Assembly (NCBI GenBank): GCA_046483985.1
Contig: JAWOCD010000033.1
Coordinates: 1-55,973, forward strand
DNA from: Promethearchaeia archaeon
Lineage (GTDB): Archaea > Asgardarchaeota > Lokiarchaeia > Sigyniarchaeales > SOKP01
Direction: 5' to 3'
Length of the DNA: 55,973 nucleotides
The translations under genes were made by a program, and so were the position numbers. Below, one piece after another: positions 1 to 55,973 of the stretch (within the stretch, counting starts at the first letter, position 1; every line of letters begins with the position of its first letter). The notes under the pieces are model-generated. The model saw only the letters and a list, made by a program, of their open reading frames with translations. It was not told the origin of the DNA and made no database searches.

Positions 1-103
1 TTTCAATGTCAACACTCTAATTTCTCTAGTATAAAGTTTATATATTTTAAAATTCAAATTTATTGTAATATTAATTACTTTAATATAAATTTGAACTTTT
101 ATT

Positions 104-3100
104 ATGAAAATGAGATCTAAAAGAACATTACTTCTACTCATAATCTTTAGCGGTACAATTTTTCCGTTCTTCCTTATGCAAACGCCGGCAGCTTCGGCAA
201 GCTGGTTATCACAAGGAACAAAGGCATCCCTTGGACCAGTTGGCTTGTCTTGCTATGATCCAGCGATTGGAGTTGATTCAGACGGAGTTTTTCATTATGT
301 TTATACCCTGTATGTTCCAGAGAATAACTCATATGACATTGCTTATGGTAACAATTCTGAGGGAGTAGTTCAAGATTATAAAGAATTATCCTTAGGATAT
401 GCAACTAATAACACGAAGAGTGATCTCTCTATCGATAATAATAACATCTACGTGGTTTGGCAAGGAAAAAATACTTCTCTTTCCGGAGATGATTATGAAA
501 TCTATTATACGAACAACTCTGGAAATGCTTTAAAAGATAATGTAATTGACATCACCGATGATGAGGGGGAGTCCACAGACCCTTCAATTGTGGTGGTCAA
601 TGATTATGTATTTGTGAGTTACTATAATTCTACATCGGATGATATACGGATAAAAACAAATTTTGGCGAGAATACGCTAACTGGTTCTGCGATAGATCCC
701 ACTTCTGGTTCTGGTTGTTCGAATGGAACATTGTCTTTATGGAAAAGCCCGGATGCATCCGAATGGCGGGTCGATTTAGGATATATTAATTCCGACGGAA
801 CGATCAATAGGACATATATTAGCAACGGAACAACAGGAATTGAGGAAGATTTTACAGAGAATGAAGAAACCTATACTCAGCCAAATAGTGCAACAGATCT
901 CGCTATTGCATCAAATGAAAAGTTGGCAGCAATTAGCTATGTTGAAAATAATAATATTTTCATTACAAACTCTTCAGATGTCACACATAACAAACAAATA
1001 ACCTCTAACACATACGATGAGGGTAACCTTGACATAACTTTGAACGAAAATAACGTTACAGCGATTTATTTCGTAAGGAACAAATCTGCTGACAGTTCCG
1101 TTATCATGTCTACCAATAATTTAGCAAATTACTATAATCAATTGGAACCAATAATAAATAAAGACGTAGTACCCGATTCCGATGATGGATTACATATCTC
1201 TGGGTTTGATGTGGAATCATTTTCCGGAGAAGGGACCTTCATAATGTACGATGCTTCCGTATCGGATGGAAGCGATTATGGGAATTTTGTCTTATACTAT
1301 AACAGTTGGACAAGTCTCTATAATGACGGTTCTGGGAGTTATAGCAATTATGAAATTTATGAAAACTTGCAAGGGAATATAAAGAACACGGGATTTTTAA
1401 TAGAAGGACTTCAATTCTCCTACAACACCAGTTCGGAAACTTCATTTGATTTGAAAATTAGATTAGAGGATACCGTTACTAATGTAACTTGGGAGAATAC
1501 GACGACAATAGACGGAAATGGAGGGAAAGACTATAATATCACCGTATTTCAGCCTGGAGATTATTTTATTGCCAGAAATCCCGTAATTTTATACCTGGAA
1601 AATGCCTCAAATCAACAAGATTTAATTAAATTTGAATTAGATCCAACTCAGTTTTCAGAAGATGAGATAAATACTACCTCTAATACTGAAAATGAAACCC
1701 TTCCCTATTACATGTATCAAATATCAAATGAAGGTTTTGAGGGAACTCTCTTTTTTTATGATCTAGAAGATTATGCTGGTTTGGATTCTTTAATATGGCA
1801 ACGTGACGATGATGCCGCAAACGGTATTTCTACAGGGGAATTTCACCCTTATAGGCATGTAGATATGTATAAGTTCCGCATGGACGCGGGAGAGCGATAT
1901 AATATGAGTTTAACTGCCGATGGAACTGGAAGTGAGAATTGTCGTCTCATGATATTTAACTCGACCACTCAGATAACCAGTCCAGATAATGCCTTATTTA
2001 ATAGAAATACTTCATCAAATAATGGAACATATTTCACTCTAGATAACAACGAAGGAGAAAAAGATTATTACGTTGTAATTGAGAATCTTCAATACGGAGC
2101 TACTTATGATTATTCATTTGAACATCACCTATGTCCAATGACTGCGGATCTGCTCTCGCCTACAAATCTCACTTATACCAAGGAATCAGAAATGGAATTT
2201 TCGTGGGACGTGAACCCTAATGAGGGAGGGGTAGTAGAGCCAGATTCTGAAGATCCGTATCTTTTTCAACTTTATGATTCTTCAATGAATCCAAAATGGA
2301 ATTCCGATGAAGATTTATCTGATCCTCTTAACGAGACCGAGAAATCGTTGAATCTTTCCCTAATCGATGAATTAGAATTGACTGATGGAGTTTACTATTG
2401 GAGTATAATAATTAAAGGAGAAAATGGTCATAATAGTAAAGAGATTTTTCATGAACTTCGATTGGATACTGAAGCTCCCGATAGACCAAATATGTACACT
2501 CCCGATACTTATTTCGAGATTCCACAATTTCAGGTAAACTGGACAGAGCCCTCTGATGGACCTTTTAACGTCTCCCATTACGAACTTTATCGGGGAAAAA
2601 CTTCGGATTTTTCTTGCACTCCTGATAAATTGATTAGCGTTGAAGATACCCTAACGAAGACATCTTACCGGGAACAAAATATGGATACCGAAGTATATTA
2701 TTATAAAGTAATTGCCGTTGATCACGTGGGACAGAAATCCGAACCTTCAGATGCGGGTCGTTATGTAGTGGCTATAGCAGGTTATCCAGATCCAGCAGGG
2801 CAAAATTTTAAAGTCTTAACTGGTAATCATTTAGAATATCAATTTGTTGATGTATACGATAAAGATACTAAAGACCCAAGCGAATTATTTGCAGAGTTCA
2901 ATGGAAGAAATTATCAGATTAATTCATACATTCATTTCTGGTTATCATCTGTGTCTTCAGATGCAGTAATTCCAGTAAGAGGAAATCTTTACAAACGGGA
3001 ATCAACTACAACAGCAGAACAAGCTGGCACGGGTTTTGAATTAGTTGGGAAAGAAGTAGATACTTTTCCGCTGGTGACGTCACCAGATACAGAGTATCAA

Positions 3101-3496
3101 AAAGTGGTATTTGACGTTTTTCTAGCTCGAAATTTTGAAGGGAAATCCTTTAATTACGAAATGAAGGACACTAAATATTTCGATACGTTTCAAGCAGTTG
3201 ACGTGGTGGTTCATTCCTATTCAACAAATATAGACTATAACCAAGAGAAAATGTCTGATATTAATTTTGAATACGACTCTGCAATTTTTGTGGTCGATAA
3301 GAATACTGGAGTGTTAATTGAATTAACCATTTACAACAGCAAGGACGACAAGGGTTATGCGCTTAAATTAACTGATACGAATATTCCCTTAACGACGTTT
3401 AATTTTATATGGATTCCGTTTATCATTGTCGGTATTTTAGGAATAGTAGCAGCAATAATAAACCAAATTGTTAAAAGAATGGAGAGGAGGTTATAA
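104..3496 (+). CDS. Large secreted, C-terminally membrane-anchored surface glycoprotein with fibronectin type III domain
   Basis: Basic+hydrophobic N-terminal signal; many N-x-S/T sequons; Fn3-like segment (VNWTEPSDG...SHYELYRG...YYYKVIAVD..G.KSEPS); C-terminal TM helix followed by basic tail. Confidence 0.75.
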   Translation: MKMRSKRTLLLLIIFSGTIFPFFLMQTPAASASWLSQGTKASLGPVGLSCYDPAIGVDSDGVFHYVYTLYVPENNSYDIAYGNNSEGVVQDYKELSLGYATNNTKSDLSIDNNNIYVVWQGKNTSLSGDDYEIYYTNNSGNALKDNVIDITDDEGESTDPSIVVVNDYVFVSYYNSTSDDIRIKTNFGENTLTGSAIDPTSGSGCSNGTLSLWKSPDASEWRVDLGYINSDGTINRTYISNGTTGIEEDFTENEETYTQPNSATDLAIASNEKLAAISYVENNNIFITNSSDVTHNKQITSNTYDEGNLDITLNENNVTAIYFVRNKSADSSVIMSTNNLANYYNQLEPIINKDVVPDSDDGLHISGFDVESFSGEGTFIMYDASVSDGSDYGNFVLYYNSWTSLYNDGSGSYSNYEIYENLQGNIKNTGFLIEGLQFSYNTSSETSFDLKIRLEDTVTNVTWENTTTIDGNGGKDYNITVFQPGDYFIARNPVILYLENASNQQDLIKFELDPTQFSEDEINTTSNTENETLPYYMYQISNEGFEGTLFFYDLEDYAGLDSLIWQRDDDAANGISTGEFHPYRHVDMYKFRMDAGERYNMSLTADGTGSENCRLMIFNSTTQITSPDNALFNRNTSSNNGTYFTLDNNEGEKDYYVVIENLQYGATYDYSFEHHLCPMTADLLSPTNLTYTKESEMEFSWDVNPNEGGVVEPDSEDPYLFQLYDSSMNPKWNSDEDLSDPLNETEKSLNLSLIDELELTDGVYYWSIIIKGENGHNSKEIFHELRLDTEAPDRPNMYTPDTYFEIPQFQVNWTEPSDGPFNVSHYELYRGKTSDFSCTPDKLISVEDTLTKTSYREQNMDTEVYYYKVIAVDHVGQKSEPSDAGRYVVAIAGYPDPAGQNFKVLTGNHLEYQFVDVYDKDTKDPSELFAEFNGRNYQINSYIHFWLSSVSSDAVIPVRGNLYKRESTTTAEQAGTGFELVGKEVDTFPLVTSPDTEYQKVVFDVFLARNFEGKSFNYEMKDTKYFDTFQAVDVVVHSYSTNIDYNQEKMSDINFEYDSAIFVVDKNTGVLIELTIYNSKDDKGYALKLTDTNIPLTTFNFIWIPFIIVGILGIVAAIINQIVKRMERRL

Positions 3497-3498
3497 GC

Positions 3499-4299
3499 AT
3501 GAAACGGAATAAAAAGGTTTGGATATCCTTGATTTTTACTGTGACATTTTTGATTGGTAACGGATTATCTATGTTTGTGTTTGCGGAAGAACCTCCCACT
3601 TATGAATATACTCATCAAGGAGATTCCGAAACCCCCGTAGTAGTTGATGATTTGAAAGGCAAGACATTAACTTGGAAAATCATAAATGCATCAGGAGTAT
3701 TTGCAGACGAAGACTTACAACCCGGTACACTAATTCGTTATAAAGTAGATACGATAGATACAGAAAATGAATACTATAAGGTAAAAGTCGCGAAGAAATT
3801 CTGGGGAGATACAGAATTCAGTAATTATTCAAGCGCAAACGCAACATTCTCAACAGAGTTACCGTATCTTCTGTATAAAAGGGATTGGGGTCAACTGGCA
3901 GGGTATTTTGTAGAAGAAGATTCAAGTTTCTGGGGAGATAAAGAACGGATTCATAATAGTTACCTTGCCGAATATGAAACGGAATGGTGGGAATGGAAAT
4001 TGTTGAATTCCGTAACCGTTAGCTTTGAAATGAATGAAACAAACTATGATAGGATAAAATATACGCGTGGCGAAGGACTCCTACTAGAACGAAAAGCAGT
4101 GGTTAACGCAGCAGACGGAGAGGTCAAAGGATATTTATATATCAAATTAGACTCGTATTCAGGAGCGCTTATCCTCTCACCGTGGTTTTATATCATAGTT
4201 ATCTCAATTATTATTGGATTAATTGCTGTAGTTATAATAGTCGTTTCATTAATTATCCAGAAACGAAAACAGCAATACCGAGAGATAGAACGACTCTAA
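3499..4299 (+). CDS. Secreted/membrane-anchored hypothetical protein, co-transcribed with upstream surface protein
   Basis: Starts 2 nt after previous stop; signal peptide; C-terminal TM helix + basic tail. Confidence 0.7.
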   Translation: MKRNKKVWISLIFTVTFLIGNGLSMFVFAEEPPTYEYTHQGDSETPVVVDDLKGKTLTWKIINASGVFADEDLQPGTLIRYKVDTIDTENEYYKVKVAKKFWGDTEFSNYSSANATFSTELPYLLYKRDWGQLAGYFVEEDSSFWGDKERIHNSYLAEYETEWWEWKLLNSVTVSFEMNETNYDRIKYTRGEGLLLERKAVVNAADGEVKGYLYIKLDSYSGALILSPWFYIIVISIIIGLIAVVIIVVSLIIQKRKQQYREIERL

Positions 4300-4508
4300 G
4301 ACTTAAGTTGCAAAAACAAAATTATTTATTTATTTATTTTCCTTTTTCTCATTTTTTTCGCAGATCGTTAAATTAGATTATGGTATATTGCTTTGGTTTC
4401 AAATGATTACCAGATTAATCCAAATAACAGTCATCTTCGCATTTTCCATGGTGTTCTTAATGCCCGTCGAATTTGCCGGAACTCTAGTGGAAAATTTTTT
4501 TTATAAAG

Positions 4509-4532
4509 CGTTATAAAAACTAATACATAACA
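4509..4532. promoter_or_regulatory. ModE-like operator (CGTTATAA-N7-TACATAACA) upstream of aor
   Basis: Dyad GTTAT...ATAAC with the spacing of ModE boxes, directly upstream of a TATA-like TTTTAAAA and a W/Mo-pterin enzyme. Confidence 0.5.
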
Positions 4533-4599
4533 AGGTTTTAAAAACGATAATTGAATAATATGAAATTGAAAATTAAACAATATAGAGGATGATATTATT

Positions 4600-6333
4600 A
4601 TGCCAAAAAAAATGTTAAGAGTAAATATGGAAACTCTCAATGTTAGTTGGGAAGATTTTCCTGAAAAATATGCAGCATTAGGGGGACGTGGTCTCACTTC
4701 TACAATTATCAGCGAAGAAGTCCCTCCAACGTGTAATCCCTTAGGGAGTCATAATAAGTTAATTTTAGCTCCTGGAATTGTTACGGGGACTAAGGCACCA
4801 AGTTCTGGACGGATTTCTGTAGGCGGGATGTCTCCCTTAACGGGAGGGATAAAGGAAGCAAACGCTGGTACTATTTTCGGGCAAATGTTGGGGAGAATGC
4901 GGATAGCAGCTATAATAATCGAAGGGAAAAACAAGACGGATGATTTCTATCTTTTAAAAGTGAGGGATAAGAATGCAGAGTTAATTAAAGCAAATAAATG
5001 GTCAGGAATTGGGCTTTATAAGGCATATAAACAGATTTTTAAAAAATTTGGAGATAAAGTAGGGGTTTGCGGAGTAGGAATTGCCGCAGAAATGTTAGGT
5101 GCAAATTCTGGTTTATCATTTAATGATCCAGAAGGTTTACCGAGTCGGTATGCTGGAAGAGGAGGACTTGGAGCCGTTATGGCATCAAAAGGTTTAAAAT
5201 TTATAGTTGTAGATGAATCAAACGCGCCGGGCGTGGAGATTAAGAATAAGGAGGCTTTTAATACAGGTATAAAAAAATTAGGGGATGCTATGAAAGAACA
5301 TGATGTAACAAAACCACATGGAGCACTAAATTCATATGGAACCAATGTTTTAATAAATCTCATTAATGAAGCTAATGGATTACCTCAATGTAATTTCTCC
5401 TCAGGAAAAAGTGAAAAAGCGTCTCAAGTTTCTGGAGAAGCAAAAGCAGAGGCAATAAAAGAAAGAGGAGGAACCCGTCCTCATGGTTGCCATCCTGGTT
5501 GTATAATGCAGTGTTCTGAAATCTGGACTAAAAAAGGAGGAAAAGATCCCGTAGGTGTATTGGAATATGAATCTGTTTGGGCATTAGGTCCTAATTGTGG
5601 AATCTATGATCTTGATATCATTGGGGAACTAAACAGAGCATGTAATGACTTGGGAATGGATACAATTGAAACGGGGAATACTATTGCTGTAGCCATGGAT
5701 GGAGGTGTTGCTGAATTTGGAGATGGAAAAAAAGCATTGAAATTAATGAAAGAAGTTCGCAAAGGAACACCATTAGGAAAAATTATTGCAAATGGGACTG
5801 AATTTATGGGAAAGGCTTTTGGAGTGACCAGAATTCCTGTTGTAAAGCATCAAGCATTACCAGCTTATGATCCAAGGGCTATTAAGGGTATTGGAGTAAC
5901 CTATGCAACAACCCCTATGGGAGCAGATCATACTGCTGGATATGCCATCACAGCAGAAATTATGGGAGTCGGTGAAGAAGCTGACCCTTTAGATATAAAT
6001 AAGGCAGAATTATCCCGCAATTTGCAGGCAGCAACTGCGGTTATTGACTCTACAGGTTATTGCCTTTTCACCGCTTTCGCAGTACTTGATATTCCAGAAG
6101 GATTGGAGGGAATGGTTGAATCTGTCAATGGTGTATTAGGAGCTAATCTTACTGTGGATGATATTTCTGATATCGGTATGGATATTTTAAGAACTGAACG
6201 CAAATTTAATAAAGCTGCCGGATTCACAAAAGAGGATGATAGATTACCAGAATTCTTCCTAGAAGAGAAGTTTCCTCCCTCTGGAGAAGTATTTGACGTT
6301 CCAGATGAAGAATTGGATAAAGTCTTTGAATAA
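4600..6333 (+). CDS. aor: Aldehyde:ferredoxin oxidoreductase (tungstopterin, AOR family)
   Basis: LGGRGL, SPLTGGIKEANAG, AGRGGLGAVMASKGLK, CxxGCxxxC, EYES, GMDTIETG, YDPRAIKG, GADH motifs. Confidence 0.95.
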   Translation: MPKKMLRVNMETLNVSWEDFPEKYAALGGRGLTSTIISEEVPPTCNPLGSHNKLILAPGIVTGTKAPSSGRISVGGMSPLTGGIKEANAGTIFGQMLGRMRIAAIIIEGKNKTDDFYLLKVRDKNAELIKANKWSGIGLYKAYKQIFKKFGDKVGVCGVGIAAEMLGANSGLSFNDPEGLPSRYAGRGGLGAVMASKGLKFIVVDESNAPGVEIKNKEAFNTGIKKLGDAMKEHDVTKPHGALNSYGTNVLINLINEANGLPQCNFSSGKSEKASQVSGEAKAEAIKERGGTRPHGCHPGCIMQCSEIWTKKGGKDPVGVLEYESVWALGPNCGIYDLDIIGELNRACNDLGMDTIETGNTIAVAMDGGVAEFGDGKKALKLMKEVRKGTPLGKIIANGTEFMGKAFGVTRIPVVKHQALPAYDPRAIKGIGVTYATTPMGADHTAGYAITAEIMGVGEEADPLDINKAELSRNLQAATAVIDSTGYCLFTAFAVLDIPEGLEGMVESVNGVLGANLTVDDISDIGMDILRTERKFNKAAGFTKEDDRLPEFFLEEKFPPSGEVFDVPDEELDKVFE

Positions 6334-6340
6334 GAGAAAA

Positions 6341-6631
6341 ATGTCTATTAATGTTAAAATGTTTGGAGACTTGAAAGAGAAAGTGACCCACCCAGACCCT
6401 GGTGCAGGGATTCCAATTAAGTTAAAGATTGACAAAAAGAATGTTTTTACCGTAGGTGACGTCTTTCAACAAGTGAATATAAAGAAGGAAGATGTAAGCC
6501 ATATTTTCGTTAATGGGACTTATTCTGGATTTAAAAAAAATGTTAAAAATGGAGATTTAGTATCCATATTTCCAAAAAATATGGGATTACTATATAAATG
6601 GTATTTTAAGAAAGAGGAAGATGACGGTTGA
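6341..6631 (+). CDS. MoaD/ThiS-family ubiquitin-like protein lacking the C-terminal Gly-Gly
   Basis: INVKMFGDL...IFVNG...NGDLVSIFP beta-grasp pattern; ATG at 6341, 7 nt after the aor stop, preferred over the TTG at 6293. Confidence 0.75.
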   Translation: MSINVKMFGDLKEKVTHPDPGAGIPIKLKIDKKNVFTVGDVFQQVNIKKEDVSHIFVNGTYSGFKKNVKNGDLVSIFPKNMGLLYKWYFKKEEDDG

Positions 6632-6869
6632 AGACAAAATAACAGTAACCGTAAAACTTTTTGCATCCCTTCAGAAATTTGGAGCAAATAAATCTAAAGT
6701 TACAATAGCTCGTGGGAGTAAAGTTAAAGACATTTTAAATAAATTCGATATTCCCTATGAGGAAATCAATCTAATCATAATGATTAATGGAAAACCTCAT
6801 CAAACTGGAAAGACAACCATACAAAATGGAGATATTATTTCCCTTTTTCCACCTCTTGGCGGCGGTTAA
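6621..6869 (+). CDS. moaD: MoaD/ThiS/SAMP-family sulfur carrier / ubiquitin-like protein
   Basis: VTVKLFASL...INGK...GDIISLFPPLGGG with C-terminal GG; next to aor. Confidence 0.85.
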   Translation: MTVEDKITVTVKLFASLQKFGANKSKVTIARGSKVKDILNKFDIPYEEINLIIMINGKPHQTGKTTIQNGDIISLFPPLGGG

Positions 6870-6981
6870 TTATTACCTAAAATTTCAATTTTTTTTATTT
6901 AATTCTATTAACTTTTTTTCCGATATTCGTTTGATTCTACAATTTAGAGTCAAAGAAAGAATACATCAAGAATTCATTAAA

Positions 6982-6995
6982 CTTGTTAAGTTAAA
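6982..6995 (+). promoter_or_regulatory. Candidate operator CTTGTTAAGTTAAA, repeated at 10227-10240
   Basis: Identical 14-mer 97 nt upstream of herA and 85 nt upstream of the second nurA; TTGTT-N6-AACAA dyad here. Confidence 0.4.
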
Positions 6996-7078
6996 CAATT
7001 TTAAAAGATAAGAATGATATTAAACTTGTAAATAAAAATTTGGAATAATATTAGAGCACTAGAATAAGGTGAATAATT

Positions 7079-8833
7079 ATGATTATTAACATCAATTCTA
7101 TCGAATCAACGATCGAAATATTTTATGAAAATTACGTACATATTCACGGTTTCTTAAAACTCATTGATGATTCAGAAACGAGAAAAGTGATAATAGTTGT
7201 CCAAGTCCATGATGAAAAGACAATTAGCGATTACATCACGACCAGACAAAAATTACGTAACGTGAAAATGACGGATTATATTAAAGCAGAACTAGAATCC
7301 GAATTGCAATACGTTATTCAAGGTCGCCCAATTCTTTGTGTTGTACAAGATTTAGATAAGCAAGGAAACATCGTAAAAGAAGAAGTTTATGATAGAAATG
7401 TTTTCTTTAAAATTGAGGATCTTATGCAAAAAGGAGAGTTAAAGCCCCATACAATGGAAGTTCCTGATAATCAGAGAGATAAAGCAAAGTTTTTGGAACA
7501 CATATTTAAACCGAATGGTCTTTTTATGGGAAATCTATCTTCTGAAGAGTCTGTGGATGTATATTTCCCAGCAGAGTATTTAATGTATCATTTCTTCATT
7601 GCAGGAGCAACTGGGGCGGGAAAATCAAATTTGAATCAAGTAATCATTGATGGTTTAATCCAACATAATGCAAATGTGCTTTTAGATGGAAAGGGAACTA
7701 AAATCTCCATGCTTGCCATCGATATGCACGATGAATATGCCAATGGCTGTGTAGAATACGGAGTTCATGATATTTGTAAAGAAGTCCAATTTAATAAAGA
7801 ATTAATGGGAGATTGGTACTATTTATACCCCAATAAAGGAGTTCCGCCAGCAAACTTGACGAGTTTAGCTCAACCATGTATTATCAATTATCAAGAAATA
7901 AAGCCCGAAGATCTCTTTGCCACTGGCTCCTTTAACGAACTTCAAGCTTCTGTAGTTTATTCCGCTTATAATACTGATCCCGATAATTACATTGATAATT
8001 TAACAAGTAGTAATTGCGATCCACCAGGTGGACATAATAAAAAGACGATTGCCGCTGTTCAGCGTCGGCTCCATTGGCTTGAGTATTCCAATATGTTTCA
8101 ATCCCACGCGTCTTCAAAATTAAGCAAGATAGTTAAAAAATTAGAATCGGGAGGGCTAATAATCTTTAATGTATCAATGATTTCGGATTTAGAACAGTTT
8201 CTTTTCAACAGTGTATTGGCTCGGACTTTATTTGATATCCGAAAGACTCTCAAATCAACTTCTGAATTTCCAAGTTTTAAGGCAAAGCTTGAGCGAACTC
8301 TCCCCAACGGATTTTTCCAAAATTATGAATCGGAACTGAAGAATATTTATATTAAATCAGGCAAGGAAATCAAGGATCCCACAGATATGCCCATTATTAT
8401 CTTTACCATCGAAGAGGCGCCAACCATCTTGAGGCCAGAAATGATGCGATTCAATAACGTGTTTAAAGACATTTCTCGACAGGGAAGGAAATTCAACTTG
8501 GCGCTTGAGGTAATTTCTCAGCAATACTCTCCCATTGATGATACTATACTCAGCAATATGAACACGGTGATAAATTTACCCATACGCTCCAATAAGGAGA
8601 AAACAGAGGCAGCACGGACATTAGGAGGCGGAATTGAATTATCCGATTTAGAATCCCTTACAGGTACACGGGGTATTGCCTTAATTTCGGGAATTTGGCT
8701 TACCACTTTTCAAAAGCTGAAAATCCCTCTTTATGATGAATATTTTGAACATGTGTCAAAAAAATTTTATCAAGACTTTAATCAAAAAATAAAGAGTCAA
8801 TCGGTAAGCCCCCCACCTACAAAACTCCCCTAA
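7079..8833 (+). CDS. herA: HerA/FtsK-family DNA translocase
   Basis: Walker A HFFIAGATGAGKS, IDMHDEY, Walker B IIFTIEEAP, Arg finger SRQGRKF, ISQQ; operon with nurA-like, mre11, rad50. Confidence 0.88.
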   Translation: MIININSIESTIEIFYENYVHIHGFLKLIDDSETRKVIIVVQVHDEKTISDYITTRQKLRNVKMTDYIKAELESELQYVIQGRPILCVVQDLDKQGNIVKEEVYDRNVFFKIEDLMQKGELKPHTMEVPDNQRDKAKFLEHIFKPNGLFMGNLSSEESVDVYFPAEYLMYHFFIAGATGAGKSNLNQVIIDGLIQHNANVLLDGKGTKISMLAIDMHDEYANGCVEYGVHDICKEVQFNKELMGDWYYLYPNKGVPPANLTSLAQPCIINYQEIKPEDLFATGSFNELQASVVYSAYNTDPDNYIDNLTSSNCDPPGGHNKKTIAAVQRRLHWLEYSNMFQSHASSKLSKIVKKLESGGLIIFNVSMISDLEQFLFNSVLARTLFDIRKTLKSTSEFPSFKAKLERTLPNGFFQNYESELKNIYIKSGKEIKDPTDMPIIIFTIEEAPTILRPEMMRFNNVFKDISRQGRKFNLALEVISQQYSPIDDTILSNMNTVINLPIRSNKEKTEAARTLGGGIELSDLESLTGTRGIALISGIWLTTFQKLKIPLYDEYFEHVSKKFYQDFNQKIKSQSVSPPPTKLP

Positions 8834-9027
8834 TCAATCTCCATTTTCTCATAACCTTTTCTTTTTATAAGAAATCAAAAAATCAGTAAATCGATAAAGT
8901 CCAATGCTATTAAAGCTGATTAACATAGGAATTATTAATTAATAGAAGATCATTAATTATTTTAAAATCTCAAGGTTTTTACATATAGTTGTTGATAAAA
9001 AGATTAATTAAATGAGGATATATTATT

Positions 9028-10215
9028 ATGGCTTTTAATTTCAAACTTATCTCATTGAAAAAATCCTTGAACGGGTTACCGGAGCATTCCGCGGAAGAGG
9101 AAATTCACGATTTGCTCAGAGAGAATCGAAACAATTGGGCTAATGAACAAGAACTAGATCAACCAGAAGATGGATTACATGAAGTACCTCCGCAAAAACT
9201 GGGACAAAATATGGAGGATATGGAATTGATTGATTTTTCTGGCAAAAAGCACCAATATATCAAAAAGGACTGTAAAATTATTGGCTTTGATGAAAGTTCG
9301 AAAACATGTTCGGGAACTTATTCAAAGCTATCTGTGTATAAGTTTGGGGAGGGGCAAATTGCCTATAAAAATGATAAATATGACAAAGATCTTACTATGT
9401 TTGAGCCCATGATTGCATATATCGAAGATGACGACCACAAATTAAAGATTTACAAATCAATTATTAAAAATTTCATTGCCACAATAAAGGATAACTTTTA
9501 TGTGAATCCCCTACAAGGGAGTATTGATCAGCTGGAAAAATGGTATAAATCTAAGTTTAAAAAAGAGTTAGAGGAAAGAATTGGAAATTCTGATTTTCGA
9601 CGCCCTTCAATCAAACATATTATCAACAGAATAAGGACTTCGGACGAAATCTTAAAATCACTTATTAGAATTCGGGATATTTCGAACTGGGGTAAAAAGA
9701 AAAATTGTATCTTTTTGGGAGATGGAATCCATATGTTCCAACACTTTGAATTCCCGCCCCAAAAATTTACTGAGTTCTTTAACAAGTTTATTAAAGAGTT
9801 TGACATTAAGTACTATAGTTTCAGTAAAGAGTGTAAATTAAGAGATAAAAAGGGGAAGTTTATTGTTCTGTATTGGAAAAAAAGGATCAAAAGCAGGGCG
9901 TTTTTGATTAAATTGCCTAAGAATTTGCATTTTTCGAACAGTCAAACGTTTATAGTTCGTCTGGTGGAAGGCGGTCCGGTTTTACGTTTTGATCTCCCTG
10001 AATTTTATTCCCTTTCAGATGCAATATCCATTCTCAAGAATCTGATTCCGTATTCACCCTACGGCTATCCATTAGCCTTAAGTGGAGCCCATAAAGCGAG
10101 CACTCTGTTACCCTCGGAGCAAAGAAAAGTAGATGGTAAATTCTTAAATTTGCAATATCAAAAATCCACAAAAAATAAGGCAAAAGTCAGTAGGGAAGGA
10201 GTTTTACCATATTAG
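9028..10215 (+). CDS. nurA: NurA-like nuclease (paralogue 1)
   Basis: GFDESS, DE in helix, FLGDG, and C-terminal GYPLALSGAH matching the NurA GYPxxLxxAH motif; context. Confidence 0.7.
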   Translation: MAFNFKLISLKKSLNGLPEHSAEEEIHDLLRENRNNWANEQELDQPEDGLHEVPPQKLGQNMEDMELIDFSGKKHQYIKKDCKIIGFDESSKTCSGTYSKLSVYKFGEGQIAYKNDKYDKDLTMFEPMIAYIEDDDHKLKIYKSIIKNFIATIKDNFYVNPLQGSIDQLEKWYKSKFKKELEERIGNSDFRRPSIKHIINRIRTSDEILKSLIRIRDISNWGKKKNCIFLGDGIHMFQHFEFPPQKFTEFFNKFIKEFDIKYYSFSKECKLRDKKGKFIVLYWKKRIKSRAFLIKLPKNLHFSNSQTFIVRLVEGGPVLRFDLPEFYSLSDAISILKNLIPYSPYGYPLALSGAHKASTLLPSEQRKVDGKFLNLQYQKSTKNKAKVSREGVLPY

Positions 10216-10311
10216 TGTTTGTTAATCTTGTTAAGTTAAATAAAATTAATAGACCGAATTTCTTTTAGTATAATATAATACAAAAAAATAATAAAAAAAA
10301 GGACATGAAAA

Positions 10312-11538
10312 ATGTCAAATGATTATGAATTTAGTTTCAAATTAATTTCATTAAAAAACTCAATACAATCCATACCAGAAGATACAATTAATGATCAGAT
10401 TAATGAATTTAAAAAGCAAATCAAAAGCGGCAAAATAACTTTAAAAAACGAGGAAAAGATTGAATCCGTGGAGGAAAGCGAGGAGCAAGAAGAAAAATTA
10501 TTGCAAAGAAATGAAGTCCACTTTACCGATTGTCCCTATCATTTTTTGGATGATCCTTTAATGGATTATGTTAATAATGACTATACAATCGTTGCTTTCG
10601 ATGAATCTTCTCGGTCTTATTCGGGAACCTATGCAAGGTTAGCATACTGTAAATTCGGTGAGGGTCAACTGAAATTTGATGGAGATAAATATGAAAAAGA
10701 AAAAATTATGTACAGCCCTATTGATGGCTATATCCGGGATGATGTTCATAAATTAAAGATATATAAGAATATTGGAAAGCAATTTGTAGATACCATAGAA
10801 CAAAACTTTTATAAAGGAGAAATGAAAAATTCAGTTAAAGATTTAAAAGATTGGTATCAAAATACATTTGCTCAAGACTTGGATGATGATATACAAGATC
10901 AGAATTATTTAAAACCTACGTTGGGCCATGTAGTAGATCGTCTCAGAACAACCGATGAAATTTTAAAAAGTTTAATCAGGGTAAAAGAATTGAGTAAATG
11001 TGGCAAGAAGAAGAATATCATTTTTCTGGGAGATGGAATACATTTGTTTCATAATGCATCTTATCCACCAATTGATTTTACAGATTTCTTCTATGATTTT
11101 CTTCATGAGTACGAGGTAAAGTATGTAACATTTTCTAAAACTTGCCGGCTAAGGGATTTTCAAGGAAATTTTATTTTACCTGCTTGGGGAACCATTATTA
11201 AAAATGATCCATTTCTTGTGGAATTGCCAGAAATTTCAAATTTCAGTAGAAGCAAATCTTTTCTCGTTCGATTACAAGAATCTAGTCCGGTCCTTAGATA
11301 CGATGTTCCAGAATTTTATGCTTTAGATGACGCAATTGAGATACTAAATAATTTAAGAGCTTATGCCCCAATGGGCTATCCATTATGTCTTGAGGATGCT
11401 CATCATGCAAGTGATATAATTGCTTCTGAAAAAAGTAAATTGGAAGGAAAATTCTTTAAACTAAAACATGATGTCAATAGTCAGGCTTTTATTGAAAACT
11501 ATAGAGAACAAGTTTTAAGTTCTGATGGAAATAATTAA
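10312..11538 (+). CDS. nurA: NurA-like nuclease (paralogue 2)
   Basis: AFDESS, FLGDG, GYPLCLEDAH; colinear similarity to 9028..10215 over the whole length. Confidence 0.7.
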   Translation: MSNDYEFSFKLISLKNSIQSIPEDTINDQINEFKKQIKSGKITLKNEEKIESVEESEEQEEKLLQRNEVHFTDCPYHFLDDPLMDYVNNDYTIVAFDESSRSYSGTYARLAYCKFGEGQLKFDGDKYEKEKIMYSPIDGYIRDDVHKLKIYKNIGKQFVDTIEQNFYKGEMKNSVKDLKDWYQNTFAQDLDDDIQDQNYLKPTLGHVVDRLRTTDEILKSLIRVKELSKCGKKKNIIFLGDGIHLFHNASYPPIDFTDFFYDFLHEYEVKYVTFSKTCRLRDFQGNFILPAWGTIIKNDPFLVELPEISNFSRSKSFLVRLQESSPVLRYDVPEFYALDDAIEILNNLRAYAPMGYPLCLEDAHHASDIIASEKSKLEGKFFKLKHDVNSQAFIENYREQVLSSDGNN

Positions 11539-11558
11539 AGAGAGGTTAAATAAAAAAT

Positions 11559-12869
11559 ATGGTAAAAATAATTCATATGGCCGACACGCATTTAGGATAT
11601 CGAGCCCGACGCGGCGCTATAAATCAATGGAGCATCGAAAACTATTCTCGACCATATGAGCAAGAAATCTACGACACCTTTTTAGATGTAATGACAGAAA
11701 TATCGAAAATGGATGACCTTGACTTTGTAATTCATTGCGGAGACATGTTCCATCAACCTTCTGAAAGGAACCCATTCCCTCCGAATGAACCAGCACGAAG
11801 GGTTTTGAAGAAAGGGTTGGATATCTTTTTTAAAAATACAGAGAATAAAGTTCCTTTTATCTACATTGAGGGAAACCATGGAATCTTCAAAGGATATGAC
11901 TATACTCCCTTTGAATCCCATATAAGTCAGAAAAAATACCCTGAATTATACTATTTTAAAGAAGGAGATCTCAAAAATGCAATTAATGAGCAAAAACCTT
12001 TACAAGTAGAATTTCCCAGGAAACAAAGTCGATTTTACTTATTCCCTTATTTTGAATTTAACAATTTTGAAGTCTATAAAAACGCTTATGATAAATGGGT
12101 CTATAACCAACAACCTTCAAATAACGATGATTTTATAAACATCGCGGTGGCACACGGCTCTCCTTTAGACCATTCCTTACATGAAAAAGTATTATCTGAT
12201 GATTTTAATTATGATTATATTGCACTAGGGCATGAGCATGGATTAAAAGCTCAAACGAAAAATAGATATTTTTCAGGTTCCCTATTACCGCTAAATTTTA
12301 AGGAAATCTATAAAAGCCACGGATATATAATAGTTGACGTTAATTCTGGAGAAGAAGACTTAGAAATAAAGAAAATTAAGACAGACAAGCTTCTTAAGAG
12401 ATCTTTTGAAGAACGGGAAGTAAGGATTTCACCGCAAGAGTCTACAATTGAGCTTAAAGAAAAGATCCAACAGATACTAGATGATTATAAGTCCGAAGAG
12501 GGTTTTAACGCTAATACTGCTGGAAGAGTCAAAATAAAATTTGAAGGCGAAATGAGTATTGAAAAAGTATGGCAAATTAATGAATTAATGGTGCAATTCC
12601 GAAGATCTTGTTTTTCAAAAATCGATAAATATAATATTCTACAGCTTATCTGGAAAACTTCGGATATTTCAGCCTATGTGGAGGAAGATTCAAGCCCAGG
12701 AGTCATTGAAGATTTTATCTTGGAGGAACCAGAAAAGGAATTTCGAAGCTTTGTCGAAGAAAAGTTAACCGAGAATAAAACTAAATTCGATATCAGTAAA
12801 CTCACCAAATTTGGCATAGCGGCAATAAAAGATGCCTTAGAAATAATGGACACGGAGGAGGAAGTATAA
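11559..12869 (+). CDS. mre11: Mre11/SbcD DNA repair nuclease
   Basis: Phosphoesterase motifs ADTHLG, GDMFH, GNH, AHG, ALGHEH; adjacent to rad50. Confidence 0.9.
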   Translation: MVKIIHMADTHLGYRARRGAINQWSIENYSRPYEQEIYDTFLDVMTEISKMDDLDFVIHCGDMFHQPSERNPFPPNEPARRVLKKGLDIFFKNTENKVPFIYIEGNHGIFKGYDYTPFESHISQKKYPELYYFKEGDLKNAINEQKPLQVEFPRKQSRFYLFPYFEFNNFEVYKNAYDKWVYNQQPSNNDDFINIAVAHGSPLDHSLHEKVLSDDFNYDYIALGHEHGLKAQTKNRYFSGSLLPLNFKEIYKSHGYIIVDVNSGEEDLEIKKIKTDKLLKRSFEEREVRISPQESTIELKEKIQQILDDYKSEEGFNANTAGRVKIKFEGEMSIEKVWQINELMVQFRRSCFSKIDKYNILQLIWKTSDISAYVEEDSSPGVIEDFILEEPEKEFRSFVEEKLTENKTKFDISKLTKFGIAAIKDALEIMDTEEEV

Positions 12870-12870
12870 C

Positions 12871-14970
12871 ATGAAGATCACGAAATTAAGCTTCAAAAAT
12901 TTTATGGGTTATAAGAATCTGAACTTGCCCAAAAACGATCAAAAGTTTCCTGACGGTTTAATTTTAATTAGTGGAGAAAACTCTCATGGTAAGTCTACTA
13001 TCCTAGAGGCTATCTTAGTTGCGTTTTTCGGCCCAAGAATTATCCCCGGAAGAACTGCCTCGTCCTTCATTACCTACGGCTCTGATAAGGCCGAATTATA
13101 TGTCTATTTCACGCTAGACGATCAAGATTATTACATGTACAGAAAATGGGGGCAATCCGGAGGAACTACCAAGAAATTATTCAAACACAGCAAACACTCG
13201 AAAAGCTATCAAGAGATCAAGGACTTTGATATTGAAGAGTTTTTTGAAATTTCTAAAGACCAAGCCCTTAGTACAGTATTTGTCCGGCAAGGAGAAGTCG
13301 AAGAGTTAGCGAATCTAAAAGGAGCAAAACTCAGAGATATGATTATTGATCTCTTTCGACTGAATATCATTGATGACGCCCTGAACCATCTAAAAATTCA
13401 ATCTAGAAGAAAAAAAGACGAAAAATCGCAAAAGGAAAGATCCCTCGTCCCAATTGAGCGAATTAAAAAGGATATCGACCAAACTAAGGACGATTTAGTA
13501 GACAATGAATCGAAAGTAAGGAAAAAAGAAAACAAATTAAACAAACTGAAAACTGAGTTAAAAGAACTTCCGTCTGAAAAGATTATCTCGCAGTTAGAAT
13601 CCCTATATGAAGATAAGTATGTTTTCACGAAGCAGACTAAGTCAACAAAGCAGAAATTGGAACAAAAAATTAATACTTTTGAATTTGAATTAGATGATAT
13701 AAAATCGAGTAAAAAAATTAATAAAAAATTAGCAGAGCTTGAAAAGCAACGAAAAGAGATAGAATCAAAGAAAGACAAGAAAGAAAAGAAGAAAGCAGCT
13801 ATGCTGAGAGGGAAAGGAAAAACTAGCGGAAGAATAAATGATATTCAGAAAAAGATATCCAAAATGAAAAATAGTATTTCCTTCAAAAAAGGAGGAAAAG
13901 AAGTAAGTACTGCTAAATGCCCTACATGTCAAGGAAAGTTAACAAAGGAGCATTTTGATGAAATGATTTCCCGATTTGAAAGCAAGGTTGAAAATAATCA
14001 AAACAAAATAAAAACCATCAATTCTCAAATCCGTGCAAAGGAGAAGAAAATAAAGGAGTATAGGCAAGAAATTGAAACAATTAACAACAAATACAATTTA
14101 CTTCAAAATTTGCAAGAAAATTTCAATGACTATCAAAAATTTAAGAAAAAGCTTAAAGCCGTGAAGGCAAAATTAGAAAATACTCTCAAAAAATATAAAG
14201 AAGTCATTAAGGAGCAGAGCCTTCAGGGAATAAAAAAGATCTCACATAAAATCGTAAAACTTAAAGAAAATATTCAAGCAGTACAGAAAGAGATTAAAAA
14301 TACAAAGGAAAGCATCCAGGACAATAAAGAAAGGATTAAGGAGTTAAACAAGGAAATTGAGCAGATGAAAAAGTTGAAGAAAAAAATTGAAGAATTAGAT
14401 GTTGATATAGAGCATATTGCCAAGGCAAAAGAGTTTGTTCGCCGTTTTGTTACGGAATATATGGTAGTTCAGAGGTTGGTGAAAAATATTGCGAGAAAAA
14501 CCAATAATTATATTAGTAATTTTACTGGTGGACAATATGATGACTTGCTGCTTGATCTTACGGGCTCTCGAAAAACCGGGCTTTCAATCAAGATAAGAGA
14601 TAATTTTAACGGGATGTATGAGGCAATAGAAGTCCTTTCCGGCGGCGATAGGACGGCTTTAGGAATGGCCTTGCGATTAGCTATAAGCGAATTGATGTCC
14701 ATTATCCGACCAACAAAGGACTCTCCGAAAAAAAATCCAAAAGTTGACTTTCTTTTACTGGATGAGCCCTTGGCAGCACTTGACGCGGGAAGGCGCAAAC
14801 AAATCCTTAAATATCTTACCAAAAATAAAACGTTTTCGCAAATTTTCCTGATTACCCATACAGCTATTCCACCAGAGATTCATGCGCATCGGGTTCTTGT
14901 CAATAAGGATAAGTCTACAGGTTTGAGTCACGCAGTATTCAAAAATGTTTCGGCTTTAGAAAGCACATAA
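12871..14970 (+). CDS. rad50: Rad50/SbcC SMC-like ATPase
   Basis: Walker A GENSHGKS, Q-loop VRQGE, coiled coils with CPTC zinc hook, LSGG signature, LLDEP, ITH. Confidence 0.92.
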   Translation: MKITKLSFKNFMGYKNLNLPKNDQKFPDGLILISGENSHGKSTILEAILVAFFGPRIIPGRTASSFITYGSDKAELYVYFTLDDQDYYMYRKWGQSGGTTKKLFKHSKHSKSYQEIKDFDIEEFFEISKDQALSTVFVRQGEVEELANLKGAKLRDMIIDLFRLNIIDDALNHLKIQSRRKKDEKSQKERSLVPIERIKKDIDQTKDDLVDNESKVRKKENKLNKLKTELKELPSEKIISQLESLYEDKYVFTKQTKSTKQKLEQKINTFEFELDDIKSSKKINKKLAELEKQRKEIESKKDKKEKKKAAMLRGKGKTSGRINDIQKKISKMKNSISFKKGGKEVSTAKCPTCQGKLTKEHFDEMISRFESKVENNQNKIKTINSQIRAKEKKIKEYRQEIETINNKYNLLQNLQENFNDYQKFKKKLKAVKAKLENTLKKYKEVIKEQSLQGIKKISHKIVKLKENIQAVQKEIKNTKESIQDNKERIKELNKEIEQMKKLKKKIEELDVDIEHIAKAKEFVRRFVTEYMVVQRLVKNIARKTNNYISNFTGGQYDDLLLDLTGSRKTGLSIKIRDNFNGMYEAIEVLSGGDRTALGMALRLAISELMSIIRPTKDSPKKNPKVDFLLLDEPLAALDAGRRKQILKYLTKNKTFSQIFLITHTAIPPEIHAHRVLVNKDKSTGLSHAVFKNVSALEST

Positions 14971-15060
14971 ACATAATAAAAAAAAGAGATAAATGGATTT
15001 TAAAAAAACAATTTTTACTTAATATTTCTAGTTTTTTCTGATTCCCTTTATTAGAATCTT

Positions 15061-15258
15061 TTAAATGTCCCGAGGTTTTACCGTTTTTCTTCCATTTGCT
15101 TTAGCTCTATCGATTGCATAGTCAAGAATGTTAACGATTCTTTCATTTAACTTATCTCCATCAACAACGGATTTACTGGTGTTGCAGTCGTGAGCTTTTA
15201 TATACTCTCGGACCTTTGATTTCACGAACAAGGGATCTAATTCTTTCTTTTTAGCCAT
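15061..15258 (-). CDS. Histone-fold protein of the alpha3 class (Bd0055/face-to-face-like)
   Basis: LFVKSKVREYIK...NTS...A.DRAKANGRKTVKPRD (RxTxxxxD with truncated alpha3); start ATG 15258 preceded by GGAGG. Confidence 0.8.
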   Translation of the reverse strand: MAKKKELDPLFVKSKVREYIKAHDCNTSKSVVDGDKLNERIVNILDYAIDRAKANGRKTVKPRDI

Positions 15259-15788
15259 TTTTAATTCCTCCATTAATTTTGAAATTATGTTTAATATTTT
15301 TCTATATTGAATTTATAGTAAGATTTGTTAATTTAATATTTAGAAAGAGTTTTATTTAAAATCTTCTATTTTTATAGTTTCGGACTGAATAAACCATAAA
15401 TAAAAGTATGAAAAATGGCAGAGAGTTCTCTTATTTCATTTATCTACTTCGTAAGTATATATAGACCATAATAAATATTATTTAGTATCATCTCCTTTTA
15501 ACTGAACAGATATTTTGGGGCATTTCTTAATTAATAAATAATAGAGTCTTTATGATCTCTACTTTAATTCTAGTATTCAATTGAATGGGTCACATATTTA
15601 AGAATTTATAACCAAACATAAAATTTATGAGCGGACTTTAGCATATATTAGGGGTGAAGAACAAGATAATAGGGTTAAAGATTTAAAGTCTCTAAGATTC
15701 CCGTATTTAACTACAATGGAGAAATCTTCTACATTCTCTTTTTTTCGCTTTCGCTTTTGATGATTACGTCACCCTAAAAGCAATTTAA

Positions 15789-16040
15789 TTGAACTACCAC
15801 ACCATAAATGGCGTGGATTTGTAATCCATCGAGGATTGCTGACATAACATTAGTCTGACATCCTCTTCAAACGCATTCACCGTGGTTCCTACGGCAGAAT
15901 CATTATGAGTAAGGAGTTTGATAGTATTTTCTTCTAATTGGTTTTTCCCTTCTTTTTTGATTTCTTTAATAATCGTCTTTATAAAATAAGGAATAATGAT
16001 CAATAGTTCATCCCATAAACTCCTTTAGACTTAACTTAGG
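15789..16040 (-). mobile_element. Non-autonomous IS200/IS605-type mini-element A with TnpB omega-RNA-like scaffold
   Basis: Minus strand: TTTC|14 nt-AAAG...GGGATGAA (degenerate left end), TTTATAAA box, GCCGTAGGAACCACGGTGAATGCGTTTG scaffold, right-end hairpin CCACGCCA-ttta-TGGTGTGG-tagt-TCAA; translates to the TnpB-tail-like SAVGTTVNAFEEDVRL..QSSMDYKSTPFMVW. Confidence 0.75.
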
Positions 16041-16095
16041 GAAAAAATCATTTGAAATTCCCCTTAAAAATAAAAAATAGAAATTGAAAGGGGAA

Positions 16096-16665
16096 TTATT
16101 TCTTTTTTCGAGGTGATTTACCACATTTGGGACAAACAGTAGTATCTGCGGAGATGATCCATCCACAATTGGCGCATTTCCTTAGATTTGAGGACGCTTC
16201 CTCTTTTGCTTGTTCTTCGGCTGTTTCTTCTTGCTGAAGTGCTTCATATTCTGGTAGAAGATAATGCTTTGTGTAAAGTGGGTATTCATTTATTTGGTAT
16301 TTAAAGAGTTGACGAAATGCCTGCATATCGTCTAACGCTCTTTTAACCTCATAATTGCTGACATCATAATTCTTCTCTTTTTCAAATACCTTCTCCACAT
16401 ATTTGGCTAATTTCTTGGATTTGTCCTGCTTTTTAATCTTTTTAGCAATCCCTTTGGCCTTTTTTTCTTTTTCTTGATAAACCCATAGATCTTTTTCAAT
16501 ATTATCGAAAACAAATAATACACCCAAGTAATCTTCTTTAGAAATCATAGTTTCAAACTTTCTGAAGTTAGGGATGAATTCTTGGACTGAAACGCCGGCT
16601 ACATTGGAAAGATAATAGGCCTCAATATTAAAGCCGCAAATATCTTCATATTTTTGTAATACCAT
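16096..16665 (-). CDS. Hypothetical protein with C-terminal zinc ribbon
   Basis: CANCGW...CPKCG at the C-terminus; 189 aa ORF with typical codon usage. Confidence 0.7.
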   Translation of the reverse strand: MVLQKYEDICGFNIEAYYLSNVAGVSVQEFIPNFRKFETMISKEDYLGVLFVFDNIEKDLWVYQEKEKKAKGIAKKIKKQDKSKKLAKYVEKVFEKEKNYDVSNYEVKRALDDMQAFRQLFKYQINEYPLYTKHYLLPEYEALQQEETAEEQAKEEASSNLRKCANCGWIISADTTVCPKCGKSPRKKK

Positions 16666-16865
16666 ATATAATTTTCACAGAGATTAAATAATTCTATAAG
16701 CTTAATTAGCTACTTTTTTATTTAATTTTTAAGGAAAAAAAAAGTAGTATAAGGTTAATAGCTGATATACATCTAGACAAACTTGGACATAATTTAAATC
16801 TCTTTATTATCTGTATGACTTCGGGGTATATTAACCGCCGATCTTTTTCAATTTTCATGTATTCC

Positions 16866-17120
16866 ATAGTGGGTTTTGGCCAGATAGCAGCGAATGTGGT
16901 TTTACTGGCAGATGCAAGCCCATGTGGAGAACCGGCAAACGATCGAGGGTTACCGTGTAACCGCGGGCAGCATATGCATAAGTCGTCGGTGCACGCCATG
17001 TGCCGTTTACCGCGATCGTCAGTCAGCGATCCTTTGAAGATTTGTGGGGTTGTCCCGATATGTCCAGATTTTTTCTGACTGTTTCAGTGCAGAAGAATCC
17101 ACATGACTCTTCTCTACTAT
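16866..17120 (+). ncRNA. Unidentified GC-rich structured RNA candidate
   Basis: About 50% GC in an AT-rich intergenic region; nested stems including 5'/3' end pairing; TATA-like TATATTAA about 35-40 nt upstream; T-run downstream; strand not certain. Confidence 0.5.
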
Positions 17121-17143
17121 TCAATAGAATTTTTGAGATCAGA

Positions 17144-17255
17144 TTGAACTACCACGCCTAGAGAGCGAGCAATTCGTAATTCATCGCACACTGCTCATCT
17201 AAGTGCACGAGTCTTACAGATTCACCGTACTCCCCACTGCAGAATAATTATGAAT
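17144..17255 (-). ncRNA. Orphan TnpB omega-RNA-like scaffold B (IS200/IS605 right end) in the alba 3' region
   Basis: Homologous to elements A and C (TAAGACTCGTGCACTTAG, GCGATGAATTACGAAT, ...GTGGTAGTTCAA); begins 3 nt after the alba stop; no left end seen. Confidence 0.72.
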
Positions 17256-17258
17256 AAA

Positions 17259-17543
17259 TTATTTTTCAGGTGGACTTAAGACAATCTCCATGCTTGAAAC
17301 ATTGTTTTTTCGACCATTTTCTCCCTCAAGTCGTTCCGTGTCAATCTTAATTTCTTTATATTCTGTACCTTTGAGAAACCGATTTCTTAGAATTTCGCAA
17401 ACATCCACAGCGTGGGAAATTGCTCTGCCGCGTGCCTTGACAGTACAATCCTCTCCTTTGTTTAGAACCATCATTCCGGCCATAACATAATTCATAGTTG
17501 GTCTGCGACCGACATAGACAGTATTCTCATTTTTATTTGCCAT
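17259..17543 (-). CDS. albA: DNA/RNA-binding protein Alba
   Basis: NTVYVGRRPTMNYVMA, VKARGRAISHAVDV, NVSSMEIVL. Confidence 0.95.
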   Translation of the reverse strand: MANKNENTVYVGRRPTMNYVMAGMMVLNKGEDCTVKARGRAISHAVDVCEILRNRFLKGTEYKEIKIDTERLEGENGRKNNVSSMEIVLSPPEK

Positions 17544-18033
17544 TTTTTATTCCTCTCCATAAACTTCTTATTTTAGTTTTTTGTATTATATTGTTTTTTT
17601 GTAATAATGTATTATTTGTTATATTTCACAGTTTTTAGCAATCAATACTGTTTGTACAGTTTATTAACTTCTTTATTTTTTGAACATTAAACAATAAATA
17701 TTTAAAATTTAATAATTTTCTTGATTTTTTAAATTTTATTCATTATTGGTCATGAGTCTATCTCTATTTTGTAGGCGGTCAGAATTTTAAGAAGGTCTAA
17801 GATTAAAACCGTAATCCATAGAGGGAATCCGTTATTTATTTCTGATAAATTGAAAATTTATCCTCTTTAATTTCTCTAATTAAGGTTAATATTTAGAGGG
17901 TAGTGGCGAGAATACCAGAGAGAAAAATCATTCTAATAATATAATATATAATAAGACCAGACATAAATCTGTTTGCCATAATTATAATTTATGTCGGCAT
18001 AAAATAATAAAAAGAAGATATTAGAGGTAGAAA

Positions 18034-18693
18034 TTAGTAATCTTCGTTTTCTTCTTTTTTGATAATAATTTTGTCACCATCTCTTGTTTCTTTTTTTTCT
18101 TCCTCTTTTTCTTGATATATATCCCAAATAATACTAATGATAAGGAGCCCTCCAAAAATCACTAAAAGTGGGATAAACAAATTGAACTCCGTCAAAAAGA
18201 TCCTTACCCAGCCAATATATGGTATCCGCCCACAAACAACGCCGACTACTCGTTCCGCAGGAACCCAAGCTTTGTCCACATTAAAATTAGCATCTCCTTT
18301 AGTTAGGAAAAAATATCCGCTTTCATTATGTTCCTGATCAACTACCCGATGGACAATTGGTTCATCTGGAGCTCCTGCCCATAAACCTCGGGCATCGTAG
18401 ACTATAACATCCCCTTCTTTATTTTCTATGGTGCCGACTTTAATATCCTCTGGTTCCTTATCGGTTAAAAAGAGAAGGTCTCCTTTATGGATGTTAGGTT
18501 CCATAGAACCCGAAACCACCACTACCATGGGAGTATCTGTACCCAAAGAAGCTTGTAACCCAAAATAAATGATATAGGAACCAAAAAAGGCAAAGAAAAT
18601 AAGAATTATACCAATAATAATTTTCTTCTTGGACGTTTGGGACTTTTCCTTTTTTTTTTTTTTAGATTTCTCGATATATTTCTTAGACGACAT
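18034..18693 (-). CDS. sec11: Signal peptidase I (archaeal/ER Sec11 type, S26B)
   Basis: VVSGSMEP, GDVIVY, IVHRVV, TKGDAN, IPYIGW; N- and C-terminal TM helices. Confidence 0.92.
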   Translation of the reverse strand: MSSKKYIEKSKKKKKEKSQTSKKKIIIGIILIFFAFFGSYIIYFGLQASLGTDTPMVVVVSGSMEPNIHKGDLLFLTDKEPEDIKVGTIENKEGDVIVYDARGLWAGAPDEPIVHRVVDQEHNESGYFFLTKGDANFNVDKAWVPAERVVGVVCGRIPYIGWVRIFLTEFNLFIPLLVIFGGLLIISIIWDIYQEKEEEKKETRDGDKIIIKKEENEDY

Positions 18694-18797
18694 TTTAAAA
18701 GATTAATGAATAGTTAAATTACAAAATTAAGAGGGTAAATTTAATCTTATCCTATCACATCAGCAACTATAACTCGTTTTGGTGTATTTGTATTAGG

Positions 18798-19982
18798 TCA
18801 GTCCGTTTGATTTGCATTACGAATTGCTCGTCTTATCGCCTTCTTTTGTATGATTTTCACCGCAATAATGACTCCCGCAACTATTGCAGTAATGCCGATG
18901 GCTAAAATTAGAAAATCCCCAAGCGGAAAATTAGAATCTATATCCCAAGGATAATTCCCCTCATAATCTTGATTTTTTTCTGTGTAATAATTATTATAAA
19001 TAAATTGCTCCACTGTCTTTCCCGTAACTTCAAGGCTGTTCCTGGAAATATGGGATAAATCATCATCTGTGGTATGGTGGTAGGGCCAATCCGGATTTTC
19101 CCAAAAATTAATGATCAGATCTGCTGCTGGAATTCCTTCGTCCACAAATGGTTTATGGTCATCCTCAATTTTATTTACTTCCGGCATTGTTGGAAATTCA
19201 TCTGTGTATCCAAGTGCTCGACCGACTTGAAATAGTTCGTCCAATAGTGAGGAGGTTGAATACTGTTCATCGATAAATTTTAGATTTTCTCCAGCCACCA
19301 TATCTAAGAGGATCATTGCATCAAAATCTTCAGTATTCTTATCATAAAACTCCGTAAGATCTGAAACAAATTCATTAGAGCCTTCGCAAAAAGACCACTC
19401 TTGCATTGCATATTCCCCACTATTATCTTTCCCTTGATCTTCGGCGTCAAAAAGAAGAAACCACAATTGACAATCCAAATTTTCTCGTTGTGCATAGAAA
19501 AGGCGTGCCAATTCAATAATTACTCCACATCCTGAAGCACCGTCATTCGCACCAGGAACGGGAGAATCGGGGTTAGTTTCATCTTTCGTAGCTTTTGCGC
19601 GAGAATCATAATGTGCGCCGATTATAATGATATTTTGATGACCCTCATTAAGTTTAAACAATAAATTTCTGCAATCTGTGGACATTATTGTATATTCATG
19701 CGGATAATATGAAATTTCATCCCCAATCTCGTTAAATGCATTAATAAAATACTGCTGGCAATCAAGACTTGCTTGTGTACCAGGAGATCTATTCCCAAAA
19801 TTTACCTGCGTCTCCACATGAGAATGAGCAGCCTCTTTGTTAAATTTCAATTCTACATCAATATTTTGAAACTCGCCCGCCGAATGAGGCGGAAAAAAAA
19901 ATAAGGTAATAAATAGTCCACCGATTATCATCGGAGTTAAGATACTAAGAACTCGTTTCCACAACAAGGTGAACAACATCAC
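18798..19982 (-). CDS. Membrane-anchored M28-family metallopeptidase / glutaminyl cyclase-like
   Basis: GAHYDSR, GANDGASG, FDAED, LLDMV, DDHKPF, HHTTDD; signal and C-terminal TM. Confidence 0.88.
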   Translation of the reverse strand: MMLFTLLWKRVLSILTPMIIGGLFITLFFFPPHSAGEFQNIDVELKFNKEAAHSHVETQVNFGNRSPGTQASLDCQQYFINAFNEIGDEISYYPHEYTIMSTDCRNLLFKLNEGHQNIIIIGAHYDSRAKATKDETNPDSPVPGANDGASGCGVIIELARLFYAQRENLDCQLWFLLFDAEDQGKDNSGEYAMQEWSFCEGSNEFVSDLTEFYDKNTEDFDAMILLDMVAGENLKFIDEQYSTSSLLDELFQVGRALGYTDEFPTMPEVNKIEDDHKPFVDEGIPAADLIINFWENPDWPYHHTTDDDLSHISRNSLEVTGKTVEQFIYNNYYTEKNQDYEGNYPWDIDSNFPLGDFLILAIGITAIVAGVIIAVKIIQKKAIRRAIRNANQTD

Positions 19983-19990
19983 AGTTTTTT

Positions 19991-20214
19991 TTGAACTAAC
20001 ACGGCCTAAGGAGCGGTGGATTCGTAATTCATCGCAAATCCCTCGCCTAAGTGCACGAGTCTTATAGATGCTCCAAACGCTAACCCCGCAGCCCTTGCGG
20101 TTACACGATGAACTCGGTTATCGTCCATCACTATTTTTATAGTATTAATCGTTTATAAATGTATGTGCGAATCATCCCCGCCTTGAAGAAGGGGGGCATT
20201 CTCACACTCTAGTG
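19991..20214 (-). mobile_element. Complete 224-bp non-autonomous IS200/IS605 (IS608-like) mini-element C carrying an omega-RNA
   Basis: Minus strand: target TTAC (20215-20218)|left end with hairpin CCCCCCTT-cttc-AAGGCGGGG; TTTATAAA; 5' hairpin GATGGAC..GTTCATC; ACCGCAAGGGCTGCGG..GCGTTTGGAG scaffold; right end GAAT...TCAA. Confidence 0.8.
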
Positions 20215-20315
20215 GTAAAAATTGAAGATTATATTTAAAATAAGGTGCTCAAGATTTATAATGTTTTGATTTTAAAAGAAAACAAAAATAAAAGATAAAA
20301 AGAAAGAAAAAAGAG

Positions 20316-22238
20316 TTATTCTTCTTCGAGCATTTCTTTAATTCTATCAATGGTGGTCGGATCTTCAATAGTACTGAGATCTCCCGGTTCTTTTCCCTCA
20401 ACGAGATTTTTAATGGCACGCCGAATGATTTTTCCAGATCTGGTCTTTGGTAATGCTTCCACGAAATAGATTGCTTTTGGGGTTGCAACGGGACCGATTT
20501 GTTCACGTACAATCTGTTTCATTTCATCAGCTAATTCTGGGCTTTCTTCATACCCTTTCTTTAACACAACCATCGCAACGGGCACTTGTCCCTTCACCTC
20601 ATCTTTCACTCCAATACAGCATACTTCTGCAACGGCTTCATGTTTGGTAAAAACTGCTTCCATTTCGCCTGTACCTAGTCGATGTCCCGCAACTTTAATA
20701 ACCTCATCAGCTCGACCTAAAACATAAAAATATCCATCTTCATCTTCAATCGCATAATCTCCAGTAGCATAGTAGTTATGATCGGGAAATACATTATAGT
20801 AAGAGTCCTTATATCGCTGATCGTTTTTATAAACAGTTAAAAGGACTGATGGAGGAGTTGGAGGTCTGGCAACGAGATATCCCTTTTCGCCTTTACCTAC
20901 TTCCTCTCCATTAGCATCTACAACGAGTAAATCCCATCCCCACATTGGTTTCGTGGGACTGCCAGGCTTTATTTTTAATGGAGCAACACCATAAGGGTTC
21001 GCTAAAATAGGCCAACCAGTTTCAGTCTGCCAGTAATTGTCAATAACCGCGATATCCTCTCCTAAGACTTCATTCATCCATTTATAGGTGGGTTTATCCA
21101 ACGGTTCACCTGCCAGATAGATTGTATCTAAGGAACTCAGATCATTGTCGGTGATATATTTTTTATCATATTTCTTTAAAATTCTAAAGGCAGTCGGGGC
21201 CGAAAAGACGGTATTTACATCATAATTCTCAATTATTTTAAACCAAGCATTGGGTTCAGGATAGACTGGAGTGCCTTCATAAATTATCGACGTACATCCT
21301 TTAAATAAAGGAGCATAAATAATATAGGAGTGCCCCACAACCCATCCGATATCGCTTGTTGCAAAGTAGACTTGTCCAGTATCCGTATTAAAAATGGACT
21401 TCATTGAATGATAAAGCGCAACAAGATGACCTCCCGTATCACGGACCACACCTTTTGGTTTTCCGGTCGTTCCGCTGGTGTAGAGAATATATGAGGGATC
21501 TGTGCTGTTCATTACCTCTGGCTCAACAAACACATCATCCCCTTTTTCTTCCATCAAATCATCCCAATAGACATCTCTGCCCTCTTCCATAGAATGATCA
21601 ACTAGTTCCCGATTCACTACTATGTTATGGGGGACTTTATATTCGGTCGTCTCTAATGTGTCATCAACAATCGTTTTCAGATCAATCTCTTTTCCATTCC
21701 TCACACTTCCATCTGCACTAATTATAACTTCAGGCTCAGAATCCTCAATTCGTACAGAGAGTGAGCGGACTGAAAAGCCTGCAAATACAACTGAATGAAT
21801 TGCACCAATTCTTACACAAGCAAGCATAGCAATGGCAGCTTCGGGGATCATCGGTAAATAAATAACAATTCTATCTCCTTTTTCGACTCCATAATCTTTC
21901 AGAACGCTTGCAAACCGGTTAACCCGGCTTAATAATTCTTTATATGTGATCTTTTCTTCCTTTCCGAGCTCAGAATACCAAATAAATGCATTGCGATCTG
22001 GAGCTTTTTCTGCCCATCGGTCTACCGCGTTATAACAAGTATTAGTCTGACCTCCAACGAACCATTTATAAAACGGAGGATTACTGTCATCGAGAACTTG
22101 ATCCCATTTTTTATACCAATGGATATTCTCGGCAATAGGCTCCCAGAATTCTGCTGGATTCTCTAACGATTGCTTATGCATTTTTTTATATTTCTTAAGA
22201 TTTTCTTTATGACTCATATTATTTTCCTCATAATTCAT
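20316..22238 (-). CDS. acs: Acetate/propionate--CoA ligase (AMP-forming)
   Basis: YILYTSGTTGKPKG, SDIGWVVGHSY, DNYWQTETG, GRADEVIKVAGHRLG, LPKTRSGKI; could be PrpE-type. Confidence 0.9.
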   Translation of the reverse strand: MNYEENNMSHKENLKKYKKMHKQSLENPAEFWEPIAENIHWYKKWDQVLDDSNPPFYKWFVGGQTNTCYNAVDRWAEKAPDRNAFIWYSELGKEEKITYKELLSRVNRFASVLKDYGVEKGDRIVIYLPMIPEAAIAMLACVRIGAIHSVVFAGFSVRSLSVRIEDSEPEVIISADGSVRNGKEIDLKTIVDDTLETTEYKVPHNIVVNRELVDHSMEEGRDVYWDDLMEEKGDDVFVEPEVMNSTDPSYILYTSGTTGKPKGVVRDTGGHLVALYHSMKSIFNTDTGQVYFATSDIGWVVGHSYIIYAPLFKGCTSIIYEGTPVYPEPNAWFKIIENYDVNTVFSAPTAFRILKKYDKKYITDNDLSSLDTIYLAGEPLDKPTYKWMNEVLGEDIAVIDNYWQTETGWPILANPYGVAPLKIKPGSPTKPMWGWDLLVVDANGEEVGKGEKGYLVARPPTPPSVLLTVYKNDQRYKDSYYNVFPDHNYYATGDYAIEDEDGYFYVLGRADEVIKVAGHRLGTGEMEAVFTKHEAVAEVCCIGVKDEVKGQVPVAMVVLKKGYEESPELADEMKQIVREQIGPVATPKAIYFVEALPKTRSGKIIRRAIKNLVEGKEPGDLSTIEDPTTIDRIKEMLEEE

Positions 22239-22528
22239 ATATTTCGATTTTATTAAATATTGGATTAGAAAAATTTTAAATCTTTCCTAAAAATTGAGAT
22301 TTAAAATCTACTAAATTAATATTTTTTTAAGATAAAATTTATCTTCTTCATATTTTTATGATATCTTAAATTTTGCAAATTTTAACAATGGGTCCTTTTT
22401 GAGATCAAACTCCTTCCTTAAGAATATTTTCAGACCAAAGGAAAAATCCTAAAATTGAATGGTAAAAGTTATTTAGTTTCGTAATTTACCTAATTTATTA
22501 TTTATAATGAAAAAGAGAGTTAAAACAC

Positions 22529-23326
22529 ATGAATGAAAAAAGATTTGAAGGAAAAGTTGTATTCGTAAGCGGAGGATCTTCCGGTTTAGGGAAACGAACT
22601 GCTAAGGACTTCGCAAAAGAGGGTACGAAAGTTATTCTTTTCGATAAAGACGCAGAAAATGGAAACAAAGTCCAAAAAGAAATAACAAAAGAGGGCGGTG
22701 AAGCAATCTATATAGAAGGCGATGTAAGAGAGAAATCCTCTGTCGAAGATGGAGTTGAAAAGGCATTTCAAAAATTCGGAACAGTAGATTTTTTAATCAA
22801 TTCAGCTGGAATCCTTCAAGACGGTATGATCCACAAACTTCCAGAAGAAAAATGGAATAATGTGATAGACACAAACCTTAAGGGATGTTTTCTATGTCTT
22901 CAAGCATGCGCTACACGATGGATCAAGGCTGCAAAAGCAGAAAAAAAAGAGGAAATAAAAGATTATCCCGATAAAAGAGTAGTAAGTATAAGCTCACAAG
23001 CAGCGGAAGGAAATATCGGACAAATCAATTATTCTGCATCCAAAGCAGGATTAATAGGAATGACAAAAACAGCCGCAATGGAACTTATTAGATACAACGT
23101 CAAAGTTCATAGCGTAATGCCCACGTTAATTGATACTCCAATACTCGGAGAATTATTATCAAAACAAGATGGAAAATGGAGAAAATATTATTCAGATCGT
23201 ATTCCGTTAGGGATCGGACAACCAAAGCATGTATCAGACGCAATCCGGTTTCTCTGTAGCGAAGAATCTTCCTTTACAACAGGCATCGTTCTACCCGTTA
23301 ATGGTGGACGCTTAGGTAAATTATGA
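22529..23326 (+). CDS. Short-chain dehydrogenase/reductase (FabG-like)
   Basis: SGGSSGLG, NSAG, GQINYSASK. Confidence 0.9.
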   Translation: MNEKRFEGKVVFVSGGSSGLGKRTAKDFAKEGTKVILFDKDAENGNKVQKEITKEGGEAIYIEGDVREKSSVEDGVEKAFQKFGTVDFLINSAGILQDGMIHKLPEEKWNNVIDTNLKGCFLCLQACATRWIKAAKAEKKEEIKDYPDKRVVSISSQAAEGNIGQINYSASKAGLIGMTKTAAMELIRYNVKVHSVMPTLIDTPILGELLSKQDGKWRKYYSDRIPLGIGQPKHVSDAIRFLCSEESSFTTGIVLPVNGGRLGKL

Positions 23327-23644
23327 AAAAGATTCGTTGGCTATGGAAAATTTTTAAGAATAAGTATTTTTTTATTCCTTTAGACATTTCTAATTTCCGA
23401 TAAGGGTTTTTACCTCTTTATATTGTTTGAGTTTCCTAAACAAATAAGAAAGAATATTGTTAAGATAATTACTGAGTTTTCTCTTGCGTTTTATAGCGAA
23501 TCTTCTACTTCTCCTGGTAGAATATCTCTTATTTTCTTTTATGGGTTTTTGTTGGTAGTATGCTATTTTTTTTGTTTTTTTTATAAATTGCCAAGAAAGA
23601 AATGTATGTTAAAATCGAAGAAAGCTAAAAAGAAAAAAAAAGCA

Positions 23645-23744
23645 GTAATGGAATGCTTGTATTGTATTAAAAAATACAAAGCGCATAAAAATATCGTGGA
23701 GGAATAAATTTTATGGCTAGAAACAAACAAATGCATTCCATTAC
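23645..23744. repeat. 100-bp inverted-repeat element (12-bp perfect arms with two internal hairpins)
   Basis: GTAATGGAATGC (23645-23656) / GCATTCCATTAC (23733-23744); internal TTGTATT/AATACAA and CATAAAA/TTTTATG. Confidence 0.55.
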
Positions 23745-24441
23745 CAAAAAATTTGTTTCTATTATACTAATATTGTTCCAAATTAATAAATCTTTCTGTT
23801 GAAATTATGAACGCTTAGCATAATTATTCCATTAAGTATATTGCTAGACCATATCTTAAGAATCTAAAAAAAGGATTAACATAACAAGCCGATCGATTAT
23901 GAATAAATTCTTTAAGCTTTCATAATTTTTATAGAAAAAAAAGATTTTTCTCCAATTTAATGGTCAAAGCATCATTTTTTTTAGAGTTAATTGTTTTGTT
24001 TTTGAGTTAGATTTTATTTTTTTAATGAGAATTTTGACAGCTTACTAAAATTTATTAAAATTTTAATAATGAGCAAACTAATAACTCAGATGTTTTGATG
24101 CAATATTCGTGAATCTACACCAGAACTAACATTATTCTGATAAGAAGATAGCCTAATTAATCATAAATCAATACACTCCTCAGAGTATTCATGTTATGTG
24201 AGAAAAACCTAAATATCGTCATAAACAAAAATTGAGGGAGATTACACATTATGCATTATAATCCTCTTTTTTCAGAATGGTTTCTTGAGGTGATTCTTCA
24301 TTAAATCAAGATATTTTCTTAGGGTTCAAAATTAATTCTAATTTTTAATTTTCCTTCCTTCGTTTATGATATAATTTGCGTATTAGAAAAAGAAAGAGGA
24401 TATAGTAACGGACTTTAATTTGAAATAATGAAAAATAAAAG

Positions 24442-24855
24442 TTATAAATCGGCTGGATTTAACAGAGTGAAATCTTTCTCCTTTAATACCTTTTCAGCCT
24501 TTTCATTGTTATTTACACGGACAATCATAATTGTTTCATCCCGGAGGATGGTTGAGTACAGATACTCAATATTTACGTTATTTTCTCCCAGTAAGTTAGC
24601 GATATCGAATAATTTATTCGCCTCGTAGGAGAGTTTAACCGCTAAAACCTCATTTGCATTAAATGAGTAGCCATGCTCTTCCAGTATATCTATACATTTA
24701 TCAGGCTTATTAACTAATAGAAGGATTAATCCATAATCCGCGGTTTCCGCTACAGATATAGCATCAATTTTAATTACATTCTCTGAAAACAACTTAATCA
24801 ACTTAGCTAATTCGCCTGGATTATTTGGCAAAAAAATTGACAATTCTTTTATCAT
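24442..24855 (-). CDS. Tandem ACT-domain protein
   Basis: ELSIFLPNNPGELA...AISVAETADYG...NVNIEYLYS. Confidence 0.88.
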   Translation of the reverse strand: MIKELSIFLPNNPGELAKLIKLFSENVIKIDAISVAETADYGLILLLVNKPDKCIDILEEHGYSFNANEVLAVKLSYEANKLFDIANLLGENNVNIEYLYSTILRDETIMIVRVNNNEKAEKVLKEKDFTLLNPADL

Positions 24856-25039
24856 TTTCTCTCTTCCAATACATTTATTTTTTTCTTTATTTATTATTAA
24901 ATCTGTATTAACATTTATGTAATATCTCTTAAACAGTTTTATATTTTTTCAAAAATTTATAGAATTTTATTAGGGAGATTATAAAACTGCTGCAAAATGG
25001 TTTTTGTTTACTCAAGATGAAAAATGTAAAGGGTAAAAT

Positions 25040-25462
25040 TTAGAATGCTTCCCTTTTTTCAAGAGTAAACCCATTTTCCTCAAGCACGTTAGTAGCCTTC
25101 TCATTATCGCTCACCTTTAAGATAATTAATGACTCATCCTTTATTAACGTGGAATAGAGAAAATCAATATTTACTTCATTCTCCCCGAGAGTTTCCGCAA
25201 TTTTTTTGAGGCCTAATATATTTGATGATTCATTCGGGACTTTTACCGCAAGCACTTGCGTTATCGAAACAGAATATCCGTGATCATCTAATATACCTAC
25301 ACATTTCTTGGGCTTATCAACTAATAAGAGTAAAAGTCCCCATTCATTATTTTCAGCTACAGTAACTGCTCTGATTTCAATATTATGATCGATAAGTAAG
25401 TCTAAAAATCTGGAAAATGTCCCAGGTTTATTTTCTAGGAATACAGATAGTTGTTTTAACAT
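25040..25462 (-). CDS. Tandem ACT-domain protein
   Basis: QLSVFLENKPG...VNIDFLYS; paralogue of 24442..24855. Confidence 0.88.
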   Translation of the reverse strand: MLKQLSVFLENKPGTFSRFLDLLIDHNIEIRAVTVAENNEWGLLLLLVDKPKKCVGILDDHGYSVSITQVLAVKVPNESSNILGLKKIAETLGENEVNIDFLYSTLIKDESLIILKVSDNEKATNVLEENGFTLEKREAF

Positions 25463-25578
25463 AGCTAATACTTCAACTCCAATAATTTATTCTATAATCA
25501 TTTTAGCTTTTATCCTATTAAAATTTTAAAAACCGAATTTTAAACATATTTAACCTTAGCTGAATTATACATTAAATA

Positions 25579-26388
25579 ATGAACAAAAATAATCATAGAG
25601 TTGCTCTAATTACAGGCTCCTCCCATGGAATTGGAAAGGCTATTTTGTTAAAATTAGCAAAATTGGGATATTGTGTCATCGCAAACGGAGCATCAACAGA
25701 ACATCTTCCAAAAAGTTATATTGAAGAATTAAATGAGAGATACAGAGAGAAAAGTGAAAATCCGAGTGAAAACTTCTTATATATTCAAGCTGATATAAGT
25801 AGCAAAAGCGGACGGAAAAAAATAATCTCGCAAATTAAAGAAAAGTTTGGAAGGATTGATGTATTGGTGAATAATGCGGGAGTTGCACCCAAAGAAAGAA
25901 GAGATATTTTAGAGGCAACTGAAGCATCCTTTGAGTGGGTCATGAAAATTAATCTGCAAGGACCCTATTTTTTGACCCAGCACGTAGCAAATTGGATGAT
26001 TAATCTAAAAGAAGAATTGAACAGCTCCTATAAACCATATATCGTCAATATTTCTTCTCTCTCAAGCTATGCATCCTCTCCATCGCGGGGAGAATATTGT
26101 ATTTCGAAGGCTGGAGTAACCATGATGACCAGACTATATGCGGATCGGTTGGCAGAGTATAATATTCCTGTATACGAAATTCAGCCGGGGATCATCAAAA
26201 CCCCCATGACAGAGCCCGTCAAGGAAAAATATGATAAATTATTTGAAGAAGGTATTGCCCCAATAAGCAGATGGGGAAAACCAGAAGATGTTGCAAAAGC
26301 GGTGTCCGCAATTGTACAAGGGCTTCTTCCTTACTCCACCGGAGATATCATCCACATTGATGGGGGGTTTCACCTTAAACGTTTATAA
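25579..26388 (+). CDS. Short-chain dehydrogenase/reductase (3-ketoacyl-reductase-like)
   Basis: TGSSHGIG, NNAG, YCISK. Confidence 0.9.
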   Translation: MNKNNHRVALITGSSHGIGKAILLKLAKLGYCVIANGASTEHLPKSYIEELNERYREKSENPSENFLYIQADISSKSGRKKIISQIKEKFGRIDVLVNNAGVAPKERRDILEATEASFEWVMKINLQGPYFLTQHVANWMINLKEELNSSYKPYIVNISSLSSYASSPSRGEYCISKAGVTMMTRLYADRLAEYNIPVYEIQPGIIKTPMTEPVKEKYDKLFEEGIAPISRWGKPEDVAKAVSAIVQGLLPYSTGDIIHIDGGFHLKRL

Positions 26389-26431
26389 TCCATTCATAAT
26401 ACCGAATTGAACTAAAATGAAGGAGTGAGAG

Positions 26432-28477
26432 ATGAAAAAGAATTTACAACAAAAAGATGCAAAAATCAATGGGGAATATAATACAATAATTATTGGATCC
26501 GGCGCTGCTGGACTTAACTGTGCTCTCCATCTGGTTGAAGAGGGTGTTCCCCCGAATCAAATCGCCATTCTTACTGAAAACTTAGGCGGTGGGACATCCT
26601 TTAATACGGGCTCAGATAAACAGACTTATTATAAATTATCCATAATTGGCAAAGAACATGACTCCCCTATTGAGATGGCACAAGATTTCTTTGCGGGTGG
26701 AGCAATGCACGGAGATATTGCTCTAGTTGAATCCACAAATTCTATAAGAGAATTCTTTCATTTAGTACACGTAGGCGTTCCGTTTCCATATGATAAATAC
26801 GGCGGTTATGTGGGATATAAAACAGACAACGACCCGCGCCAACGAGCGACTTCAATCGGACCCTTAACGTCCCAAGAGATGGGAAAATGCTTACTGAAAG
26901 AAGTACAAAAACACGAGATCCCCATTTTCGATAAGTCCTATGGGGTAAAGATTCTTACATCGAAAAAGGAGCCAAAACAAGCAGTTGGTGTGATCTGTTT
27001 AGACTTATCCAAACTAAATAATGAAGAAAAAATTTCACATGATCTCGGAATAGAAAGGCTGTTTCGCATCTTTAAAGGAAATAACATCGTGATGGGCACA
27101 GGGGGTCCAGCAATCTTGTACAAGAATTCTGTATATCCCAAATCTCAGAAAGGAAGTATGGGGTTGGCCATAGATGCGGGCTGTATTTTACAGAATTTGA
27201 CAGAGTCGCAATTTGGTTTGGCCTCCGTTCAATTTCGATGGAATGTATCAGGTTCCTATCAACAAGTTATTCCTCGCTATTTTTCAATTGATGAAGACGG
27301 AAAGGAGCAAGAGTTTTTAAATAAATATTTTTCCGATTTTACCCGCCTTTCAAAGGCAACCTTCTTAAAAGGATATCAATGGCCTTTCAATCCAGAGAGA
27401 GTCCAGAGTTTTGGTTCCTCCCTAATAGACCTCGCAGTATATTATGAAACGGAGGTTTTAGGAAGACGGGTATTTCTGGATTTTAGAAGGAATCCCTCTA
27501 ATTTCGATGAAGAAAAGATGAGCAAAATTGCCTTAAATTACTTGCAAAAATCTAAGGCGCTTGCAGATACCCCACTTAAAAGGTTGCAGGAATTAAACGA
27601 AGATGCTATTATCCTCTACAAAAATCATAATATTGATTTAAAAGATGAGCCATTGGAAATTGCCGTATGTAACCAGCATCTAAACGGAGGGGTGCAAGGA
27701 GATATCTGGTGGGAAACGAATATTCCTCATTTATTTGCCATCGGAGAGGTGAATGGTAGTCATGGAATACACCGACCCGGTGGAGCAGCCTTGAACTCGG
27801 GGCAAGTCGGAGGGTTAAGAGCTGCACAACGAATTGCACATATATACAATGATACCCTTGAGATGGACAATGAGAGGTGGCTTGAGATAGCCAATATAGA
27901 ACTAAATTCACTGCAAAAGGAACTTGAACTACTCATTAGAGGGAGTGCAAAAAAAGAAGGAAAAATGAGGCCTAATAAAATGTTGCTTCAAATTCAGAAT
28001 CGTATGTCTCAATTCGGTGGAATAATACGACCACAAGAAAATTTGGACAAAGAAATTAGAAAAGTTGAGGAAACTCTCGGAGATATAACCCAAAACATTT
28101 CAATAGAGTCTAAAAACGATATACTCTTATATTATCGGGTTAAGGACGCATTACTTACCCAAAAATTGTTCTTGGAAGCAATCATGGATTACCACCAGAA
28201 CCATGGAAAAAGCAGAGGGTCATATTTGATCATACGGAGGAATCTAACATCAAGGTTTGAAGAAAAATATATATCCCCCCCAGCAAATTTAAAGCGTTTT
28301 AAATTTATTACCAGTTCCCAAAACTTGTCAGATCAAATCCAAGAAATTTCTTACGAGCAAGAACACGTAGAACTTACATGGGAGCATGTTCGAGAGATAC
28401 CACAAGAGGTGGGATGGTTTGAAAACACATGGAAAAAATATCAGGAAGAAAAAATTTATCAGAAAACACAAAACTAA
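26432..28477 (+). CDS. FAD-dependent oxidoreductase, SdhA/FrdA/NadB-like flavoprotein
   Basis: IIGSGAAG, TGG, QHLNGG, LFAIGEV, HGIHRPGGAAL, SRGS. Confidence 0.82.
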   Translation: MKKNLQQKDAKINGEYNTIIIGSGAAGLNCALHLVEEGVPPNQIAILTENLGGGTSFNTGSDKQTYYKLSIIGKEHDSPIEMAQDFFAGGAMHGDIALVESTNSIREFFHLVHVGVPFPYDKYGGYVGYKTDNDPRQRATSIGPLTSQEMGKCLLKEVQKHEIPIFDKSYGVKILTSKKEPKQAVGVICLDLSKLNNEEKISHDLGIERLFRIFKGNNIVMGTGGPAILYKNSVYPKSQKGSMGLAIDAGCILQNLTESQFGLASVQFRWNVSGSYQQVIPRYFSIDEDGKEQEFLNKYFSDFTRLSKATFLKGYQWPFNPERVQSFGSSLIDLAVYYETEVLGRRVFLDFRRNPSNFDEEKMSKIALNYLQKSKALADTPLKRLQELNEDAIILYKNHNIDLKDEPLEIAVCNQHLNGGVQGDIWWETNIPHLFAIGEVNGSHGIHRPGGAALNSGQVGGLRAAQRIAHIYNDTLEMDNERWLEIANIELNSLQKELELLIRGSAKKEGKMRPNKMLLQIQNRMSQFGGIIRPQENLDKEIRKVEETLGDITQNISIESKNDILLYYRVKDALLTQKLFLEAIMDYHQNHGKSRGSYLIIRRNLTSRFEEKYISPPANLKRFKFITSSQNLSDQIQEISYEQEHVELTWEHVREIPQEVGWFENTWKKYQEEKIYQKTQN

Positions 28478-28531
28478 AACCCTATAATTCAAAAATAAAG
28501 AAGGAAAAAAATTGGAAAGTCTCCAAAAAAA

Positions 28532-28957
28532 TTAATCTTCTAATTCTTCTAACACGTACATGCCTTCTGCTTTTAGGACTTTCTTGGCTTTTTCATTGTC
28601 ATCCAGATGGATAATTAGCATAGGAGATGCCTTAATAAAGGTGGTATACAGAAAATCAATATTCACCTTATTTGAGCCCAAAATTTCGGCCACTTTTTCT
28701 ATCTCTTGCGAACTTGTAGGATTATCGGGGAGGGGAATTGCCACTACTTTTTTCTTTGAAAATTCATAATCCTTTTCTTGTAAGATTTTAATGCATGCAT
28801 TAGGTTTATCAACAATAAATAAAACCAGACCAGGAACTTGTGAAACGGTGATTGATTTAATATTTATCTCGTTTTCATGTAATAAGTTAGTAAACTTAGT
28901 CAATTCCCCTGGTTCATCGGTCATATTCACGGAAATTTGTATAAACACTTTTATCAC
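28532..28957 (-). CDS. Tandem ACT-domain protein
   Basis: QISVNMTDEPGEL...VNIDFLYT; third paralogue. Confidence 0.85.
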   Translation of the reverse strand: MIKVFIQISVNMTDEPGELTKFTNLLHENEINIKSITVSQVPGLVLFIVDKPNACIKILQEKDYEFSKKKVVAIPLPDNPTSSQEIEKVAEILGSNKVNIDFLYTTFIKASPMLIIHLDDNEKAKKVLKAEGMYVLEELED

Positions 28958-29211
28958 TTATTTGACTATTTCTTATTTAATTAATAAAGAATCATTAGTA
29001 TTATTTTTAACTAAAATTACTTTAAGGGAAACATCTTAAAAAAGTACCTATTTTGTTCTTGACATTCTACTTATCGTGGAAAGATAAATACAATTTTATT
29101 CAACTTGGTGATTGGGGAGATTGGAACTTTACTTTTCTATTCAATAGCCGAAATAAAGAAATAGAATAAAACATAACTATTAATAGAGAAATATAAAAAA
29201 TTTGAACGTTA

Positions 29212-29967
29212 ATGATTGAATGGGACAAGCGCTTTGAGAGACAGTTACGATGGACAAAACAACTTCGAAATTACCTATTTAAGAAGATAAATTGGCATAA
29301 AATGGAGAATTTACTGGATCTAGGATGTGGCACGGGGTTACTCTTGAATGAAATAGGACAGAAATATTCAATTAATTTATACGGTATTGATATAAGTGAA
29401 GAGCGATTAAAAGTAGCAAAAAACCGATTAGAGGAAAGCAATGTTAACGCTAGATTAATATACATGGATTTTCTGAAGAACCAATTTGAAGACAATAAAT
29501 TTGATATTGTGGTGACCAATTGTTTTTTTTTATGGGTGAAAAATCTTCGCAAAGCGTTTAGCGAAATTGATCGAATTCTGAAGGAGGACGGCATCCTTTT
29601 AATTCTAGCAGAACCAGACTACGGCGGATTAATTGAATGTCCTGAAACAAATTTGAAGAATGCGCTCTATTCCAATCTTAAAAAAGAGGGAGCAGACCCC
29701 GAAGTTGGAAGGAAGTTAAACCAATATTTCGATTCTCGGTTCAAAGTACTTGAACACTTTTGCACTTCTATTCCATGGATTGGTAATGTGAATAAGGAGG
29801 ATTTAAACAAGGAATTAGAATTTTTTAAACATATATTAGCGGAAGAGGACTTCCACGAGAGAAAAATGAAATTAAGTATTGAAACAGGAAAGTATTTCAT
29901 TTTTGTCCCTATATTTTCCTACTATTTACGGAAATCAAAAACTTGTAGAAGAAATGAAGAATATTAA
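29212..29967 (+). CDS. Class I SAM-dependent methyltransferase
   Basis: LLDLGCGTG, GIDIS, FDIV, RILKEDG. Confidence 0.9.
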   Translation: MIEWDKRFERQLRWTKQLRNYLFKKINWHKMENLLDLGCGTGLLLNEIGQKYSINLYGIDISEERLKVAKNRLEESNVNARLIYMDFLKNQFEDNKFDIVVTNCFFLWVKNLRKAFSEIDRILKEDGILLILAEPDYGGLIECPETNLKNALYSNLKKEGADPEVGRKLNQYFDSRFKVLEHFCTSIPWIGNVNKEDLNKELEFFKHILAEEDFHERKMKLSIETGKYFIFVPIFSYYLRKSKTCRRNEEY

Positions 29968-30715
29968 AACATTTTATGAGCAGCATCTGAATTTTGCAGG
30001 AAGAACTATGATAGAATATTTTATTTCACCGGGGATAAAATGCAAATTTGATATGATTAAAAACGTACTTGACAAAAAACGATTCCACAATGCTTTGGAT
30101 TTAGGCTGTTCCGGTAACTCAATTCTACATTTCTTAGACCATATCCATAGAAAGTTTTTTTATGATATTGCAGCTCGTCCTCTGCTTCAATATACAGCAT
30201 TAGATGAAGGAGAATCGATCTGTGGAGATTTAACCCGCTTACCCTTTCGAGATAATTTCTTTGATTTCATAACAGCCTTAGATGTTTTGGAGCATATTAA
30301 ACAAGATAAGCGAGCGGTGTCTGAGATCAGTCGAACCATCCAAGAGAACGGGATAGTCGTAATCACGGTGCCCCACTTGAAAAAGTATTATACCGCACAA
30401 GATAGACTTATCGGTCACTACCGTAGATATGGAATTCCCGAATTAACTGAGCTTTTTTCTTCAAAAGGATTTGAAATTGTGTCTATATTCGGAGTCTATG
30501 GTCAACTAATGAAATTTGCTGACTTGCAAGTAACTAAACCACAAAAAATAGAAGAGAGTATTGAAAATCTTCGCAGAAAGTATATAAATAGCTCGCTTTT
30601 TCGGAGACTCTGGGATATTATCGTTCAAATTGGGGCATGGTTTATGAGATATGATGCTTTGCATCAGCCTGTTGATAAAATAATGAACGTAGCGTTAATT
30701 TTTAGGAAAAAATAG
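29954..30715 (+). CDS. Class I SAM-dependent methyltransferase
   Basis: LDLGCSG, LPFRDNFFD, DVLEHI, ITVP, GHYRRY; ATG at 29954 overlapping the upstream gene end preferred. Confidence 0.88.
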   Translation: MKNIKTFYEQHLNFAGRTMIEYFISPGIKCKFDMIKNVLDKKRFHNALDLGCSGNSILHFLDHIHRKFFYDIAARPLLQYTALDEGESICGDLTRLPFRDNFFDFITALDVLEHIKQDKRAVSEISRTIQENGIVVITVPHLKKYYTAQDRLIGHYRRYGIPELTELFSSKGFEIVSIFGVYGQLMKFADLQVTKPQKIEESIENLRRKYINSSLFRRLWDIIVQIGAWFMRYDALHQPVDKIMNVALIFRKK

Positions 30716-30856
30716 GAAAGTGGGAATTTTACTTCTTGATCTTATTAAAGAGGTATGTGTATTTTTCAAAATATTTTTCTTCATCCGTATCTTCTTTTTT
30801 TCAAGAGGTTCTATAGATTATCTTTTACCTTTAATGAAAAAAAGTTATAAAAAGAA

Positions 30857-30900
30857 ATTCATCACCACCCTAAAGGACAGTGCTTTCGAGCACTCTAATG
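30857..30900 (-). mobile_element. Orphan IS200/IS605-type left end (same family as element C)
   Basis: Minus: TTTC|CATTAGAGTGCTCG-AAAG-CACTGTCC-ttta-GGGTGGTG-ATGAATT; aligns with the element C left end CACTAGAGTGTGAG-AATG-hairpin-ATGATT. Confidence 0.65.
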
Positions 30901-30964
30901 GAAAAAAACAAAACTTTTATTATTTCATTTTCTTGCTTAATTAACTCTATAACATATAATAAAA

Positions 30965-32353
30965 ATGACTGCAGAAAATTCGTCTAATAAGACTGATAAT
31001 ATATCAGCACCTCGAATTTCGGAGGCACCTTTAAAACCTAAAGAGTTTTTAAAATACTTAGGCCCTGCTTTTGTTTTTACAGCAGCACAGATAGGAGGAG
31101 GAGAGTTAATCAGTGTTCCTCTGCTAGGTGCTTATATGGGAATGAAATCTCTTTTTCTAGCTCCTCTCATTGCGCTTATAAAAATTTTTGGACAATACTA
31201 TTTGGTTCAATACGGAGTGGTGAGGGGAAAAACATTCCTTCAAACTTGCTGGGATAAAAAGTGGTTGAGATGGATGTTTTTCATTTTGATGTTGGGGTGT
31301 ATCCTTCATTCAATGATGATGGCTGGACTTCTTGGTGAGACGGCGGGGACAATCAATTTTTTATTTCCTCAAATCCCTATAGATGTCTGGATTTGGATTG
31401 TAATGATTATAGGGTTCTTATTAATAGTGACACGGAATTATAATTTGCTTGAAAAAACGGCAAGCGTTTTGCTGTGGATCTTTCTCTCGTTAATTGTAAT
31501 TGTTGCTGCATTATTCTGGCCTACATGGAGCCAATGGATTTTCGGTTTTACACCCCAACTTCCAGAAGGTATCGGAGGGCTCGAAACTACAACAGGGCTT
31601 GCCACGATGTCCGTGCTTTTTGTAGTGCTTGGAGCCGGATTCGGACCGACAGTCTCCTATATTTGGTATGCAAAAGATAAAAAGATGGGCATGTTTGAGG
31701 TTGAAGCAAAAGAAATTGACATCGAACCGCAAGATCTAACAACAGAAGAGAAAAAACGCCTCCAAGGATGGAGAAAGGTCGTTTTATATCAGAATCTTAT
31801 ATCTGCAACGATTCTTGCGATATTTTCGATTCTAATCTGGGTTGCCGCAGCTCAAACCCTATTTGTCGAAGGCTATCGACCTCAAGGATGGGATCTCATC
31901 CCGCAGATGGTCTCAATCTTTACTTCAACCTACGGAAATTGGAGCGGGAATCTATTTATAATTGCTGGAATCTTGGCCTTGTTTAGCTCGGTTATTGGGC
32001 CCCTTTATGGGTTCTCAAGATTATATGAGGAAAGTTTCGAACGTTTCGGAATATATCGTAGATTTAGGATTAAATCTGAAACTATATATCGAATATTTCT
32101 TGTCTTTTTCTCTTCACTTCCCCTAATTTTTATTTTCCTTATCTCCGAGGAACCCATGTGGTTATTCTCTATGGCTAGTCTCCTAACGGGACCCGTACTT
32201 GGCTTAGTCTACATTCTACCAATAATTGTAACGTATCTTGTCATGAAAGATACCGCCCCAGAACTTACCCCTAAACGGTATTGGGCAGTTGCTCTGGCTT
32301 TACTCAGCGGATTCTTGATGATTATACTCTCACTGCTGAATTTCTTTGTGTAA
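30965..32353 (+). CDS. Nramp/MntH-like (APC superfamily) transporter
   Basis: LGPAFVFTAAQIGGGEL N-terminal motif; about 11 TM helices. Confidence 0.75.
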   Translation: MTAENSSNKTDNISAPRISEAPLKPKEFLKYLGPAFVFTAAQIGGGELISVPLLGAYMGMKSLFLAPLIALIKIFGQYYLVQYGVVRGKTFLQTCWDKKWLRWMFFILMLGCILHSMMMAGLLGETAGTINFLFPQIPIDVWIWIVMIIGFLLIVTRNYNLLEKTASVLLWIFLSLIVIVAALFWPTWSQWIFGFTPQLPEGIGGLETTTGLATMSVLFVVLGAGFGPTVSYIWYAKDKKMGMFEVEAKEIDIEPQDLTTEEKKRLQGWRKVVLYQNLISATILAIFSILIWVAAAQTLFVEGYRPQGWDLIPQMVSIFTSTYGNWSGNLFIIAGILALFSSVIGPLYGFSRLYEESFERFGIYRRFRIKSETIYRIFLVFFSSLPLIFIFLISEEPMWLFSMASLLTGPVLGLVYILPIIVTYLVMKDTAPELTPKRYWAVALALLSGFLMIILSLLNFFV

Positions 32354-32422
32354 TAGAATAAAAAATTATATAAATAGGAAAAATAATCATAAAATTTGTG
32401 AAAAGAATTAGGGAGTGAAAAA

Positions 32423-33235
32423 ATGTCCAAAAGGATTGATTTATTACGCTTGGATTACGCGTTTAGTGTCTTGATTCCGATCGTGCTCGCCATTTTTCTT
32501 AATGACTTGAATCTTTTCAATTATTTGGATATCCTCATCGGTTTTCTTTTTCTGGCAATCACCGGAAATGTATGGAACGACGTAATTGATATGCGGGATC
32601 CGGAGGAGAAGGATACCCTTAAACGGGTGGAGGGATACCATCCAAAAGAGATTTTCACGATTGGAATGTGCTCTCTTCTACTCGGCATAGCACTTCTATT
32701 AAGGACATGTATCCAGAATCCGATAAATGGGATATTATTAATATTAATTATCGGTATGGTTCTTTTGTATTGTGTATGGCTAAAACTCGTGCCGATATTA
32801 AATCATATTCTCTTAGGAATCTCTCATATTGTTTTACCTTATTTTATGATAAAGATTGAAGCCGATCTGGCACTTTTGTCCAGCGAAATTGAACTGCCTC
32901 TCGTTTTAGCGTTTCTTTTCTTTGGGTTAACCGGACAGTTCGTTCATGAAATAATTGACAGAGATGCCTTGCGAAAGCATTTAAGTTTGAAAGGATGTCA
33001 ATTTGTTGTATGGTTTTTTTCCATTTTAACCATTATTTGCGGTATTTGGGCTTTTATCATCATCCCCAATTATTTTTTTATTCCTTTTTTATTCTTGCCT
33101 CTTGGAACAATATACACCTTCCGTAAACCAACAAAATCGACTAAAGGAGTGAAAGATGTGGGGATATTAATAGGTAACTTTTTGTTATTATTTTTCCTCA
33201 CTCTAGTTTCTTTGCGAATGACCGGTATAATTTAA
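32423..33235 (+). CDS. UbiA-family prenyltransferase
   Basis: GNVWNDVIDMRD (NDxxD), second acidic motif HEIID, multiple TMs. Confidence 0.75.
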   Translation: MSKRIDLLRLDYAFSVLIPIVLAIFLNDLNLFNYLDILIGFLFLAITGNVWNDVIDMRDPEEKDTLKRVEGYHPKEIFTIGMCSLLLGIALLLRTCIQNPINGILLILIIGMVLLYCVWLKLVPILNHILLGISHIVLPYFMIKIEADLALLSSEIELPLVLAFLFFGLTGQFVHEIIDRDALRKHLSLKGCQFVVWFFSILTIICGIWAFIIIPNYFFIPFLFLPLGTIYTFRKPTKSTKGVKDVGILIGNFLLLFFLTLVSLRMTGII

Positions 33236-33358
33236 ATCTCCATATTTATTTTCTTTTTTATTTAAAAATAAAATCTTATATTTTTATCTGTATAATAGTT
33301 TATTAAAACATATAATATCCTCCATAACTATAGAACTAAATTTAGGAAGGTTAGGAAA

Positions 33359-34174
33359 ATTTCAAAAGGTTTAAAACTGCTTCGAGTCGAATACCTGTTC
33401 TCAGTTATTTTTCCATGTCTTTTGGCAATTTTTATAAACGAGTACAATATTGCAAATCATATCTGGATACTTGCGGGCTTTGGCTTTTATGCAATTACCG
33501 GTAATACTTTAAATGATATAATAGATATGCAAGATCCGAGCGAAAAGGAAACTCTTGAGCGAACAGAAGGATATTCACGACGAGAAATCGCTATGCTAGC
33601 AATTCTTTCGTTTTTGCTGGGTACGGCAAGTTTTATGAATCCGATTAGAAAGACACCAATTCTCATTGTCTATCTTGCATTGACCGTAATTTTGGTGGTC
33701 ATATATTGCAAATTTAAGTCCCTTGTCTTTATTAATCATGTCCTATTGGGGATCTCCCATCTTTTTCTTCCTTGGTTTATGATTAAAATAAATGCGGGAG
33801 ATATCGTGCTCGGATTTTTTCCTGAAATGACAACAGTTGGATGGCTGATCTTAGCGTGTACTGCATCTTTTGCATTTACAGGAGAAATGGTCCACGAGTT
33901 AATCGACGGAGATTCCATAAGTCGATATTCAGAGAAAACTTGTCAAGAGATCGTCTGGATATCAGCGTTAATTTCCCTTATTATTGGCATCATCGCCTTA
34001 GTTATGACTCAATATTATTTTTTCTTACCATTCATAGCGTTTCCGGTTGGAATTATGTTTCTTTTTCGGAGACCACGGAACCTACTGGGCAGAACTTCTC
34101 TAAAAGATGTGGGCATCATAATGGGGAACATGATTACCGCTTATTTGATAATATTAATGATTGCGAATTTTTAA
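33359..34174 (+). CDS. UbiA-family prenyltransferase (paralogue; probable ATT start)
   Basis: GNTLNDIIDMQD, HELID; homology with the upstream paralogue extends to ATT at 33359 (ISKGLKLLRVEY vs MSKRIDLLRLDY). Confidence 0.75.
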   Translation: MSKGLKLLRVEYLFSVIFPCLLAIFINEYNIANHIWILAGFGFYAITGNTLNDIIDMQDPSEKETLERTEGYSRREIAMLAILSFLLGTASFMNPIRKTPILIVYLALTVILVVIYCKFKSLVFINHVLLGISHLFLPWFMIKINAGDIVLGFFPEMTTVGWLILACTASFAFTGEMVHELIDGDSISRYSEKTCQEIVWISALISLIIGIIALVMTQYYFFLPFIAFPVGIMFLFRRPRNLLGRTSLKDVGIIMGNMITAYLIILMIANF

Positions 34175-34250
34175 TCAATAATATTAAACTTTTATATCTA
34201 AAAGACGAATTTAACTATAGATAACATTGGTTCTTTTTTGATTTAGAAGG

Positions 34251-35522
34251 ATGGTAAAAATTAAACCTGTTAATAAAGATTTTTTCGGAAAATTTGACGA
34301 AAACGCATGCACCCTCTGCGGAGAATGCTTCACCAATTGCCCCGTCATCGATCTATCCCTAGAAGAAAGTAAAAAGGAAATGGAGCGTTTGGTAAAAGGT
34401 AGAAATACCAAACATCTACTATCAGAGTGTCAGAGTTGTTTTACATGTAATTTTTACTGTCCAGAAAACGCAAAACCTACGAGTTTAATTTTACAGAGGT
34501 GGCATGAGCAATACAAAGAAGAAGGGCTTAAAAAAAAGGCAGAATATTATATGACCCTTCATCCTCATTATCCAAATTTCAGGTCCTATGTGATGGAAAG
34601 GCTTCCTCAGCAAACGAAAAAACTTGTTAAATCATGGGCATCTTTAAAGCCAATAGAGGGGGACACGCTCACTTTTCCTGGGTGTAATATCATAACATAT
34701 GCTGAATTAACACAGACAAGCCTTTTTCAGGATTTAGAAATTAGAGGAAGGTTAGAATATTGCTGTGGAGAAACCCTTTTCCGGACTGGTTATAAAGATA
34801 AATTACAGCAAATAACCAAACGATTGGATAAGTGGCTTAATACCCTAAAACCTCAAAATTTAATTGTCTTATGCACCGCTGGCACAAACGTGTTTCAAAA
34901 TGTGTTACCACAGTATGGCTTAACTTACCAATTCGATTCCGTTAAATCTTACATCCAATACATTTGGGAACAATTAGAAAGCGGCAAAATTAAGATTCAA
35001 AAAGAGCTTGATATCACGGTCACCATCCAAGAGTCTTGCTATGCAAAAATGTTTGGAGAGAGGTATATGGATTTACCGCGAAAAATCCTTAATAAAATTG
35101 GAGTATCTGTTGTTGAAATCGAAAAATGCAGAGAAAATATGCGCTGCTGTGGGATTGCCGGAGGGTTTTCGGTAAATTCCTCCTATAGCCCTACGAAGAT
35201 AATGAAAAGTGTATTTACAAATATGAAAAGCTTCAAAAAAACAAAAGCGGATGCTATCTGTGTATATTGTGCAGGATGTTTAGCCACACTATTAACTCCA
35301 AGACTCCTCTATCCTAAAAAATACATGAAAGTCTACCATATCATAGAATTATTGCAAATGGCCATTGGCGAAGAACCTATATCAGCTAAAACGAAACAAC
35401 AGAGAGCAAAGCATTTCTTCTGGGGAATTCTCAAACATCAACTTCCTAAAACTCTATCTAGAAAAGAATTTAGAATTGAAGATATACCTGAAGATCCTCC
35501 TCCGTACGGAGAGGCTTGGTAA
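34251..35522 (+). CDS. HdrD/GlpC-like Fe-S oxidoreductase (2x[4Fe-4S] + two CCG domains)
   Basis: CTLCGECFTNCP, CQSCFTCNFYCP, YCCGE, RCCGIAGG, YCAGC. Confidence 0.85.
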   Translation: MVKIKPVNKDFFGKFDENACTLCGECFTNCPVIDLSLEESKKEMERLVKGRNTKHLLSECQSCFTCNFYCPENAKPTSLILQRWHEQYKEEGLKKKAEYYMTLHPHYPNFRSYVMERLPQQTKKLVKSWASLKPIEGDTLTFPGCNIITYAELTQTSLFQDLEIRGRLEYCCGETLFRTGYKDKLQQITKRLDKWLNTLKPQNLIVLCTAGTNVFQNVLPQYGLTYQFDSVKSYIQYIWEQLESGKIKIQKELDITVTIQESCYAKMFGERYMDLPRKILNKIGVSVVEIEKCRENMRCCGIAGGFSVNSSYSPTKIMKSVFTNMKSFKKTKADAICVYCAGCLATLLTPRLLYPKKYMKVYHIIELLQMAIGEEPISAKTKQQRAKHFFWGILKHQLPKTLSRKEFRIEDIPEDPPPYGEAW

Positions 35523-35552
35523 TCTCCACTTTAAGTCTTCAGATAATTCAAA

Positions 35553-36956
35553 ATGAGCGATTTAAAAATGTCAGAGCAAGAAAAACGAACACCCGCCTTT
35601 GAAGAAGATCAATGTACCTTATGTGGGTTATGCCTCCATGAATGTCCCGTTTTAAATCTTCCAATAGAGGTAGCGAAAGAGGAAATCAAGCATTTGATGG
35701 AGGGCAAGGAATCCCAGTACGTCCTATCGAAATGTAATACTTGCCTTTCTTGTAATATTTATTGCCCTGAGGATTGTAATCCCTACCAATTAATTTTGGA
35801 AAGATGGAATAGCAAATATAAGAAACGAGGAGCCCCTCCGCTCTATAAGTTTGTATGCCCTACTAATGAGCCCAATATTTGGCAGCTTTTAAACCATTTT
35901 CTCTCAAATGAAGAAAAAAAATGGATTACAAGGTGGGTAACCTACACACCTAAACCAGAAGATAAAATTTTACTCATCGGAAACTACACGCATCTATTTC
36001 CGTTTATTATCGGAGGAAGTAAATTATTATCAGATTTTAAGGCAATCTCAAGGGTTGATCAGTGGGAAGGGGGCGCATATTTATATCAAGGAGGATATTT
36101 GGATGTCGTGCAGAGAATTGCAGCACGCTGTAAAAGTGATTTTGATAGGTGGGGAGTCAAAAACGTAGCACATACCTTGGATGCAGTCCAATACATCTTT
36201 TCAGAAGTCCATCCAAAAGAGATGGGAGTACATTATACACAAGATTTTATAAATTTCAACGAATGGATGCTTGACGGAATTAAATCTGGTAAGATTAAGA
36301 TGAATAAAAACCTCAATTTAACAGTTACCCTTCACGATAATTGCTTTTCAAAAGCATTGGATGGAGCGTATTGGGAAACCCCTCGGGAAATCTTAAAGGA
36401 ATGTGGATGCCAATTGGTTGAAATGGATCATATTAAAAAAGATTCGCTATGCTGTGGATTTGGGGCAGGAGCATCTTGGGTGAGAAATATCTCCATGCCG
36501 TTTGATATCATCTTTGAGGGAATCAAAAGATTCGAGGAAGCAAAAGCAACAGGTGCCGATACATTAGTTTCATACTGCGGTGGATGTCTCTATTTATTAT
36601 GGGTAACTCGAGAATTAATAGAAAGTAAGATTGATATCATGCACATCATTGAAATAGTGCGATTGGCCAGCGGGGAAATTATAAATTACCCAGACGACCA
36701 TGTGAACAGATCGTGGGATATTATTGCCATAATTACTTATCAGTTGTTATTATCGGTGTTTCAGAGGAGGTTCTATATCGATGAGATTACCTATGACAAG
36801 CATATGAGCACCTTTCTACCCAAAAACCGTCCACTCCTAAAATTCATCAGATTTCTATTCGATTTTAAAGTCCTAAGGAAATTTTATTCCATTCTGTTTC
36901 GTCTCATGATGCCCATATTAACAACAAGAGAAAGATTAAACCCCAAAAATATATAA
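35553..36956 (+). CDS. HdrD/GlpC-like Fe-S oxidoreductase (first CCG domain degenerate)
   Basis: CTLCGLCLHECP, CNTCLSCNIYCP, HDNC, LCCGFGAG, YCGGC. Confidence 0.85.
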   Translation: MSDLKMSEQEKRTPAFEEDQCTLCGLCLHECPVLNLPIEVAKEEIKHLMEGKESQYVLSKCNTCLSCNIYCPEDCNPYQLILERWNSKYKKRGAPPLYKFVCPTNEPNIWQLLNHFLSNEEKKWITRWVTYTPKPEDKILLIGNYTHLFPFIIGGSKLLSDFKAISRVDQWEGGAYLYQGGYLDVVQRIAARCKSDFDRWGVKNVAHTLDAVQYIFSEVHPKEMGVHYTQDFINFNEWMLDGIKSGKIKMNKNLNLTVTLHDNCFSKALDGAYWETPREILKECGCQLVEMDHIKKDSLCCGFGAGASWVRNISMPFDIIFEGIKRFEEAKATGADTLVSYCGGCLYLLWVTRELIESKIDIMHIIEIVRLASGEIINYPDDHVNRSWDIIAIITYQLLLSVFQRRFYIDEITYDKHMSTFLPKNRPLLKFIRFLFDFKVLRKFYSILFRLMMPILTTRERLNPKNI

Positions 36957-36993
36957 GTTTTAATAAAAGAAAAGAAGATTTATATTAGTAGAT

Positions 36994-38205
36994 ATGGAAA
37001 GGAATAAATTCAAATCAGTGTTTACCAAAAAAAATTTCTTATCATTTCTGAAGCGGTTGCTTTTAACAATATTAATTATAAGTCCGATCCTCCTATTTAT
37101 GGGCGGTATTTATCTAAACCAATTGTCCTTACCAGATGAAAAGCAGCCATTCACCTATTTTTCCGGGAAAGACCCCAAAACTCAAGCCATTATTTCATGG
37201 GAAACCTCCCAAAAGTATGAATCTGTCTTGTGGTATGGACCCGAGGAGAACCAAATTGATGAAAAAATTGAGTATGAGGACGAGTCTAGTATTCATAATA
37301 TATTATTGAATAATTTAACCCCTGACACCCGATACTTCTATCAAGTAGGAATGAGAGGAGACGATGCTGAGTATAAAAGTGAAGTATCCACCTTTAAAAC
37401 GGCGCCCAATGAAACTGACAAGAATTTTGACTTTATTGCATACTCAGATTCCCAACAATATTATGGAATTGGATGGCATAGCCGAATAAGTAAAGCCATA
37501 GGGGGATATAATGATCTCAGTTTCGTCACTAATGTGGGAGATCTCTGCCAAAATTACGATTGCAAACCAGATTGGAATCAATTTTTCGCAGAAGCGGATG
37601 CTTTTATGAAAAAGTTTCTTTTTGTTCCATCTTTAGGGAATCATGATGGATTCTACGAAGAGGATAAAGAAAACCATTATTATTTAAAATATTTTGGAGA
37701 TACTCTCGAAGAGGACACGTTTTATTATAGTTTTAATTGGTCCAATACTTTCTTTACAGTTGGAGAAATATCAAAAAGGGGAGATGAAGATCCCAATGAT
37801 TCGAGAAATATCGCCCACGATAGCTGGTTAAACTCAACCTTAGAAAATGCACAAAATAAAAGATTTAGAATTCTAATGTTTCATCGTCAGATGTTTTCTG
37901 CAGAGGATAATAATGAAGTCCTTATAGACAGAATCGTCCCCATAGTAGAGGAATATAATGTGTCCTTAGTGTTATATGGACATCATCACCACTATGAACG
38001 ATTTCTATATAAAGGGACGACTTACCTTTGTTTGGGTGGTGGCGGCGGACAGCAATTTGGTTCAAATGCACTTAACACTGGAGAATATTCTAAAGCATTG
38101 GCAATGGGTCCCAGTTATACGCATATCTCAGTCAGTTCCGATAAATTAGTGTTAACAACCTATTCTGTAGAAAATGACATTATCGACAAGTATACCATCA
38201 AATAA
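36994..38205 (+). CDS. Purple acid phosphatase-like metallophosphoesterase with Fn3-like N-domain
   Basis: LTPDTRYFYQVG, YSDSQ, VGDL, LGNHD, MFH, GHHHHYER; N-terminal TM. Confidence 0.88.
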   Translation: MERNKFKSVFTKKNFLSFLKRLLLTILIISPILLFMGGIYLNQLSLPDEKQPFTYFSGKDPKTQAIISWETSQKYESVLWYGPEENQIDEKIEYEDESSIHNILLNNLTPDTRYFYQVGMRGDDAEYKSEVSTFKTAPNETDKNFDFIAYSDSQQYYGIGWHSRISKAIGGYNDLSFVTNVGDLCQNYDCKPDWNQFFAEADAFMKKFLFVPSLGNHDGFYEEDKENHYYLKYFGDTLEEDTFYYSFNWSNTFFTVGEISKRGDEDPNDSRNIAHDSWLNSTLENAQNKRFRILMFHRQMFSAEDNNEVLIDRIVPIVEEYNVSLVLYGHHHHYERFLYKGTTYLCLGGGGGQQFGSNALNTGEYSKALAMGPSYTHISVSSDKLVLTTYSVENDIIDKYTIK

Positions 38206-38248
38206 AATCAAGAATGGAAAAAAGTTTAAACAAATTTGGTAAAAAGTT

Positions 38249-38935
38249 ATGTTTTGGACACCTAATATAATAACCCTCTTATTTGCATGGATTTTACAAT
38301 CAATAATCCTTGCTGGATTTGTATGGTTCGATAAATATAGGAATCCATCCGAAAAATATACGTGTTGGTTAATCCGAGGGTTAAGAGGTTTTGTTTTTAT
38401 AACATTCACATCTTTCAGTTTTCTATTTATAGATACCAATATTAAGATTCTCGTTTTTGGAATTATTGGCTATGGAAATCTCTGCATTCATCTTGCTTCT
38501 ATCCTATTGACCTTCATTTTAGCAGCACAAATCATCATAGGGGTTATATTGGTTGCACCTAATAGAAAAGGTATTGCTACCTTTTTTGTAGTTTTAGGAA
38601 CGTTTATATTCTTATGGTATATCTATATCCCTTCTACGAGTACAGGATCGCTTTATATCCTTGATTCAAGGTATTCTATTTTGATGAGCTCTCTTTTATT
38701 TGCCATATTAGTGGGCAGCAGTTTAGCGCTTATCTTATCGTGTTGCGAACTTATCTTGAATAAAATTAAAAAAGACAAAGAAATCGAGGATAGGCCCTTT
38801 TATGACGTAACAGAAAAATTCAAATCACTCTTCAATTGGAAGGTTAACTTACTCTTATGGGCACTAATTACAGCAGAATTGCTGCTTAATTTGCAGGGCT
38901 TATCCCTATTATTATGGTTAACTCTCCTATTTTAA
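38249..38935 (+). CDS. Hypothetical membrane protein
   Basis: 228 aa, about 6 hydrophobic segments. Confidence 0.65.
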   Translation: MFWTPNIITLLFAWILQSIILAGFVWFDKYRNPSEKYTCWLIRGLRGFVFITFTSFSFLFIDTNIKILVFGIIGYGNLCIHLASILLTFILAAQIIIGVILVAPNRKGIATFFVVLGTFIFLWYIYIPSTSTGSLYILDSRYSILMSSLLFAILVGSSLALILSCCELILNKIKKDKEIEDRPFYDVTEKFKSLFNWKVNLLLWALITAELLLNLQGLSLLLWLTLLF

Positions 38936-39008
38936 GAGAATACCTAAATTCTGGAATTTTATTCCTTAAGGATCCGTGGAGAAGGTTTAAAATATGATCA
39001 GAAAATCA

Positions 39009-40454
39009 TCAACGATCTTTTACTTCCTTTTCGAGTTTTTCAGCCCGTTCATACAAAATGTTCTCAACTTCCTTTTTATCTTCTTCATATGTGAAAAATG
39101 CAAGTCCCCAAAGAGCAATGTCGATTATCCCCATGATCGCAGCAAAAATGAATGCAACCGTATATCCGCCACTTTCAAATGACACAATTAAGTGCCCTCC
39201 AATGAACGCACCCAGCGCAATCCCCACTTGATCCATGAAATTCCCCAGCTGATAACTCGTAGCACGGTGTTCTGGTAGATTGATCTCAGTAATTGCACTC
39301 TGCCAGATGGGATGTATTCCGCTGCTTATTGAGATCGCAACAAAAAGAAGCACTAAAAAGAGCACAAACTCAGGTATTAGAAATAAGTCACCTAATGATG
39401 CACCGTCAGGGGCTCTCCAAGGGATTAATACGGCGATGATAAAAAGTGGTGTATATGTTATCAGCAAAGTAATGATAATTTTTATTCTTGCCAAGGGATC
39501 TTTCGTCTTTTGATAAATTGTATCGGCAACTTTACCCCATACCGGAGCACTGATATATCGTACAGCTAAAAGAAGAACTGCAAAGATTCCCGCTAATCCC
39601 AGGTTTAAATTGTGCTGCTCGCTGAGCCATAGGGTTGCAAAAAGAAAAATCCCTCCTGGAAGCGCGTCTGCAAAATTAAGAAGTAAAATAATGTTTGATT
39701 TGCGTTTAAAAATTCTCGGGATATCCTTAGGTTCAATATAATACTCATATTCTACTCCTTCTTCTTTTAAAATATCTTCTAATGCGTGTTCTTTTCTGCC
39801 TCTTTTAGGTAAGCGTATAGGAAGAAGGGCAAAAGAAAAGGTTAAGATAATAATTCCCGTTAAGATGTATGGTATTCGCCATTCACCAATGGTTAAAAAT
39901 CCGAGAAAAAGGAGGGCACCCACAAGCCCTCCCACGATGCTGAGAAAAAGAATTAAACCGTAATTTGTTCCTCGTTTTTCTGGGGGAGTCATGTCCGAAA
40001 TAAGTGCAAATATCACGGGGGCAATTATCCCGTTTCCTAAAGCAATAAAGACATGTGAAAAAAAAAAGACATCCCACGTTGGAGCAACTCCAGAGATAAC
40101 ACAGCTGATACCCGTTACCCATCCACCAATAATTGCAACCGGTTTTTTTGAGATATTATCCACATAATACCCCGCAATAACCCCCACTCCAGCAAAAAGA
40201 AGAACCATCGACGACAGAAGCTCTCCAGCCATGGCAGCATTTAATTCCCATGCAGGTTCTGCATCGAAGATAGCAGGTTGGATTATGGAATAGACATTAT
40301 ACGCAAGGCCGGTAAAAATGCTCGTAAGGATGGCGATGAGAATGGAAAGTTTAACCACTAAATCTAAATCGGATTTATGCTGGGATTTCGATTCGTGTTC
40401 GTTTGCGTTTTTAACCGAACTTTGTTTAGAGTTTTTCTTTTCTTGAGTATTCAT
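39009..40454 (-). CDS. MFS transporter
   Basis: 12 TMs; GYYVDNISKK motif A variant; ISDMTPPEKRG. Confidence 0.88.
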   Translation of the reverse strand: MNTQEKKNSKQSSVKNANEHESKSQHKSDLDLVVKLSILIAILTSIFTGLAYNVYSIIQPAIFDAEPAWELNAAMAGELLSSMVLLFAGVGVIAGYYVDNISKKPVAIIGGWVTGISCVISGVAPTWDVFFFSHVFIALGNGIIAPVIFALISDMTPPEKRGTNYGLILFLSIVGGLVGALLFLGFLTIGEWRIPYILTGIIILTFSFALLPIRLPKRGRKEHALEDILKEEGVEYEYYIEPKDIPRIFKRKSNIILLLNFADALPGGIFLFATLWLSEQHNLNLGLAGIFAVLLLAVRYISAPVWGKVADTIYQKTKDPLARIKIIITLLITYTPLFIIAVLIPWRAPDGASLGDLFLIPEFVLFLVLLFVAISISSGIHPIWQSAITEINLPEHRATSYQLGNFMDQVGIALGAFIGGHLIVSFESGGYTVAFIFAAIMGIIDIALWGLAFFTYEEDKKEVENILYERAEKLEKEVKDR

Positions 40455-40686
40455 GAAATAACGACACTAATTTGAGTTTGCTTATCAAAAGTTATACTTA
40501 AGTTCTATATATATCTTTTGGGAGATTCCTCAGATTTCATAATGATATATGAAAATTTGAATTATGTATTGATCGGTATCTCTATAAAATTTTTCCTTGA
40601 AACGGTATATAAGTTCTGAAAAGTTCAAAAAGATAATAACAAAGAATTCATATATATTTTTATAAAGATTATCAGAGAAAAAGCAA

Positions 40687-41772
40687 ATGGAACAATTCCC
40701 CGATATCCCCCCAAGATTTCTAAAAAAAGGAAAGTACCAGTCCCAGTTAAAAGAAAATCTCGTGCGGTGTGGAAATTGTGAACATAAGTGTAAGATCAAA
40801 CCAGGAAAAATCGGGGTCTGCGGCACTAGATTAAACAATAAAAATACAATCTATAGCATCGTCTACGGATGCATTCCCGCACTCTCGATTAATCCAATTG
40901 AAAAAAAGCCATTATTTCATTTTTATCCGGGAACCAAAGCAATTACTGCAGGGACATATGGGTGTAATTTTAACTGTTTTTGGTGTCAGAACCATCATCT
41001 CTCCCATCCAAAATTCGTAATACGTGAAAATCTTAAAGATAGAGAGGATTTATATATACCCCCTCAAGATTTGATAAAAAAAGCCATTGAAAACAATTGT
41101 CAAGGAACTTCCATCTCCTTTAATGAGCCCACACTACTCTTTGAATATGCCCTTGAAGTGTTTTCCTTGGCAAAAGAACAAGGTCTATATAATACCTATG
41201 TTTCCAATGGATATATGACAGAACAAGTGTTGAGAGACTTAGCAAAACATGGTCTAGATGCTATTAACATAGACATTAAAGGGGATAAAGAAATGGTCGA
41301 GAAATATTGCAATGCAGATGTAGAAAAGGGGTGGAGAAATGCGAAATTGGCAATAGAGTTAGGAATTCACACGGAAATCACAATATTAATTATTGAAGGG
41401 TTTAACTCCGAGGAAAAAACAGTAAAAAAAATGACAAAACGCATTCTCAATGAGTTGGGGGAGGATATCGCAGTCCATCTTAATCGGTTTTATCCCCACT
41501 ATAAATCTAGCGATTACGGGTTGGAAAGTCCAACAGATAGAGAACTTATGAGAAAGGTATATAATGTTGCAAAAGATCAAGGATTAAAGTATGTTTATTT
41601 GGGAAATTTACCCACCACGGAGTATCAGCATACGCGATGTCCTAACTGCTCAAAAATAGTTATAAAACGGGGATTAAGAGGCATTGAGATAACAAGGTTA
41701 AATGAAAAAGGAGAATGTATAAATTGTGGAGAAAATCTTTTTGATAAAACCGAACTATGGAGAAAATCCTAA
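40687..41772 (+). CDS. amrS: AmmeMemoRadiSam system radical SAM enzyme (PflA-like)
   Basis: NPIEKKPLFHFYPG, GCNFNCFWCQN, SFNEP, YVYLGN, CPNC. Confidence 0.88.
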   Translation: MEQFPDIPPRFLKKGKYQSQLKENLVRCGNCEHKCKIKPGKIGVCGTRLNNKNTIYSIVYGCIPALSINPIEKKPLFHFYPGTKAITAGTYGCNFNCFWCQNHHLSHPKFVIRENLKDREDLYIPPQDLIKKAIENNCQGTSISFNEPTLLFEYALEVFSLAKEQGLYNTYVSNGYMTEQVLRDLAKHGLDAINIDIKGDKEMVEKYCNADVEKGWRNAKLAIELGIHTEITILIIEGFNSEEKTVKKMTKRILNELGEDIAVHLNRFYPHYKSSDYGLESPTDRELMRKVYNVAKDQGLKYVYLGNLPTTEYQHTRCPNCSKIVIKRGLRGIEITRLNEKGECINCGENLFDKTELWRKS

Positions 41773-41921
41773 TCAATATATATATAGGAGAAGAAGAAAT
41801 CGATATTAGAGAACTCGGAACTAACGAAGACGATAATTCTTGGTCAAAACAATTCAAACTGTCAGGAGAAGCAAAAAATTCATTATTGATGAGGAGAGAA
41901 ATTGGATGAATGCAATATTGA

Positions 41922-42758
41922 TCATTGGAGAAAATCGATAATATGCTGATTAACCTCAGGAGCCTTTTCTCGTGGAGATTCGTGCCCCGCATTCTCAATA
42001 ACGATTAACTTACTGTTTGGTATTTGCTTATGGATCATTTCATTCATTATTTTTGGGGTCTGTCGATCTTTTTCCGCCGTTAAAATAAGCACTTCACTCT
42101 TAATGTTAGGTAGATCGTCGTAAACATCATACGTTCCTAAGGCATGTGCTTGATTTTTGATATCTTGCGGTCTTGAAGGATTTTTTGCACTGATTTCGAT
42201 TAAATCCTCAGCAGAGAATAATCCATAGAATTTTTTACTGGGATTTTTTTCCATTTTTTTTCGGAATTTACGGGTAAACCCCATTTTTGCCCCCGCAAAA
42301 AACGCCGCCTTGGGATCTTTCTGCTTTTCCTGATATTTATCAATTTGTGATTTTTCATACATCTTCAGTCCTTGATCATCTCCCGGCCATTTTGGTAAGG
42401 TATTTATCAGTACCACCTTCTTAACACGTTCAGGATACAGTAAAACGAACGATTGAACAATCATACCGCCTAAAGACCAGCCTAAAATATGAGCCTTATC
42501 TATTTCTAAATGGTTCATTAATGCCGCAATATCGTCTGCAAACATTTCCATTTTATATGGTTCATCTGGGCGGTCCGACTTCCCTGCGCCTCGATTATCG
42601 AATTTTATCACTTTAAAATGTTCCGCTAATACATCAAATTGAGCTATCCACACTTCTTTATCCGCGCCGAATCCATGAACTAAGATAAGGGGCTTTCCTT
42701 CGCCCTTTACTTCATAGCATACTTTTATTCCATTTATTTCAGCAAACCGTTCTGTCAT
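41922..42758 (-). CDS. Alpha/beta hydrolase
   Basis: HGFG, FDNRGAGKS, GWSLGG nucleophile, AGH. Confidence 0.92.
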   Translation of the reverse strand: MTERFAEINGIKVCYEVKGEGKPLILVHGFGADKEVWIAQFDVLAEHFKVIKFDNRGAGKSDRPDEPYKMEMFADDIAALMNHLEIDKAHILGWSLGGMIVQSFVLLYPERVKKVVLINTLPKWPGDDQGLKMYEKSQIDKYQEKQKDPKAAFFAGAKMGFTRKFRKKMEKNPSKKFYGLFSAEDLIEISAKNPSRPQDIKNQAHALGTYDVYDDLPNIKSEVLILTAEKDRQTPKIMNEMIHKQIPNSKLIVIENAGHESPREKAPEVNQHIIDFLQ

Positions 42759-42904
42759 ATTATAATTTTATGAGTACTCAAATTAAAAAATTTTTCATAT
42801 GATAAAAAATAATTTCTAAGCATTACTCAATCAAAAAATTGTCTCTTTCTCTCTAGATATTATAAATAGATTTAAAATCAGTTAAAAATTTTCAAACTAA
42901 AGAT

Positions 42905-44164
42905 GTGAAGAATTTTTCAAAAGTGATTAAAGATATTTTAACTTCCGACTATGAATATCCAAGTCTCACTCCATTATGGATTGGACTTTTCATTGATGTG
43001 TTAGGGTTTTATATTATCATCCCCTTCCTCCCTACATTTATAGAGGTTTTTGAAACAACTCCTTTTGTTATTGGACTGCTTTTAGCAACGAATGCTGTTT
43101 TTACTTTTATCTTTGCACCTATTTGGGGTAATATAAGTGATCGGATAGGCAGAAAACCCGTATTGTTAATTTCCCAAGCGGGAACATTTATGGCTTTTAT
43201 GATGTTAGCTTTTTCTAACTCATTAGAACTCTTATTCATAGCAAGAGTTGTTGACGGGGTATTTGGGGGCAACTTTCCCACCGTGAAAGCAATAATTACG
43301 GATACTGTCCCGCCTAAAGATCGGGGTCTGCAGATGACCAATGTGGGCGTAGTACATGTGCTCGCTGGTTTGATCGGACCTGGGTTGGGAGGTATATTAT
43401 CGGTAATCAGGATTTTAGGTCCCGAATTTCCAATGGCTACAGCGGGTTTAGCTGCCTCGGGGATGTCCCTCGCAAGCATCCTTGTGACCATCTTTTTCGT
43501 AGAAGAGTCTTGGCCCAAATCGCTAAGAGAAAAAGCAAAAAAAGAAATTAAGGTCCATTTGAAATTAAGGAATAATAAATCAGCCTTGTATTTGCTCACC
43601 CAGTACGGGTTCCACACATTCTCCTTCACATTATATATGTCAAATCTCACACTCTACATTGGAGTTATCTTAGGGCTCGATGCCTTAGGGATTGGTATAC
43701 TTTTGACAATTTCAGGCATAACTCGGGCTTTGGTACGATTCACTCTTTTCAAACCAACATTAAGATATTTGGGGGAAAAGCGAATGACTGAATTGGGTTT
43801 GTTAATAGTTGCAGTCAGCTTTTTTCTTATCGTGCTGGTTGATAATATTTGGATTTTTCTAATATTCATGTTGTTGATAAGTTATGGGGTATCTTGTTCG
43901 AGGGGGCTTTTGACGAGTAAATTAACGCAATCAGTTAAGCCAGATCAGGTCGGAAAGATTAATGGATACACAACGACCATGGATAGCTTAGCTCGAGTGT
44001 TTGGACCAATCATCGGCTCTGCAATTTTTAGTTTTTCTCTTCCTTTTTGGTGGGGTGTGCTCATGGGAGTTATTGCAACAGTCGCTTTTGTTATGGTTTT
44101 CAAAAAAGTAAAGGTTTTCAGAAAGCAGCAAGAAAGATTTCAGCAAGAGAAATCTAAAGCTTAA
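42905..44164 (+). CDS. MFS transporter (TetA/DHA1-like)
   Basis: APIWGNISDRIGRKPVLL, ARVVDGVFGG, GPGLGG. Confidence 0.9.
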   Translation: MKNFSKVIKDILTSDYEYPSLTPLWIGLFIDVLGFYIIIPFLPTFIEVFETTPFVIGLLLATNAVFTFIFAPIWGNISDRIGRKPVLLISQAGTFMAFMMLAFSNSLELLFIARVVDGVFGGNFPTVKAIITDTVPPKDRGLQMTNVGVVHVLAGLIGPGLGGILSVIRILGPEFPMATAGLAASGMSLASILVTIFFVEESWPKSLREKAKKEIKVHLKLRNNKSALYLLTQYGFHTFSFTLYMSNLTLYIGVILGLDALGIGILLTISGITRALVRFTLFKPTLRYLGEKRMTELGLLIVAVSFFLIVLVDNIWIFLIFMLLISYGVSCSRGLLTSKLTQSVKPDQVGKINGYTTTMDSLARVFGPIIGSAIFSFSLPFWWGVLMGVIATVAFVMVFKKVKVFRKQQERFQQEKSKA

Positions 44165-44215
44165 TTTAGCTTTAAATTTAAATTATTATGTTAGAAAGCT
44201 GAGGTTTCAAAATTA

Positions 44216-44412
44216 ATGGTAAACCTTATTTATGTGGTTATTGGCATCGCCTTGACAATTCAGACTTCCTTTTGTTTTAAATATTGCCAGTGTTTTGCAA
44301 AAGAAGGGGGTTATACAAGGATTACCTGAGTTTAAATTCGAAGGGATAAAAGACTTTATAAATATTTTTAAAGAGTTTTTCCAAAATAAATCATAGATAA
44401 CAGGATTCATTC
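44216..44412 (+). pseudogene. Truncated copy of the DMT-family gene at 45837
   Basis: Close match to the 5' end of 45837..46835 including its upstream sequence; TGG>TAG stop at 44394; homology ends near 44412. Confidence 0.85.
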
Positions 44413-44525
44413 GTAAACATTTCCATTTCCTATGGTTCATCTGAACGGTCTGACTTACCCGATCCTCTATTATCAAATCTTACTAAAAAGTTAATTTTTA
44501 AATTGGAAAGCAAAAATAGAACCTA

Positions 44526-45380
44526 CTAGCTTGCAAGAACAAAAGCAAGGAGTTCCAAATATACCAACAATTTTAAGAGCTTCTCTAATCGATTGGTACT
44601 TCTTCTTCGGTTACTGAGTTTATAGGTAAGGTATATTGTAAATGTAAATACAACCAAGCTAGCGATTAGGGGATAGAGGTAGAATAATTGATAAGCAACC
44701 CCAAAAAAGAGTGCTAGAGTCAGGAAAACCGCTGAAAATAGTTGCGAATAAAATGACTCTTTAATCGGATTTACAATTTTCTGCTCGGTTTTATACGTTA
44801 AATGTGTAAAATTTAATAAATCTCTGGCACATTGTAAAAAGAATGTGGCTAAAAAGAATAAAACAATTATATATGAAAAAGCGAGCGTATTTAAGATGGC
44901 TCCATATATTATTCCAAAGGAAAAAATTAAATTTGAGAAAAGTAATTTAGTATACCTTTTTTTTATTCCTCTCAAATATAGGAATGCAAGCCCTATCCAG
45001 ACCCCATTAATTATTCCGACATAAAGGAGGAGCACAAAGTCGATATTATTGAGAAGAATATGGAAAATTAGCAAACCCGCACCTAACGAAAGGAAAACTA
45101 CAAATCTCAAGAGGGTTCCAACCGTAAAAATAAGGGTTCCTCTTGACTTGCCGTTTTCCATCTTTGAATAAAGCGAAAGCGCCGCTAAACCAAATAAGAA
45201 ATAAGATGGAATACCGTATAAAAAATTCAGATTTAATCTTCCTATACCAACACTCTGGCGCGTGATAATTAGGCCTATAATAACTAAGATGATACCTTTA
45301 ATTGCAGGTTTAACAAAATGAAAGAAATATGAAATAGGTGCGAGTTTTTGCTTTAAGCTCTTCAAACTATACCACTTCAA
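44526..45380 (-). CDS. Membrane protein, degenerate UbiA/DGGGP-synthase-like
   Basis: Multi-TM; YLRGIKK...FSNLIFSFGIIYG and CARDLL resemble the UbiA C-terminal half; no NDxxD motif. Confidence 0.5.
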   Translation of the reverse strand: MKWYSLKSLKQKLAPISYFFHFVKPAIKGIILVIIGLIITRQSVGIGRLNLNFLYGIPSYFLFGLAALSLYSKMENGKSRGTLIFTVGTLLRFVVFLSLGAGLLIFHILLNNIDFVLLLYVGIINGVWIGLAFLYLRGIKKRYTKLLFSNLIFSFGIIYGAILNTLAFSYIIVLFFLATFFLQCARDLLNFTHLTYKTEQKIVNPIKESFYSQLFSAVFLTLALFFGVAYQLFYLYPLIASLVVFTFTIYLTYKLSNRRRSTNRLEKLLKLLVYLELLAFVLAS

Positions 45381-45461
45381 AATTTATTGCTGTGAATAAT
45401 TCTTAAAATCAATTATTAAATAAAAATCATTCATTTCTAAAAACAATTTAATGTTGATTAG

Positions 45462-45779
45462 GGATGTAGTAAGTTCAGATTATGAGTATCCAAGTCTCAC
45501 GCCTTGGGGATCGTTCTTTTTATCGATGTTTTAGGATCTTATATTATAATATTATAATCCCCACTTTTAACCAGTAAAATAACCCAATCAGTAAAACCAG
45601 AACAAGTAGGAAAAATTAATGATATACAATGACGATGGACAGCTTATCTAAAGTTTTCAATCTAATGGGGCATGCTTATGGGAAGCATCACAACAATCGC
45701 CTTTATTAGAGTTTTTAAAAAGGTAAAGACCGTAAGAGAGGAGCAACGAGAGTTTCAGCAAAGAAAATCTAAAGATTAA
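45462..45779 (+). pseudogene. Internally deleted, frameshifted copy of the MFS gene 42905..44164
   Basis: Blocks homologous to 42932-43024, 43907-44002 and 44051-44164 joined by deletions. Confidence 0.85.
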
Positions 45780-45836
45780 TTTAGCACAAAACTTAATTTA
45801 TTATTATAGTTTTAGTTTTTAGAGGTTTCAAAATTA

Positions 45837-46835
45837 ATGGTAGATATTATTAATGTCATCATTGGGATTACATTGACAATTTTAACCTCATTTTGTTTTA
45901 ATATTGCCGTTGTCTTGCAAAAGAAAGGACTTATGCAAGGATTACCAGAATTTAAATTCGAGGGGATCGGCGATTTTATTGATATTTTTAAAGAATTTTT
46001 CCAAAATAAGTCGTGGATTACGGGATTCATTCTAAGTCTGTTGGGATGGATCCCCTATATGATTGCTCAATCTCTAATAGGGGTCTTGATTGTATCACCC
46101 ATCATGAGTATTGGACTCATTTTTCTGGTTTTATTCGCTAAGCGAATATTGGATGAAGATGTTAAGATTAAAGAAGGTCTCGCCATGGGCTTATTGATTA
46201 TATCGCCGATATTAATTACATTATCCAATATATCGGAAGTAAAGATTAACTTAATCGAATTTATAACCCCTTTTCTTATATTTCTTTTGATAATCACAAG
46301 CATATCTGTATTTTTTTATATGTACGGAGAATCTAGAGAGGATAAATCCTTGGAAGGTTTATTCTTATTGTTAATCGCCAGTGCTTTATTTTCTCTAGGG
46401 GCTATTTTTACTAATATATTTGTCCAAGCGTTTGCAGATGCGAGTACAGATTTATCACTTCTTACATTCTTTGAAATCTTTTTTGGAATCTTTTGGTTTA
46501 TTTTTGAAGGCTCATACGCCCACCTTTGGATTTTTATTGGAATTTATGGAGTGGGTTTGAGTAACTTTGTGGGATTATTATTTCAACAAAATGCACTCCA
46601 AAAGGGAAAAGCTGTTATAATGTGGCCAATCCAGAATGGTATTACCATCATCGTTCCCGTCATTGTGGGATTTTATGTATTTCAACAGTCTGTTAATAAT
46701 GTACCGATTTTTATAGTGGCTCTCATTTTGATACTGGTTGCGGTATCATTCTTAAGTAAATTTCAAGCAGAGGTAGAAAAAATAGAAGGACCCCAAGATG
46801 TAGAAGAATTAATGGAAAATAATCAAGGGGATTAA
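45837..46835 (+). CDS. DMT/EamA-like (NIPA-like) membrane transporter
   Basis: AVVLQKKG, WITGF, QNALQKGKAVIMWP; about 9-10 TMs. Confidence 0.7.
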   Translation: MVDIINVIIGITLTILTSFCFNIAVVLQKKGLMQGLPEFKFEGIGDFIDIFKEFFQNKSWITGFILSLLGWIPYMIAQSLIGVLIVSPIMSIGLIFLVLFAKRILDEDVKIKEGLAMGLLIISPILITLSNISEVKINLIEFITPFLIFLLIITSISVFFYMYGESREDKSLEGLFLLLIASALFSLGAIFTNIFVQAFADASTDLSLLTFFEIFFGIFWFIFEGSYAHLWIFIGIYGVGLSNFVGLLFQQNALQKGKAVIMWPIQNGITIIVPVIVGFYVFQQSVNNVPIFIVALILILVAVSFLSKFQAEVEKIEGPQDVEELMENNQGD

Positions 46836-46918
46836 TGACTGATTTTGCCGTAAGAAGTTCGATAAATATCCAATAATTGATGTTAATTTTTTAAAAAGGG
46901 TAATTTTATAATAATATT

Positions 46919-47695
46919 ATGAAAGTTGAAGAGCAAGAAGAAAAAACAATAAAAATCGCAGTTCTGGATTTTTTCACCATAAATTTTCTTTCCTTTCTCG
47001 TTCCTTGCTTTCCATGCTTAGGGATCTTTCTTTTTGTAGAATTTTTTATATTGCAAATTCTGCCTCTTCCGCTCTTATTTCATTTTTTGGCACTAGTCAT
47101 TCTGTCTGTTTTTCTTTATTATGTATATCTCCTCTTATTAATCGAGTTTGGAGCATTGTGGGTAAGAAGATGGAACAAAAAATCACCTCCAAAGCAAGGA
47201 GTTTTCGCCCGGATTTTAAATGACTCCAATTCGCCAGAAAGAAAAATGCTGAATTATTACCATAAACGGGGTTTTATTATTAAAATGCCCGTGTGGCTGA
47301 CTATGAAAAGTCCCTTCCCATGGCTAGTCAAGAGAGCATTAAGAAGGATTACGCATAATAAGATCGGCGAAAACGTGATATATTGTGATAGTTACGTTGG
47401 TTTAGAATTCACGGAGATCGGTGATAACACGTTTATATATCCTACCGCAGCTTTATCAAGTCATGCTGTAAACTCCATTTTTGGAAAAATTAGTATCTTA
47501 GAAATTAAACTTGGGAAAAACAATGTAGTTTATCCAGGGGTAATTGCAGGTCCTGGAGTACATACAGAAAGTAATTTTTCAATTTATCCAAATACTTTAC
47601 TTCATAAAAATTGGCGTGGAAAAAAGGAAAAAAAATATTATCAAGGAAGTCCTGGAAGACCAGTAGATCCCCCAAAAACTTTAAGAAAAAATTAA
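46919..47695 (+). CDS. Membrane protein with left-handed beta-helix (hexapeptide repeat) acyltransferase-like domain
   Basis: Two N-terminal TMs; KIGENV, EIGDNTFI, KLGKNNVV repeats; YQGSPGRP. Confidence 0.65.
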   Translation: MKVEEQEEKTIKIAVLDFFTINFLSFLVPCFPCLGIFLFVEFFILQILPLPLLFHFLALVILSVFLYYVYLLLLIEFGALWVRRWNKKSPPKQGVFARILNDSNSPERKMLNYYHKRGFIIKMPVWLTMKSPFPWLVKRALRRITHNKIGENVIYCDSYVGLEFTEIGDNTFIYPTAALSSHAVNSIFGKISILEIKLGKNNVVYPGVIAGPGVHTESNFSIYPNTLLHKNWRGKKEKKYYQGSPGRPVDPPKTLRKN

Positions 47696-47720
47696 AAGGG
47701 AAAAAAGAGGCTTAAAATTA

Positions 47721-49226
47721 CTAATTTTCCGGTTTCGGGTATTTTCCGTGGTTTTGAAGAAATTCACGATAGGTATTCATATGGTCAACGACTTTTGCCG
47801 CTAATTCTACAGATTCATATACCGGAATGCCGCGATTCAAGAGTTTAAGTTTAAATTTATAGCGACTCTCATATTCTTCGAATCCTTCATTAATTTTTAG
47901 CATCACGCAGAATAATGGTTTTTCACACACTCTTTTGGCTTTTCCGATATATTTTATGAATAATCTGTTTAAGTCTATATCTTCAAATCCCATCCCGTCT
48001 ACAACACTACTCTGTAGTGAAGAAAAACGTTCAGGGTCTTTTACAAATACAATTGCGGAGGTATTGGGGTCTTCATCCAGGAGCTTGATTGTTCTAAAAT
48101 AAATATTGGGTAATGCTCCCCGAGCTCCTAGATCGATTGGATTTCGGAAACTTGTATTTACATCGGGCATAAAACGTGTAAATCGTTTCTTTATTTTCTC
48201 CGTTAATTCGGGAATTTTCAGATTATATTTTTCTAAGGCATCGCCCGCTTCAATAGTGCTTCCCCCGCCAATTCCAATAAGTCCCACATCCCGTGTTTTT
48301 GGCAAGTAATTAAATTTAAAGCCACTTGCTAAAGCGGCTAATTCTGTGGAGTTATTCACCAAACAGCAGCCAGTTTGCTTTGCTACAGACTTCCATATGC
48401 GGTTGTCTCCTGCTAAGCCTCCAGTATGGGACATAATTGCTTTTTTTGTAGCTTCTCCATATCCCGCCCTCCATAAAATGATGGGTTTTCGGTTGAGATT
48501 ACAAGCTTTTGCTTTTTTTAGGAATTGCCGACCTATCTCTTTGGATTTAAGATTTTCAAGATAAAGCCCTATAATTGCAGTGTGATCATCCTCAAGAAAG
48601 TAATCCAAAAAATGCGGATGAGTTAAATCAGCTGCATTTCCAATAGAGACTAGTTTAGAGACGTAACAGCCGTAGGATACTGCCAATTGAGCGGAATTAA
48701 TTGCTAAACCTCCACTCTGAAATACACCACTGAAATTTCCCGCCTTCTTTGATTGTTCGGCTCCGATGTACAGACCCATTCTGGGATTATAGACGCCCAA
48801 ACAATTTGGTCCTATTATACGAATATTGTATTTCTTTGCAGTGTTTAATAATTCGGTGATTAAATCTTCCTTGCCGACTTCAGAAAACCCAGAAGCAAAA
48901 ACGGTAACAAACGGAACGCCCTTTTTTCCGATTTCTTCAAGCAGTGTGGGACATAGTTCCGCACGGACGCTTAAAATTACATAGTCGATAGTTACATCTT
49001 CGGGGATATCTAGGATTGAGGCATAGCACGGATAGCCTAAAAGATCTTCTCCGGCGTACTTAGGATTAAAAAGATACATATCTCCTTTAAAGCGTCCTTC
49101 CATGCAACGGACAAAATATCCTCCTCCCGTAGGATCCTTTGAGGCCCCAATTATTCCGATGGCCTCTGGAAAAAAAAGTCTGTCGAGGTTTAATTCTTTC
49201 GTGTTCTCCATATCAGCCATAACCAT
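47721..49226 (-). CDS. Acyl-CoA synthetase (NDP-forming) alpha subunit / CoA-binding protein
   Basis: IIGAS, ASGFSE, IIGPNCLG, QSGG, SIGN, SHTGGLAG (phospho-His), NPIDL. Confidence 0.88.
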   Translation of the reverse strand: MVMADMENTKELNLDRLFFPEAIGIIGASKDPTGGGYFVRCMEGRFKGDMYLFNPKYAGEDLLGYPCYASILDIPEDVTIDYVILSVRAELCPTLLEEIGKKGVPFVTVFASGFSEVGKEDLITELLNTAKKYNIRIIGPNCLGVYNPRMGLYIGAEQSKKAGNFSGVFQSGGLAINSAQLAVSYGCYVSKLVSIGNAADLTHPHFLDYFLEDDHTAIIGLYLENLKSKEIGRQFLKKAKACNLNRKPIILWRAGYGEATKKAIMSHTGGLAGDNRIWKSVAKQTGCCLVNNSTELAALASGFKFNYLPKTRDVGLIGIGGGSTIEAGDALEKYNLKIPELTEKIKKRFTRFMPDVNTSFRNPIDLGARGALPNIYFRTIKLLDEDPNTSAIVFVKDPERFSSLQSSVVDGMGFEDIDLNRLFIKYIGKAKRVCEKPLFCVMLKINEGFEEYESRYKFKLKLLNRGIPVYESVELAAKVVDHMNTYREFLQNHGKYPKPEN

Positions 49227-49592
49227 TTAAAATACTCTTTCGTTTAAAATTTTTAATTAATATAACTAAGAATCCATTTAATCTAAATCCTTTTATATTG
49301 TACTAAAATGTCATGATAATAAGCAAAATAGGGACGGAAGAATGTTTCATTTTTAAAGAATGTTTTTTTTTTAAAGAATATCTTTATCGAACGACAGAGA
49401 ATTCAAGTGTTGGGAATTCGGATATTGAAATGAACGAGATGAGGTGGGAAATATAAATATCCTTAAAAAGTATAATCAAGTTCACCGTCCCTTCGGAGAT
49501 AATCATTTCGGGGTGGAGAACCATCCCTTATTATCTAGTGTGTGTATAACGGATTAGGGAGTATAAGGCTCGCGCCTTCAGGCATAAATAAT

Positions 49593-50291
49593 TCAATGGA
49601 ATGGCTTTTTTGCCGCTTTTACATCGTTTGTGATAATGCCATCCACACCCTTATTCACCAATTTTTTAATTCTTTCGGCAGAATCAACTGTCCAAGAATT
49701 GACTTTTATTCCGTGCTCATGGGCCTTTTTAATGAATTTATTACTTGCAAACCAATGAAAGGGATGTAAAGCAAAGAGATTATTATTGATTGCTTCTTCA
49801 ATTCGCTTGCTTTTTCTGATAAGGCCAATAAATAAACTTGCAAGCTTAATATCCGGATTTAATTGGTTTATTTTAAAGATTTCTTGGCGTTTAAAGGAGC
49901 TTATTAAGACATCGTCTATCATATCTTCTTGTTCGAACAGCGAAACTATTTTTTCGGTAATTCCTTCCACCTTAATTTCACATTGCAATCCGATCTTGCC
50001 TTTTGCTAAGGAAATTAGTTCTTTGAGCGTGGGAATTTTTTCTCCTTTCCCACACTCTAATTCTTTTAGTTCGTCCAACGTCATTTCTTTAATCTCTCCT
50101 TCAACCCCCGTGGTTCTATGCGTATTTTCATCATGCATAATAACAATCTCTCCATCTTTCGTTTCATGAACATCAAACTCAATATAATCAGCGTTCAATT
50201 CGATTGCTCGCTTAAAGGCTTTCATGGTATTTTCGGGTGCACTCTTACTGGCCCCACGATGAGCTATAATAAGTATGTCTTTCCTTTTCAT
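49593..50291 (-). CDS. Glycerophosphodiester phosphodiesterase
   Basis: IAHRGAS..APENT, IEFDVHETKDG, HD, WTVD, GVDGIITN. Confidence 0.95.
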   Translation of the reverse strand: MKRKDILIIAHRGASKSAPENTMKAFKRAIELNADYIEFDVHETKDGEIVIMHDENTHRTTGVEGEIKEMTLDELKELECGKGEKIPTLKELISLAKGKIGLQCEIKVEGITEKIVSLFEQEDMIDDVLISSFKRQEIFKINQLNPDIKLASLFIGLIRKSKRIEEAINNNLFALHPFHWFASNKFIKKAHEHGIKVNSWTVDSAERIKKLVNKGVDGIITNDVKAAKKPFH

Positions 50292-50653
50292 TTTTTAAAT
50301 CATCTGATTTAATTTCTAAATATTACTGTATTTTTGATTTAAATTTGTTGTTATATATTATTATCGATGCCTTTTTAAGTATCTTTTATGTGGAGCCTAT
50401 ATAATATATTGTATTGTTTTCTCGGTAAATTTACCCCTGTAGAATACATTAAAATTCACTGAACTTAGAAGTCTTGAAAACTTAAATCTATGCAACATAC
50501 ATTTTTAAGTTGAACTTTAACTTAGGTACCATTTTCGACTAGGACGTAATAACTCCAAATCAATAACTTTAAATAGAGAATTTTATTTTATATTAAAAGT
50601 TAATAAAAATAAATTTTACAAGAATCAAGAAACTGCGTGGTGAATATCAAATA

Positions 50654-50896
50654 ATGAAATTTTGCCCAGAATGTGGCAATTTGTTAATGCCAAAAAATGG
50701 CCGTCTTTATTGTAAAACGTGTGATAAAGCGTTCAAATTTAAAAACGATGAACTGGAAGAGTATAAAATAAACAAAGAAATAAAACATGAGGGAGACGAG
50801 GTTACACCGGTTATTTTTAAGAAAGACATGAAAAATAGCAAAATCAGTCTTGAAGATAGGAAAGCATATGAAGAATATTTCAAAAGCGGTCAATAG
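50654..50896 (+). CDS. TFS/RpoM (RPB9-like) paralogue with N-terminal Zn ribbon only
   Basis: MKFCPECGNLLMPK...YCKTC; no C-terminal Zn ribbon or RSADE motif. Confidence 0.75.
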   Translation: MKFCPECGNLLMPKNGRLYCKTCDKAFKFKNDELEEYKINKEIKHEGDEVTPVIFKKDMKNSKISLEDRKAYEEYFKSGQ

Positions 50897-51138
50897 AGGA
50901 AGTAATATCAAGTGCCTGAGAGACTACATCGGTCTCCAATCCTTTAGTTTACCCCATTAATTTCTATTTCAAAGATTTTTAAAAATTGCTCTTTTTAGAA
51001 CTAATTTTCATGAAAATGAAGAATAATCTCATCCAGAATTATTCTTAAAACTTATTTAATTACTTTATATTATCTTTAATTACTAAAAAGTAAGCAAATA
51101 AATTACATTTTTAATTTACAATAGAGTGGAATATTAAA

Positions 51139-51546
51139 ATGGCTAAAGAACAAAAGGAAAAAAAGAAAAAGAAACTCAGAGGGTTCGCTGGCGTCATTCA
51201 AAAACAGTTATCCCCCTTGAACGATAATGAAAAGTTTCAACATATATTCGAGGATGAAGAAATTACATATCTACTCAACGCAACAGACGGACGATATGCT
51301 GCCTTAGTGACGGTGGATCATGGAACAATCACGGTCGAGGGTATTAAAAATAAGAATAAAAAAGAGCTAAAAAAAAAGGTGTTAGGATGGGATGCAAAAA
51401 TGGAATGTCCCATCGAATTATTTCTTGAGTTAGCAATGGGAAAATTATCTACATGGGGAATGTTAAAAAAAATTATAACAAGAAAAATGAAAATTCGCGG
51501 CCCTCGGAAATTAATGAAACTCCAAAAAATGTTTGCCCTAATGTAG
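51139..51546 (+). CDS. SCP2 sterol/lipid-binding-like protein
   Basis: ALVTVDHGTITV, LFLELAMGKLS, KIITRKMKIRG pattern of the SCP2 fold. Confidence 0.6.
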   Translation: MAKEQKEKKKKKLRGFAGVIQKQLSPLNDNEKFQHIFEDEEITYLLNATDGRYAALVTVDHGTITVEGIKNKNKKELKKKVLGWDAKMECPIELFLELAMGKLSTWGMLKKIITRKMKIRGPRKLMKLQKMFALM

Positions 51547-51575
51547 TTGCTTTACCAAATCATATTTTCTTTTTA

Positions 51576-51986
51576 TTATTTTTGAAGCGTTTTTGAAAAC
51601 GAGAGCATCCTATTTTTTAATCTGTGAAGGTCGATATTCTTAAAAGACTGTAGCATTACATTTTTATCTTGTTCGGAGATATCCTCAAACAAATCGAAGA
51701 AATCTTTTAAATAAAGTACTTTCTTAGATGGGTCTTGTTTAATATTAGCAATAATCTGGTTAATAATATTTTCAAATTCTTTTTTATGGACTCCCGAACC
51801 GCAAGGTTCTTTTTGGGAAAGACCGAGGATGTTGAGATTCTCATTTACTATATGCTTGGAAATACTTTCTAATATTTGATCCCGTGAGAGTGGAGTGATT
51901 TGAGATAAAGATTCAACTAATTCTTTGTTTCGGTCTTCAATTTGCTGAAGCATGGAAAACACTTTTTCAAGATTTTTTCTTTCCAT
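51576..51986 (-). CDS. Hypothetical protein
   Basis: 136 aa ORF, ATG start, fills the intergenic space. Confidence 0.6.
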   Translation of the reverse strand: MERKNLEKVFSMLQQIEDRNKELVESLSQITPLSRDQILESISKHIVNENLNILGLSQKEPCGSGVHKKEFENIINQIIANIKQDPSKKVLYLKDFFDLFEDISEQDKNVMLQSFKNIDLHRLKNRMLSFSKTLQK

Positions 51987-52047
51987 ATTTAATAAAGATT
52001 TGTTTAAATTTTTAAATTTATCTAAATCTTATATATTCTAAGGAACG

Positions 52048-52791
52048 ATGTTACCTCAAAATCAGAAAGAAAAATTACGTAAATTTCAAAAGAAAATAAA
52101 ATATCATTTTAATGATATCAATCTGCTCATAGAAGCATTTACCACCCCAGAGTTAGGGAACCAAGCGGGAAGGAAGGACTATAATTTCTTAGAAATTTTA
52201 GGAGATGCAGTGATTAAACTTTTATTCATCAAAAAGCTTTATCAAGAGGGAATTGTGGATCCCGGGATTATTACGAAATCCAAACAAGCAATTGAAAATG
52301 ATAAAACCTTGAATAACATCGCAGAGGAATATTTCCGTTTAGATGAGTATGTTTTAAAATCACCCGATCAACAACTATCTGGCACACTTATTCTTGCTGA
52401 CATTTTTGAAGCCATTTCTGGAGCGATCTACCTGGATTCACAATTCAATCTAAAAATCGTAGAAAACAAAATCATAAATATATTCTATAAAGATTGGAAA
52501 AATTTAATAAAAGATTCAGATATTTTTAGTAAAAATAAGCTCTTAGAACATTTACAGCAAAGGTTCAAATTTACACCCACAATAAGATGTAAGTTTGAGA
52601 AAATTGGTCCAGATCATGATTCAAGATGGTTTGCAAAGAATCCACGTATTCTTAATCAAGAAAAGCAAAAAATCAAGGAAATAGATATCCCCCCCTCCTT
52701 TCAATCAAAACTCTGTAAGACCAAAAAAAGCGCCGAAAAAAACCTTTATAAGAAGATTTTGGAATATTTAAAAAAAGAGGATAATTATTGA
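52048..52791 (+). CDS. rnc: Ribonuclease III family protein with dsRBD-like C-terminus
   Basis: NFLEILGDAVI signature, ADIFEAISGAIYLD, KNKLLEHLQ...GPDHD...TKKSAEKN. Confidence 0.85.
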   Translation: MLPQNQKEKLRKFQKKIKYHFNDINLLIEAFTTPELGNQAGRKDYNFLEILGDAVIKLLFIKKLYQEGIVDPGIITKSKQAIENDKTLNNIAEEYFRLDEYVLKSPDQQLSGTLILADIFEAISGAIYLDSQFNLKIVENKIINIFYKDWKNLIKDSDIFSKNKLLEHLQQRFKFTPTIRCKFEKIGPDHDSRWFAKNPRILNQEKQKIKEIDIPPSFQSKLCKTKKSAEKNLYKKILEYLKKEDNY

Positions 52792-54425
52792 GCGGGTTTA
52801 ATATGTCCAGATTTATACAATTCAAAAAGCATCTTAATTACTTCACTAGACATTTTCCTTTTTTTAATTTTCAATTGATCTCGGGCAAAAGTTAAAATGA
52901 ATGGTTTGGGAAGGGTTTTTAATAGGGTAAAATCACCGCGTTTTCGAAAAGGGAGATCATTACCGTTCCCCACAGTGATAAATTGTCTCATTTTGTTTTC
53001 ATTAAACCATTCTTTTGGATTAGATTTTTCTGTTTGTTTGGGCTGTGCTTCAGCATCTTCCAGTGTCTTCTCCTTTTCAAGAGAAGCGGATGCTTCCTTT
53101 TGATTCCGGACTTTTTTCCATAATTGATCGGGTGTTGCTTTTTTAGCTGGTTTCGAATTTGATGTTTGTGCAGTATCTGGGGATTTTATAGAACCCCTTT
53201 TCTGCCCACTCTCTCCTCTCTTTCTAGTTTCTCCCCGGGTTCGTGTCGACCCTCTCGCTCTTGTATCTCCTCGTTTCCTTGTCTCTCCTCGCGTATGAGC
53301 TGCTTTTTCTTGAGAGGATTGACCCTCTTCTGGTTTCGGAGGTGTTGGTTTTTCGGCTTCCTTTTCCAACTTTTCTTTAACTAATCCTCTCATTTTATCT
53401 ACTTTCTCTAATACCGCCTCATGGTCTTCCCCTGAAACCATAGCATCTTTTCCTTCAATTTTATAACCTAATGAATCCCTCTTCACCTGTTTTTTTGGAG
53501 CTGCAAAGGGATCCCATTCTTCTTTCAGTTGCACACGGCGCTTTTTTTTCGCTAATTCCTCTGACTTCTCCTCAAAATATCCCAACTTTTTCTCAACTTT
53601 TTCCAGAAGTTCTTCGGAAATTTGCCCTTCATAGTCAAAGATTTCCGTTGCCAAAGCAAAATATTGCATAATGTTTACAATAACATCTGCTGGAGGAAGC
53701 CAATCACCTTTGGAAGTATAATATTCAAAATATAGAATTGATGCCTCATTTTCATCAAAAAATTCACAATATAAAGGAACCTCAATTACGTTTTTATTTG
53801 CCTTTCTTTTTTTAATGAATGGATTTTTATATTCTAAAAATTTCCGATTTTTCGAACTCAAAAAGGAGTTAATACTTTCTCTCAATTTTTGGGCGAGAAT
53901 ATGGTCACTATTATTGAGAAAATCGCAGAGAGGGTCAAGGATCTCTTCCGAATAAAAGTGTTCTAAATCCGCAACTTTATTCTCTCTATCTTGGTATGGA
54001 TGGAATGCAAATTCCTCAGACCCCGTAGTGGGGGTCCATACTAAGCCCACCTCTCCTGGCCAAGGAACTGCAAGAGTAGCACTGATAATTATCTTTGGAT
54101 ATCTTCCTTTCGGTCCATATAAAACAGGTGGGAATTCAAAGCGAACAATAGCCTCTTCAATGGGAAAATCATCAAATTTCAGATTCGCCGCCAAGGGGAG
54201 TTTATATTCTATGGATTCCATCTCGAAATTCACATTCTTCCGTGATTTCTTAAGCGGGATTCCAACATCGTATACGCGTGTTTGTGGTTCATGGATCTCT
54301 ACCTCTTTAAGAAAATCCAAATAGAGCACATTTTTCTCTCCACTTAAATCCTTAAAGAATTGCATAATCTTTTGTTTAAAGGGGTCTAATATCTTCTTCG
54401 CATAAATTTTCATATCCTCGCTCAT
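52785..54425 (-). CDS. Hypothetical protein with low-complexity RG-rich hexapeptide repeats
   Basis: 546 aa ORF; TRGETRKRGDTRARGSTRTRGETRKRGE. Confidence 0.7.
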   Translation of the reverse strand: MSEDMKIYAKKILDPFKQKIMQFFKDLSGEKNVLYLDFLKEVEIHEPQTRVYDVGIPLKKSRKNVNFEMESIEYKLPLAANLKFDDFPIEEAIVRFEFPPVLYGPKGRYPKIIISATLAVPWPGEVGLVWTPTTGSEEFAFHPYQDRENKVADLEHFYSEEILDPLCDFLNNSDHILAQKLRESINSFLSSKNRKFLEYKNPFIKKRKANKNVIEVPLYCEFFDENEASILYFEYYTSKGDWLPPADVIVNIMQYFALATEIFDYEGQISEELLEKVEKKLGYFEEKSEELAKKKRRVQLKEEWDPFAAPKKQVKRDSLGYKIEGKDAMVSGEDHEAVLEKVDKMRGLVKEKLEKEAEKPTPPKPEEGQSSQEKAAHTRGETRKRGDTRARGSTRTRGETRKRGESGQKRGSIKSPDTAQTSNSKPAKKATPDQLWKKVRNQKEASASLEKEKTLEDAEAQPKQTEKSNPKEWFNENKMRQFITVGNGNDLPFRKRGDFTLLKTLPKPFILTFARDQLKIKKRKMSSEVIKMLFELYKSGHIKPAQ

Positions 54426-54499
54426 ATCTTAAACTTAAACACCTTCTATAATGACTTGTTTATATTTGTATATAATTTTTATTTGGTTAAAGATTTATT

Positions 54500-55339
54500 T
54501 TAGCCTTTTGTTTTTTCATCTTTTTGTAACTTTTTTAATAGATGGTTCTCTTGGAGTAAGGATTTATACTTTTTTATATGTTTTTGACGATTTTTTTTGT
54601 TCAATCCGTTTATATATTTGGGATTTATCCGATAATCCGCATAACGTCCTCTTGGGGGCTCTTCTAAATATTTCTCTGGTATTTCTCTTAGTCCGTGCAC
54701 TAATCCGATAATAAAAAAAATAACGGGAGATAAATAATATCCGCTTATCCCGGGGGAGTTAGGATCAGGAAGATAATGAACAATAGTTATAATTTGAAAA
54801 GTCGAAATGATAAAAATGGCGATGATTACCGCAATATTTCCTAATTTACAAATAAGAGTATCTCGATATCTTGCTTCCCAGTAGACTCCATGATATCCAT
54901 CAGTTCCTCCCTTACATAAATTAATGAACGGGCTATATTGGTCCTTTTTCCAAGGAAGTTTACCCCACATTATTCCATCACCGCAACTAATAGAATCAAA
55001 GAGTAAATGTCCACAATAAATTCCAATCATGGGAGTGAGAAAGTATTCTGAATAAAAATTAAAGAAGGTTGAAATTACAAAAATAATTATTAAAGGAATA
55101 TAACTGACGGGCCAATGCGTCCAAAACATTAAATGATGCTGAAATTGTGTGTTAATTTTTCCTTCCCCCCTTTGTTTGACTATGTAATAGAGGGCATCAA
55201 AGTCGGGAAAAACACCAAATATGACGATCAGAAATACAAGATGTCTGGGGAGTATGAAAGTTCCTTCACTATAAAATAGAAGCCAGATGGAATAATAGAT
55301 TAAAAAAGCAAAGGCTCCATGGTGGTCAACGCGTGCCAT
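54500..55339 (-). CDS. Membrane-bound metal-dependent hydrolase (YdjM-like)
   Basis: N-terminal HH, FPDFD, HH..WTHW, GHLLFD motifs with TMs. Confidence 0.7.
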   Translation of the reverse strand: MARVDHHGAFAFLIYYSIWLLFYSEGTFILPRHLVFLIVIFGVFPDFDALYYIVKQRGEGKINTQFQHHLMFWTHWPVSYIPLIIIFVISTFFNFYSEYFLTPMIGIYCGHLLFDSISCGDGIMWGKLPWKKDQYSPFINLCKGGTDGYHGVYWEARYRDTLICKLGNIAVIIAIFIISTFQIITIVHYLPDPNSPGISGYYLSPVIFFIIGLVHGLREIPEKYLEEPPRGRYADYRINPKYINGLNKKNRQKHIKKYKSLLQENHLLKKLQKDEKTKG

Positions 55340-55816
55340 TTTTAAAGTTCATTCATTTTTTTATTTTAAAATCCATAGATCATAATAATAAATTGAATGA
55401 ATTAATTTTTTTCTTCAAAACATGAAAAAAAGAAGGTTAGATGTTTGCTCACACCTAAAATAAAATTAGATTTTTTGAATTCCTTTAGACTTTTCGAATT
55501 CCTTTATACTCTCCCTTTCATCTCGAAAATAACAAAACTAGAAACGAAATTTGGGGTTTTTCTTTAGATTTTGTGGGGTCAGTAGAGAGAGAATTTAGAA
55601 TTCTATAATGCTAGAAACATAAGGTATAAAAATGTATTATATTTAGATATATTAACTTACATGAAGAATGAAAGATTTATGAAGTTCTATGGTTCGTTAT
55701 ACGAGGGCTTCAATTTGCTTAATAATGAAAAAATTTTTAGATTTAGAAAATTTTAATAACATAAAAATTAAAACAAACTCTTATAAATTTTACAATCACA
55801 TAAAAAGGTCAGCTTA

Positions 55817-55973
55817 ATGTCAGCAGAAAAGACCGAATTAATGAAAGAATATGAGCAAGAAACCGGTAAACTCGCTGTATGGAAGGGAGAGTTAACCGAT
55901 GGCTTCCAGAAGTGGAAGAAAAAAAAAGAAAAGGAAAGAAAAAAAAGAGAAAAATTAAAAGAGTTAAAGGAAG
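55817..55973 (+). CDS. Hypothetical protein, partial (runs off the window end)
   Basis: Open frame MSAEKTELMKEYEQETGKLAVWKGELTDGFQKWK... Confidence 0.6.
   Translation, partial: MSAEKTELMKEYEQETGKLAVWKGELTDGFQKWKKKKEKERKKREKLKELKE

Follow-up and report, generated by a model that had tools for sequence, protein, structure and literature searches.

Three related minus-strand segments of the window, by which we mean the whole 55,973-nt stretch of Promethearchaeia archaeon DNA analysed here, are very probably gene-less deletion derivatives of a tnpB-only IS200/IS605 (IS1341-type) element of Promethearchaeota, most likely inert or decaying today. The segments, referred to as copies A, B, and C, are members of an ordinary family of miniature transposons with ~45 copies scattered over the genome, rather than a guide set that is local or dedicated. 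Of the three, only C represents a complete miniature element; A and B are truncated relics.

Results

The three segments belong to a dispersed family with a fixed 3′ boundary

Mutual alignment of A, B, and C on the minus strand confirmed the homology proposed in an earlier note on this DNA. The alignment comprised 194 columns with a mean column identity of 70%, and its invariant core was CGATG.ATTAC...TAGTTCAA. The common segment of ~125 nt corresponds, in a tnpB-only IS200/IS605 element, to the tnpB 3′ tail and the right end. Within the 4.06-Mb Asgard genome, 42 copies of at least 60 nt were found with nhmmer, and the covariance model search that the note had recommended detected 47. In the genome-wide alignment, similarity stopped at TAGTTCAA in 34/34 copies, as expected from the claim that homology ends exactly at TCAA; the right-end termini were TTCAA (30 copies), TTTAA (3 copies), and TTCAG (1 copy). 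The downstream flanks differed in all 34, and the three flanks that had been quoted as different for A, B, and C were exact. No transposase or nuclease gene was present inside the elements, which held only tnpB tail remnants (a 41-aa frame in C and ~55 codons in A).

Some earlier descriptions required adjustment. The extents given for the segments were too short: C spans 224 nt and the similarity of A reaches ~15966, from where it resembles five sibling copies. The shared 5′ hairpin, CCGTAG...CTACGG, is an internal scaffold stem rather than a transposon end. When the 42 copies were placed at random, three fell within 4.4 kb in 3.5% of the draws, indicating that the clustering of A, B, and C is only mildly unusual. 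The suggestion of an insertion hotspot draws weak support from this value (p ~0.035) and from the spacer between A and B, which contains a fourth element that is unrelated to the family.

The common segment matches the 3′ end of tnpB and probably folds as an omega-RNA-type scaffold

A covariance model constructed from the protein-less copies, R1, matched the 3′ end of an intact tnpB gene encoding ~430 aa in 13/13 Promethearchaeota/Helarchaeota loci, with scores of 84–132 bits, and the tnpB ORF ended inside the match. In genome G024, the ORF that ends inside the scaffold encodes a 432-aa TnpB with HTH_OrfB, OrfB_IS605, and zinc-ribbon domains; this intact element lies directly after TTTAC and has no adjacent tnpA. 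Five helices were kept by compensatory changes in the tnpB-attached loci, where 95% of the cells were paired and 21 of the 31 pairs had compensatory changes on both sides. For the 34 protein-less copies, 87% of the cells were paired, compared with 24–46% in slid controls (24–48% when the controls of both sets were considered), and there were 77 compensatory cells versus 28 in shuffles, with 15/31 pairs changed on both sides. The R1 matches in all 13 loci and the compensatory helices support the assignment as an omega-RNA scaffold, and the origin from an IS200/IS605 right end, as first proposed, was borne out by the same results. The analysis thus supports the view that the segments encode the scaffold region of a TnpB omega-RNA, with the flanking DNA in the predicted guide position.

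The repeat had no match in Rfam, even at E values up to 10, so that no other RNA family challenged the omega-RNA assignment. It is extremely improbable that the repeat is another structured RNA or cis element, such as a C/D-box sRNA, a terminator, or a riboswitch-like leader, which resembles an IS end by chance. The GATGA-like motif, the several hairpins, and the location of A and B downstream of genes would suit such an element; however, besides the lack of an Rfam match, the reading frame of tnpB extends into the repeat without a break in 13 loci, the complete copies have the anatomy of TTTAC, left end, and right end, and a congener has an empty site. This candidate was rejected, being contradicted by the similarity of the A tail to TnpB P0001 and by the R1 matches at tnpB 3′ ends.

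Within subfamilies, the substitution level was 9.7% in stems and 6.9% in loops, that is, stems change no less than loops. Among 135 private stem substitutions, 61 break a pair. The earlier note had regarded random breakage of stems as a mark of dead IS relics, and this free breakage argues for decay of the copies.

Copy C is complete, whereas A and B are fragments

The three segments are not equivalent cassettes, C alone being a complete element that possesses both a left end and a TATA-like box. Copy C is arranged in the order TTTAC, left-end hairpin, TATA-like box, scaffold, and TCAA (Table 1), and scored 127 bits with the covariance model. Like its 16 siblings, it has subterminal imperfect hairpins at both ends and no terminal inverted repeats, and the flanks of C and the full-length siblings are unrelated outside TTTAC...TCAA. 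The motif preceding the 17 complete copies was TTTAC in 14, TTTAA in two, and TTTAT in one. The left-end hairpin showed compensatory differences between subfamilies, with CCCCG.CC/GGGCGGGG in one case and CACCGTCC/GGGCGGTG in the other. TATA-like boxes were also located at a comparable distance in copies from genomes G022, G015, and G023, and the box of C may have promoter activity. The right end of C is 11 nt from the ATG of the M28 peptidase gene.

Siblings of A on contigs C37 and C41 carry a left end, whereas A does not. The reading frame of A is 62% identical to residues 378–432 of P0001, an intact TnpB from a related genome (E 1e-12), which verifies the TnpB-tail-like peptide noticed earlier in this copy. 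The A scaffold retained 29/31 pairs and scored 116 bits. In B, a deletion of ~14 nt has removed half of P2 and the conserved GCGTTTGGAG linker; its scaffold had 23/31 intact pairs and scored 74 bits, compared with 84–132 bits for the tnpB-attached copies. Copy B is located between the alba stop codon and a 3′-UTR hairpin that is conserved in genomes G009 and G004.

Table 1. Positions of the repeat copies, their parts, and neighboring features in the window
Feature	Position	Strand	Remark
Copy A, fragment without left end; last ~55 tnpB codons, scaffold, and right end	15789–15966	−	
Guide-position flank of A, TTAAATTGCTTTTAGGGTGA	15769–15788	−	
G+C-rich miniature repeat located between A and B, unrelated to the A/B/C family	16745–17088	+	Both ends recur at at least 12 loci
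Copy B, fragment without left end, internally deleted, directly after the alba stop codon	17144–17258	−	
Guide-position flank of B, TCTGATCTCAAAAATTCTAT	17124–17143	−	
Copy C, complete miniature IS200/IS605 element (PATE/MITE), 224 nt	19991–20214	−	Similar over the full length to 16 other copies
Omega-RNA-type scaffold of C, stems P2–P6, end TAGTTCAA	19991–20100	−	26/31 model pairs intact
Stem P1 of C, GATGGAC...GTTCATC	20107–20129	−	Restricted to complete-element subfamilies
Archaeal TATA-box-like motif of C, TTTATAAA, ~22 nt upstream of P1	20152–20159	−	Same position in 15/17 complete copies
Left-end subterminal imperfect hairpin of C, GTGTGAG..CCCCCC..GGCGGGG..TCGCACA	20164–20207	−	Kept in 17 complete copies
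Target/transposon-adjacent motif at the C left end, TTAC (TTTAC including 20219)	20215–20218	−	
Guide-position flank of C, AAAAAACTGTGATGTTGTTC	19971–19990	−	Overlaps the start of the M28 peptidase gene (ATG 19977–19979)

The family is mobile and patchily distributed

A, B, and C lie in a conserved row of genes (histone-like/zinc-ribbon ORF/alba/signal-peptidase/M28-peptidase), in which the spacers measure 822 and 593 nt in the window versus 129 and 185 nt in G009. The orthologous spacers of relatives have no A, B, or C copies, and the presence of the family is patchy, with 1–56 copies in each of 12 of the 24 genomes of the same taxonomic family. One element of G003 is missing at the orthologous site of the congeneric G023; insertion took place directly after TTTTTA(C), the flanks are contiguous, and the filled and empty pair shows no target-site duplication. 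The search for a precise empty site of A, B, or C gave a negative result. Over its right part, the unrelated repeat that separates A from B shares 92% identity with the DNA on the 3′ side of a TnpB-like pseudogene (C16:36402-36531).

Neither a cognate tnpB nor an intact tnpA was found in the assembly

The window is on contig C64 of a 97%-complete assembly of 128 contigs. Domain searches of this contig yielded no TnpB zinc-ribbon, OrfB_IS605, or Y1 TnpA matches, consistent with the earlier statement that the window holds neither tnpA nor tnpB. No cognate tnpB was found in the assembly: among 26 zinc-ribbon matches there was only one long ORF, on C97, and the P0001-like matches were tail fragments only. 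The C97 TnpB (408+ aa) is ~30% identical to P0001 (30% by BLASTP and 32% in the whole-genome search), carries Gly at the RuvC-II Glu position, and comes from another IS family, its tail, 3′ region, and right end all being different. A tnpB with a matching right end, which the earlier note had proposed to look for, is therefore missing from this assembly but present in 13/13 Asgard loci. For Y1 TnpA (PF01797) there were 15 matches; those of full coverage were all interrupted, by an in-frame TAA (C66), by ending before the catalytic Tyr (C67), or by a frameshift (C97), and the others were cut by contig ends. As no cognate tnpB and no intact tnpA were found in the assembly, the elements are most likely inert or decaying now. 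Pieces of tnpB or tnpA occur at the ends of C97, C4, C16, C31, C9, and C59, and with 128 contigs, an intact cognate tnpB or tnpA could be unassembled.

We consider it unlikely, although it is the foremost alternative, that one or more of the three copies work as stand-alone omega-RNA genes, whose transcripts would join, in trans, a TnpB made from a gene elsewhere in the cell and guide it to cleave the sites that the elements had left, a form of selfish homing and retention known from PATEs and stand-alone omega-RNAs. Their scaffold is homologous to the tnpB-attached form and well paired in A and C, the TATA-like box of C and its siblings is conserved at a fixed distance from P1, trans use is documented in bacteria (PMC10691335, PMC10055086), and the partner gene may be missing from an assembly broken at IS copies. 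The box and the pairing of A, which is like that of tnpB-attached copies, are compatible with some copies still being used. However, the 97%-complete assembly offers only the divergent C97 TnpB with its Gly for Glu, the B scaffold carries a deletion, and private substitutions break stems at a near-neutral rate. Moreover, homing would have no excision to offset in A and B, which are without a left end. Inert or decaying derivatives of a tnpB-only element thus remain our preferred explanation.

No second TAM-flanked target was found for the guide-position flanks

The flanks that follow TCAA may serve as guides, judged from their position. As advised in the earlier note, we searched for their targets: no second TTAC-flanked match for the A, B, or C guides was found in the genome at 0 or 1 mismatch, and no TAM-flanked target was found in the viral contigs.

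TldR genes adjoin their own guide RNA, whose guide matches a host promoter (PMC10705468). It is conceivable that the scaffold of A, B, and C, which derives from TnpB, likewise serves an RNA-guided function apart from transposition, but these copies have neither an adjacent protein gene nor a matching target. A domesticated, dispersed guide set, as the earlier note suggested, would act with a TldR-like nuclease-dead TnpB to regulate host genes, for example through the alba 3′ UTR or at the M28 peptidase. Being inside the alba 3′ region, between the stop codon and the ancestral hairpin, B would be co-transcribed with alba; the C right end is close to the peptidase ATG, and Gly replaces the RuvC-II Glu in the one long TnpB ORF. 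We nevertheless regard such a set as very improbable, because the genome has no second TTAC-flanked guide target at 0 or 1 mismatch, the family is mobile and patchy with copy-free orthologous spacers in relatives, the E-to-G TnpB comes from another IS family, whose right end differs, and B is the most damaged copy. Hardly more probable is a related speculation, in which some copies would still be in use, complete C-type elements being promoter-equipped trans-guide genes for a possibly nuclease-impaired TnpB, and single insertions would have been co-opted, with B released by processing from the 3′ UTR of the abundant alba mRNA and C providing both a promoter and a structured leader for the M28 peptidase gene.

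Discussion

We favor an origin of A, B, and C by deletion from a tnpB-only element. The part common to them comprises the last ~45 tnpB codons and the right end, which in the intact element would be the template of the omega-RNA scaffold (P2–P6), and the RNA would run past TCAA into the adjoining DNA, which would act as the guide. In C, the TATA-like box would start transcription just before the scaffold. If Y1 TnpA and a matching TnpB were provided in trans, C could, by analogy with IS608 and ISGst, be excised and inserted as single-stranded DNA and be restored by guide-directed cleavage of the emptied site (TTAC plus flank). A and B would be immobile relics that have lost the left end, B also lacking part of the scaffold and A keeping it almost intact. 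All three probably came as insertions into short spacers of the conserved gene row.

IS608 of H. pylori carries a TTAC target motif on the left and is cleaved on the right at TCAA. In both reference members of the IS200/IS605 family, IS608 and ISDra2, the sequence for the omega-RNA scaffold extends across the 3′ end of tnpB and the right end. The Asgard family resembles IS608 in its TTAC-type left-end motif and TCAA right end, and both elements in having the scaffold across the tnpB 3′ end and right end, a likeness of motifs and layout. Unlike them, the intact Asgard relative of the family lacks a tnpA beside it.

Palindrome-associated transposable elements (PATEs), also known as MITEs of the IS200/IS605 family, have been described for ISGst in Geobacillus stearothermophilus (Meers et al. 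2023, PMC10055086) and, with IStron ends, in C. difficile (10.1101/2023.11.20.567912). Copy C shows all of their sequence hallmarks: no protein gene, subterminal hairpins at the left and right ends, a TCAA right end, integration immediately 3′ of a brief conserved motif with no duplication of the target, and a retained omega-RNA-coding right part; TnpA and TnpB would both be required in trans. Lacking a left end, A and B fall short of full PATEs. The family differs from these PATEs in its Asgard host, its tnpB-only parent, and the archaeal TATA-like box just upstream of the scaffold in complete copies.

OMEGA systems include stand-alone omega-RNAs (Altae-Tran et al. 2021, summarized in PMC10691335), which are mobilized scaffold and guide units without an effector or transposase gene; the genomes of the cases summarized there also encode a compatible effector, and activity in trans has been demonstrated. 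Copies A, B, and C are likewise gene-less scaffold and guide loci with a different guide-position flank in each copy, in a genome that has effector-bearing loci as well. However, no cognate TnpB is assembled for A, B, and C.

Stand-alone omega-RNAs and omega-RNA-bearing PATEs are thus already known in bacteria, and no new mechanism emerges here. The main use of the finding is for annotation, as it describes a previously unmodelled omega-RNA scaffold and miniature-element family of a Promethearchaeota TnpB clade, defined by the TAM TTTAC, the right end TTCAA, and five covarying helices. The MAG is littered with remnants of this kind, which break the assembly and lengthen the intergenic spacers beside chromatin-protein genes. 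Together, the covariance model and the matched intact 432-aa TnpB of G024 provide a candidate compact archaeal RNA-guided nuclease that can be tested.

A repeat family ending at TCAA

Alignment of the three minus-strand segments (15600-20400 read) revealed a mean column identity of 70%, a likeness far beyond chance that upholds the homology of A, B, and C proposed in the earlier note. The CGATG.ATTAC...TAGTTCAA block was invariant in the three copies, and nothing was common 3' of TCAA. Searching the genome under study (G000; 128 contigs, 4.06 Mb) with a profile from A, B, and C yielded 37 near-full-length copies and ~30 matches to the last ~40 nt only, and the covariance-model search that had been recommended gave 47 matches. 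In a genome-wide alignment of 34 copies, similarity was lost right after TAGTTCAA in every copy and the flanks were all different (34/34), indicating that the described stop of homology at TCAA holds beyond the window; the three flanks quoted at the outset were exact.

Origin from the tail of tnpB

G000 contained 26 TnpB zinc-ribbon and 15 Y1-TnpA matches. The window's contig had none of either kind, in agreement with the claim that the window lacks tnpA and tnpB. The matches to the last ~40 nt sat ~100 nt 3' of tnpB zinc-ribbon remnants on contigs C24, C18, C71, and C33, indicating that the copies close with a true IS200/IS605 right end. Within the same family of genomes, G024 encodes a 432-aa protein with HTH_OrfB_IS605, OrfB_IS605, and a Cas12f1-like zinc ribbon (intact TnpB P0001), whose ORF ends inside the repeat. 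Its homologues occur in MAGs labelled Promethearchaeota, Promethearchaeia, or Helarchaeota (Asgard archaea), and R1, a covariance model built solely from protein-less copies of G000, matched the tnpB 3' end in 13 of 13 Asgard homologue loci. Over the last 55 residues of the G024 TnpB, identity with the frame of copy A was 62%, bearing out the TnpB-tail-like peptide reported for A. Judged from these sequences, the ~125-nt unit is therefore the tnpB tail plus right end, which in characterised TnpB systems is the source of the omega-RNA scaffold (PMC10097598, PMC10055086).

Nearly all 26 zinc-ribbon matches in G000 were C-terminal remnants with open frames of 55-174 aa, many at contig ends. Deletion derivatives dominate the IS200/IS605 population of this MAG and fragment its assembly.

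Structure of the scaffold

A five-helix model (P2-P6) was drawn by hand and checked with slid and shuffled controls. In the MAFFT alignment of 34 protein-less copies, which is unbiased, 87% of cells were paired, compared with 24-46% when partners were slid by 1-3 columns, and doubly changed cells numbered 77, versus 28 in shuffles. At the tnpB loci (15 matches: 13 Asgard, 2 distant), 95% of cells were paired and 21 of 31 pairs showed compensatory change, in an alignment that was model-fitted and somewhat favours the model. With this covarying structure and the R1 matches at all 13 tnpB loci, the assignment of the segments to an omega-RNA scaffold from an IS200/IS605 right end was supported. 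The terminus described as GAAT-hairpin-TAGTTCAA corresponds to P5 (GAATTAC/GTAGTTC), which encloses the right-end hairpin P6; P2, the supposed 5' hairpin, lies inside the scaffold and is no transposon end.

RNAalifold on the raw MAFFT alignment recovered a single helix, because indels offset the others. By single-sequence folding, A had a good z-score (-2.9), B a modest one (-1.75), and C an unremarkable one (-0.06); these values are not decisive. No relevant Rfam family was found in the whole window at gathering thresholds or in 15500-20500 at E up to 10. A C/D-box sRNA was also considered and rejected, since there was no Rfam match, the sequence is continuous with the tnpB frame, and complete copies have transposon ends.

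Completeness of the three copies

The 17-copy alignment of C-type copies revealed the order unrelated flank, TTTAC (14/17), CACTAGAGTGCGAG, imperfect hairpin, TATA-like TTTATAAA box (15/17), ~22 nt spacer, P1, P2-P6, TTCAA, unrelated flank. The left-end hairpin covaries between subfamilies. Together with the blastn similarity of C to the 16 other copies, which reaches 20214-20221, this anatomy indicates that C is a complete 224-nt miniature element. In G024, the intact element likewise lies 3' of TTTAC, and its tnpB is preceded by a left-end hairpin and an A/T-rich box. The miniature form thus resembles the product of an internal deletion that would have placed the element's own promoter region beside the scaffold.

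Copy A has ~180 nt in common with five siblings. In two of them (on C37 and C41) the left end is joined by deletion to RuvC-III/tail codons, and A carries unrelated sequence at that place. Copy B starts directly after the alba stop codon without a left end, and has lost half of P2 along with the conserved GCGTTTGGAG linker, ~14 nt in all. The picture of three like cassettes was consequently abandoned: only C is complete, A and B have no left end, and B is internally deleted. In A-type copies, the possibility that an internal TTAC 5' of P2 serves as an alternative left-end cleavage site was rejected: short copies start at differing points on the left, which random truncation or deletion explains more simply.

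The C-type left-end hairpin (CCCCG.CC TTYA GGGCGGGG) had a near-identical counterpart in the right-end hairpin of the most abundant tnpB family in G000 (...CCCCGTCCTTTAGGGCGGGGAGACTTCAA). At their right ends, A, B, and C matched another tnpB family (...CCACCGCCCTTTAGGGCGTGGTAGTTCAA), not the most abundant one. This mixed likeness suggests that the ends are chimeric or that TnpA recognition is shared.

Coordinates of the repeat copies, neighbouring features, and transposase matches
Feature	Position	Strand	Evidence or remark
A, aligned segment	about 15789-15914	-	29/31 pairs intact; 116 bits
B, aligned segment	17144-17258	-	23/31 pairs intact; 74 bits
C, aligned segment	19991-20120	-	26/31 pairs intact; 127 bits
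tnpB-attached copies			about 29.5/31 pairs (95% of cells); 84-132 bits
C, complete 224-nt miniature element	19991-20214	-	17-copy alignment
Target motif of C	20215-20218	-	17-copy alignment
Small histone-like ORF	15061-15273	-	DUF1931 (histone-fold-like), E 0.007, under curated cut-off
Zinc-ribbon ORF			conserved gene row
Alba gene			PF01918, E 1e-16
S26-like signal peptidase gene			conserved gene row
M28 peptidase gene	18798-19979		ATG 11 nt from C right end
Region of C right end, TTTATAAA box, and M28 peptidase ATG	19971-20159	-	distance 11 nt
Acetyl-CoA-synthetase-like gene			conserved gene row
G+C-rich miniature repeat, second family	16745-17088	+	both ends recur at at least 12 G000 loci
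B between alba stop and 3'-UTR hairpin (AGAGAAG...CTTCT)	17091-17261	-	hairpin also after alba in G009, G004
TnpA match (L009)	C66:70294-70656		in-frame TAA
TnpA match (L010)	C67:11112-11414		frame ends before catalytic Tyr
TnpA match (L063)	C97:1242-1610		frameshifts

Mobility and gene neighbourhood

The family was patchy, being absent from 12 of the 24 same-family genomes searched and present in 1-56 copies in the others. One copy in G003 was missing at the orthologous site in the congeneric G023, where the two flanks adjoin; insertion took place 3' of a T-run ending TTTA(C). IS200/IS605 elements insert 3' of a target motif without duplication, and this filled/empty pair fits that mode. The predicted empty site of C (TTTAC directly joined to AAAAAACTG) had no exact match in metagenome contigs.

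The gene row around A, B, and C is conserved. The ORF adjoining A is a putative histone, an identity not established by the weak DUF1931 match. The first two spacers are free of elements in the related genome G009 (129 and 185 nt), whereas those of the window are longer: 822 nt, with A, and 593 nt, with B and an unrelated G+C-rich miniature repeat. In its right part, this repeat shared 92% identity with the 3' flank of a TnpB-like pseudogene (C16:36402-36531), and the repeat may be another omega-RNA-type relic, tail-to-tail with B. With the alba stop codon on one side and a conserved 3'-UTR hairpin on the other, B would belong to the alba transcript. Given its nearness to the M28 peptidase ATG, C would have displaced the original promoter of that gene, and its internal TTTATAAA box could drive a peptidase transcript with a ~140-nt structured leader.

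Three copies fell within 4.4 kb in 3.5% of random placements. This clustering, with the fourth, unrelated element, suggests a permissive spacer region, weakly in favour of the hotspot half of the earlier proposal, but not a dedicated locus.

Evidence on current use

The TATA-like box is strongly conserved among complete copies, and the scaffold of A is intact. Moreover, contigs break inside IS copies (C31 starts within an A-type tail), and a partner gene may thus be missing from the assembly. Against current use, the G000 assembly contained no cognate tnpB, P0001 matching tail fragments only. The sole long TnpB ORF (C97:3-1226, minus strand, L063; 408+ aa) runs off the contig end, is ~30% identical to P0001 (30% by BLASTP, 32% in the whole-genome search), and has another tail and right end (...GGGCGGGGAGACTTCAA). 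It reads IIVGDLNV where P0001 reads VILEDLNI, indicating that Gly stands in place of the catalytic Glu of RuvC-II; the gene may be decaying, or its product may be a TnpB with impaired nuclease activity. The Y1 TnpA matches covering most of the Pfam profile were all interrupted, and no intact IS200-type transposase was found in the G000 assembly.

At 0 mismatches the guides matched their own loci only, and at 0 or 1 mismatch no further TTAC-flanked match was found in G000. The B guide had one 2-mismatch match behind ATTTAC (C85:13578), within chance expectation, and TTAC plus the 16-nt guide of A, B, or C had no match in viral contigs. Within subfamilies, stem positions changed no less than unpaired ones (9.7% vs 6.9%) and 61 of 135 stem changes broke a pair, which indicates that constraint relaxed after insertion. 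Compensatory differences are found mostly from one subfamily to another and were thus inherited from active masters. Of the signs of dead relics named beforehand, the lack of an intact matching tnpB in the G000 assembly and stem-breaking changes were observed, but relatives do carry a matching tnpB.

A TldR-like domestication was rejected because neither of its defining features, a matching target (at 0 or 1 mismatch in G000) and an adjacent dead effector, was found. The idea of a domesticated guide set is not supported. Stand-alone omega-RNAs without effector and transposase, acting in trans, are described in a passage of PMC10691335 that cites the 2021 OMEGA study. C agreed with this kind in every sequence feature compared, whereas A and B are right-end relics. 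The family consists of archaeal, non-autonomous IS200/IS605 derivatives of a known class, the archaeal member being new, and is most likely inert in G000. The chief gain is, for an Asgard clade, a covariance model ready for use together with an intact TnpB that matches it.

Follow-up and report, generated by a model that had tools for sequence, protein, structure and literature searches.

The stretch at positions ~16747 to 17082 (plus strand) of the window, by which the whole analysed DNA of 55,973 nucleotides is meant, is very probably a decayed, internally deleted and non-autonomous copy of an IS607-family transposon carrying an omega/reRNA scaffold. The intact form of its parent consists of a serine-recombinase gene (tnpA), a gene for a large TnpB-like RNA-guided nuclease and a guide RNA at the right end. 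The window element belongs to the IS607 family with TnpB reRNA, and the GC-rich "structured RNA" candidate proposed at this place is an ordinary representative of a known sort of element rather than a novel RNase P-like RNA. The copy has kept both transposon ends, the first tnpA codons behind a TATA-like box, ~75 nt of tnpB coding sequence and a ~135-nt right-end RNA scaffold, within which a stem-loop and a pseudoknot between its loop and the 3′-end still look intact. The features are the following.

16747..17082, plus strand: whole gene-less IS607-like element, ~336 bp (own-genome repeat mapping; both ends align with those of the intact L021 element)
16747..16857, plus strand: left end (8 genome copies; alignment A3, which includes the left end of the intact element of genome G015)
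16783-16790, plus strand: motif TTGGACAT within the left end, the inverse of the right-end motif
16827-16834, plus strand: TATA-like box, ~24 nt before the old tnpA start
16858..16872, plus strand: first codons left of tnpA (MYSI...), with which the MerR-type HTH of an IS607 serine recombinase opens (same start on contig C71)
16873..16948, plus strand: what is left of the tnpB coding sequence, from RuvC-II to the bridge (...WFYWQ...EGY...); GC-rich core of the candidate (DNA homology with a decayed tnpB at C16:36512-36952)
16948..16962, plus strand: private deletion junction (alignment of short and long copies)
16949..17082, plus strand: right end, predicted omega/reRNA scaffold of the TnpB guide RNA (18-22 copies sharing one sharp 3′ boundary)
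17014..17031, plus strand: conserved stem-loop of GATCG, an 8-nt loop and CGATC (both partners change in 4 of 5 pairs; 94.9% of cells pair in 20 sequences)
17060-17068, plus strand: motif ATGTCCAGA within the right end, likely transposase site
17075..17081, plus strand: 3′ strand of the pseudoknot, CTGACTG, pairing with loop positions 17020-17026 (CAGTCAG) and lying directly before the boundary between scaffold and flank (both partners change in 5 of 7 pairs; 92.9% of cells pair)
17083..17102, plus strand: flank, the would-be guide if an RNA is made (similarity between copies ends at ~17082; its 14-20-mers occur once in the genome)
17144..17257, minus strand: neighbouring repeat of family c, an IS200/IS605-type right end finishing in TAGTTCAA (at least 45 copies, sharp end at 17144)

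The finding that the candidate region is multi-copy and not single-copy came from a search of its own genome (4.06 Mb in 128 contigs, 97% complete), in which three separate repeat families, termed a, b and c, were recognized in and beside it. Family a represents the left end (window ~16747-16821, extending up to 16869 in some copies) and has about 8 copies, and family b represents the right end (16957-17082) with 18-22 copies; multiple copies with shared and defined ends are in keeping with an IS607 element. The copies of family b diverge at one point, right after a CTGAC.GT word, and throughout the genome the similarity of right ends stops sharply at this position, window ~17082. Since a and b are paired elsewhere as short units (385 bp on C101, 380 bp on C114, 345 bp on C60, and 100 bp on C53), the unit in the window is taken to be ~16747-17082. 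The internal content is different in each of these short units, which bear many mismatches as they decay; they are independent deletions, not derivatives of one amplified master copy. The original prediction had placed the end of its unit at TTCAA (17120-17124), a word that lies in the flank, and had assigned it a 19-nt spacer shared with the oppositely oriented "omega-RNA B"; with the true right boundary at ~17082, the spacer to that repeat of family c, which starts at 17144, measures 61 nt. A GT dinucleotide is present at both junctions of the window element (16747-48 and 17081-82), as read from few junctions and with a left boundary that is uncertain by a few bases, and likewise at both junctions of L021. 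GT may be the crossover dinucleotide, as far as these few junctions can indicate.

The right end was analysed by means of an alignment (A2) of 20 sequences from 9 genomes, comprising 11 right ends from the own genome and 9 from 8 other genomes. Many loci returned by a 13-mer motif scan of the taxonomic family were chance matches, and hairpin-bearing loci alone were used. The hairpin stem, formed by pairing of 17014-17018 with 17027-17031, depends in its sequence on the lineage, e.g., GATCG/CGATC versus GACCT/AGGTC, while at least 6 different complementary combinations of loop and end account for the pseudoknot. Taken together, 93.7% of the cells of hairpin and pseudoknot are paired in A2 as compared to 78.6% in shuffles. 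Both partners change in 9 of the 12 pairs, and none of 500 shuffles does as well; controls in which the helices were slid are 22-39% paired. When only the own copies were supplied, RNAalifold picked the helix between loop and end unprompted. In the window copy, the hairpin and the 7-bp pseudoknot are both perfect, whereas many other copies contain mismatches. IS607 elements recombine double-stranded DNA, and a covarying long-range pairing therefore points to an RNA. In the right-end RNAs of TnpB systems, a pseudoknot connects the apical loop of stem-loop 1 with the nucleotides flanking the guide, and functional tests on the IS607 reRNA have shown that ISXfa1 requires it to be active (PMC10711439). 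The position of the pseudoknot in the window matches this description of the IS607 and ISDra2 reRNAs (PMC10711439). The occurrence of a covarying pseudoknot in the position known from the literature identifies the 3′ ~135 nt of the candidate, on comparative sequence grounds, as the omega/reRNA scaffold of an IS607-type TnpB element. Its placement conforms to this assignment: the scaffold lies at or downstream of the tnpB 3′-end, finishes at the right end of the transposon, and is followed by variable flank, in which positions 17083 to ~17102 would take the role of the guide. The best right-end copy, C16:36402-36531, is 92% identical to that of the window and is located directly 3′ of a broken tnpB, and the same right-end architecture is common to intact elements of other genera. 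Two further hairpins seen in the own family, GATCCTC/GAGGATC and TCGGG/CCCGA, are absent from the relatives and show no clear compensation among the decaying own copies; they are not claimed here. The cross-genus covariation of hairpin and pseudoknot can seed a covariance model for such right ends, and with them for the ~800-aa TnpB proteins described below, in Promethearchaeota.

At the left end, the copies of family a run into an ATG from which MYSIG.AAQLLG..K.LRR is read, the MerR-type HTH with which IS607 serine recombinases begin. Of a serine-recombinase tnpA with an N-terminal MerR-like HTH, the window retains only the start; the paralogous remnant on C71 (48 aa, 62.5% identical to the TnpA of G015, E 3e-13) and the G015 TnpA itself supply the rest of the evidence for such a gene. 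The TATA-like box lies at a constant distance from the tnpA ATG in all left-end copies and was probably the old tnpA promoter. Transcription from it might still cross the ~225 nt that remain and give a scaffold-plus-guide RNA with its guide at 17083-~17102. A matching TnpA supplied in trans might recognize the ends and mobilize the element, and a matching TnpB might make use of the RNA. An inverted common word is found at both ends, ..TGGACA. on the left and the right-end motif listed above, and would probably have served as the site of the recombinase (transposase). The left end of the remnant lies ~80 nt upstream of the start codon of a 189-aa protein (16096-16665, minus strand), just past the likely promoter of that gene; the middle of the protein is rich in lysine and glutamate, and a zinc ribbon at its C-terminus matches PF13248/PF13240 below cut-off.

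Between the two ends, the identity of the tnpB remnant is given mainly by DNA homology with C16 (FLARW..MWF...IEGY region), whereas a tblastn comparison of the TnpB from genome G113 with the window yielded a weak match (E 0.01 in a search space of 701 nt). The decayed tnpB on C16 still displays RuvC-II, the Zn ribbon and RuvC-III (DADLNA..NI), is interrupted by two in-frame stop codons and matches PF07282; a tnpB gene with RuvC and Zn ribbon is thus represented by the window remnant, the C16 copy and the intact gene of L021. About 150 nt present in C16 and C114, encoding the Zn ribbon and RuvC-III, are absent from the window copy, and this private deletion has created the GGTTAC/GTAACC hairpin at 16948 that had been counted among the stems of the presumed RNA. 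The 5′ half of the candidate consists of the transposon left end and of tnpA and tnpB coding remnants and is not an RNA scaffold. Of the fallback offered by the original prediction, a long omega-RNA of a second family, only the 3′ ~135 nt have held up, as an IS607-type scaffold distinct from the IS605-type family c. The 11-nt string common to the window stretch and to the reader's element C (GTGTAACCGC, present in many copies of family c) spans the private deletion junction in its window version and is read as a coincidence.

The parentage of the element is illustrated by L021, a complete IS607 element in G015, a genome of Promethearchaeota that belongs to the same family. Its TnpA (202 aa) contains PF00239 and PF00376 and scores 168.7 bits against NF033518 (IS607 family transposase; cut-off 110), and its TnpB-like protein (798 aa) contains PF07282 (E 4e-17), the C-terminal ~170-270 residues matching TnpB and Cas12f models and PDB chains. 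The left end of L021 aligns with window 16745-16875, including the TATA-like box and the tnpA ATG, and its right end aligns with that of the window. Relatives of the C16 tnpB fragment, embedded in open frames of 640-870 aa, came to light in 11 of 120 further genomes from the same family. Such open frames of the IS607-lineage TnpB, 640-870 aa in length, occur at loci L011-L019, and genes for ~800-aa proteins, twice the normal size of a TnpB, at L021:2735-5131 (minus strand) and L020:4220-6613 (plus strand). The first ~520 residues of the ~800-aa TnpB gave no match in Pfam, NCBIfam or PDB sequences, and its RuvC-I reads D-L-G, as in TnpB, and not DPG as in Fanzor.

No intact tnpA or tnpB of the subfamily itself was recovered from the own assembly, where tblastn with the remnants and with the proteins of the relatives led to the wrecks on C16 and C71 only. 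An autonomous parent of the subfamily was found neither in the own genome nor in 134 other genomes of the family nor in metagenome contigs. Queried with the 80-aa fragment from C16, a protein database returned nothing among longer proteins; right-end words yielded 0 matches in one metagenome scan and 3 chance matches in another, and a DNA search in 40 relatives produced one short match. The other PF07282 (TnpB-type) matches in the genome are at most 27-43% identical to the TnpBs of the relatives, over 51-91 residues.

Known systems resemble the window element to different degrees. IS607-family elements with TnpB and reRNA, exemplified by ISXfa1 (Yoon et al., NAR 2023, PMC10711439), have a serine-recombinase TnpA with a MerR-type HTH ahead of tnpB, as does the parent of the window copy; they share with the window element a guide-RNA scaffold that fills the right end and continues into the flank, a pseudoknot in which an apical loop pairs with guide-adjacent nucleotides and, as far as the few junctions can be read, a matching dinucleotide at either junction, which here looks like GT whereas IS607 has been described with GG. 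In contrast to ISXfa1, the window copy lacks both genes, and the TnpB of the parent lineage in Promethearchaeota is, at ~800 aa, double the usual size. Serine-recombinase-associated branches of TnpB, archaeal ones included, have already been catalogued (PMC10691335). PATEs are gene-less derivatives of IS200/IS605 that "often encode omega-RNAs" used in trans (Meers et al. 2023, PMC10055086). Like the window element, they are protein-less mini-elements that retain both ends and a guide-RNA scaffold and rely on proteins provided in trans. PATEs originate, however, from Y1-transposase elements, whereas the window element is an IS607 derivative (serine recombinase, recombination of double-stranded DNA), and deletions that occurred independently, rather than the amplification of one master copy, gave rise to its short relatives. 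Archaeal RNase P RNA (RF00373) resembles the stretch in length (~260-320 nt) and in a G+C content above that of the surrounding DNA, but the stretch has no match to this model (E<=10), is repeated and derives from a transposon.

According to the original prediction, the stretch could be an unidentified structured RNA, perhaps a divergent RNase P/MRP-like RNA. A cellular RNA gene of this or another housekeeping type, running on the plus strand from the TATA-like box to the T-run, would account for several features that are indeed there: 129 of the 260 bases in 16861-17120 are G+C in a genome of 35.2%, the TATA-like box and the downstream T-run are present, and all listed complementary strings were found where they had been reported. 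The expectation of a stable fold fails, however, against chance. The MFE z-scores of -1.39 (plus strand) and -1.15 (minus strand) are no better than random, and the region contains one perfect inverted 8-mer versus 0.54 in shuffles (30% of which reach 1) and four perfect inverted 7-mers versus 1.9 (a count attained by 18% of shuffles). Since the stretch is patched together from one end of a transposon, scraps of coding sequence and a repeat reaching only to 17082, the P1-like stems that had been proposed join the element to non-homologous flank, as is the case for both outer closing helices (16866/17113 and 16921/17098), which are at chance level; ACGATCG/CGATCGT, in turn, represents two copies of one palindrome and competes with the conserved hairpin 17014-17031. 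Rfam searches of both strands revealed no RNase P, SRP, HEARO (IscB omega-RNA) or other family; the whole window returned nothing at gathering thresholds, 16600-17350 returned two chance matches at E<=10 (a snoRNA of 16.7 bits and an lncRNA fragment), and a tRNA scan returned none. A canonical archaeal RNase P RNA is encoded elsewhere, at C85:53542-53865 (minus strand; 141 bits versus a cut-off of 84), as is an SRP RNA at C45:35248-35516 (plus strand). A housekeeping RNA gene in this place is accordingly exceedingly improbable, and the false lead of a new RNase P/MRP-like RNA beside alba is removed. The SRP RNA on C45 reaches 80 bits along the entire model, under the Rfam gathering score of 96.5, and is thus somewhat divergent. 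Just as little probability attaches to the view that one of the overlapping small open reading frames is a real protein-coding gene. Frames of 87 aa (plus strand) and 93 aa (minus strand) are both open, but neither matches Pfam, the 87-aa frame is a chimera of the tnpA start, an out-of-frame scrap of tnpB and right-end sequence, and 1-nt indels in paralogous copies break both.

Of a different nature is the question whether the remnant is alive as a stand-alone guide-RNA gene, in which the old tnpA promoter would drive a scaffold-plus-guide RNA used in trans by a TnpB encoded elsewhere, be it for homing of the mini-element or in a function exapted by the host. Such a scheme finds encouragement in the conserved spacing between TATA-like box and tnpA ATG in all left-end copies, in the perfect pairing of hairpin and pseudoknot in this copy, which is mismatched in many others, and in the literature discussion of PATE-type elements whose omega-RNAs are used in trans (PMC10055086). 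The cognate intact genes are, however, absent from an assembly that is 97% complete and contains only the wrecks on C16 and C71, and the remaining PF07282 proteins of the genome are as distant as described above. Moreover, the internal deletion differs in each short copy, which indicates decay and not a selected design, the 5′ part of the scaffold abuts the private deletion junction, and six T residues in a row at 17069-17074, within the scaffold, could terminate archaeal transcription ahead of the guide. A live guide-RNA cassette therefore seems unlikely. The more specific proposal that transcription from the TATA-like box at 16827-16834 produces an RNA of ~225-250 nt, which a distant or unassembled ~800-aa Asgard TnpB would employ in trans, is distinctly unlikely; if true, IS607 mini-elements would constitute dispersed guide cassettes in Promethearchaeota. 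Since intact tnpA and tnpB of its family are missing from the assembly, the window copy is most likely inert debris of an IS607-family transposon. As such, it adds, for an Asgard archaeon, an annotated example to the gene-less IS607 derivatives that retain a TnpB guide-RNA scaffold.

The high G+C content that had drawn attention to this stretch is due to coding scraps and scaffold, not to a cellular structural RNA. GC-rich islands in the AT-rich intergenic DNA of Asgard archaea can, as a lesson for annotation, be mere transposon wreckage. Coding scraps and right end (window 16858-17082 and C16:36402-36952) have a G+C content of 48-52% in a genome of 35%, while the intact elements related to them in other genera appear as AT-rich as their hosts. 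The GC-rich subfamily could be a recent arrival from a GC-richer donor, but no such donor was found.

The neighbouring family c is unrelated to the IS607 remnant next door. It corresponds to the omega-RNAs A, B and C of the original prediction and occurs in the window, in addition to the copy at 17144-17257 (minus strand), at 15789-15910 and 19991-20119. All of its near-full copies, of which the genome contains at least 45, finish in the same sharp end, ..GGTAGTTCAA. In the own genome, the 1.5 kb around full-length copies contain no tnpB or TnpB Zn-ribbon match, and only the last ~35 nt of the family recur beside tnpB genes (C18:104586, C24:23624 and C85:14727). Family c looks like an abundant gene-less, PATE-like family of the IS200/IS605 type. 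The window further contains direct repeats, 44172-44412 with 45793-46032 and 42540-42607 with 44415-44482, which are 73-82% identical at a spacing of ~1.62-1.9 kb and suggest tandem paralogous genes.

Follow-up and report, generated by a model that had tools for sequence, protein, structure and literature searches.

A protein-less IS608-like mini-transposon with a TnpB guide-RNA scaffold, inserted before a peptidase gene of a Loki-type Asgard archaeon

PATEs are protein-less IS605 derivatives with subterminal palindromes, described in Haloquadratum, where some of them keep the C-terminal region of tnpB (PMC3119063). Standalone omega-RNAs, as reported by Altae-Tran et al. (PMC10691335), are mobilised and are functional in trans, and the guide used by TnpB is the DNA found just beyond the right end of the element (PMC10055086, PMC10691335). 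Elements of this kind are already described (PMC3119063, PMC10055086, PMC10691335), and the idea that one of them represents the minimal unit for RNA-guided homing, put forward in a preliminary description of the locus considered here, is indeed the published view for such elements. In the literature searched, no description of such a family in Lokiarchaeia was found.

The locus lies in a stretch of 55,973 nucleotides (contig JAWOCD010000033.1 of assembly GCA_046483985.1), the whole of which is here called the window. The assembly is a metagenome-assembled genome of a Loki-type Asgard archaeon (Promethearchaeota), with 128 contigs, 4.06 Mb, 35% GC and 97% completeness. Positions 19991-20214 of the window are a protein-less IS200/IS605 (IS608-like) mini-transposon, namely a PATE with a TnpB guide-RNA scaffold, composed of a left end, a TATA box, the 3' end of tnpB (omega-RNA) and a right end. 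The PATEs of haloarchaea and Geobacillus and the family in the window are alike in being protein-less IS200/IS605 derivatives with subterminal palindromes, without terminal inverted repeats and without target duplication; both are also multi-copy and heterogeneous, with a tnpB C-terminal remnant, and hence the omega-RNA, in some copies, and for both it is presumed that mobilisation and guide use take place in trans. Differently from the described PATEs, the family of the window resides in a Lokiarchaeia-type Asgard host, has a TATA box directly before the scaffold and is accompanied by no matching TnpB found in the genome.

Another close system is IS608 of Helicobacter pylori, which has in common with the window family the TTAC left flank, the TCAA terminus, AAAG and GAAT 5' of the hairpins and an imperfect right palindrome with an unpaired T; this comparison draws on published knowledge of the IS608 motifs. 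Conversely, the element of the window contains neither tnpA nor tnpB and its sequence is unrelated to IS608 beyond these short motifs; moreover, the parent elements found in relatives are tnpB-only (IS1341-type), whereas IS608 is a tnpA-tnpB element. Finally, the scaffold resembles the omega-RNAs of the ISDra2 and ISGst TnpB proteins, since all of them overlap both the right end and the 3' end of tnpB and have the flank past the cleavage site as guide, and it differs from them in having no Rfam match (either at gathering or at E<=1 thresholds), a fold derived from family covariation only and no protein partner in cis. The features of the locus are the following.

18798-19979, minus strand: M28-family peptidase gene (Pfam PF04389, E 3.6e-32), intact, with an N-terminal membrane anchor, starting at a conserved ATG.
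19971-19990, minus strand: would-be omega-RNA guide, 20 nt of flank, AAAAAACTGTGATGTTGTTC, containing the ATG at 19979-19977; assigned by position only.
19991-20214, minus strand: whole 224-bp non-autonomous IS200/IS605 element (PATE), no ORF; 23 full-length copies with sharp boundaries, and excision restores colinearity with the two relatives' loci L189 and L190.
19991-19994, minus strand: TCAA, closing the element; cleavage tetranucleotide of the right end, where copy similarity stops.
19999-20023, minus strand: right end, with GAAT (20023-20020) before an imperfect palindrome that the ssDNA fold and private changes reveal as eroded in the window copy.
19991-20130, minus strand: homologue of omega-RNA scaffolds, made up of four RNA helices and the right-end hairpin (covariance model R1, helix pairing, overlap with TnpB ORFs).
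20152-20159, minus strand: TTTATAAA, archaeal TATA-box-like motif pointing towards the peptidase gene, conserved in copies; putative promoter.
20165-20214, minus strand: left end, outer stem GTGTGA/TCGCAC around an imperfect inner hairpin (copy alignment, pair counts, ssDNA fold).
20215-20218, minus strand: TTAC target tetranucleotide, left flank, outside the element (TTAC in 18 of 23 copies; empty sites of L189 and L190).
20232-20239, minus strand: TTTAAATA, promoter box of the preliminary description, present in the window and not conserved in L189 and L190.
20254-20262, minus strand: ATTATAAAT, candidate native TATA box by conserved sequence and spacing, now 274 nt from the ATG.
20316-22238, minus strand: acetyl-CoA synthetase (acs) gene, upstream (Pfam ACAS_N, AMP-binding, AMP-binding_C).

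Read on the minus strand, TTAC is followed by CACTAGAG...(224 nt)...GTTAGTTCAA and then by AAAAAACT GTG ATG; we take the tetranucleotide at 20215-20218 to be the target of TnpA and, presumably, the TAM of TnpB. TTAC (20218-20215), the element (20214-19991), TTTATAAA (20159-20152), GAAT (20023-20020) and TCAA (19994-19991) are all located where the preliminary description had placed them, and the hairpin GATGGAC/GTTCATC is present in the window copy. The 224 bp have no ORF, thus neither tnpA nor tnpB is found inside; lacking a Y1/HUH TnpA of its own, the element is non-autonomous.

Search of the host genome with blastn revealed at least 23 full-length copies, 61-86% identical to the window copy, plus many partial ones; with nhmmer, the matching segments rise to 81. 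When the copies are aligned together with their flanks, similarity starts right after the left flank and stops at ...GGTAGTTCAA, while left and right flanks are unrelated between copies; the boundaries are therefore not due to chance. The left flank is TTAC in 18 of the 23 copies and one mismatch off in the others, with a binomial P of about 2e-39 given a frequency of TTAC in the genome of 0.4% per position, and TCAA is the terminus of nearly all 23.

The closest orthologues of the peptidase obtained in a large protein search are 73% and 71% identical to it and similar in length, and belong to the loci L189 (GCA_053584915.1) and L190. In the former the gene order is the same, acs-M28-217-aa gene-...-alba, with a 178-nt spacer, and in the latter the acs-M28 arrangement is kept, with a 150-nt spacer. 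Both have an uninterrupted site, in which TTTTAC is directly followed by AAATCTGCGATG; it reads ...ATTATTTTAC AAATCTGCG ATG CTG TTC ACT... in L189 and ...TCATTTATC AAAACTGCG ATG CTG... in L190. Removal of the element from the window joins ...TTTTTAC directly to AAAAAACTGTG, i.e. its own empty-allele junction, and the window without 19991-20214 aligns gap-free across this junction with both loci; the alignment was made with the element removed, since plain MAFFT with the element included put the gap in a wrong place. The empty allele, which the preliminary description had proposed to look for, is thus present in both relatives with no target duplication, and the 224-bp boundaries given there hold, being supported both by the copies and by two empty orthologous loci. 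Insertion next to a fixed tetranucleotide, on its 3' side and with no duplication of the target site, as seen from the empty sites, and the absence of terminal inverted repeats, with subterminal imperfect palindromes at both ends (the right one eroded here), are the features of the IS200/IS605 family, in agreement with the earlier view of an IS608-like, protein-less mini-element with both ends, TATA box and omega-RNA scaffold. The empty orthologous sites, together with the at least 23 dispersed copies, indicate mobilisation.

Since the site is still empty in the closest available relatives, the insertion is placed after the lineage had separated from them. None of about 45 more distant orthologous loci from GTDB representatives has the element next to the peptidase gene; among GTDB species representatives the orthologues are 50-60% identical and mostly non-syntenic, with acs found upstream in two loci only and never directly adjacent. 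No near-identical strain was found either by exact peptidase look-up in public assemblies or by an exact 29-mer scan of metagenome contigs. In a more distant relative, G009, a small divergent gene is located between acs and the peptidase (L111 939-1397, minus strand), indicating that the content of the spacer varies across genera.

As proposed earlier, the insertion, on the 3' side of TTAC, separates the native promoter region from the start of the peptidase, and the would-be guide spans the start codon. The start codon itself has to be revised: the peptidase ORF is 18798-19982 when counted from the GTG that had been suggested as start, which is not borne out, since L189 and L190 share the ATG at 19979 and both have GCG in the place of the GTG. 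The conserved ATG, 11 nt from TCAA, is thus the start. The public gene call gives the peptidase 389 aa, taking as its start a TTG that lies five codons further in than this ATG (window 19967-19982). Regarding the native promoter, the window, L189 and L190 share ATTATAAATCTT (20262-20251) without a single difference, at 50, 50 and 49 nt, respectively, before the ATG when the window is taken without the element. The preliminary description had assigned the promoter of a near-leaderless mRNA to TTTAAATA; with the element excised, this box would begin 33 nt ahead of the GTG, as reported, but it is not conserved in the two relatives, whereas ATTATAAAT is, and the latter is most likely the better candidate for the native peptidase promoter. 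Because ATTATAAAT is conserved in sequence and spacing, a short leader is favoured over a near-leaderless mRNA: probably, the gene had a TATA box with a leader of ~25 nt, inside which the element was inserted. The acs stop codon is followed by runs of T6, T5 and T5, likely a terminator.

Seven helices were read off an alignment of 20 copies and tested by pair counts, using slid 3' partners as control. Paired cells in the helices are 86.8%, compared to 34-41% in the controls, and double changes were found at 12 pairs, concentrated in the left-end hairpin (helix 2) and in helices 4-6, although most of these events separate two subfamilies and few are independent; in helices 1-2 of the left end, an A-T to C-G swap occurs in 8 copies. 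The pair counts reveal a conserved secondary structure, as expected for an omega-RNA. For the whole element RNAalifold gave a poor consensus, which was replaced by the helices from the alignment, and the single-sequence RNA fold of the element is not more stable than shuffles (z +0.25).

In the family consensus, the left end consists of AAAG followed by an 8-bp hairpin nested in the outer stem GTGCGA/TCGCAC; in the window copy the 4 nt 5' of this hairpin are AATG instead of AAAG, and the left end folds as ssDNA with -9.5 kcal/mol (z -2.4). The consensus right end is formed by GAAT, then by the imperfect palindrome CCATCGCCC-TTTA-GGGCGTGG with one unpaired T, and finally by TAGTTCAA. The palindrome of the window copy, with private changes at alignment columns 209, 215, 223 and 230, reaches only -1.3 kcal/mol (z +0.4), versus -7.3 in a consensus-like copy; thus, the element called complete in the preliminary description is so in its anatomy, but not in its right-end hairpin. 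Between the ends, the TATA box TTTATAAA is identical in 16 of the 20 aligned copies, with conserved spacing to GATGGAC, and ends 22 nt upstream of the first scaffold hairpin, which is the usual TATA-to-start distance in archaea.

A covariance model of the last 140 nt, named R1, scores the window copy with 147.5 bits (E 1e-30), as high as other family members, and the RNA part of this copy is not obviously broken. The model recovers three scaffold copies in the window, at 19991-20130, 15789-15908 and 17144-17264; the last two, both on the minus strand and with 87 and 59 bits, respectively, comprise scaffold and right end without left end or TATA box, the former having remnants of TnpB C-terminal codons in front.

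The origin of the scaffold is indicated by its distribution in relatives. Of 100 genomes sampled from the same taxonomic family, 31 have the R1 motif, spread over 10 of 13 genera, and in several of these genomes the matches overlap the 3' end of ORFs of 404-451 aa. Five such ORFs were scanned and revealed HTH_OrfB_IS605, OrfB_IS605 and Cas12f1-like TNB domains, identifying full-length TnpB proteins; since it overlaps the 3' end of full-length TnpB genes in relatives, the segment is an omega-RNA scaffold. The left flanks, the hairpins and the ...TAGTTCAA termini of the TnpB elements in relatives match those of the mini-element. As in PATEs, the same ends flank tnpB fragments in the host genome and full tnpB genes in relatives, and deletion intermediates, with TnpB C-terminal codons before the scaffold, are found in the host genome (contigs C31, C41 and C74 and window 15789-15908). 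A related family of ~247 bp with TTAC flanks occurs in another genus, G022, with 10 full-length copies among 13 loci examined, 75-94% identical.

Other fragments of the family were observed in the host genome. A solo left end (nhmmer positions 1-44) is located at window 30857-30900 on the minus strand, and about ten solo modules of left end plus TATA box (positions 1-65) are followed by unrelated sequence (C85:102278, C85:61424, C107:22529, C69:20046, C18:31511, C53:3894 and others); some pairs of these modules have a different downstream segment in common, suggesting other mini-element families with the same left end. Tandem left-end fragments, ~54 nt apart, are present at contig ends (C125:11-122 and C127:4-159) and may be either an assembly artefact or a real array. 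A nested insertion at an internal TTAC was considered as the cause of alignment breaks near position 198 and was rejected, since the breakpoints do not coincide with TTAC.

Taken as a whole, the locus is most likely explained by an old, lineage-specific PATE insertion, which is now a decayed relic in the peptidase leader. In the proposed history, an IS1341/IS605-type transposon would have lost its protein-coding core; what remained were the left end including the TATA box, the final ~140 nt of tnpB, which encode the omega-RNA scaffold, and the right end. In single-stranded form, the element would then have been inserted by a Y1 transposase acting in trans, at a site 3' of TTAC that lies 11 nt before the peptidase ATG and downstream of the conserved native TATA box, probably inside the short 5' leader; transcripts of the peptidase from the native promoter and/or the element TATA box would read through the scaffold into the gene.

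The age and decay of the element are visible in its sequence. The nearest relative of the window copy is 85% identical, no two aligned copies exceed 92%, and private differences affect 20 of the 211 comparable columns of the window copy (roughly 9%). Ends, promoter, linker and scaffold have singleton changes at nearly the same density, a pattern that neutral decay would produce, and no region is clearly depleted of them, so that selection on individual copies was not detected in this way. As to the proteins, the 97%-complete assembly has only C-terminal scraps of a cognate TnpB, and pieces of its N-terminal and central parts were not found; contig C31 starts inside the open-frame 3' end of a cognate-type tnpB. 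The only full-length TnpB of the genome, on contig C97, is 28% identical to the cognate-type TnpB of a relative (L162) and has a different scaffold and right end. Likewise, no intact tnpA was found in the assembly: three full-length copies are each frameshifted at a different place (C67:10700-11800, C66:69900-71000 and C97:900-1800, in the first of which the SPSY tyrosine region at the C-terminus is lost) and the remaining ones are partial. As the assembly is broken up at IS copies, its gaps might hide both a complete cognate tnpB and an intact tnpA.

Two further lineages were noted in this survey. C97:1-1800 and about 15 contig ends (e.g. C116, C16, C26, C27, C74 and C96) contain a second tnpA-tnpB IS, whose near-identical copies break the assembly and which was apparently active recently; its TnpB has a glycine where relatives have the RuvC-II glutamate (IIVGDLN versus ILEDLN), and may be nuclease-dead or have a relocated catalytic residue. 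A third TnpB lineage is represented by fragments only (C18:104495-105017, C24:23624-23891, C14:4407-4442, C98:58301-58336 and others), with a different scaffold and a right end 88-91% identical to that of the mini-element over 35 nt.

These data bear on the possibility that the element is still an active homing unit, as the preliminary description implied: the element would use its own TATA box to transcribe an omega-RNA, whose guide of ~16-20 nt would come from the beginning of the peptidase leader and ORF; this RNA would direct a TnpB provided in trans to cut the empty allele at TTAC plus guide, and recombination would then restore the element. The anatomy fits the published model, in which the TAM TTAC is on the left and the scaffold abuts the flank, and the presence of TCAA, not TTAC, beside the guide prevents self-cutting (PMC10055086); moreover, standalone omega-RNAs work in trans (PMC10691335), the TATA box lies 22 nt before a scaffold that still scores highly with R1, and a cognate-type tnpB 3' end is present at a contig edge. 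However, the cognate TnpB body is missing and the sole full TnpB belongs with another scaffold, every assembled tnpA copy is broken, the divergence of all copy pairs and the even spread of changes are those of neutral decay, and with an eroded right-end hairpin excision, the very event that homing would repair, is itself unlikely. Present-day homing is thus improbable, and the copy in the window is probably a fixed fossil that is no longer mobile.

Runs of more than three T are absent from the sense strand of the element and the peptidase ORF is intact, making the read-through into the gene suggested in the preliminary description plausible and, given the intact ORF, expression by this route probable; promoter, transcription start, read-through and the omega-RNA itself are predictions from sequence. 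The regulation of the gene by 3' processing of the omega-RNA, also suggested there, is speculative. A neutral 1.18-kb ORF stays open in 0.3% of simulations at the private-change rate of the element and in 5% when the rate is halved; some of the private changes may be older than the insertion, and the argument is weakened accordingly. Probably, the peptidase gene stayed functional with the element in its leader. The same observations could be read in a different way, namely that the promoter and scaffold of the element were co-opted as promoter and 5' UTR of the peptidase, a structured leader or a bound protein controlling its expression: the native TATA box was displaced by 224 bp and the ORF is nevertheless intact after the private divergence described above, and the element TATA box points at the gene with no terminator-like T-run in between. 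This exaptation appears slightly less probable than homing, since the window copy has no sign of selection beyond the neutral pattern, the copies have no orientation bias (12-13 of 23 are co-oriented with downstream genes, and nothing suggests a general promoter-donor role for them), and simple read-through from the native promoter accounts for the same facts. More doubtful again is the idea that the peptidase mRNA is a natural omega-RNA-mRNA fusion, with a complete TnpB scaffold as leader and the start region of the gene itself as guide, in which a trans-encoded TnpB, possibly unassembled, or 3' processing of the scaffold would gate translation; if true, an Asgard archaeon would here have turned the guide RNA of a transposon into a cis-regulatory leader.

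That the 224 bp are ancestral intergenic sequence, deleted in the relatives, is hardly conceivable: the short form was seen in two relatives only, with 71-73% protein identity, but this is a dispersed repeat, the ends of which fall exactly on those of the gap; TTAC|...TCAA| delimits the gap as in 18 of the 23 copies, and the element is likewise missing from some 45 more distant orthologous loci.

The old PATE insertion has practical consequences for the annotation of the locus, since it explains the 333-nt intergenic gap upstream of the peptidase, and the comparison with the empty sites corrects the start codon of this gene and identifies its likely promoter. The current understanding of IS200/IS605 biology is unchanged. 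A TnpB-derived PATE family is now documented in Loki-type Asgard archaea, with exact boundaries and an empty site; the recurrence in G022 of the same layout of left end, TATA box, omega-RNA and right end suggests that the guide-RNA module travels without its nuclease.
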